From Hormoscilla sp. (GTDB taxonomy: Bacteria; Cyanobacteriota; Cyanobacteriia; Cyanobacteriales; Desertifilaceae): a DNA stretch of 64,000 nt. This document shows, in pieces, positions 1-64,000 of this stretch. The stretch lies in NCBI GenBank assembly GCA_051439505.1, contig JBFRWI010000208.1:16151-80150 (forward strand), read 5' to 3'. The position numbers and the translations under genes were made by a program. Under the pieces are notes generated by a model. That model was given only the letters and a program-made list of their open reading frames with translations, searched no databases and was not told where the DNA came from. Within the stretch, counting starts at the first letter, position 1, and every line of letters starts with the position of its first letter.

Positions 1-78
1 AAAGGTAAGACAACTGGGGTAGTCTTTAATGAACGGGAAATCGCCATTGCTGCCGAACGTGGTATAGAGGTGCGTTAA
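1..78 (+). CDS. 3' end of a gene running in from the left edge, possibly an AAA-family ATPase
   Basis: Frame 1 reads KGKTTGVVFNEREIAIAAERGIEVR*. C-terminal 'IEVR*' followed by a DUF3226-like start is typical of AAA ATPase/DUF3226 pairs. Confidence 0.45.
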   Translation, partial: KGKTTGVVFNEREIAIAAERGIEVR

Positions 79-82
79 TTAT

Positions 83-235
83 ATGACAGGTCTGCACAAA
101 AAGAAGCTCTTAGTAGAAGGTGACTCTGATAAGCGAGTCATACCAGTATTGATTGAAGCTAATGGCATTCCTTGGGGAGAAAAAAAGGTTTGGCTGCGAT
201 CGGGGAAACTACGGCGGACTGTGTCGGGATCTTGA
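83..235 (+). pseudogene. Truncated DUF3226-like (TOPRIM-like) protein
   Basis: MTGLHKKKLLVEGDSDKRVIPVLIEANGIPWGEKK, then loss of similarity and a stop after about 50 codons; has the LLVEGxxD motif. Confidence 0.55.
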
Positions 236-463
236 GATTCTTGGCACGGGGCCTATCCATCAGTAGCCCAGAAACCCGGTTTTTGGGAAAAACCGGGTTT
301 CTTAATTTAATGTTAGGGGGGGCGATCGCCTGTTTTGGGTGTATACTATAGATACCCACTTTAGGAAGGTTATTAGTCGGTTTTAACCGACTTTAGCTAT
401 GACGCGGGGGTGGGATACCCCCGGCGGGCTAAAAGCGTAGTACTAATTACACGGGACACATTG

Positions 464-1363
464 ATGCTGCAACCAGGCACATTATGGCAAAAGATAACTG
501 AACGCACCGCCCATGCACTCGCCTGCGGTGCCCTCCAACCCATTCCCACAGAATGCGAGTTGGTGGAAGACTCTGGTATTCGCTTTTTAGTGCGGATCTT
601 GTCCAACCTCGCCCGCAAGGATGCTGCCAAAAAGCAGCAAGACAAGAAAACAGCTAGTTCGGGTAAGGAATTTAACCCCTTCCTTCCCTACGAGGAGGAT
701 CTGTTTGTTGCTGACATTTCCGAGACTCACCTATGTCTGTTAAACAAATATAATGTTGTCGATAGTCATATACTGATCGTCACCCGATCTTTTGAAGAAC
801 AGGAAACTTGGCTTACGGAGCAAGATTTTCAGGCGATGTGGGCTTGCATGGCTGAATTTTCAGGCTTGGCATTTTATAATGGTGGGAAAATTGCAGGTGC
901 CAGTCAGCGACACAAGCATTTGCAAATTGTCCCCCTCCCCCTCGGTGACGGACCCCAGACTCCTATCCATGAGGCGATCGCATCGGCAACATTTGACGAT
1001 CCTGTGGGCAGGACCGCAAGCTTTCCTTTCCGACATGCGATCGCCCGTTTCGACCCCGACTTAGTAAAATCTCCCCAAGAGGCTAGTAAATTTACCCGGG
1101 ACTGCTATCATAAACTGTTAGCTGCTGTAGGATTAGAGGTAACTGGCAACAGGCAATCCGGTGCCTACAATCTCCTCGCTACCAGGGAATGGATGCTACT
1201 CGTCCCCCGATCGCGGGAAGATTTCCAATCAATATCAGTTAACTCCCTGGGATTTGCCGGGGCCCTGTTGGTCCGCAACCAGCTGCAAATGCAGATTCTC
1301 AAAGATTGCGGTCCCATGACCATCCTCAGCACAGTAGCCCCGCCCCCAATACTTCTCGGTTAA
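464..1363 (+). CDS. ATP adenylyltransferase / Ap4A phosphorylase II family
   Basis: FNPFLPYEEDLFV, LLNKYNVV, FYNGG..AGASQRHKHLQ (HIT-like) and NSLGFAG motifs. ATG 464 preferred over ORF start 410. Confidence 0.9.
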   Translation: MLQPGTLWQKITERTAHALACGALQPIPTECELVEDSGIRFLVRILSNLARKDAAKKQQDKKTASSGKEFNPFLPYEEDLFVADISETHLCLLNKYNVVDSHILIVTRSFEEQETWLTEQDFQAMWACMAEFSGLAFYNGGKIAGASQRHKHLQIVPLPLGDGPQTPIHEAIASATFDDPVGRTASFPFRHAIARFDPDLVKSPQEASKFTRDCYHKLLAAVGLEVTGNRQSGAYNLLATREWMLLVPRSREDFQSISVNSLGFAGALLVRNQLQMQILKDCGPMTILSTVAPPPILLG

Positions 1364-1573
1364 CAACCTGTCATTGCGAGGGGGAAGCAAAAATAGACAT
1401 TTTAGGGCTCTCCGCCGAGATCCCCCCGAAGCAATCTCACCGACGACGCCGAAGTACTCTTAATCTCATACAGGACGGGGATTGCTTCGGGGGGGTTAAC
1501 TCAATTGAGCATAAGTTATCGCTACGTACCCCCCCTCGCAATGACAAATAAAATGTTTAGCCGAGAAGTATTT
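1349..1573. mobile_element. Nested MITE-like insertion with target-site duplication
   Basis: Outer inverted repeats ATACTTCTCGGTTAA / TTAGCCGAGAAGTAT; inner inverted repeats TGTCATTGCGAGGGG (1369) / CCCCTCGCAATGACA (1546); flanking 12-bp near-direct repeat at 1337-1348 and 1574-1585. Confidence 0.7.
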
Positions 1574-1648
1574 GCACCGCCCCCATGACAGCCTTTGTGT
1601 ATTAGAATATTAAGAAAAGTAAACAACTCAGCCAACAACTAGACAATT

Positions 1649-2308
1649 ATGGCCCTATTTGGACTCGGTCAGAAAAAACTCACCCTTCCCACTCCCGAAA
1701 CCGCCTTGCCAGGACGGACAGCGACTATGCCCGTCCCCTCTCAACATCATGTCAACGGCAACCCCCTCAAACCTCCCTATCCCGATGGACTGGAAATGGC
1801 AATGTTTGGTTTGGGCTGTTTCTGGGGCGCGGAACGCAAATTCTGGCAACAAGAAGGGGTTTTCACCACCGCAGTGGGTTACGCAGCAGGGGTAACTCCC
1901 AACCCTACCTATAGGGAAGTCTGTAGCGGCATGACGGGTCACAATGAAGTAGTGCGCGTAGTGTTCGACCCCAAAGTCATCAGTTACGAAACCCTGCTGC
2001 AAGTCTTCTGGGAAAGTCACGACCCCACCCAAGGAATGCGCCAGGGCAATGACACCGGCACCCAGTATCGATCGGGCATTTACGTTTATTCCGATGCCCA
2101 AAAGAAACTCGCCGAAACCTCACGAGACATTTATCAGCAAGCCCTGAGCAAGGCAGGTAAGGGTAAAATCACAACAGAGATTATTGAGGCACCCGAATTC
2201 TACTACGCGGAGGACTACCATCAGCAGTACCTGGCCAAAAACCCCAATGGTTATTGCGGTCTGGGTGGCACTAAAGTTAGTTTCCCGGCAATGGCGCTTC
2301 AGTCGTAG
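1649..2308 (+). CDS. msrA: Peptide-methionine (S)-S-oxide reductase
   Basis: [16 protein letters not shown] and AEDYHQQYL motifs. Confidence 0.97.
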
Positions 2309-2325
2309 GGTGGGCACCGCCCACC
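2305..2325. repeat. Short dispersed palindromic repeat GTAGGGTGGGCANYGCCCACC (family representative)
   Basis: Related copies near 5925, 13372, 22443, 26983, 27027, 53948, 54087, 57530 and 57555. Confidence 0.8.
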
Positions 2326-2453
2326 ATTGTCTTGGTCTTTGACCGATATTTACCCAAGAAACCCGGTTTCTCAGCCCCACGCGATCGCCTAAAGAAACCG
2401 GGTTTCTACGAATCTTCGTCTTTAACCGATAATTGACAATTGTCAATTCACCA

Positions 2454-3035
2454 TTACCCAGCTTTTGCCTCACCCAGCTTCCAAGTCAGACTAGAAATCA
2501 CATTAATGATCACGTGAGCGACGATCGGGACCAATAAATTGCCAGTTTCTAAGGCAGCATATCCCAGCACCAACCCCACTGCCGTCGCCCAAATCACATA
2601 AGGCCATCGTTCCATGCCGCTAAAGTGCAATACCCCAAAGCAGACACTCGATACAGTTAAACCTACAACATTCAACCCGAAAGCTGGCAGGATCACCCCT
2701 CTAAAGAGCAATTCCTCACTCAATCCCGGTAATAATCCTAGCCAAATAAAATCAACATAGAATAAAGGTTCCAGCACCAATCTTAAATATAAATCAGCAC
2801 TTTCCCGGTAAGCGGGCCAGATTCTATAAACGATCGCACTTGCCCCGGTCACGCCCAGTCCCACTCCCGCACCCAAGAGCAAAAATTCCGGTTTCCAGAA
2901 CAGCGGCAGTTGCGGCACCGGATCGAAGTGTAGCCACACCTTTGCCACTATCAGCAATAGCACTGCTGTTACCCCCATCGCAATCAAAACTTGCGGGCGC
3001 GTCATGGGTTCTAATTCTGGATTCTCATTTGTCAT
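2454..3035 (-). CDS. CPBP family (CAAX/Abi) intramembrane metalloprotease
   Basis: EELLFRG, FGVLH and AHVIIN motifs in a hydrophobic protein. Confidence 0.9.
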   Translation of the reverse strand: MTNENPELEPMTRPQVLIAMGVTAVLLLIVAKVWLHFDPVPQLPLFWKPEFLLLGAGVGLGVTGASAIVYRIWPAYRESADLYLRLVLEPLFYVDFIWLGLLPGLSEELLFRGVILPAFGLNVVGLTVSSVCFGVLHFSGMERWPYVIWATAVGLVLGYAALETGNLLVPIVAHVIINVISSLTWKLGEAKAG

Positions 3036-3063
3036 TTGTCAGTTGTTATTTGTTAGCTGTCGG

Positions 3064-4143
3064 CTATTTATCGCTAATGGTCGATAAACAATTTAATGAT
3101 GATATGCTCGGGCTAAGGGCATCAGGACTAATGCCTGCCCGATCGGCCACCAAGACGCCCAATGCCTCTAAATACGATTGTACCTGCAAAGCCTTGATTC
3201 CGATCGCATCTGGGGGCACATTCATCCGAGTTACATTATCTGCCACCGCGATAATTTTGGCGGGAGACTGACTCAAACTGAGCAGGCCACTACCGCCGCA
3301 AGCAGTTGCTGGCACTACCACTGCATCTACTTGCTCTGCCCAAATATCTCCTGGTTGGGGCAATTCATCAGTACCCTTAACTACAAATTGGGGGGCGCGA
3401 CTCAGTCCCACTAACACGCAGGGTAAGAAAGTATAGCCCAATTCTTCGGCGGCGCAGCGAGGGGACAGTTGCGGATCTAGGGGCAACGGCAATAGTGCTG
3501 GTGCATGGGCACAGGGAATTTGGAATTCCCGCACCACCAGGTGACTTATTACTGCTTCCGCACCCGCGATCGGGTCCACTCCCCGTCCGTGGCGATAGTT
3601 TTGCAACTCATCGCTTTCCGTATCGTCCGGGAACCGGGCCACCACCGCGATCGCCTCTGCTTGGGCCTTCGATATCAGTAATTCTGCGGCCCGCAACAGA
3701 CTATCGGGATTGGCAATTGTCCCCCAACTAGCACCGGTGGTCGAGCTGCGCAATTCCACCTGTAACGGTGCGTCCGTCACCACATAGTCCGTCAGAGACA
3801 GACCCAAAGTTGCTCTCGTAGCGTCCGCTGCTTGCAGGTGCCGCAGGCGCAGATCCGGTTCTATCCCCCCATCGAGAATCAAACCCACCCGGTTCTGATG
3901 TACCGGTCGCAGTCCGTAGCATCCTGCCGCAAATTTGTCAAGACCATAGCCTTCCACATAGAAGGCATTAGGTAAATTCCAGTACAGTTGGGCACCATTG
4001 AGCACGTTCGGGTGGGTAATCAGGCGATCGCAGATTTGGGCGATCGCGCGAGCGACGGGCATTGCATCTCCAGCATAGCCACCAATTGCGGCCCCCACAC
4101 CCGTGGGGACGATCAACACCACAGTGTAAGGACGCTTGTTCAC
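3064..4143 (-). CDS. DUF3326 domain protein
   Basis: IVPTGVGAAIGGYAGDA, THPNVLNGA and EELGYTFLPCVL; conserved context with CPBP protease and ferredoxin. Confidence 0.85.
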   Translation of the reverse strand: MNKRPYTVVLIVPTGVGAAIGGYAGDAMPVARAIAQICDRLITHPNVLNGAQLYWNLPNAFYVEGYGLDKFAAGCYGLRPVHQNRVGLILDGGIEPDLRLRHLQAADATRATLGLSLTDYVVTDAPLQVELRSSTTGASWGTIANPDSLLRAAELLISKAQAEAIAVVARFPDDTESDELQNYRHGRGVDPIAGAEAVISHLVVREFQIPCAHAPALLPLPLDPQLSPRCAAEELGYTFLPCVLVGLSRAPQFVVKGTDELPQPGDIWAEQVDAVVVPATACGGSGLLSLSQSPAKIIAVADNVTRMNVPPDAIGIKALQVQSYLEALGVLVADRAGISPDALSPSISSLNCLSTISDK

Positions 4144-4337
4144 TTTGATACAGCAGACTGCTGAGATGCTACCGTGACAATAGCCTCAACCTGGGCTGTT
4201 TGCCCTTCGGTGTCAACGCTAGTAACTGCCCAGCGTAGGGGTTCGCCCCGGCGCTGCAACTCTGCTTCAATTTCTTGATGCAGTTCGGATGGAGTTGCTT
4301 GCAAATCAATCTCTGCCGTGATAAAATGGGTTGTCAT
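4140..4337 (-). CDS. Conserved small cyanobacterial hypothetical protein
   Basis: MTTHFITAEIDL...GEPLRWAVTSVD; stop overlaps the DUF3326 start. Confidence 0.75.
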   Translation of the reverse strand: MTTHFITAEIDLQATPSELHQEIEAELQRRGEPLRWAVTSVDTEGQTAQVEAIVTVASQQSAVSK

Positions 4338-4370
4338 CGGGTAATTCTCACGAATAATATTTTCCAAGGG

Positions 4371-4694
4371 CTACTTTTCCGGACGACCAAACTGGCGCTC
4401 GTACACATCATCTTCCTTTTCGGTGATCGCTTTCAGGTCCGATCGGGGGTATGATACGCAGAGCAAGGCATAACCTTCCTTTTGCAAATCTGGACTGAGT
4501 CCCATACCCTCACTTTGATCGACAGTTCCTGACTCTAGCATGGCAGCACAGGTAGTACAAACACCAGCATTACAGGCGTTGGGCAACTCCAGTCCTGCCT
4601 CCTCAGCAACTTCTAGGATCTTCCGATCCTCTGGTACTTGCAGGGTATGGGTATTGCCTTGGTGGTTAATTTCGACAGTATAAGTCTGAGGCAT
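4371..4694 (-). CDS. Plant-type 2Fe-2S ferredoxin
   Basis: CNAGVCTTC...LLCV cysteine pattern. Confidence 0.95.
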   Translation of the reverse strand: MPQTYTVEINHQGNTHTLQVPEDRKILEVAEEAGLELPNACNAGVCTTCAAMLESGTVDQSEGMGLSPDLQKEGYALLCVSYPRSDLKAITEKEDDVYERQFGRPEK

Positions 4695-5073
4695 AACTTG
4701 GTCTAGTGGGCAACTGCCTGTTACAAAACTACATCTGCTTATTTTTTCACGACGCCTGAGAAAATTCCTAGTTAAAGGATTTATTTAAGAATTTACCCCC
4801 TCCAACTGCGCGGGCTATATACATTTATCATTTGTGTACCCAGCTTAAGCTATCAACTACTTATGACCACAACCCCTTATTGATGGCGATCGCCACCTAC
4901 ACCGCACCGGTGTATACAGGCTCCTTCGGTGCCAGGTTATCGCTGCGTGGTCCCTGAGCGTGAGCCGAAGGGAGGTTATTACTCGCAGTCGCCACCTGCA
5001 TGAACCGGCGTTGGTAGGAGGAGCCGCCCGACAAGAGCGCATCACTGTACCAACTGGTACATCTATACTTCCC

Positions 5074-5143
5074 TTAGCAATTAGCACTTCGCACTTAGCA
5101 ATTAGCAATTAGCAATTAGCAATGAGCAATTAGCAATAAGCAA
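5074..5143. repeat. Heptameric short tandem repeat (TTAGCAA)n
   Basis: Directly visible. Similar heptamer arrays near 10308, 11385, 15165, 43271, 47690, 53995, 57445 and 59466. Confidence 0.85.
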
Positions 5144-5188
5144 AACCTACAACAAAACCCCTGTAATGGATACAAGGGCCAATGGGTT

Positions 5189-5374
5189 AGGTTTACCGCA
5201 GTGCCGTCTTACCTCAGTTTTTGACCTGGTTGCACCAGGTGGGTACCCAGGTTCGATAGCTTTCGTGTCCGGTTACTGGCCGGCATACTGCCGCTAGAAC
5301 TACACGGGTTCCCGTTATCTCAAGGCATAGATCATAAAACTTTATTGGCAGTCACCAACACCGCAGTAGAACCT
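5189..5374 (-). ncRNA. ssrS: 6S RNA
   Basis: 186-nt rod: 5' AGGTTCTACTGCGGTGTTG pairs with 3' CGGCACTGCGGTAAACCT. Contains the cyanobacterial 6S core GGGAACCCGTGTAGTTC ... CCACCTGGTGCAACCAGGTCAA. Lies downstream of purK, the usual cyanobacterial position. Confidence 0.9.
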
Positions 5375-5378
5375 GTTA

Positions 5379-5538
5379 CCGTTACATAAGACTTACCCAA
5401 AGTTGCCCATCACTGGACATCTCTGGAACTTACTTCCTGCTTCACTCTGGTAGTGTCGGCACTGACCAGTCCACAGGCTAACACCGCCTAACTGGCGGCT
5501 ATTTCCAAATTAATGGAGGCAGATCTATTTCCAGACCA
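5379..5538 (-). mobile_element. Remnant of IS200/605- or IS607-type tnpB 3' end and right end (omegaRNA-like)
   Basis: Minus strand reads, across a frameshift, GLEID..ASINLEIAAS*AVLACGLVSADTTRVKQEVSS and ends in TTTGGGTAAGTCTTATGTAACGG, resembling cyanobacterial tnpB tails and right ends. Confidence 0.65.
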
Positions 5539-5545
5539 TGTTTTT

Positions 5546-5554
5546 ATTATAGCA
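5546..5554 (-). promoter_or_regulatory. Extended -10 promoter element TGCTATAAT
   Basis: Perfect TGnTATAAT pointing at the tnpB remnant and the 6S RNA. Confidence 0.55.
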
Positions 5555-5941
5555 ATCTTTCCGGTGAAAGTTATCCGAGATAACAATAAACTTGACTAAT
5601 TGGGCGGAACATATCAATTCAATAGGTCACTTAAAAACCGCGATTCTTACCCCTACCGGGAACAATGTCCAAAAGTGGACAATAATTTACTTACAGCTTC
5701 TCACCCATAGTAGCATGAGTTTCACTTTTGTGGCTGCTGATTTTTCCCAAGTGCTTGAGATCCGTTCGTAGTAGGGTGTGGCTCCGGAACCCGTTGGTAG
5801 TAACCCGAACCCTAAAGGGCCCGGCTACACGGACAAAGCCCGCCTGCGCGGGCTACACATGTACCTGGCTATCAACTACTTTTGACCACACCGTTCGTAG
5901 TAAGACACACTTTACGGCTTCACCGGTGGGCGGTGCCCACC

Positions 5942-7063
5942 CTACGAGTACCATATAGATTCTACTTTCTGGGCGATCGCCAATGCCTCATCTCTGTTGG
6001 GGGTCTCCAGCAGCACCGTCACGTGACCCAACTTCCGACCGGGACGAGATTGAGTCTTACCGTACCAATATACCCGCGAGCCGGGGATGGCGGCCAACTC
6101 TTGACGCTTAATAAAATAGTCCCCTGTTGCCACCTCATAACCCAACAAATTAATCATGACGGCACCAGTACAGTTTAAGGCCGTATTGCCCACCGGCAGT
6201 TGACAGACCATTCTCAGATGCTGCTCAAATTGGGAAGTTTGGCAAGCATCTAGAGTAAAATGGCCAGAGTTATGGGTCCGAGGGGCAATTTCATTTACCA
6301 ATAGCTTGCCAGAACTGGTTAAAAATAGCTCAATGCCAAAGACCCCCACCACTTCCAGACTGTCCAAAAGGGTGCGGGCGATCGCCTCTATCTGTTCTCT
6401 GACAGCTATAGTAATCTGGGCAGGCACCAGTACCCGACGGCAAACTTGGTCTTCCTGCTGGGTTTCCACCACCGGATAGACCACCACCTCGCCAGTGACA
6501 GAACGGGCCGCGATCGCGGCCAACTCCCGTTCAAAAGGGATAAATTCTTCTAGCAATGCCGGGGTTTGTCCCAGTTGTTGTAAAGTTAAGTCTAGGGCCT
6601 GACGGTCTTTCAGGATAAAAGTCCCTTGACCATCATAGCCGTGGCGTCGGGCCTTGACTACCACCGGGAAAGACCAATCTTGAAGATCTAGTTTTCCATT
6701 GAGGGGGATAAACTTAGGAACGGGTACACCCAGTTGCTGCAAGTAACAGCGCTGATCGTACTTATCTAGCAGTGGGGCTAAAGCCTCCAGTTTGGGGCGA
6801 AAACAAACACCCTCGCTGGCCATAGGTTTGAGGGCATCCAGGTTAATAAACTCATTTTCAAAGGTAATGACATCACAGCGATCGGCTAGTTGGGCGGTAG
6901 CGGCAGCATCATCTATTGGTGCCAGGATGACATCAGCAGCATCCGCCACTGCTGGATCTGACTTGTTGGGCGTTTGCACCACCAGTTCTATATCCAAAGA
7001 CTTAGCTGCACCCGCCATCATCCAGGCCAACTGTCCGCCACCGATCACGCCTACTCGTTTCAC
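5942..7063 (-). CDS. purK: N5-carboxyaminoimidazole ribonucleotide synthase
   Basis: GVIGGGQLAWMM, TFENE, GYDGQG, NEIAPRTHNSGH and RKLGHV. GTG 7063 follows an AG-rich RBS (ORF extends to 7156). Confidence 0.95.
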   Translation of the reverse strand: MKRVGVIGGGQLAWMMAGAAKSLDIELVVQTPNKSDPAVADAADVILAPIDDAAATAQLADRCDVITFENEFINLDALKPMASEGVCFRPKLEALAPLLDKYDQRCYLQQLGVPVPKFIPLNGKLDLQDWSFPVVVKARRHGYDGQGTFILKDRQALDLTLQQLGQTPALLEEFIPFERELAAIAARSVTGEVVVYPVVETQQEDQVCRRVLVPAQITIAVREQIEAIARTLLDSLEVVGVFGIELFLTSSGKLLVNEIAPRTHNSGHFTLDACQTSQFEQHLRMVCQLPVGNTALNCTGAVMINLLGYEVATGDYFIKRQELAAIPGSRVYWYGKTQSRPGRKLGHVTVLLETPNRDEALAIAQKVESIWYS

Positions 7064-7330
7064 TTGCTGTTGTCCCTTCCCTCTTAACCTGACAATAATC
7101 TTAACCGGACGATCGGGCAACTGCCGATCTATCTTAGTATAGATCGTAGCCGTCAATTATGCAACACAGAGGCCAACTTCTTTCTCAAATAGTTTTACCC
7201 TACCTTAAGGATCGCATTTTTCCCCTCGGACGGAGATATTTGTAGGGGTTGACATTCGATCTAGGGATGGGTTAGAGTGTATATTACCATAAGTAGTAAA
7301 AAGAATAGGGAAAATAACGAAGCAAGTCCT

Positions 7331-8761
7331 ATGGTGCAAATTTCGGAAAGAATTCAGAATATAGAAGAGTCGATCTTTGTCAAGATCGCCGGTCTGGCCA
7401 AGAAAGAAAAAGATGCGATCGGGTTTAATACGGGCTCGCCAGGTCATGGTTGTGCAAGACAGGTGACCGAAGCAATAAATCAGGTTAAGGCCCGGGAAAT
7501 ATCCATCTACCGCACTCCTCACTATGGATCGGAGCAAGGGCGAAAGGACGCAGCGGAGTATTTCCAGCAGCGGTACGGCATAGAATTAGATCCCCATCGA
7601 CATATTAATATCACAACGGGGTTTACCCATCTATTCAAATGTCTGTGTGAAACAATCCTCAATCCTGGAGATACAGCAATTTTTATAGAACCGACCTTTC
7701 CCCAATATCAACAGCCAGTTACCCTGGCAGGGGGAAAAATGGTAGTTATCCCCACCAGTGAGAAAGAAAAGTGGAAACCAAAACCAGAAGCAATAAGAGG
7801 GGCATTGAACAACCATCCCGATGCAAAAATGATAGTATTTAACTATCCGAATAATCCTTCTGGGGCCACTCTCACGGAGCCAGAGTGGAATGAAATTATC
7901 GATGTCTTAATAGAGGCGATCGCCAGCAGTACAAAAGAGAAAAAAGAATTTCCCCTGGTGCTGCTAGATGAGGCATATGTGCCCCTGTTTCATCGTGGAG
8001 AATTGCACGAACATCCCACCTTTGGTTTAACTTTGCATAAAAGGATGCAGGGGGCAACAGCAGCGGAATTGGCCCGACTGGAAGAGTTGATGGCATCAAG
8101 TCTAATAGCCTGTACGATTTCTAAAGAAGGGATGGCAGGGGTGTTGCTGGGGATGGCAGCGTCCAAGAATGAAAAGCTGATGAAAGCTCTGCGGATACCT
8201 CAAAAGGCTAGCGTGATTACTTGCAGTGCGATCGGAGAAATGGCCTTAAGTGCCATGGTGAAACCGGATCCAGAAGGCACGATGGCTTGGGCGGGAAAGC
8301 TTTATGAGAGCAGACTGAATCAATTGGGGAATGGCTTGAATAGCATCTTTGCAAAACATGGTATAATGGGAGAAAAGCCTGGGAGTTTTATTCCGGAAGC
8401 GGGCATGTATCTTTACAGTAACTTTTCGGGGTTGAAGGGCTACAAAATAACGGCAGAGTTTTTGTCAAGACTGGAGGAGGTGGCAGCCGGAAAATTGCAT
8501 CTTGAGGATTTATATATCGATAAGCAGATGCAGACAAATTTGGAAATTGCTTTGTGGTTGCTATTGTCGGCGAAGGTGTCGGTAGTGCCAATGGGAAGAC
8601 CAGAAGATTGTTATATTAGGTTTGCAGTGGGTATGGATCGGGCGATGGTGGAAACGGCAGATTTGGGAGTCGATCGGGAAAAAACAGCAAGCTTAGGGAA
8701 AGAGTTGATCGATCGAGCCCTAGTGCAAATTGACGGATCCTTGTCAAAACTGATAAAATGA
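7331..8761 (+). CDS. PLP-dependent fold-type I enzyme (aminotransferase class I/II family), atypical
   Basis: EPTFPQY, NYPNNPSGA, LDEAY, ISK (Schiff-base Lys) and YIRFA. ATG 7331 preferred. Confidence 0.85.
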   Translation: MVQISERIQNIEESIFVKIAGLAKKEKDAIGFNTGSPGHGCARQVTEAINQVKAREISIYRTPHYGSEQGRKDAAEYFQQRYGIELDPHRHINITTGFTHLFKCLCETILNPGDTAIFIEPTFPQYQQPVTLAGGKMVVIPTSEKEKWKPKPEAIRGALNNHPDAKMIVFNYPNNPSGATLTEPEWNEIIDVLIEAIASSTKEKKEFPLVLLDEAYVPLFHRGELHEHPTFGLTLHKRMQGATAAELARLEELMASSLIACTISKEGMAGVLLGMAASKNEKLMKALRIPQKASVITCSAIGEMALSAMVKPDPEGTMAWAGKLYESRLNQLGNGLNSIFAKHGIMGEKPGSFIPEAGMYLYSNFSGLKGYKITAEFLSRLEEVAAGKLHLEDLYIDKQMQTNLEIALWLLLSAKVSVVPMGRPEDCYIRFAVGMDRAMVETADLGVDREKTASLGKELIDRALVQIDGSLSKLIK

Positions 8762-8798
8762 ACAGCATCAGTTCCGGAATTTAAGGAGGCAGAAGAAA

Positions 8799-10241
8799 AT
8801 GTCAAGGAACCAACTAGAAATTATAGAACTGAAAGAAGAAACGCAAGCAGAAATCGCTGAGTATTTGATGGATGTAGCCCGCAAAGGGTACGATGTCCAA
8901 GAATTCGATCCCCAGCTCAAATATGGGGGCACCAAGGGTTCCCTGTCCCAACAGGAGGGCTATTATCCAGACTGCAACCTGGTGGAACTGAAAAAATTAG
9001 GCTATGCAGTCACGGAAATTCTGCAAGAAAAGGGAGAAGCAGAAGCTTTAGCTTGCTTCAAAGGGTACCGGGAATTATTCTCGTCGTCTGGCGGAGATGG
9101 CGTGGAGGCGGGAATGCCGTACATTCAGAAAATTAAAGTTCTGCCAGAGTGGCTGTTTGCAGATATCAATACGGCAGATTTGATTGCCCCCAACGGGTTC
9201 CGGATACCAGAACATCTGAACACTTGGAAAGAGATCCGGGAATATTCAGCTAAGTTGCTAGTGCCGAAACTACTCCTGGCGGCAATAAGCGGCATCCACA
9301 ACCAATGCCCCTGGATGGATCTAGACATGGATCTGAACTCCACGATGCACACGATGCGACCAGATCCAGACAAATATCATGTGAATGCTGGGTATGGAGG
9401 TGGCTATATCAAGCAGCACACCGATGGCTATTGGAACGATCGCAGTAACGTGCCTCTGATTATAGTTTTTCTGAGCATTAGCAATCCCAACCAGGAACCA
9501 ACCGGTTTTATCCCGGTGGAGGCCATTTTTCGGATTCCCTCCCCAAATTCTCCAATTTACGATGACTGGCGTGGGGTCTTCCAGGATTTGATTCCACCGG
9601 GGAAAAGTCCCGAACAATTCGTGGAATGGGTGGTTTCCGAAGCCACGAAACCTCAGTTTTCCTTTATTATGGGCGTACTGGGTGGGGATGCTCAGCGAGG
9701 GGTTTACGAGACTCCCCTGTTAGAGAAGGATCCCAAGTATGGTGGCTACCTGTTTCGCGCGAAATCAACCTTTAAGGCTTCCAATCCCCATGCAGAACCG
9801 GTGGTAGAATTCACGAATCGCACGATCGAGTTTTTGGGCAGCCAGAAAAGTCCAGATACATATATGGAAGTGTCCCTATCACCGGGAGAAGTATATCTGG
9901 CTCTGAATGGGGCGGGATTATCAATCAATCCCCATCCTGAATATGAAGCGGATGGTTACGCATATCCTGTAAAAGGCGCGGCAACGATTCACGGCAGGGG
10001 GAAATTGACCGCGATCGATGGTAAAATTCACAGGACATTGGCACGGGGGAATAGTTTACTCGGTGGGGAAAGAACTTTTTACGCCCCAGATGATGGAGCA
10101 GATCTGCTGCTAGAGGAGTTGCAAAAAGCGGCTCCCGATGCTAGGCTAGGAGCGCTGGATCGAAATAGCTTATTTCCAGACAAGGGAGTTGTGAGGGAGC
10201 TGCTCCAGGCAGGGATTCGCGGTAACCTATTGAAACGATAA
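8799..10241 (+). CDS. Fe(II)/2-oxoglutarate dioxygenase, TauD/clavaminate-synthase-like
   Basis: H-T-D facial motif (QHTDG), LSPGE..LALN, distal IHGRG and R-x-L-x-R (RTLAR). Confidence 0.7.
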   Translation: MSRNQLEIIELKEETQAEIAEYLMDVARKGYDVQEFDPQLKYGGTKGSLSQQEGYYPDCNLVELKKLGYAVTEILQEKGEAEALACFKGYRELFSSSGGDGVEAGMPYIQKIKVLPEWLFADINTADLIAPNGFRIPEHLNTWKEIREYSAKLLVPKLLLAAISGIHNQCPWMDLDMDLNSTMHTMRPDPDKYHVNAGYGGGYIKQHTDGYWNDRSNVPLIIVFLSISNPNQEPTGFIPVEAIFRIPSPNSPIYDDWRGVFQDLIPPGKSPEQFVEWVVSEATKPQFSFIMGVLGGDAQRGVYETPLLEKDPKYGGYLFRAKSTFKASNPHAEPVVEFTNRTIEFLGSQKSPDTYMEVSLSPGEVYLALNGAGLSINPHPEYEADGYAYPVKGAATIHGRGKLTAIDGKIHRTLARGNSLLGGERTFYAPDDGADLLLEELQKAAPDARLGALDRNSLFPDKGVVRELLQAGIRGNLLKR

Positions 10242-10407
10242 CTAAGCTGCCGCGCATTTAAATTGCATAGGCAGAAACGCGCTCAACCATTGTTATCAAG
10301 GGCTTTCGGAATTTGGAATTTGGAATTTGGAATTTGGAATTGCTTAAGGTATGGCCTGGCCTTGGGCCAGGCAGAAAAATCAGTCGAGAGGTAGAGAAAC
10401 AGCAAGG

Positions 10408-11250
10408 ATGGATAATAATTCAGGAACGGATAGGTTTAATCAAGGCTATTTTGACAGTAAAGAGATAGATGATTTTTACAGAAGAGTGGTGGGGGATCAT
10501 ACCCATTGTGGAATCTTCGAGCAGAAGGATGAAGATGTACTTATTGCCAAAAAGCGGACGACAGAATACATGGCAGATTTGCTGCCATTAAATAAAGATA
10601 GTCACGTTCTCGATTTGGGATCGGGATATGGTGGAGCAGCAAGATATTTAGCAAAAAAATACGGCTGTAAGGTATCTTGTTTGAACCTCAGCGAACAACA
10701 GAATGCCCTCAATGTCGAACGCAATGTTATGGAGGGTCTGGGGGAGTTAATCCAGCTGTATCAAGGTAGCTTTGAAAAATTGCCCTTTCCCGAGGAGAAA
10801 TTTAATATAGTTTGGACCCAGGATGCCCTCTTCTACAGCGATACTCAATTGCAAGCTTTTAAAGAAGCCCATCGAGTTTTAGTCAAGGGTGGTGAATTTT
10901 TGGCCTGCAGTTATTTCTTCAGTGGCGAGCGTCCTTCCTCAGAAGATGTGAAGAAGGTGGTAGACTGGTATACGGGAGGGATTCACAAAGTATATTTTTT
11001 GCACCTAAATGATTATCGAGAGGTGGCCAAGGAAATTGGCATGTATGAGGTGGAAGCGATCGAGTTAACGGAGCAGGTGTCGGTGAACTATTTGCAACTA
11101 TTGAAAAAGATGGAGGATCTTCAGGCAAGGGAACAGCTTTGGAGTGAAGAGTTTTTTGATAAAAAGAAGCAAAGGTTACTTGATTGTTCTGAAGTGGGCA
11201 AAAGTGGATTATTGCAATGGGGAATGTTGCACTATCGGAAACAGAGATAG
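10408..11250 (+). CDS. SAM-dependent methyltransferase, sarcosine/dimethylglycine N-methyltransferase-like (copy 1)
   Basis: VLDLGSGYGGAARYLA, CLNLSEQQN and WTQDA. ATG 10408 follows AAGG. Confidence 0.85.
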   Translation: MDNNSGTDRFNQGYFDSKEIDDFYRRVVGDHTHCGIFEQKDEDVLIAKKRTTEYMADLLPLNKDSHVLDLGSGYGGAARYLAKKYGCKVSCLNLSEQQNALNVERNVMEGLGELIQLYQGSFEKLPFPEEKFNIVWTQDALFYSDTQLQAFKEAHRVLVKGGEFLACSYFFSGERPSSEDVKKVVDWYTGGIHKVYFLHLNDYREVAKEIGMYEVEAIELTEQVSVNYLQLLKKMEDLQAREQLWSEEFFDKKKQRLLDCSEVGKSGLLQWGMLHYRKQR

Positions 11251-11483
11251 AACGAAATAGAACGAAAGCATGTCAACCTTTCCAGGCAGGGATTCGCGGT
11301 AACCTATTGAAACGATAACTAAGCTGCCGCGCATTTAAATTGCATAGGCAGAAACGCGCTCAACCATTGTTATCAAGGGCTTTCGGAATTTTGAATTTTG
11401 AATTTTGAATTTTGAATTGCTTAAGGTATGACCTGGCTTTGGCCAGGCAGAAAAATCAGTCGAGAGGTAGAGAAAAAGCAAGG

Positions 11484-12326
11484 ATGGATAATAATTCAGC
11501 AACGGATAGGTTTAATCAAGGCTATTTTGACAGCAAAGAGATAGATAATTTTTACAGAAGAGTGGTGGGCGATCATACCCATTGTGGAATCTTCGAGCAG
11601 AAGGATGAAGATGTACTTATTGCCAAAAAGCGGACGACAGAATACATGGCATCTTTGCTGCCATTAAATAAAGATAGTCACGTTCTCGATTTGGGATCGG
11701 GATATGGTGGAGCAGCAAGATATTTAGCCAAAAAATACGGCTGTAAGGTATCTTGTTTGAACCTCAGCGAACAACAGAATGCTATCAATGTTGAACGCAA
11801 TCAAGAGGAGGGTCTGAGGGATCTAGTCCAGGTCTATCAAGGGAGCTTTGAAAAATTGCCCTTTCCCGAGGAGAAATTTAATATAGCTTGGAGCCAGGAT
11901 GCCCTCTACTACAGCGATACTCAATTGCAAGCTTTGAGAGAAGCTCATCGAGTTTTAGTCAAGGGTGGTGAATTTTTGGCCTGCACTTATTTCTTCAGTG
12001 GCGATCGTCCTTCCTCAGAAGATGTGAAGAAGGTGGTAGACTGGTATACGGGAGGAATTCACAAAGTATATTTTTTGCACCTAAATGATTACCGAGATGT
12101 GGCCAAGGAAATTGGCATGTATGAGGTGGAAGCGATCGAGTTAACGGAGCAGGTTTCGGTGAACTATTTGCAAGTATTGAAAAAGATGGAGGATATTCAG
12201 GCAAAGGAACAGCTCTGGAGTGAAGAGTTTTTTGAGAAAAAGAAGCAACGGCTACTTGATTGTTCGGAAGTGGGCAAAAGTGGATTATTGCAATGGGGAA
12301 TCTTGCATTATCGGAAAGAAAATTGA
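11484..12326 (+). CDS. SAM-dependent methyltransferase, SDMT-like (copy 2)
   Basis: Same motifs; 25 differences in 280 aa versus copy 1 by manual alignment. Confidence 0.85.
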   Translation: MDNNSATDRFNQGYFDSKEIDNFYRRVVGDHTHCGIFEQKDEDVLIAKKRTTEYMASLLPLNKDSHVLDLGSGYGGAARYLAKKYGCKVSCLNLSEQQNAINVERNQEEGLRDLVQVYQGSFEKLPFPEEKFNIAWSQDALYYSDTQLQALREAHRVLVKGGEFLACTYFFSGDRPSSEDVKKVVDWYTGGIHKVYFLHLNDYRDVAKEIGMYEVEAIELTEQVSVNYLQVLKKMEDIQAKEQLWSEEFFEKKKQRLLDCSEVGKSGLLQWGILHYRKEN

Positions 12327-12484
12327 TGAAAGCAGGAATTGTTCGAGATTAACAAGTTCGGTGATATCGGGTGGAGATTTGGCGGCCATAGCAGCGTGGT
12401 CCAAAGGTGAAAGGGCATCAGTACCCAGAAAACTCGGGCGGAAAATTGCTACAATCATGATAATTATCGAGTTATGAGAGGATC

Positions 12485-12847
12485 GTGATGAATTTCTTAA
12501 CTTTGGTGCTGGCTGCTATCTCCCTAGGAATTACAGCCTCTCTTGTCCCAGGTCTGGCGATCGCCAGTTGGGAGGGGGCCGTCATCGGGGTGATTGCCAT
12601 AGTGATTGTCATGACGTTGGCCAATGGGATTGCCAAACCCATTCTGAAAATTATCAAAAAGCCTGAAAACATCTTAACCTTGAGTCTAATGAGGTTTGCG
12701 CTCATTGCGATCGGGCTTTTGCTGGCGGGATACTTCACTAACGACTATTTTATAGTTAAGGGTTTGGTACCGGCCTTCTTGGGGGCGATCGTTCTGTCTG
12801 TGGTTTATGGCTCGATCGACTGGTTTGTCAGCGGGGAAGAGGCTTGA
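12485..12847 (+). CDS. 4-TM phage holin family (YvlD/DUF360-like) protein, diverged copy
   Basis: Paralog of 13002-13352 with a duplicated upstream region. Confidence 0.7.
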   Translation: MMNFLTLVLAAISLGITASLVPGLAIASWEGAVIGVIAIVIVMTLANGIAKPILKIIKKPENILTLSLMRFALIAIGLLLAGYFTNDYFIVKGLVPAFLGAIVLSVVYGSIDWFVSGEEA

Positions 12848-13001
12848 GGTGATGGGTTCGCAGTCAGGGCTAAAGCGCTAGTAGAGATCGGCGGCGCAGA
12901 TAGGGCCCTAGGGCGGTCCGGAGGTGAAACAGTATTAGCGAACCTTCCCTACGGGGGGCGGAAAATCGCTATAATCATGATAATCGAGTTATGAGAGGAT
13001 C

Positions 13002-13352
13002 ATGCTTAATTTCATCTTAACTTGGGTGCTGGCTGCTATCTCCCTAGCAATTACAGCCTATCTCGTCCCGGGTCTGGCGATCGCCAGTTGGCAGGCCGCC
13101 GCCATCGCTGTGGTGGTGATGGGGTTGGTGAATGCGATCGTCAAACCCATTCTGACAATTCTTACCTTGCCCTTAACCATCTTAAGCTTGGGTCTGTTTC
13201 TGTTGGTGATTAATGCCATCAGCATTTCGATGGTCGGATACTTCACTCCCGGTTTTACAGTTAATGGTTTTTTCCCGGCCTTGTTTGGTTCGATCGTTCT
13301 GTCTGTGGTTTCCGGGTTGATAAATCAGTTGGCTAGTGCGATCGAGGCTTAA
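13002..13352 (+). CDS. 4-TM phage holin family (YvlD/DUF360-like) membrane protein
   Basis: GLVNAIVKPILTILTLPLTILSLGLFLLVINA signature. Confidence 0.9.
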   Translation: MLNFILTWVLAAISLAITAYLVPGLAIASWQAAAIAVVVMGLVNAIVKPILTILTLPLTILSLGLFLLVINAISISMVGYFTPGFTVNGFFPALFGSIVLSVVSGLINQLASAIEA

Positions 13353-13421
13353 GGTGATTCGTTAACTTTCGTGGTGGGCGGTGCCCACCCTACAAATTTT
13401 GAAGGAATATCCCCTCGGAGT

Positions 13422-14201
13422 ATGACTGAAACATTAACTCAAATAGGTCTGCCTCCTCAATTTCCCGACCACACGCAACTACCCGAAGAGGATGGTACGT
13501 TTGGGAAAAACTTTCACCGAACTCCCCAAAGTTTGATTCTGACAGACTCTATTGGTCCCGTTTTGGAGCGACTTCATCCCGACGGACAGTATGCTATTGG
13601 ACAAGACTGTGGCATCTATTGGCGAGAAGCTGACCCGCCAGAAAAAGGTGCCGAAGCGCCTGATTGGTTCTATGTCCCCAATGTCCCCCCTAAGCTAAAG
13701 GGTAAAATTCGCCGTTCTTACGTGCTGTGGCGGGAATACCAAGCACCTTTGATTGCTTTGGAGTTCGCTAGTGGCAATGGTAAAGAGGAACGAGAGACAA
13801 CTCCTCTGGCTTTGGCTGCCAAAAGTGTGAAACAAAAGCCGGGCAAGTTTTGGGTGTATGAGAAGATTATCAGGATTCCTTACTATGGCATATTTCAAAT
13901 CAGCAATAGCCAGTTATTGGTCTATCATCTGGTAGATTTTGTTTATCAGAAACTGGAACCGAACTCGCGAGGTCACTATCCGATCGAGTCATTAGAAGTA
14001 GAGTTGGGACTCTGGCAAGGAAGCTATCAGAATCAAACACAGTCCTGGCTGCGTTGGTGGGATTTGCAGGGAAATCTGTTGTTGACTGGTTCCGAACGAG
14101 CCGAACTGGAAAAACAAAAAACTGCACGGGCTGAAGCTAAAGCCGCACGACTGGCAGAAAAGCTACGGGCATTGGGTGTTGACCCTGATGCGGAAGAATA
14201 A
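13422..14201 (+). CDS. Uma2/DUF820 family endonuclease
   Basis: PDHTQLPEEDG, APDWFYV, LEFAS, WLRWWD and the ARLAEKLRALGVDPD tail. Confidence 0.9.
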   Translation: MTETLTQIGLPPQFPDHTQLPEEDGTFGKNFHRTPQSLILTDSIGPVLERLHPDGQYAIGQDCGIYWREADPPEKGAEAPDWFYVPNVPPKLKGKIRRSYVLWREYQAPLIALEFASGNGKEERETTPLALAAKSVKQKPGKFWVYEKIIRIPYYGIFQISNSQLLVYHLVDFVYQKLEPNSRGHYPIESLEVELGLWQGSYQNQTQSWLRWWDLQGNLLLTGSERAELEKQKTARAEAKAARLAEKLRALGVDPDAEE

Positions 14202-14384
14202 CGTTCCCAGGTAAATCGCCGCACCCTCAAGGGTGCGGCTACAGTTACAAAGCCCGCCTGCGCGGGCTGGCGATCGGGCGATCGGGCAATTGACAATTAT
14301 AGTGCTAAAATCGAGGGATTTGGTGGGCAGTGGTATCCTAGCATATTGTAGAATATAACAATCCATACTATAATCACAACTCTC

Positions 14385-14690
14385 ATGAGCAAGTCAGCCG
14401 TGCAAACCCTGACAGACATTGGTACAATGATTGTGAGAACGCCGGGAACCTGCGGCGGGCGTCCCCGAATTGCCGGACACCGAATTACAGTTCATAACAT
14501 TGTCATCGACTTTCAGGCGGGAATGAAGCCAGAAGAGATAGTCTCGGAAAGATCGCAGCTAACCTTGGCCCAGGTTTATGCGGCACTTGCATATTATTAT
14601 GCTAACAAAGAGGCGATCGAAGCAGAGATTGCCGCCGAGGATGATCTATGCGATCGTTGGGAAGCTGAGTATAGGGCTAAAATGCAATGA
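14385..14690 (+). CDS. DUF433 family antitoxin
   Basis: PGTCGGRPRIAGHRITV and AQVYAALAYYY. Confidence 0.9.
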   Translation: MSKSAVQTLTDIGTMIVRTPGTCGGRPRIAGHRITVHNIVIDFQAGMKPEEIVSERSQLTLAQVYAALAYYYANKEAIEAEIAAEDDLCDRWEAEYRAKMQ

Positions 14691-15058
14691 GTCAGATTAG
14701 TATTTACCTAGATGAAGATAGTGTTGAGAAGTCCTTGATTGCAGCTTTCCGTAATGCTAGCTTTGATGTAGTCACAGTTGCAGATGTAGGCAGGGAAAGT
14801 TATGCAGATGAAGATCAACTAATCTGGGCCACACAACAGAGGCGCGTCATCTACAGCTACAACCGAGGAGACTTCTGCCGACTGCATAGCGAATTTATGG
14901 CAGTCCAGAGGAGCCATACTGGCATTATATTGCTCCGGCAACAACGCTATTCAATTGGACAGCAGTTACGAGGTTTGCTAAATTTGGCTGCTGACAAATC
15001 AGCCTCGGAGATGGTAAACCAACTGGTGTTCCTGAGTTATTATATTGAGAAAAACTGA
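14687..15058 (+). CDS. DUF5615 PIN-like toxin
   Basis: IYLDED, DEDQLIWA, SYNRGDF and HTGII; ATGA-coupled to DUF433. Confidence 0.88.
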   Translation: MSQISIYLDEDSVEKSLIAAFRNASFDVVTVADVGRESYADEDQLIWATQQRRVIYSYNRGDFCRLHSEFMAVQRSHTGIILLRQQRYSIGQQLRGLLNLAADKSASEMVNQLVFLSYYIEKN

Positions 15059-15329
15059 AGGTAGCGATCGGGAGTCAGACTAAACCAAATGGTGGGTCGA
15101 TCTATCTGGAGAGCACTAATCGCACTACTCCAGATAGATCGAAGGTGCCTACTGCCGCTGCGCGGAATTCAAAATTCAAAATTCAGAATTCAAAATGCTT
15201 TGGGAGCAAGGCTTTGAGCCACTTCCGGCTGGTGCATTATTTCCGCCGCGCTGCACTACCCTACTACAATATTACTATAGCCCGAAAATTGTTGCGATCG
15301 AAACTGAATATTTTTTAGTCGGTTTTAAC

Positions 15330-15509
15330 TCAGATCTTGCACCATTCTCAACGGTCGGCGGAGCGGAGATAATTCGTTCCCAGGCTCCCGCCTGGGAACG
15401 AGGGTAAAACGACGAGAAATAAATGATTCCAGCCCTCTCCCCTCTCCCCGTGTCCCCGCGTCCCCGTGTCCGGTGCGTCCGCTAAATGCGAATGGTGCAA
15501 GATCTCAAT
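15330..15509. mobile_element. MITE-like element inserted in a palindromic repeat
   Basis: Inverted ends AGATCTTGCACCATTC / GAATGGTGCAAGATCT, flanked by a TTTTAAC duplication that splits GTCGGTTTTAACCGAC. Related ends near 43976 and 44145. Confidence 0.6.
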
Positions 15510-15529
15510 TTTAACCGACTCCTACCGAG

Positions 15530-17533
15530 TTACCTGGCTCCGCCTGGTAACGCGGGGGCTTGAACCCCCGGCGGGCTTTGTGATAGATAACCGCGCGGAG
15601 TAATCATCCAATCACCGTGGGTATGGGTACTTTGATTACCGATCAGCACTGTAGTCAGCATGTCAATGGGTATTTCCAGGAATTTGTCAAGGGTTGTCAG
15701 GGTAATTTGTTCTGATTCTCGGTATACCGAACGGACGATCGCCACGGGAGTATCTGGTTTCCGGTATTGTAGAAATATCTGCTGGGCCGTGACTATTTGC
15801 CGAGTCCGGTTGGCAGATTTAGGGTTATAGAGTGCGGTGACAAAATCTGCTTGGGCGGCGGCGTGCAGGCGCTTTTCGATTACCTCCCAAGGTGTTAGCA
15901 AGTCACTCAAGCTGATGGCACAGAAATCATGCATTAAGGGCGCACCCACCTTCGCTGCTGCTGCTTGCATGGCTGTAATTCCTGGCAACACTTCTACGAT
16001 GGGTATTTTCCCATCCCAACCTGATGTTCGTAATTGTTCCATGACCAATCCTGCCATGGCATAAATGCCGCAATCTCCTGAAGAGATGACTGCTACTGTT
16101 AAACCCCAATTTGCAAGTTCTATGGCCCGTTCTCCCCGTTGGCGTTCCTGAGTAATGGGAAATGCTTCGACAATTTGTCCCGGACGCCGCAAAGGGGCAA
16201 TTAAATCGATATAGAGACTATAACCGATAATTACATCGGCACTAACGATCGCAGTTTGAGCCCCTGGGGTGATTTGGTCTAATTGTCCCGGCCCGATGCC
16301 CACAAGTAATAGTTTACCTGTACGTCCTGTATATTCTACAGCCGATTGGGCGATCGCCACCGTGACTGCCCCTGGTTCCCCTTCTGTTCTGAAAATTTCC
16401 TTGGCAACCAATAGAGATGCTTCCTGACTTACTTCTCCCGTTGACAAAGGTGCTGTATTAAGCCCGCGCAGGCGGGCTTCGTTCTTGTAGCCCCACTCTT
16501 TAGGGTGGGGGTATGAGTGCGCAGCAAGTAAAGCAGCAGCTTCGGCGACGCTGGGAGTTCCTACTGCTTTTTCGACTACAGTTGAAGGGGTAGGGACAGC
16601 GACAGAACGCAGCATTTCTGCTGGGAAACTGCGTAGGGGAAAGAGGCGATCGCGACAGAGTTCCACCAACCCGACTTCATCAGCTTTGATGTCAATTGTA
16701 GCCACCCCTGCGATCGCCCCTTCTGCCAAAGCATGGGTTTGCATGACTTCTGTAATTGCCCTTTCAATCATCTGACGTGAAGTTCCTCGTTCGCAACCTA
16801 TTCCCACCCACAAAACTCTCGGATGCCATTGCACTTGGGGTATATCGGACTCGGGGGATAATTGGCGATGGGTAACGCATATTCTCCCTTTGGGGGATAT
16901 TTTATCCTTATCCAACTGAAAATAAAATTGATGTCCTTCGGGAAGATGCTTTTGCCAAAGGGTTGTGCCAACTTCTTGCATTACCTGGACGGGTTCTCCC
17001 CTGGCAACTGCTGCACTCACTCCCGTCCAGTCCCCAGGGCCCCGCTGCCAACCAAAGGGAACCCCCAGCATATCTACTCCTGGTAATTGTAAGGCAGCGG
17101 ATGCCCCTGTTAAGATCGGAGTTGCCCCCAGTTGCAGTGCAATTAACCTGGCTAATTTGTCAGCGCCCCCTTGATGTCCGCCGCACAAACTGATGACAAA
17201 TTTACCAGCTTCATCTATAACTATGACAGCGGGGTCGCGAGATTTATCCTCTAGCAAGGGAGCAATTAAGCGCACGACTGCCCCAGTTGCCAGGCAGAAG
17301 ATCAACGCCCGATGGTTTGACCACAGGGTGGTAAGATGTGAGTGGAGAGAACCTTGGTAAACCCGCGTCCCGGGAATATTATCTAAGGATGCTGGTACCC
17401 AAATGTTCGCAGTTTCGTTCGCATTCTCGTTCGTAGTAAGCACTTTAGTGCTTAATAACTGGAGGCATTTAGCGGCAGTGGGGGTGACGGCGATCGCAGC
17501 TAGTGGTTGAAATTCGCTCTCTAGTGATATCAT
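15530..17533 (-). CDS. cobJ: CbiG-CbiH/CobJ fusion (cobalamin biosynthesis; precorrin-3B C17-methyltransferase)
   Basis: N-terminal CbiG motifs (DPAVIVIDE, GGHQGGA, VGIGCERG, PSVAEAAAL) and C-terminal CobJ motifs (VGIGPG, SSGDCGIY, ISLSDLLTPW, ITPRGY). Confidence 0.93.
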   Translation of the reverse strand: MISLESEFQPLAAIAVTPTAAKCLQLLSTKVLTTNENANETANIWVPASLDNIPGTRVYQGSLHSHLTTLWSNHRALIFCLATGAVVRLIAPLLEDKSRDPAVIVIDEAGKFVISLCGGHQGGADKLARLIALQLGATPILTGASAALQLPGVDMLGVPFGWQRGPGDWTGVSAAVARGEPVQVMQEVGTTLWQKHLPEGHQFYFQLDKDKISPKGRICVTHRQLSPESDIPQVQWHPRVLWVGIGCERGTSRQMIERAITEVMQTHALAEGAIAGVATIDIKADEVGLVELCRDRLFPLRSFPAEMLRSVAVPTPSTVVEKAVGTPSVAEAAALLAAHSYPHPKEWGYKNEARLRGLNTAPLSTGEVSQEASLLVAKEIFRTEGEPGAVTVAIAQSAVEYTGRTGKLLLVGIGPGQLDQITPGAQTAIVSADVIIGYSLYIDLIAPLRRPGQIVEAFPITQERQRGERAIELANWGLTVAVISSGDCGIYAMAGLVMEQLRTSGWDGKIPIVEVLPGITAMQAAAAKVGAPLMHDFCAISLSDLLTPWEVIEKRLHAAAQADFVTALYNPKSANRTRQIVTAQQIFLQYRKPDTPVAIVRSVYRESEQITLTTLDKFLEIPIDMLTTVLIGNQSTHTHGDWMITPRGYLSQSPPGVQAPALPGGAR

Positions 17534-17606
17534 AGATTATGCTTCCTCCTTTGCAGCCCGACAGGCAAGATGAGATCGGTTATTCATTGTAGTAGTGTAG
17601 TACAGA

Positions 17607-19511
17607 ATGAAAAGCAATTCCAATTATCCCGCTAACTCCAAACAATTACAACGTCTTCTGATCCTTTATTGGGCCCTGGCGAGTTTTGCTATCAGCGCCG
17701 TCGTGGCGCTGATGAGCATCATGCCCCTGTACAACCAATTGAAAAAACAGGAGGAAAGAAATCTCCAGTTCGCCGTTCATACCCGCACCATGACGGTCAA
17801 TCAATTCCTATCGGGCTCTAAAAATGTCGCAGAGCAGATTGCCAGCCGCACTAAAGCCCGTAAAATATTACAAGAATACAACAGGGGAACCCTCAGCATG
17901 GATGAGGTTGCCAAAGAAGTATCCAGCATCTTGACTGACGCCCTCAACCGGTCGTCCGATGTTGTCGGGATAACGCGCCTGGATGCAACGAGTAAGCTGA
18001 TCGCTCAGGTGGGGTTGCCAATTCCATCTGAATTTTGGTCGATACCGCCAGCGGGTTCTCAAGAGGTGTTGGTTTCCGAGCCGATCGGGCTACAGGAGGA
18101 GTCCTATTTAGTGGTGGGAGCCCCAATTATCAACCCTACCTCTAAAGGGCGGGTGGGAACGGACATCGTTTTGTTCAAGATTACTGGTTTACAACGGATT
18201 GTAACAAATTACAGGGGTTTGGGCAAAACTGGGGAAATCATTCTCGGCGCTGTAAAAAATAACCAAGTACAATTGTTTTTCCCCTTGCGAAATCTCCGAA
18301 AGGCATCTGTCAGTATGTTGTCCGCGATGGAAAAAGCCGTAGCATCAGGAGAAGCGCAGCTGCTGAAAGTCTCCACAGGATCGGAACAAACGGCGATCGT
18401 TGCCACTGAGCCAATTAAAAATAGCAACTGGGGGCTGGCTATCAAGATCGATCGCCGGGAGTTTTATGCGCCAGTCAATCGGCAACTGGTAATTGTCGCT
18501 ATCGCGATCGTATTTATGATTTGCCTGGGTACTGGCGGTGTCGTGCTGTTGCTGCGTCCCCTTGCCGATCGGGCGATCGTCCATATGGATGAATTAGAGG
18601 GACAAATTCAAGAAAAAATCCAGGAAGTGACGAATTTGCTTGCGGAAAAAACGGTTGCCTTGGAAGAACTCAAGCAGGCCCAAACTCAGTTGGTTCAGAA
18701 TGAGAAAATGGCAGCTTTGGGTCAGTTAATCGCCGGTGTTGCTCATGAAATAAATAATCCCACTAGCTTTATTTATGGTAATATTGCCCCAGCTACGGAC
18801 TATGCTTCCGACTTAATCGAAATGATTCAACTTTACGCGCAACATTATCCTCACCCGAGTCCGGAAATTAAATCAGCGGCTGAAGAAATAGAGTTGGAAT
18901 TCCTGATCGAAGATTTTCCTAAACTATTGGCGTCCATGAAAGTAGGGGCCGATCGCATCAGGGAGATAGTCCAGTCCCTGCGGAACTTCTCGCGCTTAGA
19001 TGAAGCAGAAATGAAACAGGTAGATATCCATGAAGGCATCGACAGCACCTTGATGATTCTCGAAAGTCGCCTCAAGGAAAAGCCCGATCGCCCCAGAATT
19101 GAAATCATCAAAAATTATGGGTTACTGCCTTTAGTGCCATGCTACCCCGGTCAGTTAAATCAAGTGTTTATGAACATCCTCGTCAATGCCATTGATGCTA
19201 TAGACGAGTTAAATCATCAAGAATTATCACAAACCAGTAAAATTTGCATTAGTACCAGTTTAGCAGAATCTGACCGGGTGGCGATCGAAATTAAGGATAA
19301 TGGACCGGGGATCCCCGAAACCGTGCAGAATCGTTTATTTGAACCTTTCTTTACTACCAAACCGGTGGGCAAGGGGACCGGTTTGGGATTATCTATTAGT
19401 TACCAGATTATCGTCGATCGGCACGGCGGGCAATTGCGCTGCATCTCCTCTCCTGATGCTGGCACTGAGTTCGCGATCGCCATTCCCCTGCGCCCCGAGG
19501 GTGCTTTGTAG
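17607..19511 (+). CDS. Membrane sensor histidine kinase with Cache-like extracytoplasmic domain
   Basis: Two TM segments; H-box AHEINNP, N-box NQVFMNILVNA, DNGPG, FFTTK and GTGLGL. Confidence 0.93.
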   Translation: MKSNSNYPANSKQLQRLLILYWALASFAISAVVALMSIMPLYNQLKKQEERNLQFAVHTRTMTVNQFLSGSKNVAEQIASRTKARKILQEYNRGTLSMDEVAKEVSSILTDALNRSSDVVGITRLDATSKLIAQVGLPIPSEFWSIPPAGSQEVLVSEPIGLQEESYLVVGAPIINPTSKGRVGTDIVLFKITGLQRIVTNYRGLGKTGEIILGAVKNNQVQLFFPLRNLRKASVSMLSAMEKAVASGEAQLLKVSTGSEQTAIVATEPIKNSNWGLAIKIDRREFYAPVNRQLVIVAIAIVFMICLGTGGVVLLLRPLADRAIVHMDELEGQIQEKIQEVTNLLAEKTVALEELKQAQTQLVQNEKMAALGQLIAGVAHEINNPTSFIYGNIAPATDYASDLIEMIQLYAQHYPHPSPEIKSAAEEIELEFLIEDFPKLLASMKVGADRIREIVQSLRNFSRLDEAEMKQVDIHEGIDSTLMILESRLKEKPDRPRIEIIKNYGLLPLVPCYPGQLNQVFMNILVNAIDAIDELNHQELSQTSKICISTSLAESDRVAIEIKDNGPGIPETVQNRLFEPFFTTKPVGKGTGLGLSISYQIIVDRHGGQLRCISSPDAGTEFAIAIPLRPEGAL

Positions 19512-19575
19512 GTCACCAGAGAGTGAAAAAGCCTGCGATCGGATATAATATAACTAATGATATTCTCATAAACTC

Positions 19576-20412
19576 ATGAAAGATTCGTCACGAGTTGACA
19601 AATGGTACAGGGAAGTAGCGGATAGCTGGACCTCAGAACAACGAAAAAGCTGGTACAGTGCCGTAGCTTCTGCCTACAACAGGACCAGACCTCGCTATCC
19701 CAAAGCTATGATATCACGGGTATTGGAGATAGCGCAACTCCCAGAGGATGCCAGGATTTTGGAAATAGGATGTGGTCCGGGGAATGCAACGGCAGCTTTT
19801 GGGAAATTAGGCTTGCAAATGGTCTGTCTAGAACCAAGTGAGCCAGCATGTCAGTTGGCGCGACAAAACTCTGCCCAGTATAGCAATGTCGAGATTAAGA
19901 ATACCAGCTTTGAGGAGTGGGAACTAGAGCCAAAGAGATTTGATGGGGTGTTAGCAGCAACGGCTTTTCATTGGGTTGCGCCCGAGAGAGGGTATCCCAA
20001 AATCACTGCGGCATTAAAAGCCAGAGGGGCTCTAATTTTACTCTGGAACACCTCAGCCCAGCCCCCCTATGAAGTTTACCAAATGTTAGATGAAGTCTAT
20101 CAGATCCACGCTCCATCTCTGGGACGATATGAAGACAGAAAAATTCAGTTAGCCAACCTGAACCAGTTTGTCCAGAAGGTGAAGGACTCAGGTTATTTCC
20201 AGGACTGGAATTCCGAAGATTTCCCCTGTGAAGTAACATATAGCATTGATGATTATTTGGCGCTGTTGAGTACCTACTCTCCCTACATCAACCTAGAGTC
20301 CCAGCAGCGAGATTTATTGTTTGCCGGTTTGAGGGAAACCCTAGAGAAGAACTGCGGCAATAGTATCCAACTCTCATATCTGTCAGCTTTTCAGCTTGCC
20401 AGCAAAAGGTGA
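19576..20412 (+). CDS. Class I SAM-dependent methyltransferase
   Basis: ILEIGCGPG, AATAFHW and the RPRYP N-terminal motif. Confidence 0.9.
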   Translation: MKDSSRVDKWYREVADSWTSEQRKSWYSAVASAYNRTRPRYPKAMISRVLEIAQLPEDARILEIGCGPGNATAAFGKLGLQMVCLEPSEPACQLARQNSAQYSNVEIKNTSFEEWELEPKRFDGVLAATAFHWVAPERGYPKITAALKARGALILLWNTSAQPPYEVYQMLDEVYQIHAPSLGRYEDRKIQLANLNQFVQKVKDSGYFQDWNSEDFPCEVTYSIDDYLALLSTYSPYINLESQQRDLLFAGLRETLEKNCGNSIQLSYLSAFQLASKR

Positions 20413-20628
20413 ATGTCATGGGTGGATATCACCAGTGATGGCAAAGCAAACAGTACAACCCACAAAATATTACCTCCGTATAAATACTTGTACGACTTGC
20501 CAAGGTTCCACCCATGTTACAAACATAATCCAAAAAGAAGTACAAAATTTTTGATGTCATCCTTTATATGTGAGATATAATGAAGTAGAACATTTGTAAT
20601 ACTACCTACGGTACCGGAGAACTTATCA

Positions 20629-21696
20629 GTGCAATTGAACGCAGTTGATTTAAGAGAGTCTCAACAAGAGGAACCCTCAACAGCAGTCCCAGAACTCCCA
20701 TTCACATTACAGCAGTTGAAAGCAGCGATTCCCGCCTATTGCTTTCAACCAAATGCGGGAAAATCTCTGTCCTACTTTTTTCTCGATATCGGGATTATTA
20801 CCGGTTTATATGCTGTGGCTCATAGTCTAGATTCCTGGTTTTTCTGGCCAATATTCTGGCTAATGCAAGGAACCATGTTCTGGGCACTGTTTGTTGTCGG
20901 ACATGACTGCGGGCATCGTTCCTTTTCCCGATACAAGTGGCTGAATGATACGATTGGTCATCTGGCTCATGCACCAATTCTAGTGCCATTCCACGGCTGG
21001 CGGATCAGCCATCGTACTCACCACCAAAATACAGGCAATATCGATACGGATGAAAGCTGGTATCCTCTAACAGAATCATTCTATGAGGAGACGCCTTGGT
21101 ATGTAAAGTTTGCCCGTTACGATATAGTGCTGTTTGGATATCCCATATATCTGTTTAATCGAACCCCTGGCAAGCAAGGCAATCATTTTAACCCTAGCAG
21201 CCCTCTGTTTAAGCCTTCAGATAAATGGGACGTGATCGTTAGCACGATTAGCTGTGTATTGATGGTGGGGCTGCTAGGCTTTCTGACTTATGAATGGGGC
21301 GTGATGTGGTTAGTAAAATACTATCTCGTACCTTATGTAGTGTTTGTAATGTGGCTGGGTTTAGTCACATATCTGCATCACACGGATCCAGATATTCCCT
21401 GGTATCGGGGCGAAGATTGGTATTTTCTCAAGGGTGCTTTGTCTACGATCGATCATGATTACGGGTTGATTAACAATATCCACCATAATATCGGCACCCA
21501 TGTAGTTCATCACTTGTTTTTGAGTATTCCTCATTATCATTTGCTGACAGCAACGGAGGCGATCAAGCCTATTTTAGGGGATTACTACCGCAAGTCAGAA
21601 CGCTCAATTTGGCAAGCTTTCTGGCGTTCCCAAAAAACTTGCTATGTGGTGGCAGATATTGGCTCTCCAGTGTATTACAAACCCCCGAAAAAATAG
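20629..21696 (+). CDS. desB: Omega-3 (delta-15) acyl-lipid desaturase
   Basis: His boxes HDCGH, HRTHH and HVVHH; WALFVVGHDCGH is typical of FAD3/DesB. Confidence 0.92.
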   Translation: MQLNAVDLRESQQEEPSTAVPELPFTLQQLKAAIPAYCFQPNAGKSLSYFFLDIGIITGLYAVAHSLDSWFFWPIFWLMQGTMFWALFVVGHDCGHRSFSRYKWLNDTIGHLAHAPILVPFHGWRISHRTHHQNTGNIDTDESWYPLTESFYEETPWYVKFARYDIVLFGYPIYLFNRTPGKQGNHFNPSSPLFKPSDKWDVIVSTISCVLMVGLLGFLTYEWGVMWLVKYYLVPYVVFVMWLGLVTYLHHTDPDIPWYRGEDWYFLKGALSTIDHDYGLINNIHHNIGTHVVHHLFLSIPHYHLLTATEAIKPILGDYYRKSERSIWQAFWRSQKTCYVVADIGSPVYYKPPKK

Positions 21697-21809
21697 ACTA
21701 AAATAGGAGCTTAGTCTACAGACCCCACCCTCAAGGGTGGGGCTATACATTCCCTATCCGCCTGCGCGGGCTATTTGACGAGACAAATAATTACGATGAC
21801 GAGCTAGAG

Positions 21810-22010
21810 ATGGAATAGCAAGAGATTATCACAATTGAGCCTGGAAAACGCAACTGCTAGCCCTGTATTCGGGGGATGCGAATCACCGTATACGATATCT
21901 TGGAATATCTGGCAGGTGGCATGACGGAAGCGGAAATTATGGAAGATTTTTCTGAACTTACCTCAGAAGATATCAAAGCTTGTCTGGCTTTTGCGAGCGA
22001 TCGGGAATAA
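21810..22010 (+). pseudogene. DUF433 antitoxin pseudogene
   Basis: ME*QEIITIEPGKRNC*PCIRGMRITVYDILEYLAGGMTEAEIMEDFSELTSEDIKACLAFASDRE*, with two internal TAG codons. Confidence 0.85.
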
Positions 22011-22054
22011 TCTTAATGTTGCCATAGTGTAAAATCGAAGGGAGGGTGCATATT

Positions 22055-22297
22055 ATGAACGAAACAAATTTTGACGAGACCGATAATTTAGATGACGATC
22101 TAGATGCTGAGTACAACTTTTATGACAAGAAGGCGAAACATAATCGCTTTGCTATTTCTGCTGGAAAGCAACGGTTAAACGTTGTAGTTTTAGATGAAGA
22201 CGTAGCTAGAGTTTTTACAACTTCAGAATCGGTTAATAAGGCGTTAAGGGCGTTAATTGAGTCAATGCCACAAGCCGCAAATGACGACACAGCCTAA
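22055..22297 (+). CDS. Orphan BrnA-like antitoxin / hypothetical protein
   Basis: DDLDAEYNF..KAKHNRFA and VLDEDVARVFTTSESVNKALRALI pattern. Confidence 0.6.
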   Translation: MNETNFDETDNLDDDLDAEYNFYDKKAKHNRFAISAGKQRLNVVVLDEDVARVFTTSESVNKALRALIESMPQAANDDTA

Positions 22298-22660
22298 ACT
22301 CCTGTAGGTTGGGTTGAGGTACGAAACCCAACAGTACACGCTGTTAGCCCGCAGGGGGTTCAAACCCCCGAGTTACCAGGCGGGAGCCAGGTAACTCGGT
22401 AGGAGTCGGTTAAAACCGACTAATAAAATAATGCTTACAAGCGTAGGGTGGGCATCGCCCACCATTGAGCCAAAATTGATGCGCGATCTACCATATTATG
22501 TAATCAATTAATGTGTAAAAAAATATGCAAATTATCAAAAAAATATGCTTGTTAGGCATTGATAAGCACAGATAAATCCAGTTTAAGTTCCGCTTTGCCC
22601 CCAAACAAACCACCAGTTGTGATAGAATACCCATAACGATCAGTTTCAACCGTTAAAGAA

Positions 22661-22852
22661 ATGACTGCTTTAGCTGAAGAAATTCTTAATTCTTTTGATA
22701 AACTGCCCACCCCAGAACAACGGTCAGTTGGGCGAGAGATATTGAGACGGCTCGTCCATTTTGACCTGAGACCCTTGACAGATGAGGACTTGGTTTTAAA
22801 TGCGGAAGAGCTATTTTTAGCATTAGATCGACAAGAGGCGGAGCATGATTAA
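22661..22852 (+). CDS. Small antitoxin-like hypothetical protein
   Basis: 63-aa ORF with acidic C-terminus (PLTDEDLVLNAEELFLALD), overlapped by an aborted ATG ATT AAT CCT AGA. Confidence 0.55.
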   Translation: MTALAEEILNSFDKLPTPEQRSVGREILRRLVHFDLRPLTDEDLVLNAEELFLALDRQEAEHD

Positions 22853-23019
22853 TCCTAGAAACCCGGTTTCTGGTCACGCGCGCGATCGGGGGGCAAACCC
22901 CATAGGAGTTTCCTGTCATCGCAGTTCCTGTAAACTGCTCGCATATCGCCTGTGATAGAATCCCTGTCATGACCCGATCGAATGGGAAACCACCCTGACC
23001 AAAGCCTACGACGCCAACT

Positions 23020-24189
23020 ATGTCCCAAAATAATCGTAACTCCAATCCTATCTATCTGCTCGGGGCGATCGCAGGCATAATCAGTGCGATCGTCACTGTA
23101 CTGACTTACCTGGATATCAAACCTTCTTCCCTTATTCCTGCTACTGAGACAACAAAAGAGCCAACTTCTGCATCAACGAAAAAACCAACTCAAGGTCCTA
23201 CTCCCAGTTCGCCAACTCCTAGTTCTACCCCAAGGAGTCAACCAAAAGTCATCCCTGCCTCACGGGTTGACTGGAAAAAGGCGACTCTTGCCACAACCCT
23301 CAGCGGCCATTCAGGATCCTCCGTCTTATCCGTCGCGATCGGCCCTAATGGTAAAACTTTAGCCAGTGGCAGTAAAAACGGTATTATCAAAATCTGGAGT
23401 TTGGAGACATTTCGAGAAATTGCTACCCTCACCAGGCATTCAGGCCCTGTCTATTCCGTCGCGATCAGCCCCGATGGCAAGACTTTAGTCCGTGGCAGTT
23501 GGAAAACTATCAATCTCTGGAGCTTGGAGACATTCGGACTAATCGCTACTCTCACCGGGCATTCACACTCTGTCTATTCCGTCGCGATCAGCCCCGATGG
23601 CAAGACTTTAGCCAGTAGCAGTTCAGACAAGACTATCAAACTCTGGAGTTTGGAGTCATTGAGCGAAATCGCTAATCTCCCCTGGTGGCGGCGTTCACAG
23701 ATATTCTATTCCGTCGCGTTCAGCCCCGATGGCAAGACTTTAGCCAGTGGCAGTCAATACGGTGCTATCAGCATCTGGAGTTTGGAGAAATTGCAAGAAG
23801 AAATTTCTCTTCCTACCAGGTATCTTCAATCTATCTGGTCTGTCGCCTTCAGCCCTGATGGCAAGACTTTAGTCAGTGGCAGTAGTGACAAGACCATCAA
23901 AATCTGGAGTTGGGAGACATCCCGAGAAATTGCTCTCAAACCTTGGTTTTGGTCTTCAGACTACTCTGTAAAGTCCGTCGCGATCAGCCCCGATGGCAAG
24001 ACTTTAGCCAGTGGCAATTCTGACGGTACTATCAAACTCTGGAGTTTGGAGACATTTCGACAAATCACTACCCTCAAGGGGCATTCATCCTCTGTCAATT
24101 CTGTCGCGTTCAGCCCCGATGGCAAGACTTTAGTCAGTGGCAGTAGTGACGGGACTATCAAGATTTGGCGGACAAGATCGAGTAACTAA
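23020..24189 (+). CDS. Membrane-anchored WD40-repeat protein
   Basis: N-terminal TM helix, P/S/T-rich linker, seven SVA(I/F)xPxGKTL...IxIW repeats. Confidence 0.92.
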   Translation: MSQNNRNSNPIYLLGAIAGIISAIVTVLTYLDIKPSSLIPATETTKEPTSASTKKPTQGPTPSSPTPSSTPRSQPKVIPASRVDWKKATLATTLSGHSGSSVLSVAIGPNGKTLASGSKNGIIKIWSLETFREIATLTRHSGPVYSVAISPDGKTLVRGSWKTINLWSLETFGLIATLTGHSHSVYSVAISPDGKTLASSSSDKTIKLWSLESLSEIANLPWWRRSQIFYSVAFSPDGKTLASGSQYGAISIWSLEKLQEEISLPTRYLQSIWSVAFSPDGKTLVSGSSDKTIKIWSWETSREIALKPWFWSSDYSVKSVAISPDGKTLASGNSDGTIKLWSLETFRQITTLKGHSSSVNSVAFSPDGKTLVSGSSDGTIKIWRTRSSN

Positions 24190-24236
24190 AAGGGAAAAGT
24201 GGGAAAGGTGGTTCGCCACGGCAGAGAAGAGATAAT

Positions 24237-24572
24237 CTAACCAACAGCGTAGGGAGTAAACTTCCGCATAAACGGAGAATGAAACCCGATAACTATGTCC
24301 TGGTTGTCTACGCCTCTTGCTACTAATTCAGCCGCCAAGTCTATCTCCGTTGCATTCCACTGAATCCAGATTTTTTCATCTTTGATATCCAAATGAATTA
24401 TACAACTATGTATCCAGGTTTGCCGGTCCCAACCCAGGTAAACAATTTGGTAATGATTCCGTTCGACATCGAAAATCGTTTCAACTTCTATTTCACCATG
24501 TGCGGGCTTGTGTTGACTGTAATCTAATAACAATTCTTGAATGCAATGACGATATGCTTCTAGTTTTTCCAT
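24237..24572 (-). CDS. XisI-family protein
   Basis: FDVERNHYQIVYLGW, IIHLDIKDEKIWIQ, DIVIGFHSP and YAVG. Confidence 0.9.
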   Translation of the reverse strand: MEKLEAYRHCIQELLLDYSQHKPAHGEIEVETIFDVERNHYQIVYLGWDRQTWIHSCIIHLDIKDEKIWIQWNATEIDLAAELVARGVDNQDIVIGFHSPFMRKFTPYAVG

Positions 24573-24598
24573 TGGACGAGTAACTCCTCTTCAGCCGA
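24560..24598 (-). pseudogene. XisH C-terminal remnant
   Basis: SAEEELLVQWKN* overlaps the xisI start, as in xisH-xisI pairs; the rest is replaced by repeats. Confidence 0.55.
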
Positions 24599-25020
24599 AT
24601 GCAACGCAAATAACATATATTGGTTGGGTTTGGTCTCCTGGCCCGCCGTGGGTTCAAACCCACGGCTAATAGCTAAAGTGGGTTAAAACCCACTGGAAGC
24701 ATTATCGCTGACAGGATTTAGTCTACAATCTTGAAAAATATTCGGTACATTCGGTACCTTATGCTGCACGGATGCGAGGGGAGGCGGGAGCCTCAGAAGA
24801 GCCTTCCCAGGTAGCACCCGTCGCAGAGGGGAAATTATATAACATATATTGGTTGGGTTTCGTGCCTCTACCCAACCTACAGGCGATCGCCATATTTTGA
24901 AAGAAAAAATTACAATTGTTTAATCATTATCTTTTCTCAGTCGGTTTCAACCGACTTTAGCTATTAGCCGGGGGTTTGAACCCCCGGCGGGCTAACAGCG
25001 AAGTGAGAAGTGAATTGTAA

Positions 25021-26613
25021 TTAATCGACCTCAGACTCAGACAAAGTCAAAGTCAAAGGTAAATTTGGTTCTACAGGTAGAGAAGCAACAGATTCTGTCT
25101 GGACGATCGCGGCTTGGAGGAGGGGAGTGCGAGAGATAGAATCATTAGCGATAGTAAAGAGGGGGTTAGAAAGAATGCCCCCCAGAGAGGTAGCAATCAA
25201 AGACAGCACCAAACCCACTTGTAAAGGTCGCATACCGGGAATATTCCAGCGCACTTCCGGGTAATTTTTCACCGCCTCGGACATTTCCTGGGGTTCCTTG
25301 ACCACCATCATCTTGACAACGCGGATGTAATAGTAGATGGAAACCACGCTAGTAACTAACCCCAGAATCACCAAGGCGTAAAGTCCAGCTTGCCAACCTG
25401 CCCAGAACAGGTAAATTTTCCCGAAGAAACCAACCAAAGGCGGTATCCCTCCCAAGGAAAGCAGACAGATGCTTAACCCCAAAGTCAGCAGCGGGTCTTT
25501 TTGATATAAACCGGCATAGGCGCTAATTTGGTCGCTACCCGTCCGCAGGGAGAAGAGGATCACGCAGGTGAAGCCCCCTAAATTCATGAATAGGTAAACT
25601 ATCAGGTACAAGACCATGCTGGAATATCCCGCTTGGGTGCCTGCCAGAAAACCAATCATCACGAAACCAGCTTGACCGATAGAAGAATAAGCCAATAGTC
25701 GCTTCATGCTAGTTTGGGCCAGGGCGACCACGTTACCCAAGACCATGCTGAGAACCGCCAGGGCCGTAAAGACCAAATGCCATTGTTCCGATACCGGGGG
25801 AAAGGCCGTCAGCAGCAGACGGATGGCCAGGGCGAAACCTGCCGCCTTGGAACCTACCGAGAGGAAGGCCACTACCGGGGTGGGAGACCCTTCGTATACG
25901 TCCGGCGTCCATTGGTGGAAGGGGACCGCCGAGATCTTAAAGCCGATACCGGCGATAACAAACACCAGGGCGATGACTAAACCGATATTAGAACCGCCGC
26001 TGCTATCTGCTATCTGGGATGCGATCGCGCCCAGAGTGGTCTCGCCGCCAGACAAACCGTATAATAAGGAGGTGCCGTAGAGGAAGATAGCGGAACTGGC
26101 CGCGCCGATCAGCAGGTATTTCAAAGCCGCTTCATTGGAACGGGGGTCGCGCTTCAGGTATCCAGTCAGCAGGTAGGAAGAGATACTGAGGGTTTCCAGG
26201 GAGACAAAGATCGTCACCAACTCGTCGGCACCGGAGAGAAACATGGCTCCCAGGGTGGCGGTGAGCAAAATGCTGATAAATTCTCCCAAGGCACTGCCCG
26301 TCTCTTCCACGTAGGTAACGGACATTAAAATAGTCACCAGAGCTGACAGGGCGATGATACCCCGAAAGATTACGCTCAGGGCATCGCCGTTAAAGCTTCC
26401 CAGAAAAGCGATCGGGTTTTCCGTATCCCATTGGAAATACAGGGCGACGATCGCACCTGCCAGTCCCGCGATCGCGAGATAGGGAGTCCAGCGAGAGGAG
26501 GATCTGCCAGCTATGAGGTCCGCCATCAATACCGCCAGGAGAGTTGCGATCACGATCATCTCTGGCAAAATCGTCCCAGCGTTGAGCTGGGCAGCAAGTG
26601 TAGCAAAATCCAT
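25021..26613 (-). CDS. ndhB: NAD(P)H-quinone oxidoreductase subunit 2 (NdhB)
   Basis: [31 protein letters not shown] and KRLLAYSSI. Confidence 0.97.
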
Positions 26614-26732
26614 AGGTTCTATGAGTTTTTGTCTATGTTCCGTGGGTCAGTCAACTTAACATTCCTTATCATATAGGCGATCGGGGATTTTGTGAAGAGT
26701 CGCGGCCCAGAAACCGGGTTAGTGAAGTATGG

Positions 26733-26942
26733 TTATACCCTTAACTCCGGTCGAGACGGATGTTCTGGGTTTGGCAATAATCCCTGTCCCTGACAGTCTA
26801 CATGCAGATCCGTCTTCCCCAAAATAGTTTGTCCAATAAGTACAATGTCCCCTAACACCAGGGCCTCTTGCAGAGTCGATCGCCCCAGGATCTCCACTTC
26901 TACTGCTTCTGTTTCTCCTTCCCAGATGAGAGGCGATCGCAT
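26733..26942 (-). pseudogene. Probable C-terminal fragment of a clan AA aspartic protease-like protein
   Basis: VLIGQTIL..TDLHVDC....LLPNPEHP tail; no N-terminal D-T-G motif. Confidence 0.45.
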
Positions 26943-27041
26943 CTTCTCTATTTTAAGTTAAATCTGTGTTGCCTACATTCTGGTGGGCGATGCCCACCCT
27001 ACATCTAACTGTGTCGCCAACCTTCTGGTGGGCGATGCACA

Positions 27042-27764
27042 CTAACTCTGCACCGAAAACTCATCTGGGTCAATGTCCCAATTCACCCATTTTATCGCAT
27101 CCCTCGCCGATCTTATATTAGGCGGGACTCGTATTGCATGAATATATCCCGTGCTGGGGCAAGTCATCTTTAACAGATGCATTCGTTCCCAATCTAAATT
27201 AGCGTTTATTCTCAATAACTCGTATTCTTGCCAAGTATCTAATGAAGTTGCTTTCAACTCCTGGCAAATGCGATCGTAACCTATTCCTTGAATTAACACT
27301 CGCCTCAGTTCCGCGTTCTCCTCTGATAATAGCCATTCTGCACGCCACTGTTCGGGATGCACCTGACCGTATGCTGCTGGTAATCTTACCCCATGATGGG
27401 CATAGACCCTGGACCCATCTGCAAATTCTATAGCAGGTTCTCCTTCTGCATGGATGCGTTGTTCGTTTTCCAAGCGGATAACCCGAGGCCGATCGCACAC
27501 CCAACAAACATTTCTAAAAGGAAAAATACAGCCACTATTTTTAGCCAGAGCTTTATACAATTCCCATACTTTTTGATTGTGAACGCAATTTAATACCTCA
27601 ACACAGAAGTCTATATAACTTACATTTACCTTAACTATGTTACTCAAGCGCAAATCTTCATTCATACTTATAATTCTTTCCAGTCCTCGGTTAACAAAAA
27701 CAAATAAGCTCCTATCTAGTCTTTCTCTTATACTTAAGTCTATTTGCATGGTGATTAATTGCAA
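27042..27764 (-). CDS. DUF6745-type protein, C-terminal half (continues 27776-28975 in the -1 frame)
   Basis: VCDRP..IRL..RIHAEGEPAIEFADG..VYAHHGV and ENAELRRVLIQGIGY...LLKMTCPSTG.IHAIRVPP...WVNWDIDPDEFSVQS. Confidence 0.75.
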   Translation of the reverse strand: MQLITMQIDLSIRERLDRSLFVFVNRGLERIISMNEDLRLSNIVKVNVSYIDFCVEVLNCVHNQKVWELYKALAKNSGCIFPFRNVCWVCDRPRVIRLENEQRIHAEGEPAIEFADGSRVYAHHGVRLPAAYGQVHPEQWRAEWLLSEENAELRRVLIQGIGYDRICQELKATSLDTWQEYELLRINANLDWERMHLLKMTCPSTGYIHAIRVPPNIRSARDAIKWVNWDIDPDEFSVQS

Positions 27765-27775
27765 AAGGATTTCTC

Positions 27776-28975
27776 TTATTTCTTTATTGAATACTCGGAT
27801 AAAAAAATATTACTAGAAATATTTCTCTCCAATTCTCGCCTGCTTTTCTGTTCTGTCCAAGCTTGTTCCCAGCTATCACAAAAAATTATCTCTGGTTCTT
27901 GGTAGCCAAGAATATCGTATATTCCTTTTACCGCATCAGCAGCTAATGGGCGATCGATGGGATCTGTACACATAGCTATGCGGGTCCATTTTTCCCGATA
28001 TACAGGAATTAGCGACTTTTCCTTACGAGTAAGTTTATTAATAAAGACCGGTCTTACGTTTTGCAATTTATTTTTACTAATGTCAAGCATAATAAGCTTA
28101 CTCAGGTTCCCTATTTCTGGCGGCAATATCCTTAGTTGATTCCCACTGACATTGATCTGGCTTATTTCACTCATTTTTTCTATTTTTAATGGCAAACTTT
28201 CTAGTTGATTTTCTTGTAAATAAAGACCAGTAAGTTGGCTCAGTTCTACAATTTCTGGCGGCAAGCTCTTTAATTTATTTTTACTAACGTCAAGCATAGT
28301 AAGCTTACTCAGTTTACCTATTTCTGGCGGCAATATCCTGAGTTGATTTTCACTGACATTCAGCCGGCTCATTTCACTCAGATTGTCAATTTTGAATGGC
28401 AAACTTTCCAGTTGATTTTCTTTTAAGTAAAGACCAGTAAGTTGGCTCAGTTCTACAATTTCTGGCGGCAAGCTCTTTAGTTGATTGCCAGTGAGGTAAA
28501 GTTGTGTAAGGTTAGTCAGTTTTCCTATCTCCCGGGGCAAGCTCTTTAATTGAGTGCGACTCAGCACAAGCATTTTCAGGTTACTCAGTTGCATTATCTC
28601 CGGCGGCAAGCTGCTGAGTTGATTGCCACCGATGTCAAGCACTTGTAGGTTACTCAGTTGTACGATCGCCGGCGGCAAGCTGGTTAATTTATTTTCACTG
28701 ATGTCCAGTTGAGTGAGGTTACTCAGTTGCACTATCTGGTGCGGCAAGCTGCTTAATTTATTTTCACGGACTTTCAGCTTTGTCAGCTTACTCAATTGTC
28801 CAATCTCTGGTGGTAGGCTCGTCAGTTGATTGCGACCGAGATGCAGCTCAGTGAGGTTAGTCAGTTTCCCTATTTCTGGGAGCAATCTCCTTATTCCCTC
28901 ACTGCTGAGGTCCAGCTTGGTTTTCTTCTCTCTCGCGGCCCGTTCAATTACTTCCAACAGTTCCTCGTTCGTCAT
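27776..28975 (-). CDS. Leucine-rich repeat protein with DUF6745-family N-terminal module (frameshifted relative to 27042-27764)
   Basis: About 13 LxxLxLxxNxLxxLPPEI 23-mers, then KLT..EKSLIPVYREKW..IA..T.PIDR..A..AVK..Y...G..EPEIIFCDS. Confidence 0.85.
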   Translation of the reverse strand: MTNEELLEVIERAAREKKTKLDLSSEGIRRLLPEIGKLTNLTELHLGRNQLTSLPPEIGQLSKLTKLKVRENKLSSLPHQIVQLSNLTQLDISENKLTSLPPAIVQLSNLQVLDIGGNQLSSLPPEIMQLSNLKMLVLSRTQLKSLPREIGKLTNLTQLYLTGNQLKSLPPEIVELSQLTGLYLKENQLESLPFKIDNLSEMSRLNVSENQLRILPPEIGKLSKLTMLDVSKNKLKSLPPEIVELSQLTGLYLQENQLESLPLKIEKMSEISQINVSGNQLRILPPEIGNLSKLIMLDISKNKLQNVRPVFINKLTRKEKSLIPVYREKWTRIAMCTDPIDRPLAADAVKGIYDILGYQEPEIIFCDSWEQAWTEQKSRRELERNISSNIFLSEYSIKK

Positions 28976-28998
28976 TTGCTTACCTCCCCCTACTGTAC

Positions 28999-30453
28999 CT
29001 AACTCTGTACCGAAAACTCATCTGGGTCAATTTCCCAGTTCACCCATCTTATCGCCTCCCTTGCTGATTCGACATCCGGGGGAACTCGGAGAGCATGAAT
29101 ATATTTTGTACTCGGGCAAGTCATCTTTAACAGATAAATTTGCTCCACATCCACATCCCCATCTATTCTTAACAACTGATATTCTCGCCAAGTATCCAAT
29201 TCTTTTGCTTGCAACTCCTGGCAAATTCTGCCGTAACCGATTTCCTGAATTAGCAAGCGCCTGACTTCTGCATTCTTCTCCGATAATAGCCATTCGGCAC
29301 GCCATCTGGATGGATGGCATTCTCGGTATTTTTTTGTTAACAGCACTCCATTGACAACAATCATGAGGTCATGCAACTGTCGTACTTCTGATGGCAAGCT
29401 CATTAATGTCTCTCTATTAATTACCAGCTCTCTGAGATTAGTCATTTTTTTAATCTCTGGTGGTAATTTTGTCAAGGGATTGCCAATACAGTTGAACTCT
29501 TTTAGTTTATGCAATCTCCCTATTTCTGCTGGTAATTTTTCTATCTGATTTCTCGCAATATTCAACCTCTCAATGTTAATTAATTTCCCTATCTCTGGCG
29601 GCAAATTATTTAATTTGTTTCCATCAACATCAAGGTCATTAATTGATTTTATATTACCCATCTCTGCTGGCAAACTATTTAAATTATTAAAAGCAATATT
29701 GAGAACGGTTAGGTTCGGCAATTGGCAAATCCCTAGCGGCAACATAGTAAATTTATTTAGTCCGAGGTACAGGTTGCTCAGATAGGTCAATTTCCCAAGC
29801 TCAACCGGCAAGCTAGTCAGTCTATTTATATGCAAATAAAGCCGGACAAGAGATGATAAATTTCCGATTTCTGGCGGCAAACTTTCCAGTCTATTTTCCT
29901 GAAGTTCGAGGGTTGTCAGAGCAGTCAAATTCCCTATTTCTGGCGGCAAACCTTTCAGTCCATTGTCCCCTAGTCTTAGCTCCATCAGAGCAGTCAATTC
30001 TCCGATTTCTGGCGGCAAGCTTCTCAGTCCGGTTCTCGTAATTATTAGCCTCTTAAGATTTCGCAATTGTCCGATTTCTGGCGGCAAGCTTCTTATTCTA
30101 TTATTCCAGATGTTCAGCTCTCTTAGGTGAGTCAGTTGACAAATTACTGGTGGCAAGCTTCTGAATGGATTATTACTGAGGTCAACCCGCTTCAGGTTAG
30201 TCAGTTTCTCCATTGTTGGAGGTAAGCTCGTTAATTGATTGCCACTGATGTCAAGCTCAGTCAGGTTAGTCAGGTTGCCTATTTCTGCTGGCAAGCTCGT
30301 CAGATCGTTCCTCGCCATATTTAGCATAGTCAGATCCCGAAGTTGTCCGATTTCTGGCGGCAATCTCCTGATTTTTTGGCTGCTGAGGTCCAACTTTGTT
30401 ACCTTCTCTCTCGCGGCCCGTTCAATTACTTGCAGCAGTTCCTCGTTCGTCAT
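28999..30453 (-). CDS. Leucine-rich repeat protein with DUF6745-type C-terminal module
   Basis: About 15 LRRs fused directly to HP..WRAEWLLSEKNAEVRRLLIQEIGY...LLKMTCPST...RVPP...WVNWEIDPDEFSVQS. Confidence 0.9.
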   Translation of the reverse strand: MTNEELLQVIERAAREKVTKLDLSSQKIRRLPPEIGQLRDLTMLNMARNDLTSLPAEIGNLTNLTELDISGNQLTSLPPTMEKLTNLKRVDLSNNPFRSLPPVICQLTHLRELNIWNNRIRSLPPEIGQLRNLKRLIITRTGLRSLPPEIGELTALMELRLGDNGLKGLPPEIGNLTALTTLELQENRLESLPPEIGNLSSLVRLYLHINRLTSLPVELGKLTYLSNLYLGLNKFTMLPLGICQLPNLTVLNIAFNNLNSLPAEMGNIKSINDLDVDGNKLNNLPPEIGKLINIERLNIARNQIEKLPAEIGRLHKLKEFNCIGNPLTKLPPEIKKMTNLRELVINRETLMSLPSEVRQLHDLMIVVNGVLLTKKYRECHPSRWRAEWLLSEKNAEVRRLLIQEIGYGRICQELQAKELDTWREYQLLRIDGDVDVEQIYLLKMTCPSTKYIHALRVPPDVESAREAIRWVNWEIDPDEFSVQS

Positions 30454-30900
30454 TTGCTTACCTCCCCTGGCGCTTTCACTTCAATCAGAGGATTCTTTTG
30501 CCGTCTTTCTTGCCACTCTAACACTTGCACTATTCCCTCCATATCCTCAACTCAGATCTCGGGAAACTCTCCTTCCCGATCGCCATCCCTCTCCTTCTGA
30601 CTTTGCTGCTCCATATTTCCTTAGTCAAGATCTCCCCAACTATTGGGCATCCGCTCTCGGACTCCTCACATTCTCACAATAAATTAGCTTCGTAAGGACT
30701 GTCGATGCTGCTGCCTGTAGGATTTTTCGTGACATCAAATCCTGCCAATAGCAACAAGAGCCTGCATGTTGCCTCTGCTAGTTAGCAGATAGAGCCGCCT
30801 CCAGAGCGATCGCCCCGGAGGACTATAATTAGCTAAAAGATGCGGCAGCGCCACCGTGCTGCCAGCGATACCGGGAGCCTCAATAAAGTCATGGACCACC

Positions 30901-31197
30901 CTAGTCGGCCACATATCGCCATCCCTGGGGTTCGTATTCGCGCTGAATGCGGACCATCCAGTCCCCTTGAGGAATTTCAATCGCGTGATGTTCTTCGTGG
31001 GTTAGCATTGCCGTTTCAGAAAAGACACGGAGATAAAGAGTGCCATCCTTTTCGTACAACTCAGCCTGTCCGTCGCTGATCCGGTGAGAATGTCCAGTCA
31101 CTTCCCCTTCTGCTAGAGTCAAGTGGGACAGCTTATCTCCAACGATCTTCTCTTTGGTAGAGAGCAAAAGCACATCGCCTTGTCGAATCGGTTGCAT
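30901..31197 (-). CDS. Small His-rich 'RQGD' protein usually found beside DUF6745 genes
   Basis: IRQGDVLL, LAEGEVTGHSH, LTHEEH and IQREY; strong RBS GGAGG. Confidence 0.85.
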   Translation of the reverse strand: MQPIRQGDVLLLSTKEKIVGDKLSHLTLAEGEVTGHSHRISDGQAELYEKDGTLYLRVFSETAMLTHEEHHAIEIPQGDWMVRIQREYEPQGWRYVAD

Positions 31198-31654
31198 GAG
31201 TTATCCTCCAAATATTATCTGACTGCTGTCTCATTTGGCCGCGCCTCAGAGAGTACGGGGCCCGACGAGCGCCGACTCATGCGGCGCGGCATCGCGTTGT
31301 CCACCAATATCGGACCATCCCAGAGAGTACCCTCCAACCATTCTAACTTAACAATCAAAGGACTGGACTAGAACACTACCCTAGAAAGCTATAGGATCTC
31401 ATAGCCTCAAGTGGCACAGCCAGTAGAGTAGAGTAGACACCCTCATCCGATTGCTACTGGTAGCCCAACCGACAAGCTCCCATCCTCTAAGACATTACCT
31501 GTGTCCCAGCTAACCCGACAAGAATACAATATTTATCATCCTCGATCCTTGTTCCAGGGTGAGGAAAGAGCCAATCACCTCTGAGGCACCTGTTTTGGGA
31601 CACAGCATCTCCTACTTGACAAACGATACCAAGCTGCTATCTCACCGAATCCCC

Positions 31655-34288
31655 ATGTCAACGCTTGTAATTGTCGAATCTCCGACCAAAGCCCGTACCA
31701 TACGGAACTTCCTGCCCTCTGACTATCATGTAGAGGCATCAATGGGTCACGTGCGCGACCTGCCCTCTTCTGCTGACGAAATTCCCGAAGCTGTTAAAGG
31801 AGAAAAATGGGCGCAGCTGGGTGTTAACGTCGAGGCGGACTTTGAGCCACTGTATGTTGTCCCCAAAAATAAAAAAAAGGTAGTCACGGAACTGAAAAAA
31901 GCCCTCAAGCAGGCTGATGAACTGATTCTGGCAACAGACGAAGACCGCGAAGGTGAAAGCATCAGCTGGCATCTTCTCTCATTGCTGAAGCCAAAAGTCC
32001 CCATTAAGCGAATGGTGTTCCACGAAATCACCCGGGAAGCGATACGTCAAGCCCTGTCGGACTGCCGGAATATTGACATGCAACTCGTCCACGCTCAAGA
32101 AACCAGGCGGATTTTAGACCGACTGGTGGGCTACACCCTGTCTCCCCTGCTGTGGAAAAAAATTTCCTCGGGATTATCAGCCGGACGGGTACAATCTGTA
32201 TCCGTCCGGTTACTGGTGTTGCGGGAACGTCAACGGCGAGCCTTCCGCCAAGGAAGCTACTGGAACCTCAAAGCCATTCTCGATATTGAGCATACCTCTT
32301 TTGAGGCGCGATTAGTGACCCTAGCAGGCTCTAAGGTGGCCACGGGCAGCGATTTTGACCCGGATACCGGACAAATTGCTTCTGGTAGAAATGTCAGACT
32401 GTTAAATGAAGCAGATGCCAAAGAACTGCAAGCCCGACTCTCCGGTAAAACCTGGAGAGTGTCCTCCGTTGACGAACGACCGGTGACCCGATCGCCCTCA
32501 CCTCCCTTTACCACCTCAACCCTGCAACAGGAGGCGAACCGGAAGCTGGGGCTATCCGCCAGAGATACGATGCGGACAGCTCAAAGTCTCTACGAACAGG
32601 GCTATATTACCTATATGCGGACGGACTCCGTGCATTTGTCCGGGCAGGCGATCGCCGCCGCCCGATCTTGTGTAGAACTTAAGTATGGCCCCGAGTATCT
32701 CAGCCCGACACCGCGCCAGTACAAGACCAAAAGCAAAGGCGCCCAAGAAGCCCACGAAGCCATTCGCCCTGCTGGCAGCAGTTTCCGCACGCCGTCAGAG
32801 ACTCCTCTGACGGGCCGGGAACAACAGCTATACGACCTGATTTGGAAACGTACTGTCGCCACCCAAATGGCTGCCGCCAGGATTACTCAAATCATTATAC
32901 AGATGCAAGTAGAAGCGGCTGGATTCCGATCGACTGGTAAGCGAATTGATTTTCCTGGTTTCTTCCGTGCTTACGTAGAAGGTTCTGACGACCCCAATGG
33001 GGCTCTGGAAAACACCGAAGTGATTCTGCCACCCTTAAAGGTGGGAGATATTCCTAAATGTCGGGAATTAGAGGCCATCGGCCACGAAACTCAGCCTCCC
33101 GCCCGTTACACTGAGGCGTCCCTAGTGAAAACTCTGGAAAAAGAAGGCATTGGCCGTCCCAGCACCTACGCCAGCATCATCGGCACGATCGTCGATCGGG
33201 GCTATGCTCAAATAATCAACAAAGCCCTAGTGCCCACCTTCACGGCCTTTGCAGTCATCAGTCTACTAGAAACGCATTTTCCGGACCTGGTAGACACCCG
33301 CTTTACTTCCCGAATGGAGCGAACTCTAGATGACATCTCCACTGGGGAGGTGGACTGGCTTCCTTATCTACGAGAATTTTATTGCGGAGAAACCGGTCTG
33401 TCCAATCAGGTCAAGGAACAGGAAAGCCAAATTGACCCCAAACTGGCTCGCACTGTGGAACTGGTGGGCTTAGATGCTAAGGTCTGCATTGGCCGATTTG
33501 GCCCTTACATCGAAGTTGATAATGGATCTGGCCTGCTCAAAGCTTCCATTCCCAAAGACGTGACCCCCGATCGACTCGACTCCGAACAGGTAGAAGCGCT
33601 GCTGAAGCAGAAAGCCTCTGAACCGAAGGAACTGGGTCAGCATCCTGAAACCGGCGATACGATCTATCTCCTGAATGGCAACTATGGTCCCTACGTGCAG
33701 TTGGGTAATGGCGACAGTGAGAAGAAGAAAAAACCCAAGCGATCTTCTCTACCTAAAGGCGTCACTCCCGATCTGGTCACCCTGGAAATGGCCGTAGGAT
33801 TGTTGGCCCTGCCTCGTTTTCTGGGAGCGCACCCAGAAACAGCTGCTAAAGTCCAAGCTGGTTTGGGACGTTTCGGCCCTTACGTGGTTCACGACCAAGG
33901 CAAAGAAGGTAAAGATTATCGTTCGTTAAAGAAAGATGACAATGTCTTGACAATTGACCTTCAACGGGCATTGGAGTTACTCGCCGAACCGAAGAAGAGA
34001 CGTAATGGTAGCCGCAGTCAAAGGAAACCTTTACGAGAGTTGGGTACACATCCATCGGATGGAGAACCAGTGAATATCTACGATGGCCGTTACGGTCTTT
34101 ATGTCAATCATGGCAAAATTAATGTCACTTTAGCAGAGGGGATCGCAGCCGAGGATGTGACTCTGGATAACGCCTTGGAATTGATCGCAGCCAAGGCAAC
34201 GACCACTTCAAACTCTCGCAAGTCAAGTAAATCAACCGGGACTAAAAAGACCAGCGCCGAGAAGAAAAAGACTAGCGCTAATCAATAG
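31655..34288 (+). CDS. topA: DNA topoisomerase I
   Basis: [33 protein letters not shown] and [17 protein letters not shown]-terminal repeats. Confidence 0.97.
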
Positions 34289-34343
34289 TTGGCTAATGGT
34301 TAATTGTTGATTGTCAGGCAAGCAGGCAATTAACCATTAGCCA

Positions 34344-35435
34344 TTAGCTATTAGCCAAATCAGGAAACACTTCTTTTAAGGCCGGATGAACTAACTGGAA
34401 ATTTTGGACATTCACACCTTTAGCTAAAGCCGAACTCTTATCCAAAGCTTTAACACCGTGATTTGCTAGCCTTAAAACATAGGGAAGCGTAGCATTATTG
34501 AGGGCCTGGGTCGCCGTCCAAGGGACCGCCCCTGGCATATTGGGAACGCCGTAGTGGACGACCCCTTCTTCGACGTAAGTCGGGTTAGTATGGGATGTCG
34601 ATCGCAATGTTTCGACGCACCCGCCTTGGTCCACGGCCACATCGATAATGACCGACCCCGGGCGCATCTGCTGCACCAAGCTTCGGGAAACGAGGATGGG
34701 TGCGCGACGGGCTAAGATCAAAACTGCACCTATCAGCAGGTCAGCATCTGGTACGACTGCTTCAATTTGTGCGGAATTACTAAATAGTAATTCCACTCTG
34801 GAGCCAAACAGAGTTTCCAGATAGGACAAACGCTCCAGGTTGACATCGACGATCTGGACTTGGGCGCCCATACCCACAGCGATCCGGGCCGCTTCTGTGC
34901 CGACAACCCCTCCTCCGATAATACAGACTTTAGCCGGTCTGACTCCGGGAACTCCCCCCAGGAGCACTCCTCGGCCACCCTGCTGGCGCTCTAGAAATCT
35001 GGCTCCGAATTGCACCGATAGCCGTCCGGCGATGATGCTCATCGGAGTCAACAGAGGTAATTTTGAGTCGGGTAATTCTACCGTTTCGTAGGCGATCGCT
35101 GTCACGCCTTTGGATATGAGATGCTCAGTCAAAGTCTTGTCAGCTGCCAGATGCAAGTATGTAAATAACAACTGCTCTTTTTGAAGAAACTTGTATTCTG
35201 GTGCTAGGGGTTCTTTCACCTTCACTACCATTTCCCGGTTCCAAGCTGCTGACGGTGTCTTGACAATTTCAGCACCTACCTGCATGTAGTCTTCATCCGT
35301 AAAACCGGCACCGGCACCAGCACCGGTTTCGACAAACAGTTGATGACCATTTTCAGTTAGAACTCTAACGCTACTCGGACTCAAGCCTACCCGAAATTCC
35401 AGATCCTTAGTTTCTTTGGGGACGCCAATTTCCAT
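34344..35435 (-). CDS. ald: Alanine dehydrogenase
   Basis: IGVPKETK, LFTYLHLAA, DVAVDQGG and VPNMPGAVP. Confidence 0.96.
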   Translation of the reverse strand: MEIGVPKETKDLEFRVGLSPSSVRVLTENGHQLFVETGAGAGAGFTDEDYMQVGAEIVKTPSAAWNREMVVKVKEPLAPEYKFLQKEQLLFTYLHLAADKTLTEHLISKGVTAIAYETVELPDSKLPLLTPMSIIAGRLSVQFGARFLERQQGGRGVLLGGVPGVRPAKVCIIGGGVVGTEAARIAVGMGAQVQIVDVNLERLSYLETLFGSRVELLFSNSAQIEAVVPDADLLIGAVLILARRAPILVSRSLVQQMRPGSVIIDVAVDQGGCVETLRSTSHTNPTYVEEGVVHYGVPNMPGAVPWTATQALNNATLPYVLRLANHGVKALDKSSALAKGVNVQNFQLVHPALKEVFPDLANS

Positions 35436-35657
35436 CTACTACCTCTCGATTGACCATTTATATCAATTTTTATCTGTTGGTTCTAGTTTTCTATTACTTG
35501 CTATATAGATTTCGTACTTGTACCGCTAGCAAAATCTTGATTGCTAGAGAATATGAATAATTGTTACTAAACTATCTTACTCTGTTTACCTTCACTTGAC
35601 AATAGGTATTTGATATATTACAATGATTGTCAAGTGACACAGCAGCCGACTGAAATC

Positions 35658-35828
35658 ATGACTGAACCAGAACCAACCACTACTCCAAAACTAGATGAGC
35701 CTAAATTTGGCTTTAATGACTACGCAGAACGCTTAAATGGTCGCGCTGCCATGATTGGCTTTGCGATCGCCTTACTGATTGAATTCCTTACAGGGCAAGG
35801 GTTGCTGGCTTGGCTTGGCCTCAATTAA
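35658..35828 (+). CDS. High-light-inducible protein (HLIP/SCP)
   Basis: AERLNGRAAMIGF chlorophyll-binding motif. Confidence 0.93.
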   Translation: MTEPEPTTTPKLDEPKFGFNDYAERLNGRAAMIGFAIALLIEFLTGQGLLAWLGLN

Positions 35829-35883
35829 CATTCCCTAGAGCGGTGTTATTCCGACTCTGTCAGCAAAAGGCAATTGACTAGCA

Positions 35884-35995
35884 GGCGTTGCACTCCGTCG
35901 GGATCGTCGGGGTTGTCAAAAATGATAATAATAGTCATTTTGAGAAAAATAAACGGTCAATTATTGGCTGGGATCATTGACATCCGTGCAACGCC
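35884..35995. mobile_element. MITE-like element with GGCGTTGCAC inverted ends
   Basis: GGCGTTGCAC ... GTGCAACGCC. Same ends at 47817-48014; a degenerate copy at ~47653-47808. Confidence 0.55.
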
Positions 35996-36034
35996 ACGCC
36001 TTTTGCCCTTGAGGTGGTGTCGGCATGCAGGTGG

Positions 36035-36781
36035 TTAGGCAGTTTTTCTCATGGCTACTTCCAAATATCGGCTTCTCGAATCCCAAGATGTTAACTTAGA
36101 GATGGCTTCCCAGTTGAGTACATCTTCTAATAAAGCTTGGTAGCCCGCAACATTGGGATGGAGACCGTCAGCAGAAAGATGCGATCGCCTCCATGTCGGC
36201 CCCCGTTGCATCCACTTTTCAAAGATATCCAAGTAGGGAATTTGCCGTCGGGCACAAGCGAGTCGCGTCGCTTCCTTGTAACGATGCTGATCGGCCAGAT
36301 TGTAGTACAAACAATCCATAAATGGCATGCGTGCTTCTTCTACGGGCACCATCCCCACAAACAAGACGGGACAAAGTTCGGTGGCCCGATCGAGCAAACT
36401 GGAAATTTCGCGGTTAAACAGGTGAAACTCGGTGTAATGGCGTCCGTTCTGACGACTGACTCGGGCAGTATCGTTCACCCCCACAGACAGGATAATCAAG
36501 TCCGGAGTGCGGTTGCGCAGTTCCCCCCGGTGGCGAAACTCACTCTCTAACCGCTGGTTGACTTGCTTGGCGCGATCGCCCCGCACCCCCAGATTGTAAA
36601 TAACGTGACCGGCACTATCTGGGGACATCCAGCGGCGCCGCAGTCGTTCCACCCAGCCTCCGCCTTCATGGTCCCCGAAGCCGTACACCAAGCTATCCCC
36701 CAATGCCACTATCTTCAGGGGATGACGCATCCTTAGCACTGAATGCATCTGATTGCCAGAATGAGCCGCTGACTTGTACAT
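36035..36781 (-). CDS. GDSL/SGNH esterase-lipase
   Basis: GDSL, NLGVRG, GVND and DGLHP blocks. Confidence 0.92.
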
Positions 36782-36955
36782 GTAAATAATTGGGTTAACA
36801 ACTTAACACTTCTTTACATTTATACATATTTAATCACAATCTGCAATCCGATCGGCTCCGGGCGCCACCACTCCTCACAAATCTCCAGTACCCAATCCAG
36901 CCAAAGGGTGATAAACTATATGGACAAGCAAATTCATTCTCAAGCAGTTAATCAT

Positions 36956-37183
36956 ATGCGCAAGCGTTCAGTCGTTGATAGCGCTGAACTGATCGCTCGG
37001 GGCTCCGAACTGATCGGTGCGGCATCCAATCGCTACCGAATTACCGTGCAAGTGGCTCGCCGCGCCCATCGTCGGCGTTATGAAGATTTTGATAGTCTGG
37101 AAGAACCCAAGACCAAGCCGGTTCTCCAGGCGATCGTCGAAATGTCTGACGAGTTAAGCGAACCGGAAATCATTCCCGAGTGA
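36956..37183 (+). CDS. rpoZ: RNA polymerase omega subunit
   Basis: [19 protein letters not shown] and [11 protein letters not shown]. Confidence 0.92.
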
Positions 37184-37264
37184 CCGGTGCCAGCAACCGC
37201 GTACCAGGCCATATGGCGCTACCTGTAGTCAGAATCAGGAATTGGCAAGCATCATCGGGAAAAT

Positions 37265-37852
37265 ATGCAACGCTATACTCTCAAGAAAGGTTGGCTGTTG
37301 ACAGCAGCCCTGACATTGGGGTTAACTTTTGTCGAAATTGGTCAATACGATAGTTTCGGACAGTCTCGGGCCGCAGCACAAGTGCGGATCAGACCCAGTC
37401 AGGTTTGGCGTGTAGTATATGAAAAATTACCAGAATTGCCCAAAGAGAATCACTATGTCAACAGGGAAACGGGTGAGGTGGATAGGGATAATACCTTGAT
37501 CCGACGCTTGCTCCGATATCATATATTCGTGAAAAGTCGCCCCCCTCAATATCGATTAGATTGGAAGCTGACTCTGGCTGATTATTTGGATGCAAATGAA
37601 GTTATTAGTGAATCGATATATCCCGGCCATGACCTGTTACGCGAAAACCCGAGGGATGGAGATCGCTCTGCGATCGCTCGCTTAAATAGACAACAGCGAG
37701 ATGCTTTGGTCGAAGTGTTGGCGAGCATATATAATCCCAATTACCAGAGAAAGCCAATCCCCAGGCGATCGCCAGCACCAGAACCGGCAGATGTTCCGTC
37801 TCGACCGCCAGTTCAGCCTCAACCAGGAGACGCCCAACTGTTAATGCCTTAG
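37265..37852 (+). CDS. Conserved exported cyanobacterial hypothetical protein
   Basis: Signal-like N-terminus, RLDWKLTLADYL motif, Pro-rich tail. Confidence 0.75.
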   Translation: MQRYTLKKGWLLTAALTLGLTFVEIGQYDSFGQSRAAAQVRIRPSQVWRVVYEKLPELPKENHYVNRETGEVDRDNTLIRRLLRYHIFVKSRPPQYRLDWKLTLADYLDANEVISESIYPGHDLLRENPRDGDRSAIARLNRQQRDALVEVLASIYNPNYQRKPIPRRSPAPEPADVPSRPPVQPQPGDAQLLMP

Positions 37853-37855
37853 TTG

Positions 37856-38272
37856 TCAGAGTTGGTTTGTAACGGCTGCTGATTCTAGCTCAATGGACAA
37901 GTCTATTAGCAATCTGACATGGTTGAGCGTGGCAGCAATATCCCCTTTGGCGACGATACAACCATAGCGGGGAATAGAGTCGAGGGGATGTTGCCATTGC
38001 ATCCACAGCTGTCCTTTGATGGTCTTGGTGGTGATTAACCAGCCTCTATATCGACATTGTGGTAACCCGATGTCAATGGGAGCAAATGTAGAAGATCGCA
38101 TGGCTGTATAGGATGTATTAGATAGCAACATCATCACTGTCATAAAACTCGATATATCGATCTTCCCTTGAAAATATGTGGCTAGTGGTGATTGAACTGA
38201 GGGCGCAAGGGTGATATTTCTGAGGAATAGAGGTGAGCAGAAAATGAATCCCTGGTGATAAACCGTAAGCAA
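37856..38272 (-). CDS. Hypothetical protein (start uncertain)
   Basis: ORF fills the gap; YRGW..T...G.LW..WQHP core looks protein-like. Confidence 0.5.
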   Translation of the reverse strand: MLTVYHQGFIFCSPLFLRNITLAPSVQSPLATYFQGKIDISSFMTVMMLLSNTSYTAMRSSTFAPIDIGLPQCRYRGWLITTKTIKGQLWMQWQHPLDSIPRYGCIVAKGDIAATLNHVRLLIDLSIELESAAVTNQL

Positions 38273-38384
38273 GCTGGGTGAGTGCAGTCACAAGATCCCT
38301 AAGCTCGACTCAGTTCAACCGGTAGTTGCCCAAAGTAGCAGTCCGATCCTAAAGGGCAATCACTAGCATGGGGAAGCGGAATCT

Positions 38385-38750
38385 ATGGAACGTATAATCA
38401 AGAGTGGCACCGGTTGGCGCATCGGTAGAAATAGTGAAGCATCCGAACATCAGGGTTTATTGGGTGGCGATAACTGGGCCTGCGAACTGACTCAGGCGGA
38501 ATGGCAGGACTTTTGCCGGTTGCTGTCCGAACTGTCCGCAAGCATGAACCAGATGGCAGATATGCTGATGGAGTCCGAGAAAATCACCTGCGAAGCTCAA
38601 AGCGATTTACTCTGGATGGAGGTCTCTGGCTATCCTGATGCCTACAGTCTTCACTTTATCTTGCAGGCGGGACGCCGGTGCGAGGGAGAGTGGTCGCCGT
38701 CAGTGGTGCCAGATTTAATTCGAGAAATTCAGAAAATTAATGTTTTTTAA
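38385..38750 (+). CDS. DUF1818 family protein
   Basis: GTGWRIG, GG.NWACELT, SDLLWME and RRCEGEW. Confidence 0.85.
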   Translation: MERIIKSGTGWRIGRNSEASEHQGLLGGDNWACELTQAEWQDFCRLLSELSASMNQMADMLMESEKITCEAQSDLLWMEVSGYPDAYSLHFILQAGRRCEGEWSPSVVPDLIREIQKINVF

Positions 38751-38801
38751 TCGCGATCGCTCTTTAGGATGTGTTAGTATGTGTTAGGATGAGAAAGAGG
38801 T

Positions 38802-38875
38802 CGGGGCGTAGCGCAGCTTGGTAGCGCACCACTTTGGGGTAGTGGGGGTCGTGGGTTCAAATCCCGCCGCTCCGA
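38802..38875 (+). tRNA. tRNA-Pro(GGG)
   Basis: Cloverleaf from CGGGGCG to CGCTCCG-A; anticodon arm CCACT-TTGGGGT-AGTGG; T-loop GGTTCAAATCC; CCA not encoded. Confidence 0.97.
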
Positions 38876-38975
38876 TAGTCGTGTATAACCGGTGATTAAG
38901 TCCGCCGATCGCAAGATTGGCGGACTTTTTGGCGATCTGCTATAGTGCGATCGCATCACTGACCGCAAATTAGCT

Positions 38976-40760
38976 ATGCTCAATCGTTTCAAAAACGGCA
39001 CTCTGATCCTGGCCAGCATCATCTTGCTGTTGCTATCGGTTCTGCTGATTAATATCGGACATCAGGTACTGGTACTTACTCCCATGCAATCATCTCAACT
39101 CTTAACGGACCCGTTTCTGCAACTGCCGGCAGAGACTAGCGTGCGGGTAGTTTGGTTCACTGAGTTTCCAGGTGTTGACCACCGAGTGGCCTATGGTGAA
39201 GGGTTCTCGCGCACTGCCATTGCCAGCACCGTCAAGCTGAGTAGGGCCCGGGAAGACCAAAAATCCCGCGTGGGAAATCAAACTACCGAAGGTCAGATTT
39301 ACCAAAATACTACAGGGCGAAATATCTGGCGTCACGAAGCTGAGGTCGCCGGTTTGAAGAGGGGCACTAGAATTCCCTATCGCGTTACCAGCGTGCGGGC
39401 AAATGGCGAAGTTGTCCGGTCTCGGGTCTTTACCCTGGCCCCCCAACCCACACCGGGAATGCCGGTGAAGATTCTCCTGACCTCCGATCACCAACTCAAA
39501 CCCATGACCCCTGCTAATCTTCAGAAGGTAGTTGCAACTGTGGGGCGAGTAGACGCGGTGTTCTTCGCTGGCGACTTGGTTAATATTCCCGATCGGGCCT
39601 CGGAGTGGTTCGATGACAACCGAGGTAATGCTTTCTTTCCCTCTCTCCAGGGTCGCGCTAATTATTCCTTGGAGAAAAATGGGGTCGCTACTACTTATAC
39701 TGGGGGTGAGTTGATCCAACACGCACCTCTATTTCCCGCCATTGGCAACCATGAAGTGATGGGTCGCTTTGACAGTGATAGCAGTTTAAATGACCAGTAT
39801 AATGATAGCTATCCCCGCGCTGCTGCTGCCCAAATAGCCCAGGAATTAAATATTACAGTGAGTAAAGATTGGTTGCAAGATAATAGCTTTAATACCGATA
39901 GCTACGAAGAGATTTTTACCTTACCCCAGAATATTCCCGGCAGGGAGAAATACTACGCTGTCACCTTTGGGGACATTCGCTTGGTGGTGCCTTACATTAC
40001 TAATATGTGGCGTCCCCCCAGTCTGGGTAAGCATGCTAAGGGCAGGTTTCGCGAGTCCGATCGGGATTTGCAAAATCCCGTGAATTGGGGTTACGGACAG
40101 CATATCTTTGAACCGATAAAAAAGGGAAGTACCCAGTATAATTGGCTGAAACACGAACTGGAAAGTCCGGAGTTTCGGCAGGCGAAGTTAAAAATTGTTA
40201 TGTTTCATCACCCGCCCCATTCTCTGGGTGACAATGTCGTGCCTGCTTACACCGACCCCGTCCAGGCGATCGCGCGTGATGCTGCTGGCAATATCCAAGC
40301 CGTGCGTTACGAATATCCCAAGGAAGCAGATTACATTATCCGGGATGTCATGCCTCTGTTAGAATCATCTGGGGTGCAGTTAGTTTTATTCGGTCATTCC
40401 CATCTGTGGAATCGCTTTGTAAGTCCCAGCGGCATGCATTTCCTGGAAACTTCTAATGTTGGCAATAGTTACGGTGCTTCTTTTGGAGATAAACAGCGTT
40501 CTGTACCAGTTGGATATCGCGAGGAATATGTGGCGACGGGAGATCCTAATGGTTTAGAACCTCTCGTGCCAACTATTGCCCCCCTCAGAGGAGAAGATGG
40601 CCAGCTTTTGCCTTATATTGCTAGTAATGATATTACGGTTTTTAGCATTTTGGATACGGGGAAGCGGGTGGTGAGTAGCTATTACTTCGATACTCGCCAA
40701 CCTGACTCTGATGTGGTGAAGTTTGATGAATTTAGACTTGCTGCGAACGGCGAGCGCTAA
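38976..40760 (+). CDS. Exported metallophosphoesterase (purple acid phosphatase-like)
   Basis: SDHQ, AGDLV, GNHE, FHHPPH and GHSH motifs. Confidence 0.9.
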   Translation: MLNRFKNGTLILASIILLLLSVLLINIGHQVLVLTPMQSSQLLTDPFLQLPAETSVRVVWFTEFPGVDHRVAYGEGFSRTAIASTVKLSRAREDQKSRVGNQTTEGQIYQNTTGRNIWRHEAEVAGLKRGTRIPYRVTSVRANGEVVRSRVFTLAPQPTPGMPVKILLTSDHQLKPMTPANLQKVVATVGRVDAVFFAGDLVNIPDRASEWFDDNRGNAFFPSLQGRANYSLEKNGVATTYTGGELIQHAPLFPAIGNHEVMGRFDSDSSLNDQYNDSYPRAAAAQIAQELNITVSKDWLQDNSFNTDSYEEIFTLPQNIPGREKYYAVTFGDIRLVVPYITNMWRPPSLGKHAKGRFRESDRDLQNPVNWGYGQHIFEPIKKGSTQYNWLKHELESPEFRQAKLKIVMFHHPPHSLGDNVVPAYTDPVQAIARDAAGNIQAVRYEYPKEADYIIRDVMPLLESSGVQLVLFGHSHLWNRFVSPSGMHFLETSNVGNSYGASFGDKQRSVPVGYREEYVATGDPNGLEPLVPTIAPLRGEDGQLLPYIASNDITVFSILDTGKRVVSSYYFDTRQPDSDVVKFDEFRLAANGER

Positions 40761-40956
40761 AGGGGGTGCATCGGGTGCATCTCAAGGCACGGGCGAAGCA
40801 TTTGGATAGCACAGTTGTCAATTTATGACTTATATTGTCGCCCAAATGCTTCGCCCCTACAGATAGATTTGCTTGCGGTCAGATGCACCCTTTAGACTTG
40901 CTACGAACGGCGAGCGCTAAAGCGCTCACTACGAACGAATATAATGTGACAAACTT

Positions 40957-43272
40957 ATGCCTCCAGCGGTCATTATCTGTTTAGCTTATATTCTCGGCTT
41001 GCTATCTACGGCGAGTCCTTGGGGAGGGTATCCAGTCCTAGCTGTGGGAATGGTGGCAGCGGCGATCGGACGGCGATTCTGGCGCATGGGACCAAAACCT
41101 GGAATTTGGCTGGCAGCAGGACTGGTGGGATTGTTGGCAAGCTTCTATTTGCCAATGCGGGTACCCCAACCCCAGCCCCAGGATATCAGTCAGTTTGTCT
41201 TCACCCCGATGACAACTTCTGCAGAAAGACCGGTGGTGAAAATCGGGGGCAAGGTGGCCAGCAATCCCCGTCTGACCCGATCGGGACGGGCCCAATTTTG
41301 GCTTTTAGCCCGGGAATTCCACGAAATCAGCGGTTCCGTCCAACCCCTAGTGATGGGAAAAGAAGTGACAGGTAAGTTGTACGTAACCGTGCCACTTTTG
41401 CAAGCAACGGGTCTGCATCCAGGACGGACCGTAGAAGTAACGGGAATATTGTATAAACCCAAACCAGCAGCTAATCCTGGTGCCTTCGATTTTCAAGCTT
41501 ACCTGGCCCGCGAGGGCTCTTTTGCTGGCATGAATGGCGATCGGGTGACGGCGAGTGAGGCACCCGCATCTTGGGGATGGTGGCAGTTGCGACAGAGAAT
41601 TGTTCGCAGTCAAGTTCGCAGTTTGGGAGTTCCCGAAGGGATAGTTGTCAGTGCCATGGTCCTGGGACGGAAGGCCGTGGACTTGCCCTACGAGATCCGC
41701 GATCGCTTTATCAATGTCGGATTGGCCCACGTCCTGGCGGCCTCGGGCTTTCACGTTTCCCTACTGCTGTTTTTAGTCCTGACTCTGACCCGCCGCCTGT
41801 CGGTACAAGGACAGTTTGGCTTTGGGGTGGCTAGTTTAATTATCTATGTCGGTCTCACGGGTTTTCAACCTTCGGTGCTGCGAGCAGCGGTGATGGGGTT
41901 CGGGGCCTTATTAGCTTTGCTGACGGACCGGAAGGTTAAGCCCCTCGGTTCCCTGTTACTGGCCGCAGTTCTGTTGCTGTCCATCGAACCCCTGTGGATT
42001 TGGAATTTAGGCTTTCAGTTGAGTTTTTTGGCTACTTTAGGATTGGTAGTGACCGTGCCAGGACTTGTTAAACGCCTCGACTGGTTGCCACCCGCGATCG
42101 CTTCTCTGATCGCCGTGCCACTTGCTGCCTCAGTCTGGACATTGCCCCTACTACTCTATAGCTTTGGCTTGGTCTCTCCCTACAGCATCTTTGTTAACAT
42201 CATTACTACCCCACTCATTGGCGCGATCGCCATGGGTGGCTTCATCAGCGCCCTGGCTGCTTTAATTTGGCCTACCGCTGGCAGCGCGATCGCCTGGTTG
42301 CTGTATTACCCCACCCACTTGCTGATGCAACTGGTAGAGTTTTGCAGTCAATTACCTGGCAATTCCTTCGCTATTGGCAATATATCCCTATTGCAGCTAC
42401 TCCTACTCTACGGATTAATTGGCTTTGTGTGGCTGTTTGCCCCGAGAAAGAAAAACCAATTTATCGTGGGCACTGTCGCCATGGTTCTTGTCCTAATTAT
42501 CATTCCCGCTTGGCTAACCCAGACAACTATGTTTCGCGTCACCGTGTTGGCCACCTCGGGAAAGCCCGTCTTCGTGATTCAAGACCGAGGTGAAGTTACT
42601 CTCATTAACAGCGGTGACGAATCTACCGCTATCTATACTATTGTACCCTTTCTCCAACAGCAGGGAGTTAATCACATTGATTGGGCGATCGCCACCAGTC
42701 GCATCCGCAATCATCGTAGCGGCTGGTTTCAGCTTTTCCGCAAATTTCCCATTCCACAATTTTATGATATCTTACATTTAGATGCGGCAGCCAATCAAGT
42801 CGAATTTCGGGCCCTGCAAGAGATCGTAAGAGATCGTCGGGGCAGTTACCAGCCTTTGCCCCTGGAAAAAACCCTGCAAATTGGCTCCATATCTGTGAGA
42901 TTGATCAACTTTCAACCACAGATCTTTTCCCTGAAGATTCGCGATCGGACTTGGTTGATTTTAGGAGACATCAGACCTGCCGACCAAAATCTATTGTTGG
43001 CCGCTGGCAAGCTGCCGAAAGCAGAAGTTATTTGGTGGCCCGGCAGCAGCTTGAATAGCGATTTGCTTTCGGCTTTGCAGCCAGAAGTGGCGATCGCTTC
43101 CGCCGAAGCTATTGACGAAAACACCATCATTGAGTTGCTACGCAGCAATACCAAACCCTATAATACTGAGAAAAATGGAGCCATCCAATGGACGCCAGAA
43201 CAAGGTTTTCAAACAACTATTGATTTAGACATTACCTTTACGGATCCTGGTAAATTGCTAATGACAAATTAA
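40957..43272 (+). CDS. comEC: ComEC/Rec2 competence protein
   Basis: NPGAFDF, HVLAASGFHVS, PSVLRAAVM and GFQLSFLAT. Confidence 0.93.
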   Translation: MPPAVIICLAYILGLLSTASPWGGYPVLAVGMVAAAIGRRFWRMGPKPGIWLAAGLVGLLASFYLPMRVPQPQPQDISQFVFTPMTTSAERPVVKIGGKVASNPRLTRSGRAQFWLLAREFHEISGSVQPLVMGKEVTGKLYVTVPLLQATGLHPGRTVEVTGILYKPKPAANPGAFDFQAYLAREGSFAGMNGDRVTASEAPASWGWWQLRQRIVRSQVRSLGVPEGIVVSAMVLGRKAVDLPYEIRDRFINVGLAHVLAASGFHVSLLLFLVLTLTRRLSVQGQFGFGVASLIIYVGLTGFQPSVLRAAVMGFGALLALLTDRKVKPLGSLLLAAVLLLSIEPLWIWNLGFQLSFLATLGLVVTVPGLVKRLDWLPPAIASLIAVPLAASVWTLPLLLYSFGLVSPYSIFVNIITTPLIGAIAMGGFISALAALIWPTAGSAIAWLLYYPTHLLMQLVEFCSQLPGNSFAIGNISLLQLLLLYGLIGFVWLFAPRKKNQFIVGTVAMVLVLIIIPAWLTQTTMFRVTVLATSGKPVFVIQDRGEVTLINSGDESTAIYTIVPFLQQQGVNHIDWAIATSRIRNHRSGWFQLFRKFPIPQFYDILHLDAAANQVEFRALQEIVRDRRGSYQPLPLEKTLQIGSISVRLINFQPQIFSLKIRDRTWLILGDIRPADQNLLLAAGKLPKAEVIWWPGSSLNSDLLSALQPEVAIASAEAIDENTIIELLRSNTKPYNTEKNGAIQWTPEQGFQTTIDLDITFTDPGKLLMTN

Positions 43273-43431
43273 TGGCTAATGGCTAATGGCTAATGGCTAA
43301 TTGCTAATGGCTAATGGCTAATGGCTAATGGCGTGGGGGCATCTCAGATGCAAGCAAAGCCACGTCTTCATTCGCAAGGAAGCCTGACATCTGACCACCT
43401 TCCCATTGAAAAAACTAACATGCTCCTTATT

Positions 43432-43923
43432 TTAGATGATTTCAAATGTCACATTGTAGGTAGACAATAAATTACAACTATCGTAGTCATTGATATTCGT
43501 ATCGCTGAGTTCCAGGTTGTAAAAGTCGATCGACTCAGCAGCATCGAAAAGCGGTCCAGCGTGCCAACTGCCCAGATGTAACTTAATAAAACAATTCCCC
43601 GGAATCCGAAATGCGACAATATCCTCTACCGTAGGTTGGGCATCTGGAGTTGGGGGTGCTACCCCCATCAACCAATCGGTAGCTGCTATAGCACCCAGAC
43701 ATTGGGTACATTGGACATGGCGTACAATACGATGAAATCTCAGACCTCTTTGCCGCAGGCGCATGATGTAAAATCGCGGTATGCCCCGATCGAGTACCAA
43801 CTGGGCATCCTCTTCATCGTAAGGTTTTCCGTCTTCAGCGGCTGAGATTATCTGGCCGTAAGGTGCGAAATTCTCTTTTGTCGCCCACTTCGCTTGCAAT
43901 TGCACTAGCTTGGATTCACTCAT
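43432..43923 (-). CDS. Ureidoglycolate lyase-family protein
   Basis: ENFAPYGQ, RHVQCTQCLG, GSWHAGP and FYNLELSDTN. Confidence 0.85.
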   Translation of the reverse strand: MSESKLVQLQAKWATKENFAPYGQIISAAEDGKPYDEEDAQLVLDRGIPRFYIMRLRQRGLRFHRIVRHVQCTQCLGAIAATDWLMGVAPPTPDAQPTVEDIVAFRIPGNCFIKLHLGSWHAGPLFDAAESIDFYNLELSDTNINDYDSCNLLSTYNVTFEII

Positions 43924-44214
43924 AGCTCCCCTCTGTTATCTTTATGCTACTGATATTTGATAATATTATGTCCGCTTGCACCATTGTCGATAAGCCTCCT
44001 GGCCCGCCGTGGGTTAAAACCCTAAGGCTTTTAGCTTAAGTGGGTTAAAACCCACTGGAAGCATTGGGGTGCATCTCACCAAGGCGCTCCATCGTTCCCT
44101 GGCGGAGCCTCAAGAGCGAGCTATCGAGGCGGAGCCTCTAGTTGAGAATGGTGCAAGATATGAGTATAACCTAGTAAGCACGAAGAGTGCTGACGGAGAA
44201 CCTGACTGCACAAC

Positions 44215-44601
44215 ATGGATATTATAGCTACTCTCACACAAGATTACCAGAGATTTCCAGCGGACCAGACTTACAGCATCTATGCAGCAGATGTCTATTT
44301 CCAGGATCCCCTCAACCAATTCCGAGGTGTTGCACGATACAAACAAATGATCGGCTTCATCAGCACCTGGTTTACCAACGCTAAGATGGATCTACATGAT
44401 ATTTTCCTTGCAGATGACACCATTCACACTCGCTGGACTCTCAGCTGGAATACTCCCCTACCCTGGAAACCTCGCATCTCCATCTCTGGACGCAGCGAAC
44501 TACAGTTGAATCAGGCTGAATTGATTATATCCCATATTGATTACTGGGATTGTTCCCGACTGGACGTCCTCAAACAACATTTTTTCTCCAAAACCAGATA
44601 G
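44215..44601 (+). CDS. DUF2358 (NTF2/SnoaL-like) protein
   Basis: IYAADVYFQDP, TRWTLSW..PLPWKP and HIDYW. Confidence 0.85.
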   Translation: MDIIATLTQDYQRFPADQTYSIYAADVYFQDPLNQFRGVARYKQMIGFISTWFTNAKMDLHDIFLADDTIHTRWTLSWNTPLPWKPRISISGRSELQLNQAELIISHIDYWDCSRLDVLKQHFFSKTR

Positions 44602-44635
44602 AGTAAAGAAACCTCAATAAGCTAGGGCTAAACAT

Positions 44636-45808
44636 ATGCGTGTAATCTTGATGACCGGAAAAGGTGGGGTGGGTAAAACCTCTGTGGCAGCAGCTACAGG
44701 GTTGCGTTGTGCGGAAATTGGGTATAAAACATTGGTTCTCAGTACCGATCCCGCTCACTCCCTGGCAGATAGCTTTGATTTAGAATTGGGACATGAGGCG
44801 CGATCGGTCCGCCCCAACCTCTGGGGGGCAGAGTTGGACGCCCTGATGGAATTGGAAGGAAATTGGGGAGCTGTTAAGCGTTATATTACGGAAGTATTGC
44901 AAGCCCGGGGATTAGATGGGGTGCAAGCGGAAGAACTTGCTATTCTCCCGGGGATGGATGAAATCTTCGGACTCGTGCGCATGAAACGTCATTACGATGA
45001 AGGCAAGTATGATGTCCTGATTATTGATTCGGCACCCACGGGCACGGCCCTGCGACTCCTGAGTATCCCGGAAGTGGGTGGTTGGTATATGAGACGTTTT
45101 TACAAGCCCCTACAGGGTATGTCTGCTGCCCTGCGACCCCTGGTTGAACCGATCTTTAAACCGATCGCGGGTTTTTCTTTGCCTAATAATGAGGTGATGG
45201 ATGCTCCCTATGAATTCTACGAACAAATTGAGGATTTAGAAAAGGTCTTAACTGATAATACTCAGACATCGGTGCGCTTAGTCACTAACCCAGAAAAGAT
45301 GGTGATTAAAGAATCTTTACGGGCTCATGCCTACTTGAGTCTGTATAATGTGGCTACGGATATGGTGGTGGCTAATCGGATTATCCCCGATCAGGTGACA
45401 GACCCATTCTTCCAGCGCTGGAAGGAAAGTCAGCAGCAACACCGCCAGGAGATTCACGAAAATTTCCGTCCCTTGCCCGTGAAGGAAGTGCCCCTCTATT
45501 CTGAAGAGATGTGTGGCATGGAAGCTTTGCAAAGGTTGAAGGAAACCCTTTACGGTGATGAAGATCCGACTCAGGTATATTACAAGGAAAATACCATTAG
45601 AGTCGTGCAGGATAAGGGTAACTATAGTTTAGAACTGTACTTGCCCGGCGTGCCGAAAGAAAAAATTCAGTTAAATAAGACTGCCGATGAATTGAATATC
45701 CGCATTGGCAACCATCGTCGCAATTTGGTATTGCCTCAATCTTTGGCAGCTTTACAACCCGCTGGGGCTAAGATGGAAGATGATTATCTCAAGATTCGCT
45801 TTGCCTAA
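44636..45808 (+). CDS. ArsA/GET3-family ATPase with HSP20-like C-terminal domain
   Basis: [16 protein letters not shown] and DSAPTG. Confidence 0.93.
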
Positions 45809-46450
45809 AGCTAGCGATCGGGGAAATAGGGGGTGTGGTCAAAACCCGTCGATCGTAGGGGGGCTTTTAAGCCCCCCCTTCCCAAAAGCTATGCTTTACT
45901 CACATATTTCTTTACAATCTGGAAAGCCTTATGGGGCAATGGTTTCGAGGTTTATATCAAGCTTTATTGTTGACTTTTTTGTCACTATATGCATTGAGAA
46001 ATTCGCTTGCGTTTATTGAGAATGAATCACGCCCCTTAGATTGGGGAAACACTTACTCGTTGTCAGCTTTGATAACATATGTCTTTATTTGACTCTTACT
46101 AAGTGATAAGCTGTCGCGCATTTAAATTGCTATGGCGGATCCGCCGACATCCCTGTTCTCAGGGCTTTTCCCAATAAAGAATTGCTGAATTTTGAATTTT
46201 GAATTGTTTAGTCCCCCCCTCTCCCCCTCCCTAACAAATGTGGGCGAAATATGTGAGTAATGGTAAGCTTCCCAAAAGGGGGGGTTTGGGGGGGATCGGA
46301 ACCAACAAATGCATGACCACACCCATGGGCCCCTCCCATGAGCGACTCTGACCGGTAGTAGGCAGATCCGGGGTGAGGGGGTATAAAAGGTAATCAACAT
46401 TGCGCCCCGGATAGACAATTATGACAAAAAGCCGCTCCCTCAAGGGAAAA

Positions 46451-46556
46451 GGTTCTGCTCTCATAGCGTCCAAGGATCTTCTCTCGGCGATCGAAGGATC
46501 TTCTCTCGGCGAGAAAAGGATCTTCTCTCATAGCGTCCAAGGATCTTTTCTCATCA
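46451..46556. repeat. Imperfect 21-24-nt tandem repeats with AAGGATCTTCTCTC core
   Basis: Core visible about four times with short, partly repeated linkers. Confidence 0.7.
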
Positions 46557-46732
46557 GGAACTCATAAGGGAAAAGCGTTCCCCGCCAATACAAGTAATGC
46601 ATGACCACCATGACCACACCCGTCTATTCCGGGTGTGGTCATGCAGAGAGTTGGATCCGATCCCCCTCCCAGTCGCCGGATCCCCCCAAACCCCGGATCC
46701 CCCCTAACCCCCCTTAGAAAGGGGGGGACCGC

Positions 46733-47563
46733 TTAAAAAGGGGGGCGCACCGGTTGCCCCCCCTTTCGCAAGGGGGGGTTTGGGGGGGATCCCGCTGCAA
46801 CAAATGCATGACCACACCCGTTGTAGGGTTGTCCGAGATAAACTTCGATCACCTGGGGGTCATTTTGCACCTCCTCAATGCTACCCTCGCACAATACTGC
46901 ACCTTGATGTAACACCGTCACCTGGCGGGCAATTTTGCGGACAAATTCCATATCATGTTCGATGACAATAATGGAATGACTTTCGGCTAAATTCAACAGC
47001 AGATTTCCCGTTTGTTCCGTTTCCTCATCAGTTAACCCCGCAACGGGTTCGTCAACTAGCAGCAAGTCCGGTGACTGTGCCACTAACATGCCTATTTCTA
47101 ACCTTTGCTTTTCCCCGTGAGAAAGCAATTCTGCTTTCATTTCCGCTTTGGCAGTTAGCCCAATAGTTTTCAGCAGGTTTTTAACAGTCTTTCGTTCTGC
47201 GAAGGATGTCGGTTTGAACAGAGTCGCAAAAACATTTTGATTGCGGTTACAGGAGAGGTCGAGATTTTCTCTGACTGTCAAGTTCAGGTAAACTCTCGGG
47301 GTCTGAAACTTGCGACCTATTCCCAAGCGGGCTATTTGATGTTCCGATAAGCGTCGGGTATTTCGGCCCTTAAATAGCACCCGTCCTGTTGTTGGTTGCA
47401 CCTTCCCAGTTATCACATCGAGAAAAGTGGTTTTTCCCGCACCATTGGGACCGATGATGACTCGCAGTTCCCCCGTATCCATGCTAAAGTTGAGTTTGTT
47501 CAGGGCCTGAAAACCATCAAAGCTAACTGTGAGGTTCTCGATTTCTAATATTTTACTATTCAT
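46733..47563 (-). CDS. urtD: Urea ABC transporter ATP-binding protein UrtD
   Basis: GPNGAGKTT, GIGRKFQTP, LSHGEKQRLEIGM and DEPVAGL. The C-terminal ~30 aa are repeat-derived. Confidence 0.9.
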   Translation of the reverse strand: MNSKILEIENLTVSFDGFQALNKLNFSMDTGELRVIIGPNGAGKTTFLDVITGKVQPTTGRVLFKGRNTRRLSEHQIARLGIGRKFQTPRVYLNLTVRENLDLSCNRNQNVFATLFKPTSFAERKTVKNLLKTIGLTAKAEMKAELLSHGEKQRLEIGMLVAQSPDLLLVDEPVAGLTDEETEQTGNLLLNLAESHSIIVIEHDMEFVRKIARQVTVLHQGAVLCEGSIEEVQNDPQVIEVYLGQPYNGCGHAFVAAGSPPNPPLRKGGQPVRPPF

Positions 47564-48017
47564 GGGAGATTTGCTGATTGCAGAGGACGAAGTGCGCCTA
47601 GCGCTATTCCTGACCTAATGCGATCGCGTTATACTTGGATAAACCATTTGCGGCCTTGCACAGGGATGATGGTGATATATTTTACCTTTTTGCTAATTGC
47701 TAATTGCTAATTGCTAATTGCTCTCTGGACAAAAAGTGAGATCTTTCGACATATCACTGGCAATAATTAATCGTCAACAACCCGTATCATCCCATAATTG
47801 TGCAACCCCTACTAAAGGCGTTGCACAACGACGGGATGATACGGGATGTAATGGGTTGAAAATTGAAAATTGTGAATGGTCAATTGAAATAGTTATGATA
47901 GTCGATGAATAGACAAATGACTCTTATTCAATTTTCAATTTTCCTCGTTAAGAGGCTCCCGCCTGGGAACGGCAATTTGCAACCATTGACTGCTATCATC
48001 CCCTGTGCAACGCCATA

Positions 48018-49994
48018 CTAAATATTGATACTCTGGGGAATCTTCGAGGGTAGGAGATAATCGTAAGCATAAGGAAGATAGGTTGCCTCCTCATTACGCT
48101 GCCCGATCGCCTTTTCTATGTCCCGAAGTTGTTCTTGGAAATCGCGCAATGATGCTTTCACCTGGTGGTTGTGAAAATGCAGGGCACCGTACTTCCCTAA
48201 TTGAGTATAATACACCGAACCAAGCAAATACCCCAAATTTAATTGCTGCCGTGCCTGGTCCAGTGGCGGTAACAAGTCGAGGTACTCTTGTTCGCTCGCT
48301 AGCCCAGCTACATCTGTAGCGGGAGCATAACCTGCCAATGGCATTGCTGGAGCATAGCCCATTATGCTGCTCTGAGGGAAATTGACAGCAGCATGTTGGG
48401 CGCTGGAGGTGAAGATAATCATAGTAGTCGCTTCGATGAGATAGTCGCGGGTTTGAATGCGGCCATTAGGCTCACCAAAATCGATTACCCGTCCGCCGTT
48501 AAAGCCTATTAACTCCGTCGCCCATGTCTGAAGTGCTGTATCTTGCTGCACCTGTCGGTCGGATCTGTAATAGATACTCAGGTAACTCGATACCCACTGA
48601 TGGATCGCATCCCAGATGAGCAGGGCATCGTCGCGGTAAGGATAGACTGGCAATAGGCTGCGATCGCTCACCCCCCGCCGTTCCAGTTCCTTGGGCAACA
48701 TTGCCTGGTTGAAAGGATATGTTTGCAAACCCTTGACCGCTAAAACCCGAGAGTTATCAATAGTCGCTGCTAGTAACTTGTTGACATCGCCTTCGGGTGC
48801 AATAAGAGAAGCTTGGGCGGCATTGTTAATTGCTAAAGTACCTTCAAAGTGAGGGCGCAGCAGCACACTGAGGGGGTGATCGTCGGGTAACTGTCGGTGG
48901 GTCGCGATGACGAAGGGTTCGATAAATAGGTGAGTGCGTGCCAGATGGCTAACGGCTTCGTGGAAGTTGCCATCGGCAACATTCACCACGTTTTTGGCGA
49001 ATAGCCAGGCGTTCGGGTCAGAATTCGGAGTCACGATCGGGTTGTCCGGTCCTGGCTGTTGCTGGCACTGGATGGCGACTGGTTTGAACATTCGGTTCTT
49101 GCCGTCACCTTTGGGCACTGCGAACATGGCCAGGGGTGCGTAAAGGTATTTCTGATATTTTGGATAAGTGCCGTTAATAGCGCCAGCGAGGACGGCATAG
49201 TCTGCTAGGTAGACCCGACCTTCCTGCCGGGCAACTTCCAGGGAGTCGCCGGACCCCATGACTTCCTGATATTGCTCTTCGCTGACCGGAATGCGATCGT
49301 CCGGTTCTGTCATCCGTTGAATGACTAAGGGGTTGGGTCCAGCAACTTGCATATAAGCGAAGGTTTCGTCTTCCTGAAAGTTGTTTGCGATCGCCGGTAA
49401 CTTTATGGTCACGAAGAGTTTGTTGTAGTCTTCGAGGTCAATGCTGGTTTGGTCGCTGCTTTTTTCTTGCAGATATTGGAAAGTCTTGCCGACAAACAAT
49501 TTGATAAAGTCTTCACCCTTTTCCGACTTCAGAGATTCTAAGAATTTTTCAACCTCTTCTATCTCCTTGGGAAAGTCTGGGAATTTATTCTTGCTCTCTT
49601 CTGGAAACTTTTCTGCAAGCAATTCTCCGAAAAAGCTTGCCAGTTCCTTTTTTATTTTGTCTTCAGAGCGATCGCTTTTCAGAGATGCCAAGAGATTTTG
49701 CAAATTTTCCCTTGCCTTCGGCGATCCTAGTAATTTATTGCTCTCTTCTGGTAAATGCTCTTCAAGAAATTTTCGGAATAGCTTTTCGACCTCGTTTTTC
49801 ATTTCTTCTTCGGCGCGATCGCCAAGGCCGGCGATCGCATTGACCAGGATTTTGAATAGCTCTTCTGCCACCAAAACCAGCCACCGAAAAGAGAATCCTT
49901 GTCCTTTCGGGACTTTCTCTACCATTGCGACCGGTTCGAGGTACGTGTAGTTGTATTGGTATTCTTCTTGGGCGGTTTTCAGATTCCCAGACAT
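48018..49994 (-). CDS. Lipoxygenase
   Basis: HEAVSHLARTHL, QHAAVNF, YPYRDD and C-terminal SINI iron-ligand pattern. ATG 49994 preferred. Confidence 0.95.
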   Translation of the reverse strand: MSGNLKTAQEEYQYNYTYLEPVAMVEKVPKGQGFSFRWLVLVAEELFKILVNAIAGLGDRAEEEMKNEVEKLFRKFLEEHLPEESNKLLGSPKARENLQNLLASLKSDRSEDKIKKELASFFGELLAEKFPEESKNKFPDFPKEIEEVEKFLESLKSEKGEDFIKLFVGKTFQYLQEKSSDQTSIDLEDYNKLFVTIKLPAIANNFQEDETFAYMQVAGPNPLVIQRMTEPDDRIPVSEEQYQEVMGSGDSLEVARQEGRVYLADYAVLAGAINGTYPKYQKYLYAPLAMFAVPKGDGKNRMFKPVAIQCQQQPGPDNPIVTPNSDPNAWLFAKNVVNVADGNFHEAVSHLARTHLFIEPFVIATHRQLPDDHPLSVLLRPHFEGTLAINNAAQASLIAPEGDVNKLLAATIDNSRVLAVKGLQTYPFNQAMLPKELERRGVSDRSLLPVYPYRDDALLIWDAIHQWVSSYLSIYYRSDRQVQQDTALQTWATELIGFNGGRVIDFGEPNGRIQTRDYLIEATTMIIFTSSAQHAAVNFPQSSIMGYAPAMPLAGYAPATDVAGLASEQEYLDLLPPLDQARQQLNLGYLLGSVYYTQLGKYGALHFHNHQVKASLRDFQEQLRDIEKAIGQRNEEATYLPYAYDYLLPSKIPQSINI

Positions 49995-50448
49995 GTTTTC
50001 TCCTCTCGATAGCTTGAACAGCCTAAATTTTGACTTAATTTTGCTCAATAGCTTGCTTTTTTCGGCAATGCACATATCAGCCCTTTCCTACAGACAACGG
50101 CTACCGGTGCGATCGGACTTTTCCCGAAACCCGTTGGGCCTGTACCGCCTGAGTTCATGGCGATTTTTAGTACCATACATCATTTTGACATTTTTTCCAG
50201 CCGGAAATGTTAAATCAATCTTAAATCGGATATTTCACATTCCGCAAGTTCGGTACAGCAATTTATAGCATTTCTCAGATTATGGCGATCTGCTGTTGGG
50301 GGAGATTGCTTCGGGGGGATTAACTCATAAAGCATAAGTTATCGCGCTTGTCCCCCCCCTCGCAATGACTTGCTACGCGATTCTGCTGTATTACATTAAT
50401 GCCGAGATTCGCTATAAGCACGAAAGGGATCGCCCGATCTCCCCATAA

Positions 50449-52044
50449 TTACCAAGCGAGGGCCATACCATCAGCACGAGGTTCAGAAGCTGCGATCAGC
50501 ACTCCAGAATGCTGGCAGATAATTTGACCGCGACCGAAAAGGGCTGTGTTATCCTGCTGCAACTGATGGCCCATCCCGAGGAGCGATCGCGCCACATCTC
50601 CAGGCACTGTCGATTCTAACAGCACTTTATTTTCCTCTATAAATCGCCAGCGAGGAGCATCCAAAGCAGCTTGGGGGTTGAGATCGTAATCAACCATATT
50701 AACCACAACTTGCAGATGTCCTTGAGGCTGCATAGAAGCACCCATAACGCCAAAAGGTCCAATAGCTTGACCATCTTGAGTCAGAAAACCCGGCATAATA
50801 GTATGGAAGGGGCGTTTAGCTGGGGCCAACTGATTGGGATGTCCCGAAGCGAGAGTGAAGCAACTGCCTCGGCTTTGCAGGGCGATACCAGTCCCTTCTG
50901 GGAGAATACCGCTGCCAAAACCCAGATAATTAGATTGGATGAAAGAGACCATTAATTCCCCATCCGCTGCGGCTAAATAGACAGTTCCGCCTTTCGGTAA
51001 TCCTGGTTGAGCAAGAGTTATAGCCCGTTCTCCAATTAATTGACGACGCTTGTCAGCATAGCCTTGGTCTAAAAGATATTCTACCGGCATTTCCAGAAAG
51101 CGGCGATCGCCGATATATCTGTAGAGGTCGGCAAAAGCAAGTTTCATCGCCTCAATCTGTAAATGATAACGAGTTGCTGACTCCCGGGGATAGCGGCATA
51201 ACTCAAAGCCCGAGAGAATATTCAAAGCCATCAGAGTGGCAATACCTTGAGTATTGGGGGGAATTTCCCAAACAGTTACGCCCCGATAGTCTGTGGATAT
51301 GGGCGTCACCCAATCAGCTTCATGGGAGGCTAAGTCAGCTAGAGTTAAAGTACCCCCAGTATCGGCGGCGAAGTTAGCGATCCGTTCGGCGAGTTTTCCC
51401 CTGTAGAAGCTTTCACCCCCAGTCGCGGCAATTTCCCTGAGAGTCTCAGCATGGGCCTGGGAACCCCAGATTTCTCCTGCTGCTGGGGCCCTATTCTGGG
51501 GAAAAAACACTTGCTGGAAAGGCCCAAATTCCTTACCCGTCAGGGAGAGATATTTTCCTTTCTCTCGCTTCCAGGCCAGTGAGGTGACTGGGGAAACCGG
51601 AAAACCTGCGGTTGCATATCTAATAGCGGGAGCAAACAATTGTTCAAAAGGTAGTTTCCCCCAGCGTTCCCACAGGGTGCGCCAAGCTGAGACAGCGCCA
51701 GGTGTAGTCACGGAAAGCCAGCTCGTTTCCGGTACGGTATCGTAACCCTGAAGCTGTTCTATACTGAGATTTTGAGGGCTTTTCCCGGAAGCATTCAGAC
51801 CCTGTAATTCCCCGTCCCAGACGAGGGCAAAGGCATCCGAACCAATAGCATTAGAAGTCGGTTCGACTACCGTGAGGGCGATCGCCATTGCCACAGCAGC
51901 ATCAACAGCATTCCCCCCTGCCCATAGCATTTCCATGCCAGCAAGGGTAGCCAAAGGTTGAGAAGTCGCTACGGCACCCCGCTGTCCCATCATTACTCTT
52001 CTTGCCCCCGGGTAGGGGTAGTCAGTCAGGTTCCCTTTGAGCAT
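50449..52044 (-). CDS. ggt: Gamma-glutamyltransferase family protein
   Basis: GGNAVDAA, GTVYL (nucleophile Thr), KRPFHTI and GVMGA.MQPQGH. Confidence 0.9.
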   Translation of the reverse strand: MLKGNLTDYPYPGARRVMMGQRGAVATSQPLATLAGMEMLWAGGNAVDAAVAMAIALTVVEPTSNAIGSDAFALVWDGELQGLNASGKSPQNLSIEQLQGYDTVPETSWLSVTTPGAVSAWRTLWERWGKLPFEQLFAPAIRYATAGFPVSPVTSLAWKREKGKYLSLTGKEFGPFQQVFFPQNRAPAAGEIWGSQAHAETLREIAATGGESFYRGKLAERIANFAADTGGTLTLADLASHEADWVTPISTDYRGVTVWEIPPNTQGIATLMALNILSGFELCRYPRESATRYHLQIEAMKLAFADLYRYIGDRRFLEMPVEYLLDQGYADKRRQLIGERAITLAQPGLPKGGTVYLAAADGELMVSFIQSNYLGFGSGILPEGTGIALQSRGSCFTLASGHPNQLAPAKRPFHTIMPGFLTQDGQAIGPFGVMGASMQPQGHLQVVVNMVDYDLNPQAALDAPRWRFIEENKVLLESTVPGDVARSLLGMGHQLQQDNTALFGRGQIICQHSGVLIAASEPRADGMALAW

Positions 52045-52291
52045 TTTCCCTCTCTTTCATGGGCGATAGTTGATGTTTCACTGTACCATACAAATAATGG
52101 TCGTGCTCGATCGACCAATCTGGTGGTGCTTCAACAGTTCCAGCAAAAGCCTTTAGTACATCCCAAGCATCCCCTGTACTCTCAGATTCAGTAGAGATCG
52201 TAATAACATAACGTTTGCCAAGTTGCATATCCAGTGGTTTATCTGGCCGTAGCACCTGACCATCAAATACAGCCGTAACTATTTGACTCAT
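52022..52291 (-). CDS. Orphan antitoxin, AF2212/DUF104-like
   Basis: AVFDGQVLRP..PL and DWSIEHDHYLYG. Confidence 0.7.
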   Translation of the reverse strand: MSQIVTAVFDGQVLRPDKPLDMQLGKRYVITISTESESTGDAWDVLKAFAGTVEAPPDWSIEHDHYLYGTVKHQLSPMKERENAQREPD

Positions 52292-52311
52292 CGCTTTACC
52301 TTTTCTCCATC

Positions 52312-52992
52312 TTAACCATTTTGCTTAATTATATCATAACAGTATGAAATCGAATTACGTTCTGCCATCGCCTCAACTAAAGCTTCATAAGCTGACCAAT
52401 TTTGTTTAATTAAAGTGCGGGCCTGTAAAGCAGCCGATCGCTCCTTCGTAGTACATTCTGCCAAATTTCGCCCTAACTGTTCCGTCCAAATGCTTCTTAC
52501 TTTTTGCAAGTCATCTGCTCCCCCTTCAGCATTACCATATACTAAAGTTTCCGCTACGCCCCCTGCCATCCACACAGCACAATAGCGATCGAACAGCTGG
52601 GCAGATAATTTCCCCTCCTCTAGTTGTGATGCCAATTCAGCATCAGAGAAAGAGACACCGCCCACCCCTGCTTGTCCTTGCTGAAAAGCTTCCCAGGGAC
52701 TGAGAGTATAGCCATTAATGGGAATTTCTAATAGGTAAGCAACTAGGAAATGTCCCGCCTCATGCCGCAGCACCCGATCGCGATGTTCTGGTGATAAATT
52801 AGCTAGTAAACCCAGTACCAGAGTGCCACCCTTCCCCTCAAACCTGAAGCTGTCCAAAGTCGCAATTCCCAATAGCAGAAAAACCGCGATCGCGGGCACT
52901 GCTGGCGGCAAATTAATCGCCGGTCCCAGCAGTACCGACATGGTCATCAGAAAAACAGAAATGGCAATTAAATTCAGGGCAGTTTTATTCAT
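52312..52992 (-). CDS. M41-like Zn metalloprotease without ATPase domain
   Basis: HEAGH motif, MAGGVAE and GGADD. Confidence 0.85.
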   Translation of the reverse strand: MNKTALNLIAISVFLMTMSVLLGPAINLPPAVPAIAVFLLLGIATLDSFRFEGKGGTLVLGLLANLSPEHRDRVLRHEAGHFLVAYLLEIPINGYTLSPWEAFQQGQAGVGGVSFSDAELASQLEEGKLSAQLFDRYCAVWMAGGVAETLVYGNAEGGADDLQKVRSIWTEQLGRNLAECTTKERSAALQARTLIKQNWSAYEALVEAMAERNSISYCYDIIKQNG

Positions 52993-53074
52993 TTGTTATT
53001 GCTAATGGTTCATTGCTAATTGCTAATTGCTCTTCAACTGACAACTGCCAACTAACAACTAACAACTGACAACA

Positions 53075-53911
53075 TTATTTTTCGCGAGCCTTGTAAAATG
53101 TTTCTAAGCTATGGAGATCGCCCGTAAACCGCCAATGCCAAGGTTCATAACTCACCCCTTGGGGATTATTGCGTGGGAAAGACAGCTCAAAGCTAAAATA
53201 AGCAGCATTAGCTTGCAGCCACTTAAAAGCAGATGTATTTTCAAAGTTAGGACTCAGGTGAGTTGCTGGGACATTACCATCTCCAATATCGATAGCATAA
53301 CCCGTGTGATGTTCGCTGTAGCCAGGAGGCGCACTCACTTCCGCTCGCTCAGTTGGCACCTGTCCCCGCTCTGCCTTAATCTGAAAAAATAAATACTCCT
53401 GGTCCGCGATCGAGCGAAAACCGGAAATTGGCACCAGACGAACGCCATCCATCCGCGCCGCATCTACCATCGCCAGAAACTCTGCTGCCGCAGCTTTCCG
53501 CAGCTTCAAGCTGCCATCTGCTACGATCTGGGCAAGTTCCGATCCTTTGGCTTCTTCATAGGGAAGATGTCCCAGCAAAGCATCCGCCTCTGTCTTTGGG
53601 GACGCATCCGCTGGACTGGTAGTTTTCCCAGGTGAGATCATTGCTGTGGTCGTAGGTGAGGCAGTCTCTTCCCTTGCTTCTGGAACAACTTCAACTAATT
53701 TTACCTGTGAAGCTTGCCAGGTAAACCAGGAAATCCCACCAACTGCGATCGCCGCCACTCCCACCAAGCTACCAATAATTACTATCGGCAAGGTCGAGGG
53801 ATATCGCCTGCCCTGGGGTTTTCTAGACGGAATAGCATCCCGTAACGCCTCGGGAATATCATCAACCGTTGCCATCTCTAGGGGTTCTTCATACAGACCA
53901 GCGTTCTTCAT
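53075..53911 (-). CDS. M15B D-Ala-D-Ala carboxypeptidase (VanY-like)
   Basis: SGFRS, SEHHTGYAID and EPWHWR. Confidence 0.92.
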   Translation of the reverse strand: MKNAGLYEEPLEMATVDDIPEALRDAIPSRKPQGRRYPSTLPIVIIGSLVGVAAIAVGGISWFTWQASQVKLVEVVPEAREETASPTTTAMISPGKTTSPADASPKTEADALLGHLPYEEAKGSELAQIVADGSLKLRKAAAAEFLAMVDAARMDGVRLVPISGFRSIADQEYLFFQIKAERGQVPTERAEVSAPPGYSEHHTGYAIDIGDGNVPATHLSPNFENTSAFKWLQANAAYFSFELSFPRNNPQGVSYEPWHWRFTGDLHSLETFYKAREK

Positions 53912-54132
53912 GGGTGGTGGTCACTCTCCATATCTCTTGTCAGTGGGTAGGGTGGGCATTGCCCACCATGTCAGTGGTCGGTGGTAAACGTTCCAACTCA
54001 CAATTCACAACTCACAACTCACAACTCACAATCTAGCGTGAGGTGTGGTCTTGCGCCTGTTGGTTGTTGTTGACCACACCTGCGGATGGTGGGCAGTGCC
54101 CACCCTACCAATGCAACTAACAACTAACAATT

Positions 54133-54357
54133 CTAGGGTGTTTTTTGCAGTTCGGGTCTTTCTTCTGGGACGATCGCCCCTAGTACCGGGCATACTTCTA
54201 TACAGATGCCACAGTCTATACATTTAGGGAAATCTATGAAGTACCAGTCAGTACCCTTAGCATTTTTGCCCGGACCTGGATGAATGCAAGCGACCGGACA
54301 AGCTGCGACACAATCTGCTACGCCTTCGCAGGTGTTAGTAACAATCGTGTGTGGCAC
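54133..54357 (-). CDS. Bacterial-type Fe-S dicluster ferredoxin
   Basis: CEGVADCVAACP and CIDCGICIEVCP. Confidence 0.93.
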   Translation of the reverse strand: MPHTIVTNTCEGVADCVAACPVACIHPGPGKNAKGTDWYFIDFPKCIDCGICIEVCPVLGAIVPEERPELQKTP

Positions 54358-54382
54358 TCAATTTCATCTCCTAATTTTAACT

Positions 54383-55603
54383 TCAACTCACCTGTTCTAT
54401 TTGGGTCGTCCCATCCTCTTGCACCCAGGCAATTTTGCTGATGCGGCGGTTTTGGGCTGCCTGCCGCATTAATTCCGGCGTCTTTTCCCTTTCCAGTTCC
54501 ACTTCTACGCAGACATTCTTTGTTTCTCTCAGTTGCTGGGCGTAGGCAAAAGCAGCTGCATAGGCTGGGGGCGTCACTGGCACCACTAACCAGTCACTAG
54601 CGGATATTTCCTGGGGTAACTGACCGCTTGATTGCAGAACGTGATGTAAATCTTCGATGTTGAGACTAAACCCTATACCTGGATAAGTTTCTCCTTGAGG
54701 GTGATATAAACCTAACAGCTGGTCATAGCGTCCCCCTTGTCCCAACACTCGCTCCCCTTGTTCGCCGACTACTTCAAATACGATGCCCGTGTAGTAGTTG
54801 AAGGTTTGAATTAAACTCAGGTCGAGGGTTACAGACAAATCTTGGTTTAGGAGGCGACTGTCTGCTAGTAGTTCCACCAGAGATTTAAGATTGTTGAGGG
54901 TCTCATGTTGGGCTAAATCTAAATCCAGAGTTCCCACCCGTTGCAGCACTTCCGCTGGACGTCCCCGCAAGTCGAATAGCAGTAACGCCCGATCGCGCAG
55001 TTCTGCCGATAGGGGCAATGTTTCCAAGCTAGTGCGATCGAGGTGCGCGATCGCCCATCGCACCTTTGCTTGTAATGGCATCGGGAATACCGAAAGCAGC
55101 GATCGAGTCAACCCGGCCTCTCCTAATATTAAATGCCACTTGCCCAGAGGCAGTTGATGCAAGCAATCACAGAGCAACAGCATTATTTCCGCATCTGCGG
55201 CCAAACCACCGGCACCCAGCAGTTCTACTCCCGCTTGGTAGAACTCTTGCTGCCGTCCGTGAATCCCTTGTTGCGAGAGACGGAACACATTCGCATTGTA
55301 GCAGAGGCGCTGAGGATAACTCTCACCACTCATGCGGGTCGCCACCGCCCGGGCTATTGACGCCGTCAACTCCGGGCGCAGTCCCAGTCCCGACTCCTCC
55401 TCTGCATTCTCTACTTGAATCACCGTTTCCCGATCGATCGCTCCACCTGCCATCAGGGTATCCAACCCTTCCAGAGTGGAAGTGATAATCTGATGATAGC
55501 CCCAGCGATGAAACACCTGCTCCAAGCTATCTTCCAGCCAGCGTTTCTGAGCCACATCCAGAGGCAGTAAATCTCTTGCACCTGGGGGAGATTGATAAAC
55601 CAT
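54383..55603 (-). CDS. hisZ: ATP phosphoribosyltransferase regulatory subunit
   Basis: PPGARDLLP, LRPELTASIAR, EFYQAGVEL and GGRYD. Confidence 0.93.
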   Translation of the reverse strand: MVYQSPPGARDLLPLDVAQKRWLEDSLEQVFHRWGYHQIITSTLEGLDTLMAGGAIDRETVIQVENAEEESGLGLRPELTASIARAVATRMSGESYPQRLCYNANVFRLSQQGIHGRQQEFYQAGVELLGAGGLAADAEIMLLLCDCLHQLPLGKWHLILGEAGLTRSLLSVFPMPLQAKVRWAIAHLDRTSLETLPLSAELRDRALLLFDLRGRPAEVLQRVGTLDLDLAQHETLNNLKSLVELLADSRLLNQDLSVTLDLSLIQTFNYYTGIVFEVVGEQGERVLGQGGRYDQLLGLYHPQGETYPGIGFSLNIEDLHHVLQSSGQLPQEISASDWLVVPVTPPAYAAAFAYAQQLRETKNVCVEVELEREKTPELMRQAAQNRRISKIAWVQEDGTTQIEQVS

Positions 55604-56559
55604 TATTTTTTCTTGCTACCGCCGCCGCCTATTTTAATCCCAAATATGGTGATGCCGCCACCATCCGAGCCTGATTTTTTCCCCGACTTCCCATCGGACT
55701 TTCCTGCTGCCTTTTTTTTCGCCATCAACTTCTCTAAATTTTTCTTTGCTGCCAATGCTTTTTCTTCTTTGGGATTCAATTCCAAAGCCTTATTTATATG
55801 TACCTTAGCCATCGTCGTTTGCTTCTGTTCCAAGTAAATCTGTCCCAATAGACTATGGCACTTGCTGTTAGTTGGTTCTAGCTTCAGCCCATCCCGCAAT
55901 TCGAGAATTGCTCCCGACAGATTTTCTTTTTCTACCAACTCTTCTGCACGCCGGTAATAGTCCTCCACTGGCGATTTTTTTTGCTGTTTTTTTTCTTCTG
56001 GCTGCTGCTTAGCTGTCTTGGCCGCCGGTGCTTGACTTGCCGGAGCTGCTGGTTTTGTGGAGTTTGCTGTTGCCCCGTTGCTCTGGGTACGCATCAGGTA
56101 GACTAAATTCAGTTCGCTAATTTCCCCAGTCAGTTCTTGCATGCGATCGAGAGATTCATACTGCTGCGAAGCCAACTGTTCCAGGGCCTTTTTATAAGTC
56201 GGTTCTAGATCGCTTGCCTGGGCTAGTTCCCGTGCTAAAGCGCTCTGCACCTGCTCGGTCATTTGTGCTTCCCCGATCGCCTGCTGCCCCTTCAGTCGCA
56301 GCATCACAGCATGTTCTGCCCGTTCCTTTTCCTGAGATAGTTTTTCGTATGCTGGATTGACTAGCTTCGATAATATATCATTTGCCAGTTTTTTTTCCGC
56401 TTCGCTGTTGATGGCGCTGCTGTCGGGATGCAGTTTTTTTGCTATCCTCATATATCGCTTGCGGATCTCCTTATTCTCCGCATGCACCGGCACTCCTAAA
56501 ATCGCGTGATAGTCAGTAAAATCTCTCTTAAACAGCCCTTTTTCTATTTGGAAAGACAT
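55603..56559 (-). CDS. J-domain/TPR protein
   Basis: DYHAILGV, HPD motif, C-terminal TPR helices. Confidence 0.9.
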   Translation of the reverse strand: MSFQIEKGLFKRDFTDYHAILGVPVHAENKEIRKRYMRIAKKLHPDSSAINSEAEKKLANDILSKLVNPAYEKLSQEKERAEHAVMLRLKGQQAIGEAQMTEQVQSALARELAQASDLEPTYKKALEQLASQQYESLDRMQELTGEISELNLVYLMRTQSNGATANSTKPAAPASQAPAAKTAKQQPEEKKQQKKSPVEDYYRRAEELVEKENLSGAILELRDGLKLEPTNSKCHSLLGQIYLEQKQTTMAKVHINKALELNPKEEKALAAKKNLEKLMAKKKAAGKSDGKSGKKSGSDGGGITIFGIKIGGGGSKKK

Positions 56560-56612
56560 ATGGTGCGGTCCCCCACTTCCAATTCGATCGATTATTCTAG
56601 TTTACTGCGTCC

Positions 56613-57440
56613 TTACTTGGGTTGGCCATAGCTTGACAATCGCGGCACTTGCAACAACTCTCTACTCATGCTAGCATGCAGCCGACCGTTGCTTGCCAGG
56701 ATCCGTCCGGACTCCAGATGCAAAGGGCTACCGTCGTATGCTGTTACCTTGCCCCCTGCCTCCTCGACGATGACGACACCGGCAGCTATGTCCCAGGGAG
56801 AAAGCGCCCGTTCCCACTGTCCATCCAGGCGTCCGCAGGCCACGTGAGCTAGATCTAGCGCTACCGAACCGGCACGCCGCACCCCCTGAGTCAGATGGGT
56901 GAAGTGACAAAACTCGGCATAGTTATTATCTGCTGTGGTGTGGCGGTCGTAGCCAAAGCCTGTTACCAGTAGACTCTTACTCAGTTCGGATGTTTGGGAA
57001 ACCCGGATGGGACTGCGGTTGCAAGTTGCGCCCTTGCCTCTGGCGGCCCGAAACAGTTCTTGATGGAAAGGGTCAAAAATTGCACCTACCTGGGGCTGCC
57101 CATCTATCAATAATGCTACTGATGTTGAGAAAAAGGGATATTGATGGGCGTAATTGGTGGTGCCATCCAGGGGGTCGATCGCCCAAAGATATTTGCTGGT
57201 GTCCTCTCCCAGCTTACCTGATTCTTCGGCCAGGATGGCGTGGTCGGGAAAATGACGCCGGATCACTTCCAGGATAACGGCTTCAGATGCTTTATCTGCT
57301 TCCGTCACCAAATCCCCCGGACGGCCCTTTTCTTCTATGGAAGCTAACTTCCCCAAGTATGCTTGGCATACTGCACCTCCTGCTAGGGCCGCTTCTGTGG
57401 CAATCTCTAGGAAAATTTGTAATTGGTCGTCATTCGTCAT
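56613..57440 (-). CDS. suhB: Inositol monophosphatase family protein
   Basis: DLVTEAD, IDPLDGTTNY and PWDIAAG. Confidence 0.85.
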   Translation of the reverse strand: MTNDDQLQIFLEIATEAALAGGAVCQAYLGKLASIEEKGRPGDLVTEADKASEAVILEVIRRHFPDHAILAEESGKLGEDTSKYLWAIDPLDGTTNYAHQYPFFSTSVALLIDGQPQVGAIFDPFHQELFRAARGKGATCNRSPIRVSQTSELSKSLLVTGFGYDRHTTADNNYAEFCHFTHLTQGVRRAGSVALDLAHVACGRLDGQWERALSPWDIAAGVVIVEEAGGKVTAYDGSPLHLESGRILASNGRLHASMSRELLQVPRLSSYGQPK

Positions 57441-57566
57441 TTTTTGTTAGTTGTTAGTTGTTAGTTGTTAGTTGTTAGTTGTGGGGAGCGAACTTTGACC
57501 ACTGACCACTGACCACTGACCACTGACATGGTGGGCATTGCCCACCCTACCCAGGCATTGCCCACC

Positions 57567-58109
57567 CTACCCACTGTAACTGCGATCTTGACGGCGAAAT
57601 TCTGTCGGAGTAACGCTCATCGGCTGTTCGGGATCCCAAATGCCAACTCCCATTATTCGGGCCCAGGTTTGGGCGTTGGCCAGGCGTTCGTCATACTTGG
57701 TGTTGGGCGATCGGGGTTTTGCCAGAGCATATCCTAGTTTTACCAGTTCCTCATTGATCAACTCCTCGGAAGCCCAAATATAGCCCATTTGCCGCTGATA
57801 GCGATCGCGTTTTTCCACATCCAACTCTAATAATACCGGTCGATCGCCGAGCAGTTCTGCCAGTTGCCGTCTGGCTTCTATCCCCCAAGGCTGTTGTCTC
57901 ATATCCGGTGCGGAGATGCCGATCAACCGTACTCGCCTGGGATCTGCTGTTGGATCCTCGACGATCACCACCTCGATCGTCTGTCCGCTAACCACTTGCT
58001 TGACCAGTACCATCTCTCCTTGAGGAGTTACCGATCCTTTACAGCTGACCAGCAACAGCAAGCAGCATAGCATCGGACCGATGATAGTTAATGGTAAATT
58101 AGTCTTCAT
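57567..58109 (-). CDS. Thermonuclease (SNase) family lipoprotein
   Basis: Lipobox-like LVSC, VRLIGISAP, DRYQR and GIW. Confidence 0.85.
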   Translation of the reverse strand: MKTNLPLTIIGPMLCCLLLLVSCKGSVTPQGEMVLVKQVVSGQTIEVVIVEDPTADPRRVRLIGISAPDMRQQPWGIEARRQLAELLGDRPVLLELDVEKRDRYQRQMGYIWASEELINEELVKLGYALAKPRSPNTKYDERLANAQTWARIMGVGIWDPEQPMSVTPTEFRRQDRSYSG

Positions 58110-58467
58110 CCAGTGGCAATCCGAATCTGACTTTTCCTTTCCCGAAATAGCGGCCAAACTGGAGTTCGTAGACTTCATCTTCGTCTTGAGTCTCTACCTC
58201 CAGGTCGGAACGGGGATAGCTGACGCATAGTAAAGCATAGCCTTTTTTCTTCAATTCTGGAGAAAGTCCCATTGCTTCTGGCTGATGCAGTTCACCTGAC
58301 TTTACCCGGACTGCACAGGTGGTACAGGCCCCATTCCGGCAGGAAAAGGGCAACTCTACTCCCTGGTTTTCGGCGCTATGGAGGATATAGCGGTCTTCTG
58401 GTACGGAGACTGTTTCTAGTTTTCCTTGCGCGCGATCGTGTATTTTGATTGTATGACTGGGAGGCAT
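58099..58467 (-). CDS. 2Fe-2S ferredoxin with C-terminal extension (Fed2/FdC2-like)
   Basis: CRNGACTTC...LLCV and EDEVYELQFGRYF tail. Confidence 0.93.
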   Translation of the reverse strand: MPPSHTIKIHDRAQGKLETVSVPEDRYILHSAENQGVELPFSCRNGACTTCAVRVKSGELHQPEAMGLSPELKKKGYALLCVSYPRSDLEVETQDEDEVYELQFGRYFGKGKVRFGLPLDED

Positions 58468-58864
58468 ATTATCCATCGCAATATTGCTCATCTGGGGCAT
58501 TTTATACCATAATCCTATCTGGCTGCACCAATCTGGATTTATCGATACCGGTGTAACCACCGATACATTGTACTATATTGTAGTGGCGATCGCCTGTCAA
58601 CTCCTCAGAGGCGATCGCCCGCAAGGAAGACTCGCGATCGGATGATATCCATTCTTTCTCCGATAAAATAACGAAAGTGAAAACAAGTCCTTTGAGAGAA
58701 TGTTGCTGATGCCGAAAATCACGACTCCCTTGATAGCAGATATCGCGATAGGAGTCCCAGTTATCGGCATTGTTTGTGGAAAAATAGGCCCGGATCTAGA
58801 GTGGAACGCGAAACTCAAGTTGGGTTGAGGCACGAAACCCAACCTACAGATTATCATTGGCGAT

Positions 58865-59464
58865 TTATTTTAGCATATTCAATTCGATAAATTCCACCAC
58901 CGCTGGCAGTCCTTGCTGAGTTTTCAAGTTAGTAAAGAGGAAGGGTTTGTCCCCGCGCATTTTTTTTGCATCCCGTTCCATAATACCTAAATCTGCACCC
59001 ACCTGGGGGGCGAGGTCAATTTTGTTAATTACCAGTAAATCTGATTTGGTAATTCCCGGTCCCCCTTTCCGGGGAATTTTATCTCCCGCCGCTACGTCTA
59101 TTACATATATTGTTAAATCTACCAGTTCCGGGCTGAATGTTGCTGCCAGGTTGTCCCCGCCACTTTCGACTAACATTAAGTTCAAGTCGGAAAATTTCTT
59201 CTCCAATTCTTCTATTGCTACTATATTTATGGAAGCATCCTCCCGAATGGCCGTATGGGGACATCCCCCTGTTTCCACTCCCATGATTCTCTCACTCTCT
59301 AACGCCCCCGATCGCACTAAAAACTGGGCGTCTTCCTGAGTGTAAATGTCGTTTGTCACCACCGCAATGCTGTAGCGATCGCGCATCATTTTACAAAGGG
59401 CGTCAACTAAGGCTGTTTTTCCCGAACCTACTGGTCCAGCAATTCCGACTCGCAATGCATTCAT
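58865..59464 (-). CDS. ureG: Urease accessory GTPase UreG
   Basis: [19 protein letters not shown] and ESGGDNL. Confidence 0.97.
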
Positions 59465-59576
59465 GTTAATTGCTAATTGTTAATTGCTAATTGTTAATTG
59501 CTAATTGTTAATTGCTAATTGCTAATTGCTAATTTTTTAATGGCGTTGCACTATTAACTATTAGCTAAACGCTGAT

Positions 59577-60251
59577 TTAACTTCTAAACAAGCGGGTGTA
59601 TTGTGTTTCATGGGCCATGCTTGCTAGGGCCAGTCCCCAACTACAACTGCAAAGGTCGTCATCTTCTAAAGATAAAATATTTTGAGCGGCCTTGGCAATA
59701 TCTGGATGTAAGTCTAGCAGTAGCTTTTGCCCCCTAGTTTGACCCAAGGGGATAAGTTTAACTCCTGCGGTGACCAGATTACTTGCCCAACTGTGCAAGT
59801 AACCAAGTATAGCATCGTCGGGGGGAATCTGCCAGTGGGATGCTGCTATCCCAAAGGCGATCGGGTAATGGCAGTCAGTCCCACAAGCATCCAGCAATGT
59901 CTTCAGTGAGGGTTGTATTTCTAGCAGCAACCGGGCCAGCGATCGCCCCATTTGCCAGCTTTGTTGGCGCAACTCTTCCGTTTCCTTCGCCGCTGCAACC
60001 CAGGCATTCCAGTAACTTAATGTCATCTTGTCCCCTTTCGCCGCCCCATTCATGGCCCGCAGCATCACCGCCGCTTCTAGAGGAATTGCCCCATAGCGCA
60101 ATTCCTCTTGTAACCATTTTCTCAGGCTTTCCCCGCAGGCGATCGCCCCAGTCTCAACTAGCGCCTCCAGTCCTTCCGAATAGCTATAAGCACCTACTGG
60201 CAGGGCTGGACTAGCTAGCTGTAGTAGATACAATAGTTTTTCATTGGTCAT
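59577..60251 (-). CDS. ureF: Urease accessory protein UreF
   Basis: [16 protein letters not shown] and [11 protein letters not shown]. Confidence 0.95.
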
Positions 60252-60348
60252 TTTACCAATCTACAATTCGCGCGTAACTCTGGATGATGCAAGGGTTTAT
60301 TTCGCCAAGTTTAACATTTATTTCGCCAGGCTTAAGTATTTTTACTTG

Positions 60349-60832
60349 TTTCAACATTCATTTCGATCGCTTCAACGTTATTCTCACTTTTTTTACGTTA
60401 TGTTCACTGATTTTAACGGTCCGAGCGCCAATAAAAGCATTGCTATTACCAATAGTAACGTAACGCTCGCTATTTTGAGAGTTTCTATTGGGGATTTTAG
60501 CCTGAAAACTGCCAATAGCAACGTCTAAGCTTGCGTCGCCATGTCTACATTCATAGATGATACCACTTAATGAGTATGGTTTCAACATTCATTTCGATCG
60601 CTTCAACGTTATTCTCACTGTTTTTACGTTATTTTCACTGATTTTAACGGTTTGAGCGCCGATTTTAACGTTTTGAGCGCCAATAAAAGCGTTGCTATTA
60701 TCAATAGTAACGTAACGCTCGCTATTTTGAGAGTTCCTATTGGGTATTTTAGCCTGAAAACTGCCAATAGCAACGTCTAAGCTGGCGTCGCCATGTCTCC
60801 ATTCATAGATGATACCACTTAATGAGTATGGT
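60349..60832. repeat. Tandem duplication (231-bp unit) with internal 21-nt periodicity
   Basis: TTTCAACATTCATTTCGATCGC starts at 60349 and 60580; each unit ends in CCACTTAATGAGTATGG (ureE stop region). Confidence 0.9.
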
Positions 60833-61262
60833 GATGTCCATAAGCCCCTGTTTCTGGTTGAAAAGGTAAAACCGCCTCAGTTACTTCTAAACCCATTTGT
60901 GCTAGCATCCCCTTCAATACCGGATCTGATTCGAGGCGCAAATAGGTTGGGGTAATTTCCAAGGGAACGTGACGATTTCCCAGATGATAAGCTGCCCGCA
61001 ACAGATCTAATGGCTTCTGGGATGTTACATTCAGTACGGGTTCCGGTTTCGCCGTTACCCGCACCAATCGATCGCCCGTTTCCGCTTGCAATAAATCCCC
61101 ATGTCGCAGTACCGTACCTCTGGGTAAACGCAAATAGACAACTCGATTATCGGGTGTTTCAACCCGGTGGCGGCTACGGGTGCGATCGCTTGCCGTGAGT
61201 GCTAGGGTAAAGCTGACCGCTACATCAGGATCTGCCGGTAGGCATTTAGTCAGAGTCAGCAT
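60819..61262 (-). CDS. ureE: Urease accessory protein UreE
   Basis: [17 protein letters not shown] and His tail. Confidence 0.95.
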
Positions 61263-61264
61263 CC

Positions 61265-61768
61265 TTATTGAATGAAAGAGTTTCTTTGTTGGCGCAGCAA
61301 TTCATCTTCTATTAGTTTTCTTTGCTCCCGATCCGTTGGCAAGTAAGCCGTGATATCATTGAAGCGCGTCACCGTAAATCCATTCATTTGGGCAATCTCC
61401 AGGGCTTTATTGCAGTAATTAATGGCAAGAGATTTGACTTCTTTGGGCAGATCGGCTATAGTATTAGGCTGGTTGCAAATAATCAGCGGCACCTGGCCAG
61501 TAATTTGCTCGGCTTGGTTGTAGGCGGCTCGTCGGAACGGCTCGATCGCCAGCACGGCTTTAGCATAGTTTGTGATTTCCTCATCGCTGAGAATGACTGG
61601 ATCCGGCGGGGGTGGCACATCAGGGGTCGCGGGAGGTGGAACGGATACACATCCCGATACAATAGAGGCGATACTGACTAACATTCCTAGGCCCAGGCCG
61701 TGCCAATGCCTAGGAACGGAAGGCTTGCGGTGAGGGGAGTCGAACTGCGGTGTCATGCTGTCGGTCAT
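61265..61768 (-). CDS. DUF4168-like lipoprotein
   Basis: [15 protein letters not shown], two conserved Cys, RFNDIT. Confidence 0.75.
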
Positions 61769-61860
61769 GGGCCCAGAGTGCTACATCAATCCGATTTTAT
61801 CAGCAAGCGGCGATCGACGTCTAGCCGCAAGTCCGACTCCCGAACAGCCAGGTTGGACTA

Positions 61861-62397
61861 CTAGCGGCAAACTTGTAGATTTTTATATTTATTTTCCTGG
61901 CACAACCTGCCAAAGGCTGCTGTAATTTCCGGATATTGCTGCGGGTTGCGATCGTATCTGTTCTTAATCTCAAGGAATTGAGCTGCAGATAATCTATTTT
62001 GCTGTAAAATAGATTGAGACTGATTGCACAGACTCTGAATTGGCTGGCGAATTTCACTAGCAAAACTGTTGATGTTTGTTACCTGGCCCGATGCGATGTC
62101 GCATTCAAAATCTTGAGCAGTGCCAGGGTTCTGCTGCTGAGTAGCTTCCCGCGCTAGTTCAATTTGCAGGATAGATTGCGCAAAAGCATCCACCTGTTGG
62201 GGATTGTACTCTTGAGCATGAGCCGAAGTCTCGAACTTAATGGTGGCTATTCTTGGCGATGCGCTCACATCCAAGCCAGGAACCAGTCCCAAAAGCCAAC
62301 CAACAGTAGAAAGGGCGCCGACAATCAAAGATTTTGACAGCATCTGTTTCTGTTTCGGTCTCTGGTGGTGATAATCGATCATGATTTTGTCTGACAA
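61861..62397 (-). CDS. DUF4168-like exported protein (diverged)
   Basis: FAQSILQIELAR, Cys pair and QFLEI; paralogous to 61265-61768. Confidence 0.6.
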   Translation of the reverse strand: MSDKIMIDYHHQRPKQKQMLSKSLIVGALSTVGWLLGLVPGLDVSASPRIATIKFETSAHAQEYNPQQVDAFAQSILQIELAREATQQQNPGTAQDFECDIASGQVTNINSFASEIRQPIQSLCNQSQSILQQNRLSAAQFLEIKNRYDRNPQQYPEITAAFGRLCQENKYKNLQVCR

Positions 62398-62480
62398 AAA
62401 TAGACTCTCAATCTATTGGAACTATTTTCCGAGTATAAGTTCCAGCCCAGATGCGGTTGGAGGCAAGGTGAAACTGCAAA

Positions 62481-63461
62481 CTACCGGTAAAGCAGGCAGA
62501 GTTCGATGATTTTGCTACTCAGTGCGGACATCTCTTCGGCTCCTTGCTTGAGGCTGACTTCCAATTCTAGCAGCTTGGGCAATGTCTGCCGCAGTTGCCA
62601 CAAGTTCAGCCCTGCCACTTCTTGGCGCAGGAAGTAGATGCGCTTGGGGTTGCTGACTTCTGCGGCCCGTGCTATCTCCTTCTCGTCCCTCACCCCAGCG
62701 GCGATCGTCAGCTTCACCCATAACCAGGTACGGAACTGACCTGTTAAGGTGGCTACTATCCTCAAAGCTGGCTCGTTGCGCTCGCTCAGACTGGCGATCG
62801 AGCTTAAAGCTTTCCCCACATTCCCGTGGGCGATCGCGCTGGCCAGTTGCAAGCTACTAGCAGCGTTATCTGTCACCAAGGCGTCCACATCTGCCACATC
62901 TACTGTCCTGTCAATTGCATAAAGCCGCAATTTTTCCAATTCATTAAACAGTTGCCGCGTGTTATTGCCTACAGAAGAGACTAACAGTTCCACCGCCTCA
63001 TCAGTTAATTTCACTCCTACTTCTGTGGCAGTTTCCTTGGCTCGCTGCACCAGCAGGTCTGTTTTCCAAGGGGGAATTGGGGAAAATTCCTGCACTCGGG
63101 CATATTTTTTCAGTAGCTTAGTAGATTTTAACCGCCCATCCGGTTTGTTGCGGCTGGTTAGCAACAGCACAGAGGTTTCCGGGATCGCTGGCAGGGTGCG
63201 TTCTAGTTCTGCTAATAGGGACTGGGAGGCTTGCTGGCATATATTTGTATTCACTAGCCATACTAAACGCTGTCCGGTTCCAAAGGCTGGGGTCATGGCT
63301 TGGTTGAGTGCCTCAATAACGCTATCCGATCCTGACTCCGAGTAGGTGGTATAGTTGAAACTGGCCCAGTTGGGATCCAGTGCCCGATCGCGCAATTGTG
63401 CCACTGCTCTTTCAATAGCATAGTCATCCTCTCCCCAGTAAAAGTATATTGACATTTGCAT
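62481..63461 (-). CDS. holA: DNA polymerase III delta subunit
   Basis: YFYWGEDDY, TPAFG.G.RLV, KPDGRLKSTK and NELEKL. Confidence 0.93.
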   Translation of the reverse strand: MQMSIYFYWGEDDYAIERAVAQLRDRALDPNWASFNYTTYSESGSDSVIEALNQAMTPAFGTGQRLVWLVNTNICQQASQSLLAELERTLPAIPETSVLLLTSRNKPDGRLKSTKLLKKYARVQEFSPIPPWKTDLLVQRAKETATEVGVKLTDEAVELLVSSVGNNTRQLFNELEKLRLYAIDRTVDVADVDALVTDNAASSLQLASAIAHGNVGKALSSIASLSERNEPALRIVATLTGQFRTWLWVKLTIAAGVRDEKEIARAAEVSNPKRIYFLRQEVAGLNLWQLRQTLPKLLELEVSLKQGAEEMSALSSKIIELCLLYR

Positions 63462-63524
63462 TCCTTTGGCGAACCGCTATAATAACAATTATATATAAAT
63501 AAATAATTATTATAAGTCAAGAAG

Positions 63525-63785
63525 ATGAAAAAAATTCAACTGTTGGATACAGTGGCGCTAATCAAGCAAATTACGAGAGCAAGATTTACTTTAGTCGATG
63601 ATGATTACGAAGACATTGAAAGCTTACCGCCCGGGCAAGTGGGGACCATCGTTGAAGTCTATGAGAGAGGAGAAATTTGTCAATATCTAATCGAGTTTTC
63701 TGACCAAACAGGCTGCGAATACGCGATGGCAATCTTAAAAGCCGAAGAATTCTTAGTTCTGCATTATGATTTAAAGGCTGCTTAA
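63525..63785 (+). CDS. DUF4926 family protein
   Basis: LLDTVAL, GQVGTIVEVY and YLIEFSD..G..YAM. Confidence 0.8.
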   Translation: MKKIQLLDTVALIKQITRARFTLVDDDYEDIESLPPGQVGTIVEVYERGEICQYLIEFSDQTGCEYAMAILKAEEFLVLHYDLKAA

Positions 63786-63854
63786 TCAGGGGAAACGGCA
63801 ATATCCCTTGTTCGTAGTAAGGACTTTAGTCCTTCACTAGCTTGACGGGCCATT

Positions 63855-64000
63855 GAGGACTAAAGTCCTCACTACCAACGGATAAACGGAGGACTGAAGT
63901 CCTCACTACAAACGGATAAACGGAGGACTGAAGTCCTCACTACAAACGGATAAACGGAGGACTGAAGTCCTCACTACAAACGGATAAACGGAGGACTGAA
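63855..64000 (+). repeat. 34-nt tandem repeat with internal palindrome (runs off the window)
   Basis: GAGGACTGAAGTCCTCACTACAAACGGATAAACG at 63855 (two mismatches), 63889, 63923, 63957 and a partial copy at 63991. Confidence 0.95.

Follow-up and report, generated by a model that had tools for sequence, protein, structure and literature searches.

The closest described relatives of the locus reported here are adjacent, co-oriented gene pairs that encode a DUF6745 protein (PF20530; phrog_31813) and a small His-rich partner (phrog_27831), exemplified by gp174/gp175 of the Microcystis phage Ma-LMM01. These phage genes lie between those for a DNA polymerase and a uracil-DNA glycosylase, with which they are expressed, and both belong to expression subclass B5. 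No description of DUF6745/PF20530 or of Ma-LMM01 gp174 was found in the searched literature, a search whose scope ended short of subscription papers and bioRxiv supplements. The locus in the window, by which we mean the whole 64,000-nucleotide stretch of Hormoscilla sp. DNA analysed, encodes members of the same two families, and the phrog_27831-type partner, here termed RQGD, adjoins with its GHxH and HxEH motifs. The C-terminal module of DUF6745 and its terminal Thr/Ser are also as in the Ma-LMM01-type pair. In contrast with that pair, however, the module is carried here by leucine-rich repeat (LRR) proteins, one of which lacks all other parts of DUF6745, and of the plain (LRR-free) partner a remnant is left (Table 1).

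Three other groups of LRR proteins invite comparison. Cyanobacterial Roco proteins (LRR-Roc-COR) share the MTxEELL N-cap and the 23-aa LRR type with the LRR genes here, and the resemblance proposed when the sequence was first read was confirmed within this genome, whose Roco gene (G000:C160; LRR, Roc, COR-A and COR-B) encodes the same N-cap. Unlike Roco proteins, LRR1 and the LRR2 parts gave no Pfam match to Roc or COR, both of which were detected in the C160 gene as positive control, and the DUF6745 module stands where they would be. In NLR-type proteins and other LRR immune sensors a variable repeat array is joined to a constant domain; these proteins are patchily distributed and turn over fast. 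The proteins described here are alike in all these respects, but their LRRs are N-terminal and come with neither a nucleotide-binding domain nor a known effector; no NACHT or NB-ARC NTPase was matched in Pfam, and LRR plus DUF6745 account for the proteins. The models for the LRR effectors and internalins XopAC, XopL, SspH2 and InlA show likeness in the LRR region only, with scores far under the curated cut-offs, and the proteins here have neither a secretion nor an effector domain.

Table 1. Features of the cassette and its flanks, in window coordinates.
Feature	Position	Strand	Basis
ndhB (presumed)	25021..26613	-	downstream flank; translation
LRR2 3' part, shifted frame	27042..27809	-	middle region of DUF6745, then C-terminal module (27042-27392); E 2.5e-24
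LRR2 5' part, 399 aa	27776..28975	-	N-cap, 13 repeats, N-terminal DUF6745 helices; ends in stop
A7 run (T7 on coding strand)	27801..27807	+	at frame break; differs between samples
LRR1 C-terminal module, 116 aa, predicted RQGD-docking domain	28999..29349	-	C-terminal half of DUF6745; phrog_31813, E 8.7e-19
LRR1, 484 aa, intact	28999..30453	-	MTNEELL N-cap, ~15 repeats of 23 aa, module fused directly
LRR1 ribosome-binding region	30454..30467	-	identical 14 nt precede LRR2 (28976-28989)
Decayed 5' remnant of plain DUF6745 gene	30456..30727	-	tblastn
Ancestral spacer, RQGD to plain DUF6745 gene	30730..30900	-	DNA identity to G001
RQGD protein, 98 aa	30901..31197	-	phrog_27831, E 4.4e-16; all-beta model; single copy in genome
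topA (presumed)	31655..34288	+	divergent upstream flank; translation

The cassette exists as first read apart from two points, a frameshift in LRR2 and a remnant gene, both overlooked in the sequence-only reading. That reading placed a contiguous run between ndhB and topA. The flanks hold, with genes that we take to be ndhB and topA from their translations, while contiguity does not, 447 bp separating RQGD from LRR1. The gene topA adjoins RQGD in the same-genus genome G001, in G025, in G015 and in four Nostoc loci, and the ndhB flank is likewise present in G025 and G015. The gap 3' of the 98-aa gene holds what is, judged by tblastn, the decayed remnant of the usual LRR-free DUF6745 partner of RQGD (78.8% identity to P0206 over 52 aa, E 2.5e-19; E 1.1e-12 to P0151), interrupted by stops and a frame change and truncated at the LRR1 ribosome-binding site. 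The spacer that precedes it is 75.5% identical over 184 nt of DNA to the corresponding spacer of G001 (locus L015). A scan for promoters and terminators remained at chance level (8 versus 7.9; 5 versus 4.1), and in the single RNA run (n=1) 0.06 of the words were present.

RQGD has the clustered His and Glu residues first remarked upon, its RQGD, GHSH and THEEHH motifs all being present. Among 99 sequences chosen for alignment by their likeness to the query, H38 and H67 are retained in all, H70 and E32 in 98, H36 in 97 and D8 and E69 in 94; the C-terminal residue (D98) is Asp in 96, and in several relatives the terminal V-x-D persists behind long inserts. These conserved candidate ligands probably hold a metal. 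A Cys-His site was considered and rejected because MTCPST has no conserved Cys (Cys in 13, Asn in 29 and Asp in 8 of 53 viral modules). The Cys mutant proposed from the first inspection thus targets a variable residue; the four His are conserved instead. The monomer model contains two very long strands (53-67 and 70-84) that look incomplete alone. Foldseek returned no match for RQGD at E<=0.001, and the best hit of a fold search had Z 3.6 (rmsd 4.1, 77 residues aligned). RQGD alone accounts for 3938 clusters at 50% identity. Neither RQGD nor LRR1 nor the 3' part of LRR2 contains a hydrophobic segment with a mean above 1.4.

The C-terminal module that was said to be common to both LRR proteins is indeed shared (81 of 116 amino acids identical; 79% DNA identity over 300 nt) and corresponds to positions 104-200 of the 206 in Pfam DUF6745. 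LRR1 scores 35.2 bits (model 104-200) and the LRR2 3' part 86.2 bits (30-201), both above the PF20530 cut-off of 27 bits; the RLHAEG..A middle region is absent from LRR1 and occurs in LRR2 only in the shifted frame. The module ends in Thr or Ser in 119 of 120 cellular matches and in 49 of 55 distinct viral proteins. PDB sequence searches gave no match and an Atlas search found only unnamed clusters. The best fold match of a DUF6745 model (P0134, pLDDT 89.9) reached Z 4.7 (rmsd 3.0, 60 aligned), mostly through residues 277-341 with other parts barely covered, and absence of a match is no proof of a new fold.

Co-folding, an early suggestion for this locus, places RQGD on the module. The complex model, built with the LRR2 chain (255 residues) rather than with LRR1, scored 0.78 (runs 0.78, 0.79 and 0.78) versus 0.00 for the best of three controls; 116 of 157 solved pairs attained the mark applied, a rough one here with our own alignments, as did 2 of 215 mismatched pairs. 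Contact agreement between runs was at least 94% and partner pLDDT at least 85. All confident RQGD contacts are predicted to fall within residues 140-255 of the chain, the segment kept by LRR1, and residue 140 is the joining point of LRR1 and of the direct fusions in G016 and G035. The LRR1 module matches that of LRR2 at 23 of 28 interface positions in the model. Neither sequence nor fold searches turned up a comparable solved complex, which makes it less likely that the score reflects a known one. The prediction supports docking of RQGD on the C-terminal module of DUF6745.

The distribution of the genes points the same way. All 11 RQGD-positive relatives carry the module, and in a sample of 221 genomes, in which RQGD is patchy (26 genomes at E<1e-10), the module accompanies it in 23, with two more having a divergent module nearby. 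Intact module proteins were present in G096 (99% complete, with an 812-aa LRR fusion) and G004, in which RQGD was not found; nor was it found in three of the four same-genus genomes. The LRR forms stand outside the core of the system, since of 13 regions around RQGD in relatives none has an LRR gene and 10 carry a plain DUF6745. This genome has seven full module tails versus one RQGD gene, and because of these counts we infer that one RQGD would serve several module proteins.

A ~250-aa single-chain protein with a C-terminal RQGD domain (HHalign 97.6%), from eight loci in distant members of the phylum, was considered as proof of partnership. To the eye its N-terminal half is module-like, yet its scores of 1.2% and 0.7% were no better than those of reversed or block-shuffled controls, and the protein is therefore not used as evidence; neither viral contigs nor annotated phages yielded the family. 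It could be argued from its conservation in non-photosynthetic relatives, and from the incomplete look of the RQGD strands, that the heterodimer serves in structure or metal handling, as a filament, a lattice or a metal store, and plays no part in conflict. Against this explanation, which we regard as very improbable, stand patchiness, heavy carriage by phages, N-terminal domains that vary and the frequency of pseudogenes.

Phage carriage is extensive, RQGD being encoded on at least 543 viral stretches. Co-occurrence extends to viruses, the module being present at 57 of 80 viral RQGD loci, and 20 of the remaining 23 end within a DUF6745 gene. The number of viral stretches with RQGD, together with the position and expression of gp174/gp175 in Ma-LMM01, would suit a pair that is a phage-side tool (for host takeover, counter-defence or as a replication accessory) captured by cyanobacteria, the cellular copies acting as decoys or regulators and the module as a tag by which RQGD could process or sequester the proteins fused to it; in very different proteins the module is indeed C-terminal and has a fixed end. 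Cellular copies, however, keep to a stable location next to topA across several genera, their RQGD proteins are 76-96% identical among the best 120 matches, and none of 59 viral module proteins has an LRR. The phage-side reading is improbable in our estimation, if less so than a purely structural one.

The LRR fusions are not an accident of one genome. They occur in nine other genomes, drawn from 20 regions mostly selected for long frames, and involve different LRR types; the best 120 module matches include 13 LRR and four GGDEF fusions, and WG-repeat fusions also exist. The two LRR genes here do, as described earlier, have near-identical ribosome-binding sites and N-caps (32 of 40 N-terminal residues), and the direct joining of repeats to module was borne out in LRR1. 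The differing LRR types, mainly, suggest several origins; a quick tree of the module has 10 label changes, of which only 2 are forced by strong branches. LRR1 and its orthologue P0122 differ at 22 of 38 positions on the concave face, at 15 of 63 exposed positions elsewhere (Fisher p 0.001, concave face versus other exposed) and at 7 of 116 in the module, although this is one orthologue pair and such variability is general among LRR proteins.

LRR2 was first read as a single protein with a full DUF6745 body; the body is there, but in another frame, collinear with the intact 625-aa P0223. The LRR frame, 399 aa long, ends in a stop at 27776 and overlaps the frame of the body at the A7 run. Of two deeply covered sister samples, run X2 (depth 212) has A7 as in the window and run X1 (depth 138) reads A8, an extra A that opens the LRR2 frame; the comparison is at contig level, where rare variants are dropped. 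An assembly error is unlikely because X2 carries A7 at depth 212, although X2 may be the source sample.

The broken LRR gene, the lost plain partner and the RQGD-less genomes of the same genus mean that decay fits too. The heterodimer could be real while domain shuffling, in filamentous cyanobacteria rich in repeats, gave rise to the LRR fusions as by-products, at a locus now decaying. The N-cap and LRR type are common to unrelated LRR and Roco genes of this genome, the G001 copies are frameshifted, and A7/T7 runs are frequent (1300 genome-wide). Against by-products stand the orthologues of both fusions (P0131 as well as P0122 for LRR1, and P0223; quick-tree supports 97 and 99), whose sister loci were not recovered in metagenome and genome scans, the conservation of the module (94%) versus an LRR face that differs at 58%, and the one joining boundary shared by direct fusions of different LRR types. 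We consider this account unlikely, yet the strongest of the alternatives.

A constant, probably metal-binding heterodimer with exchangeable recognition domains and a role in conflict is, in our judgement, about as apt to be right as wrong. The architecture first proposed, variable LRR arrays on a constant module with one small partner, holds on co-occurrence, the docking model and recurrent fusions. RQGD and the last ~116 residues of DUF6745 would form the heterodimer, the module contributing beta-strands and its extreme C-terminal tail beside the conserved His and acidic residues of RQGD. The part N-terminal to the module would offer a binding surface that can be exchanged, formed by a variable helical tract in plain DUF6745, by an LRR solenoid in the fusions and by other domains elsewhere. 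The LRRs may deliver a target to this common core, most probably during conflict, such as recognition of a phage or competitor protein, with fast gain and loss. At this locus, with the plain partner deleted, LRR1 would be the only intact neighbour and LRR2 may be switched on or off by one base. The proposal of an innate-immune or host-interaction system did not itself find confirmation: in PADLOC 2.0 four of five proteins were unmatched and the fifth had a weak match (E 0.027 over 35 aa), no effector domain was found in these proteins and no defence genes adjoin this locus, and the pair is common in phages. The searches that were run likewise found no housekeeping function for the pair.

A bolder reading, which we offer tentatively and think unlikely to be right in full, is that RQGD and the DUF6745 tail are an undescribed split metal-dependent effector, its fold unmatched in PDB searches, common to phages and hosts. 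The tail would be a portable tag licensing fused sensors to engage one catalytic partner, and filamentous cyanobacteria would have built an LRR receptor repertoire several times, switched by homopolymer slippage. DUF6745 and its partner are a large family without description in the searched literature, and the natural LRR fusions, which trim DUF6745 to the modelled partner-binding piece, define a minimal pair of 116 and 98 residues for expression, crystallisation and assay. Should the pair prove to be an effector core, phage and host would share a new sensor-effector format, used on both sides of their conflict.

The two LRR genes of the Hormoscilla cassette are built to a common plan, as the sequence-only reading had claimed: the 14 nt before the start codon are identical in LRR1 and LRR2, 32 of 40 N-terminal residues are common and the last 116 residues, here termed the module, agree at 81 positions. 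This tail is the second half of DUF6745 in Pfam and matches phrog_31813 in PHROGs, and the 98-aa, His-rich RQGD protein matches phrog_27831; both families are function-unassigned in PHROGs. The cassette belongs to the DUF6745/partner family rather than to the Roco proteins, the NLRs or the catalogued defence systems; the literature searched, subscription papers and bioRxiv supplements aside, yielded no publication about this family. The 6.47-Mb genome, judged cyanobacterial from its relatives, holds one RQGD (90% identical to its closest named match, annotated Hormoscilla), seven full modules and one module fragment. Elsewhere in this genome (G000:C112:15880-19354) lies a tandem pair of DUF6745 genes with a common hydrophobic segment, which suggests membrane-anchored forms.

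Cassette genes and neighbouring features in the window (ndhB and topA named from their translations)
Feature	Position	Strand	Context
RQGD gene, 98 aa	30901-31197	minus	between ndhB and topA
LRR1 gene, 484 aa, intact	28999-30453	minus	between ndhB and topA
LRR2 gene	start 28975	minus	between ndhB and topA
Near-duplicated block of three repeats	28086-28454		inside LRR2
Short direct repeat	26964-27042		directly behind LRR2 stop; ~30 matches elsewhere in genome
55-nt inverted arms, spacing 242 nt	24641-24992		dispersed repeat or MITE-like element; parts match 794 places in genome
WD40-repeat protein and XisI gene	23020-24572		downstream of ndhB; no link to cassette found

RQGD and the module, proposed to work as partners, do co-occur, in genome samples that include kin and are hence non-independent. 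Among 41 relatives RQGD is present in 11 and the module in 16, all 11 RQGD carriers having the module, and an alignment search found broken RQGD pieces in one of the five module-bearing relatives that lack an RQGD match. Of 221 phylum genomes, 26 contain RQGD at E<1e-10, 23 with a module match, two more with a divergent module nearby and one with a 26-residue piece; RQGD was not found in seven of the 30 module-positive genomes, four of which have fragments only, but one of the seven, G096, has an intact LRR fusion. Among the best 80 of 543 viral RQGD loci the module is adjacent in 57; in the other 23 the contig ends less than 1 kb downstream of RQGD, 20 of them inside a DUF6745 gene, which suggests that assemblies break at a tract that is hypervariable or repeated.

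RQGD itself takes several forms. Several RQGD proteins (L024, L026, L040, L159, P0244, P0249, P0251, P0252 and P0260) are interrupted by a long stretch of low-complexity sequence immediately ahead of the C-terminal tail, which is conserved. In three cyanobacterial genomes (L140-L142) a second subtype directly precedes a 232-aa protein (143 aa in L140) in which a short N-terminal stretch resembling LRRs accompanies the module. A 755-aa frame with an N-terminal RQGD domain (L138:2793-5060) has as a close neighbour a WG-repeat protein whose C-terminal end is a divergent module (L138:22-1659), an arrangement that is possibly a misassembly. Distant phylum members (L130-L137; for example L131:1741-2487, minus strand) encode a conserved protein of ~250 aa that has an RQGD domain at its C-terminus and 53 relatives, some matches being named Sericytochromatia; a diverged module may make up the N-terminal half, but profile tests for the module there were negative.

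Structure prediction supports binding of RQGD to the module. RQGD is modelled as an all-beta chain (pLDDT 87.9). In the model of plain DUF6745, the LRR-free form (pLDDT 89.9), helices at the N-terminal end are followed by a middle section of beta structure and then by the module; fold searches gave no clear solved-fold match for either protein. The co-folding prompted by the sequence-only reading docked RQGD with the 255-aa product of window positions 27042-27809 at a score of 0.78 versus 0.00 for the best control, on a measure whose mark is passed by 116 of 157 solved pairs and 2 of 215 mismatched ones, counts that apply only approximately when our own alignments are used. Contact agreement between runs was at least 94% and partner pLDDT at least 85. 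All confident contacts of the 255-aa chain (140-143, 164-168, 211, 219-220, 226-230, 241-246 and 250-255) fall inside the module, 23 of 28 contact residues being kept identically in LRR1, and those of RQGD include R5-D8, G31-T34, E69-H70, Q85-Y88 and D98. The modelled contacts would therefore place conserved residues and the fixed C-termini of both chains at the interface. The Cys of MTCPST, which the sequence-only reading put forward as a residue to mutate, is not constant, with Asn and Asp as alternatives; because the position varies it is unlikely to be a metal ligand and was dropped. That the pair is simply a structural or metal-handling unit seems to us very improbable.

The genes are co-oriented, as first described, and are not contiguous: the 447-bp gap between RQGD and LRR1 contains the ancestral spacer, 75.5% identical to that of a relative (G001), and a decayed piece of plain DUF6745 ending at the LRR1 ribosome-binding site. 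The usual partner of RQGD has been lost at this locus. Of 13 RQGD regions examined in relatives, 10 have plain DUF6745 directly behind RQGD and none has an LRR gene; topA adjoins in three, as also in four Nostoc loci. The core therefore consists of RQGD and plain DUF6745, located at an old site, and the LRR forms are additions to it. Immediately upstream of a DUF6745 gene in Nostoc sp. FACHB-152 a WGR-domain protein is encoded (L151:5751-8360).

These additions are not a one-genome accident. Among the best 120 of 1355 module matches, 13 carry LRRs and four GGDEF domains, and 20 regions picked mostly for long frames yielded LRR fusions of up to 1318 aa in nine other genomes, three beside RQGD; Microcoleus sp. 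D2_18a_B4 has a further one. At least two LRR types occur, each with a different cap: one has 23-aa repeats beneath a cap like that of Roco proteins, the other repeats of the internalin-like kind. In G016 and G035 LRRs join the module directly at the same boundary as in LRR1; among the other forms are WG-repeat, FGE-sulfatase, membrane-anchored and tandem ones. A quick module tree groups LRR1 and LRR2 each with its own orthologues and requires 10 label changes, just two of them imposed by strong branches. LRR1 and its orthologue P0122 differ at 22 of 38 positions on the concave face, at 15 of the 63 other exposed ones and at 7 of the 116 in the module. This agrees with a constant tail joined to a binding face that varies, but it concerns a single compared pair and is typical of LRRs.

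LRR2 has the LRRs, full DUF6745 body and module ascribed to it, in two frames rather than a single ORF: the first runs for 399 aa to a stop at 27776, the body lies in another, open from 27809 to 27042, and the two overlap at an A7 run (27801-27807). This site was compared in four sequencing runs of a single study; X2 (depth 212), possibly the source sample, matches the window, an extra A is present in X1 (depth 138), and X3 and X4 have scant or zero coverage. With the extra base LRR2 becomes 644 aa without a stop, collinear with its intact 625-aa relative P0223. The break is therefore genuine, and it varies between samples. At 28106 X1 also has Lys in place of Asn, which brings it closer to the sister repeat block. 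Programmed switching is a candidate only, since the genome contains 1300 A7/T7-type runs and run contigs lose rare variants. The partner remnant and this break would fit neutral LRR shuffling in a decaying locus, a rival reading that we rate as rather unlikely.

In phage Ma-LMM01 the pair is gp175/gp174, amid replication genes. PMC5780444 (supplementary Table S3) places the two genes in subclass B5 of cluster 2, rising by 3 h; B5 is described there together with the middle replication genes, and neither gene is mentioned in the main text. A phage tool captured by the host and acting on a tag is, in our estimate, improbable. The reading that we favour, at even odds, is that RQGD and the module form a constant heterodimer, in which contact between the chains probably completes a metal site of His and acidic residues; it carries exchangeable recognition domains and is most likely used in conflict. 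The LRR-module architecture is real, recurrent and open to testing.
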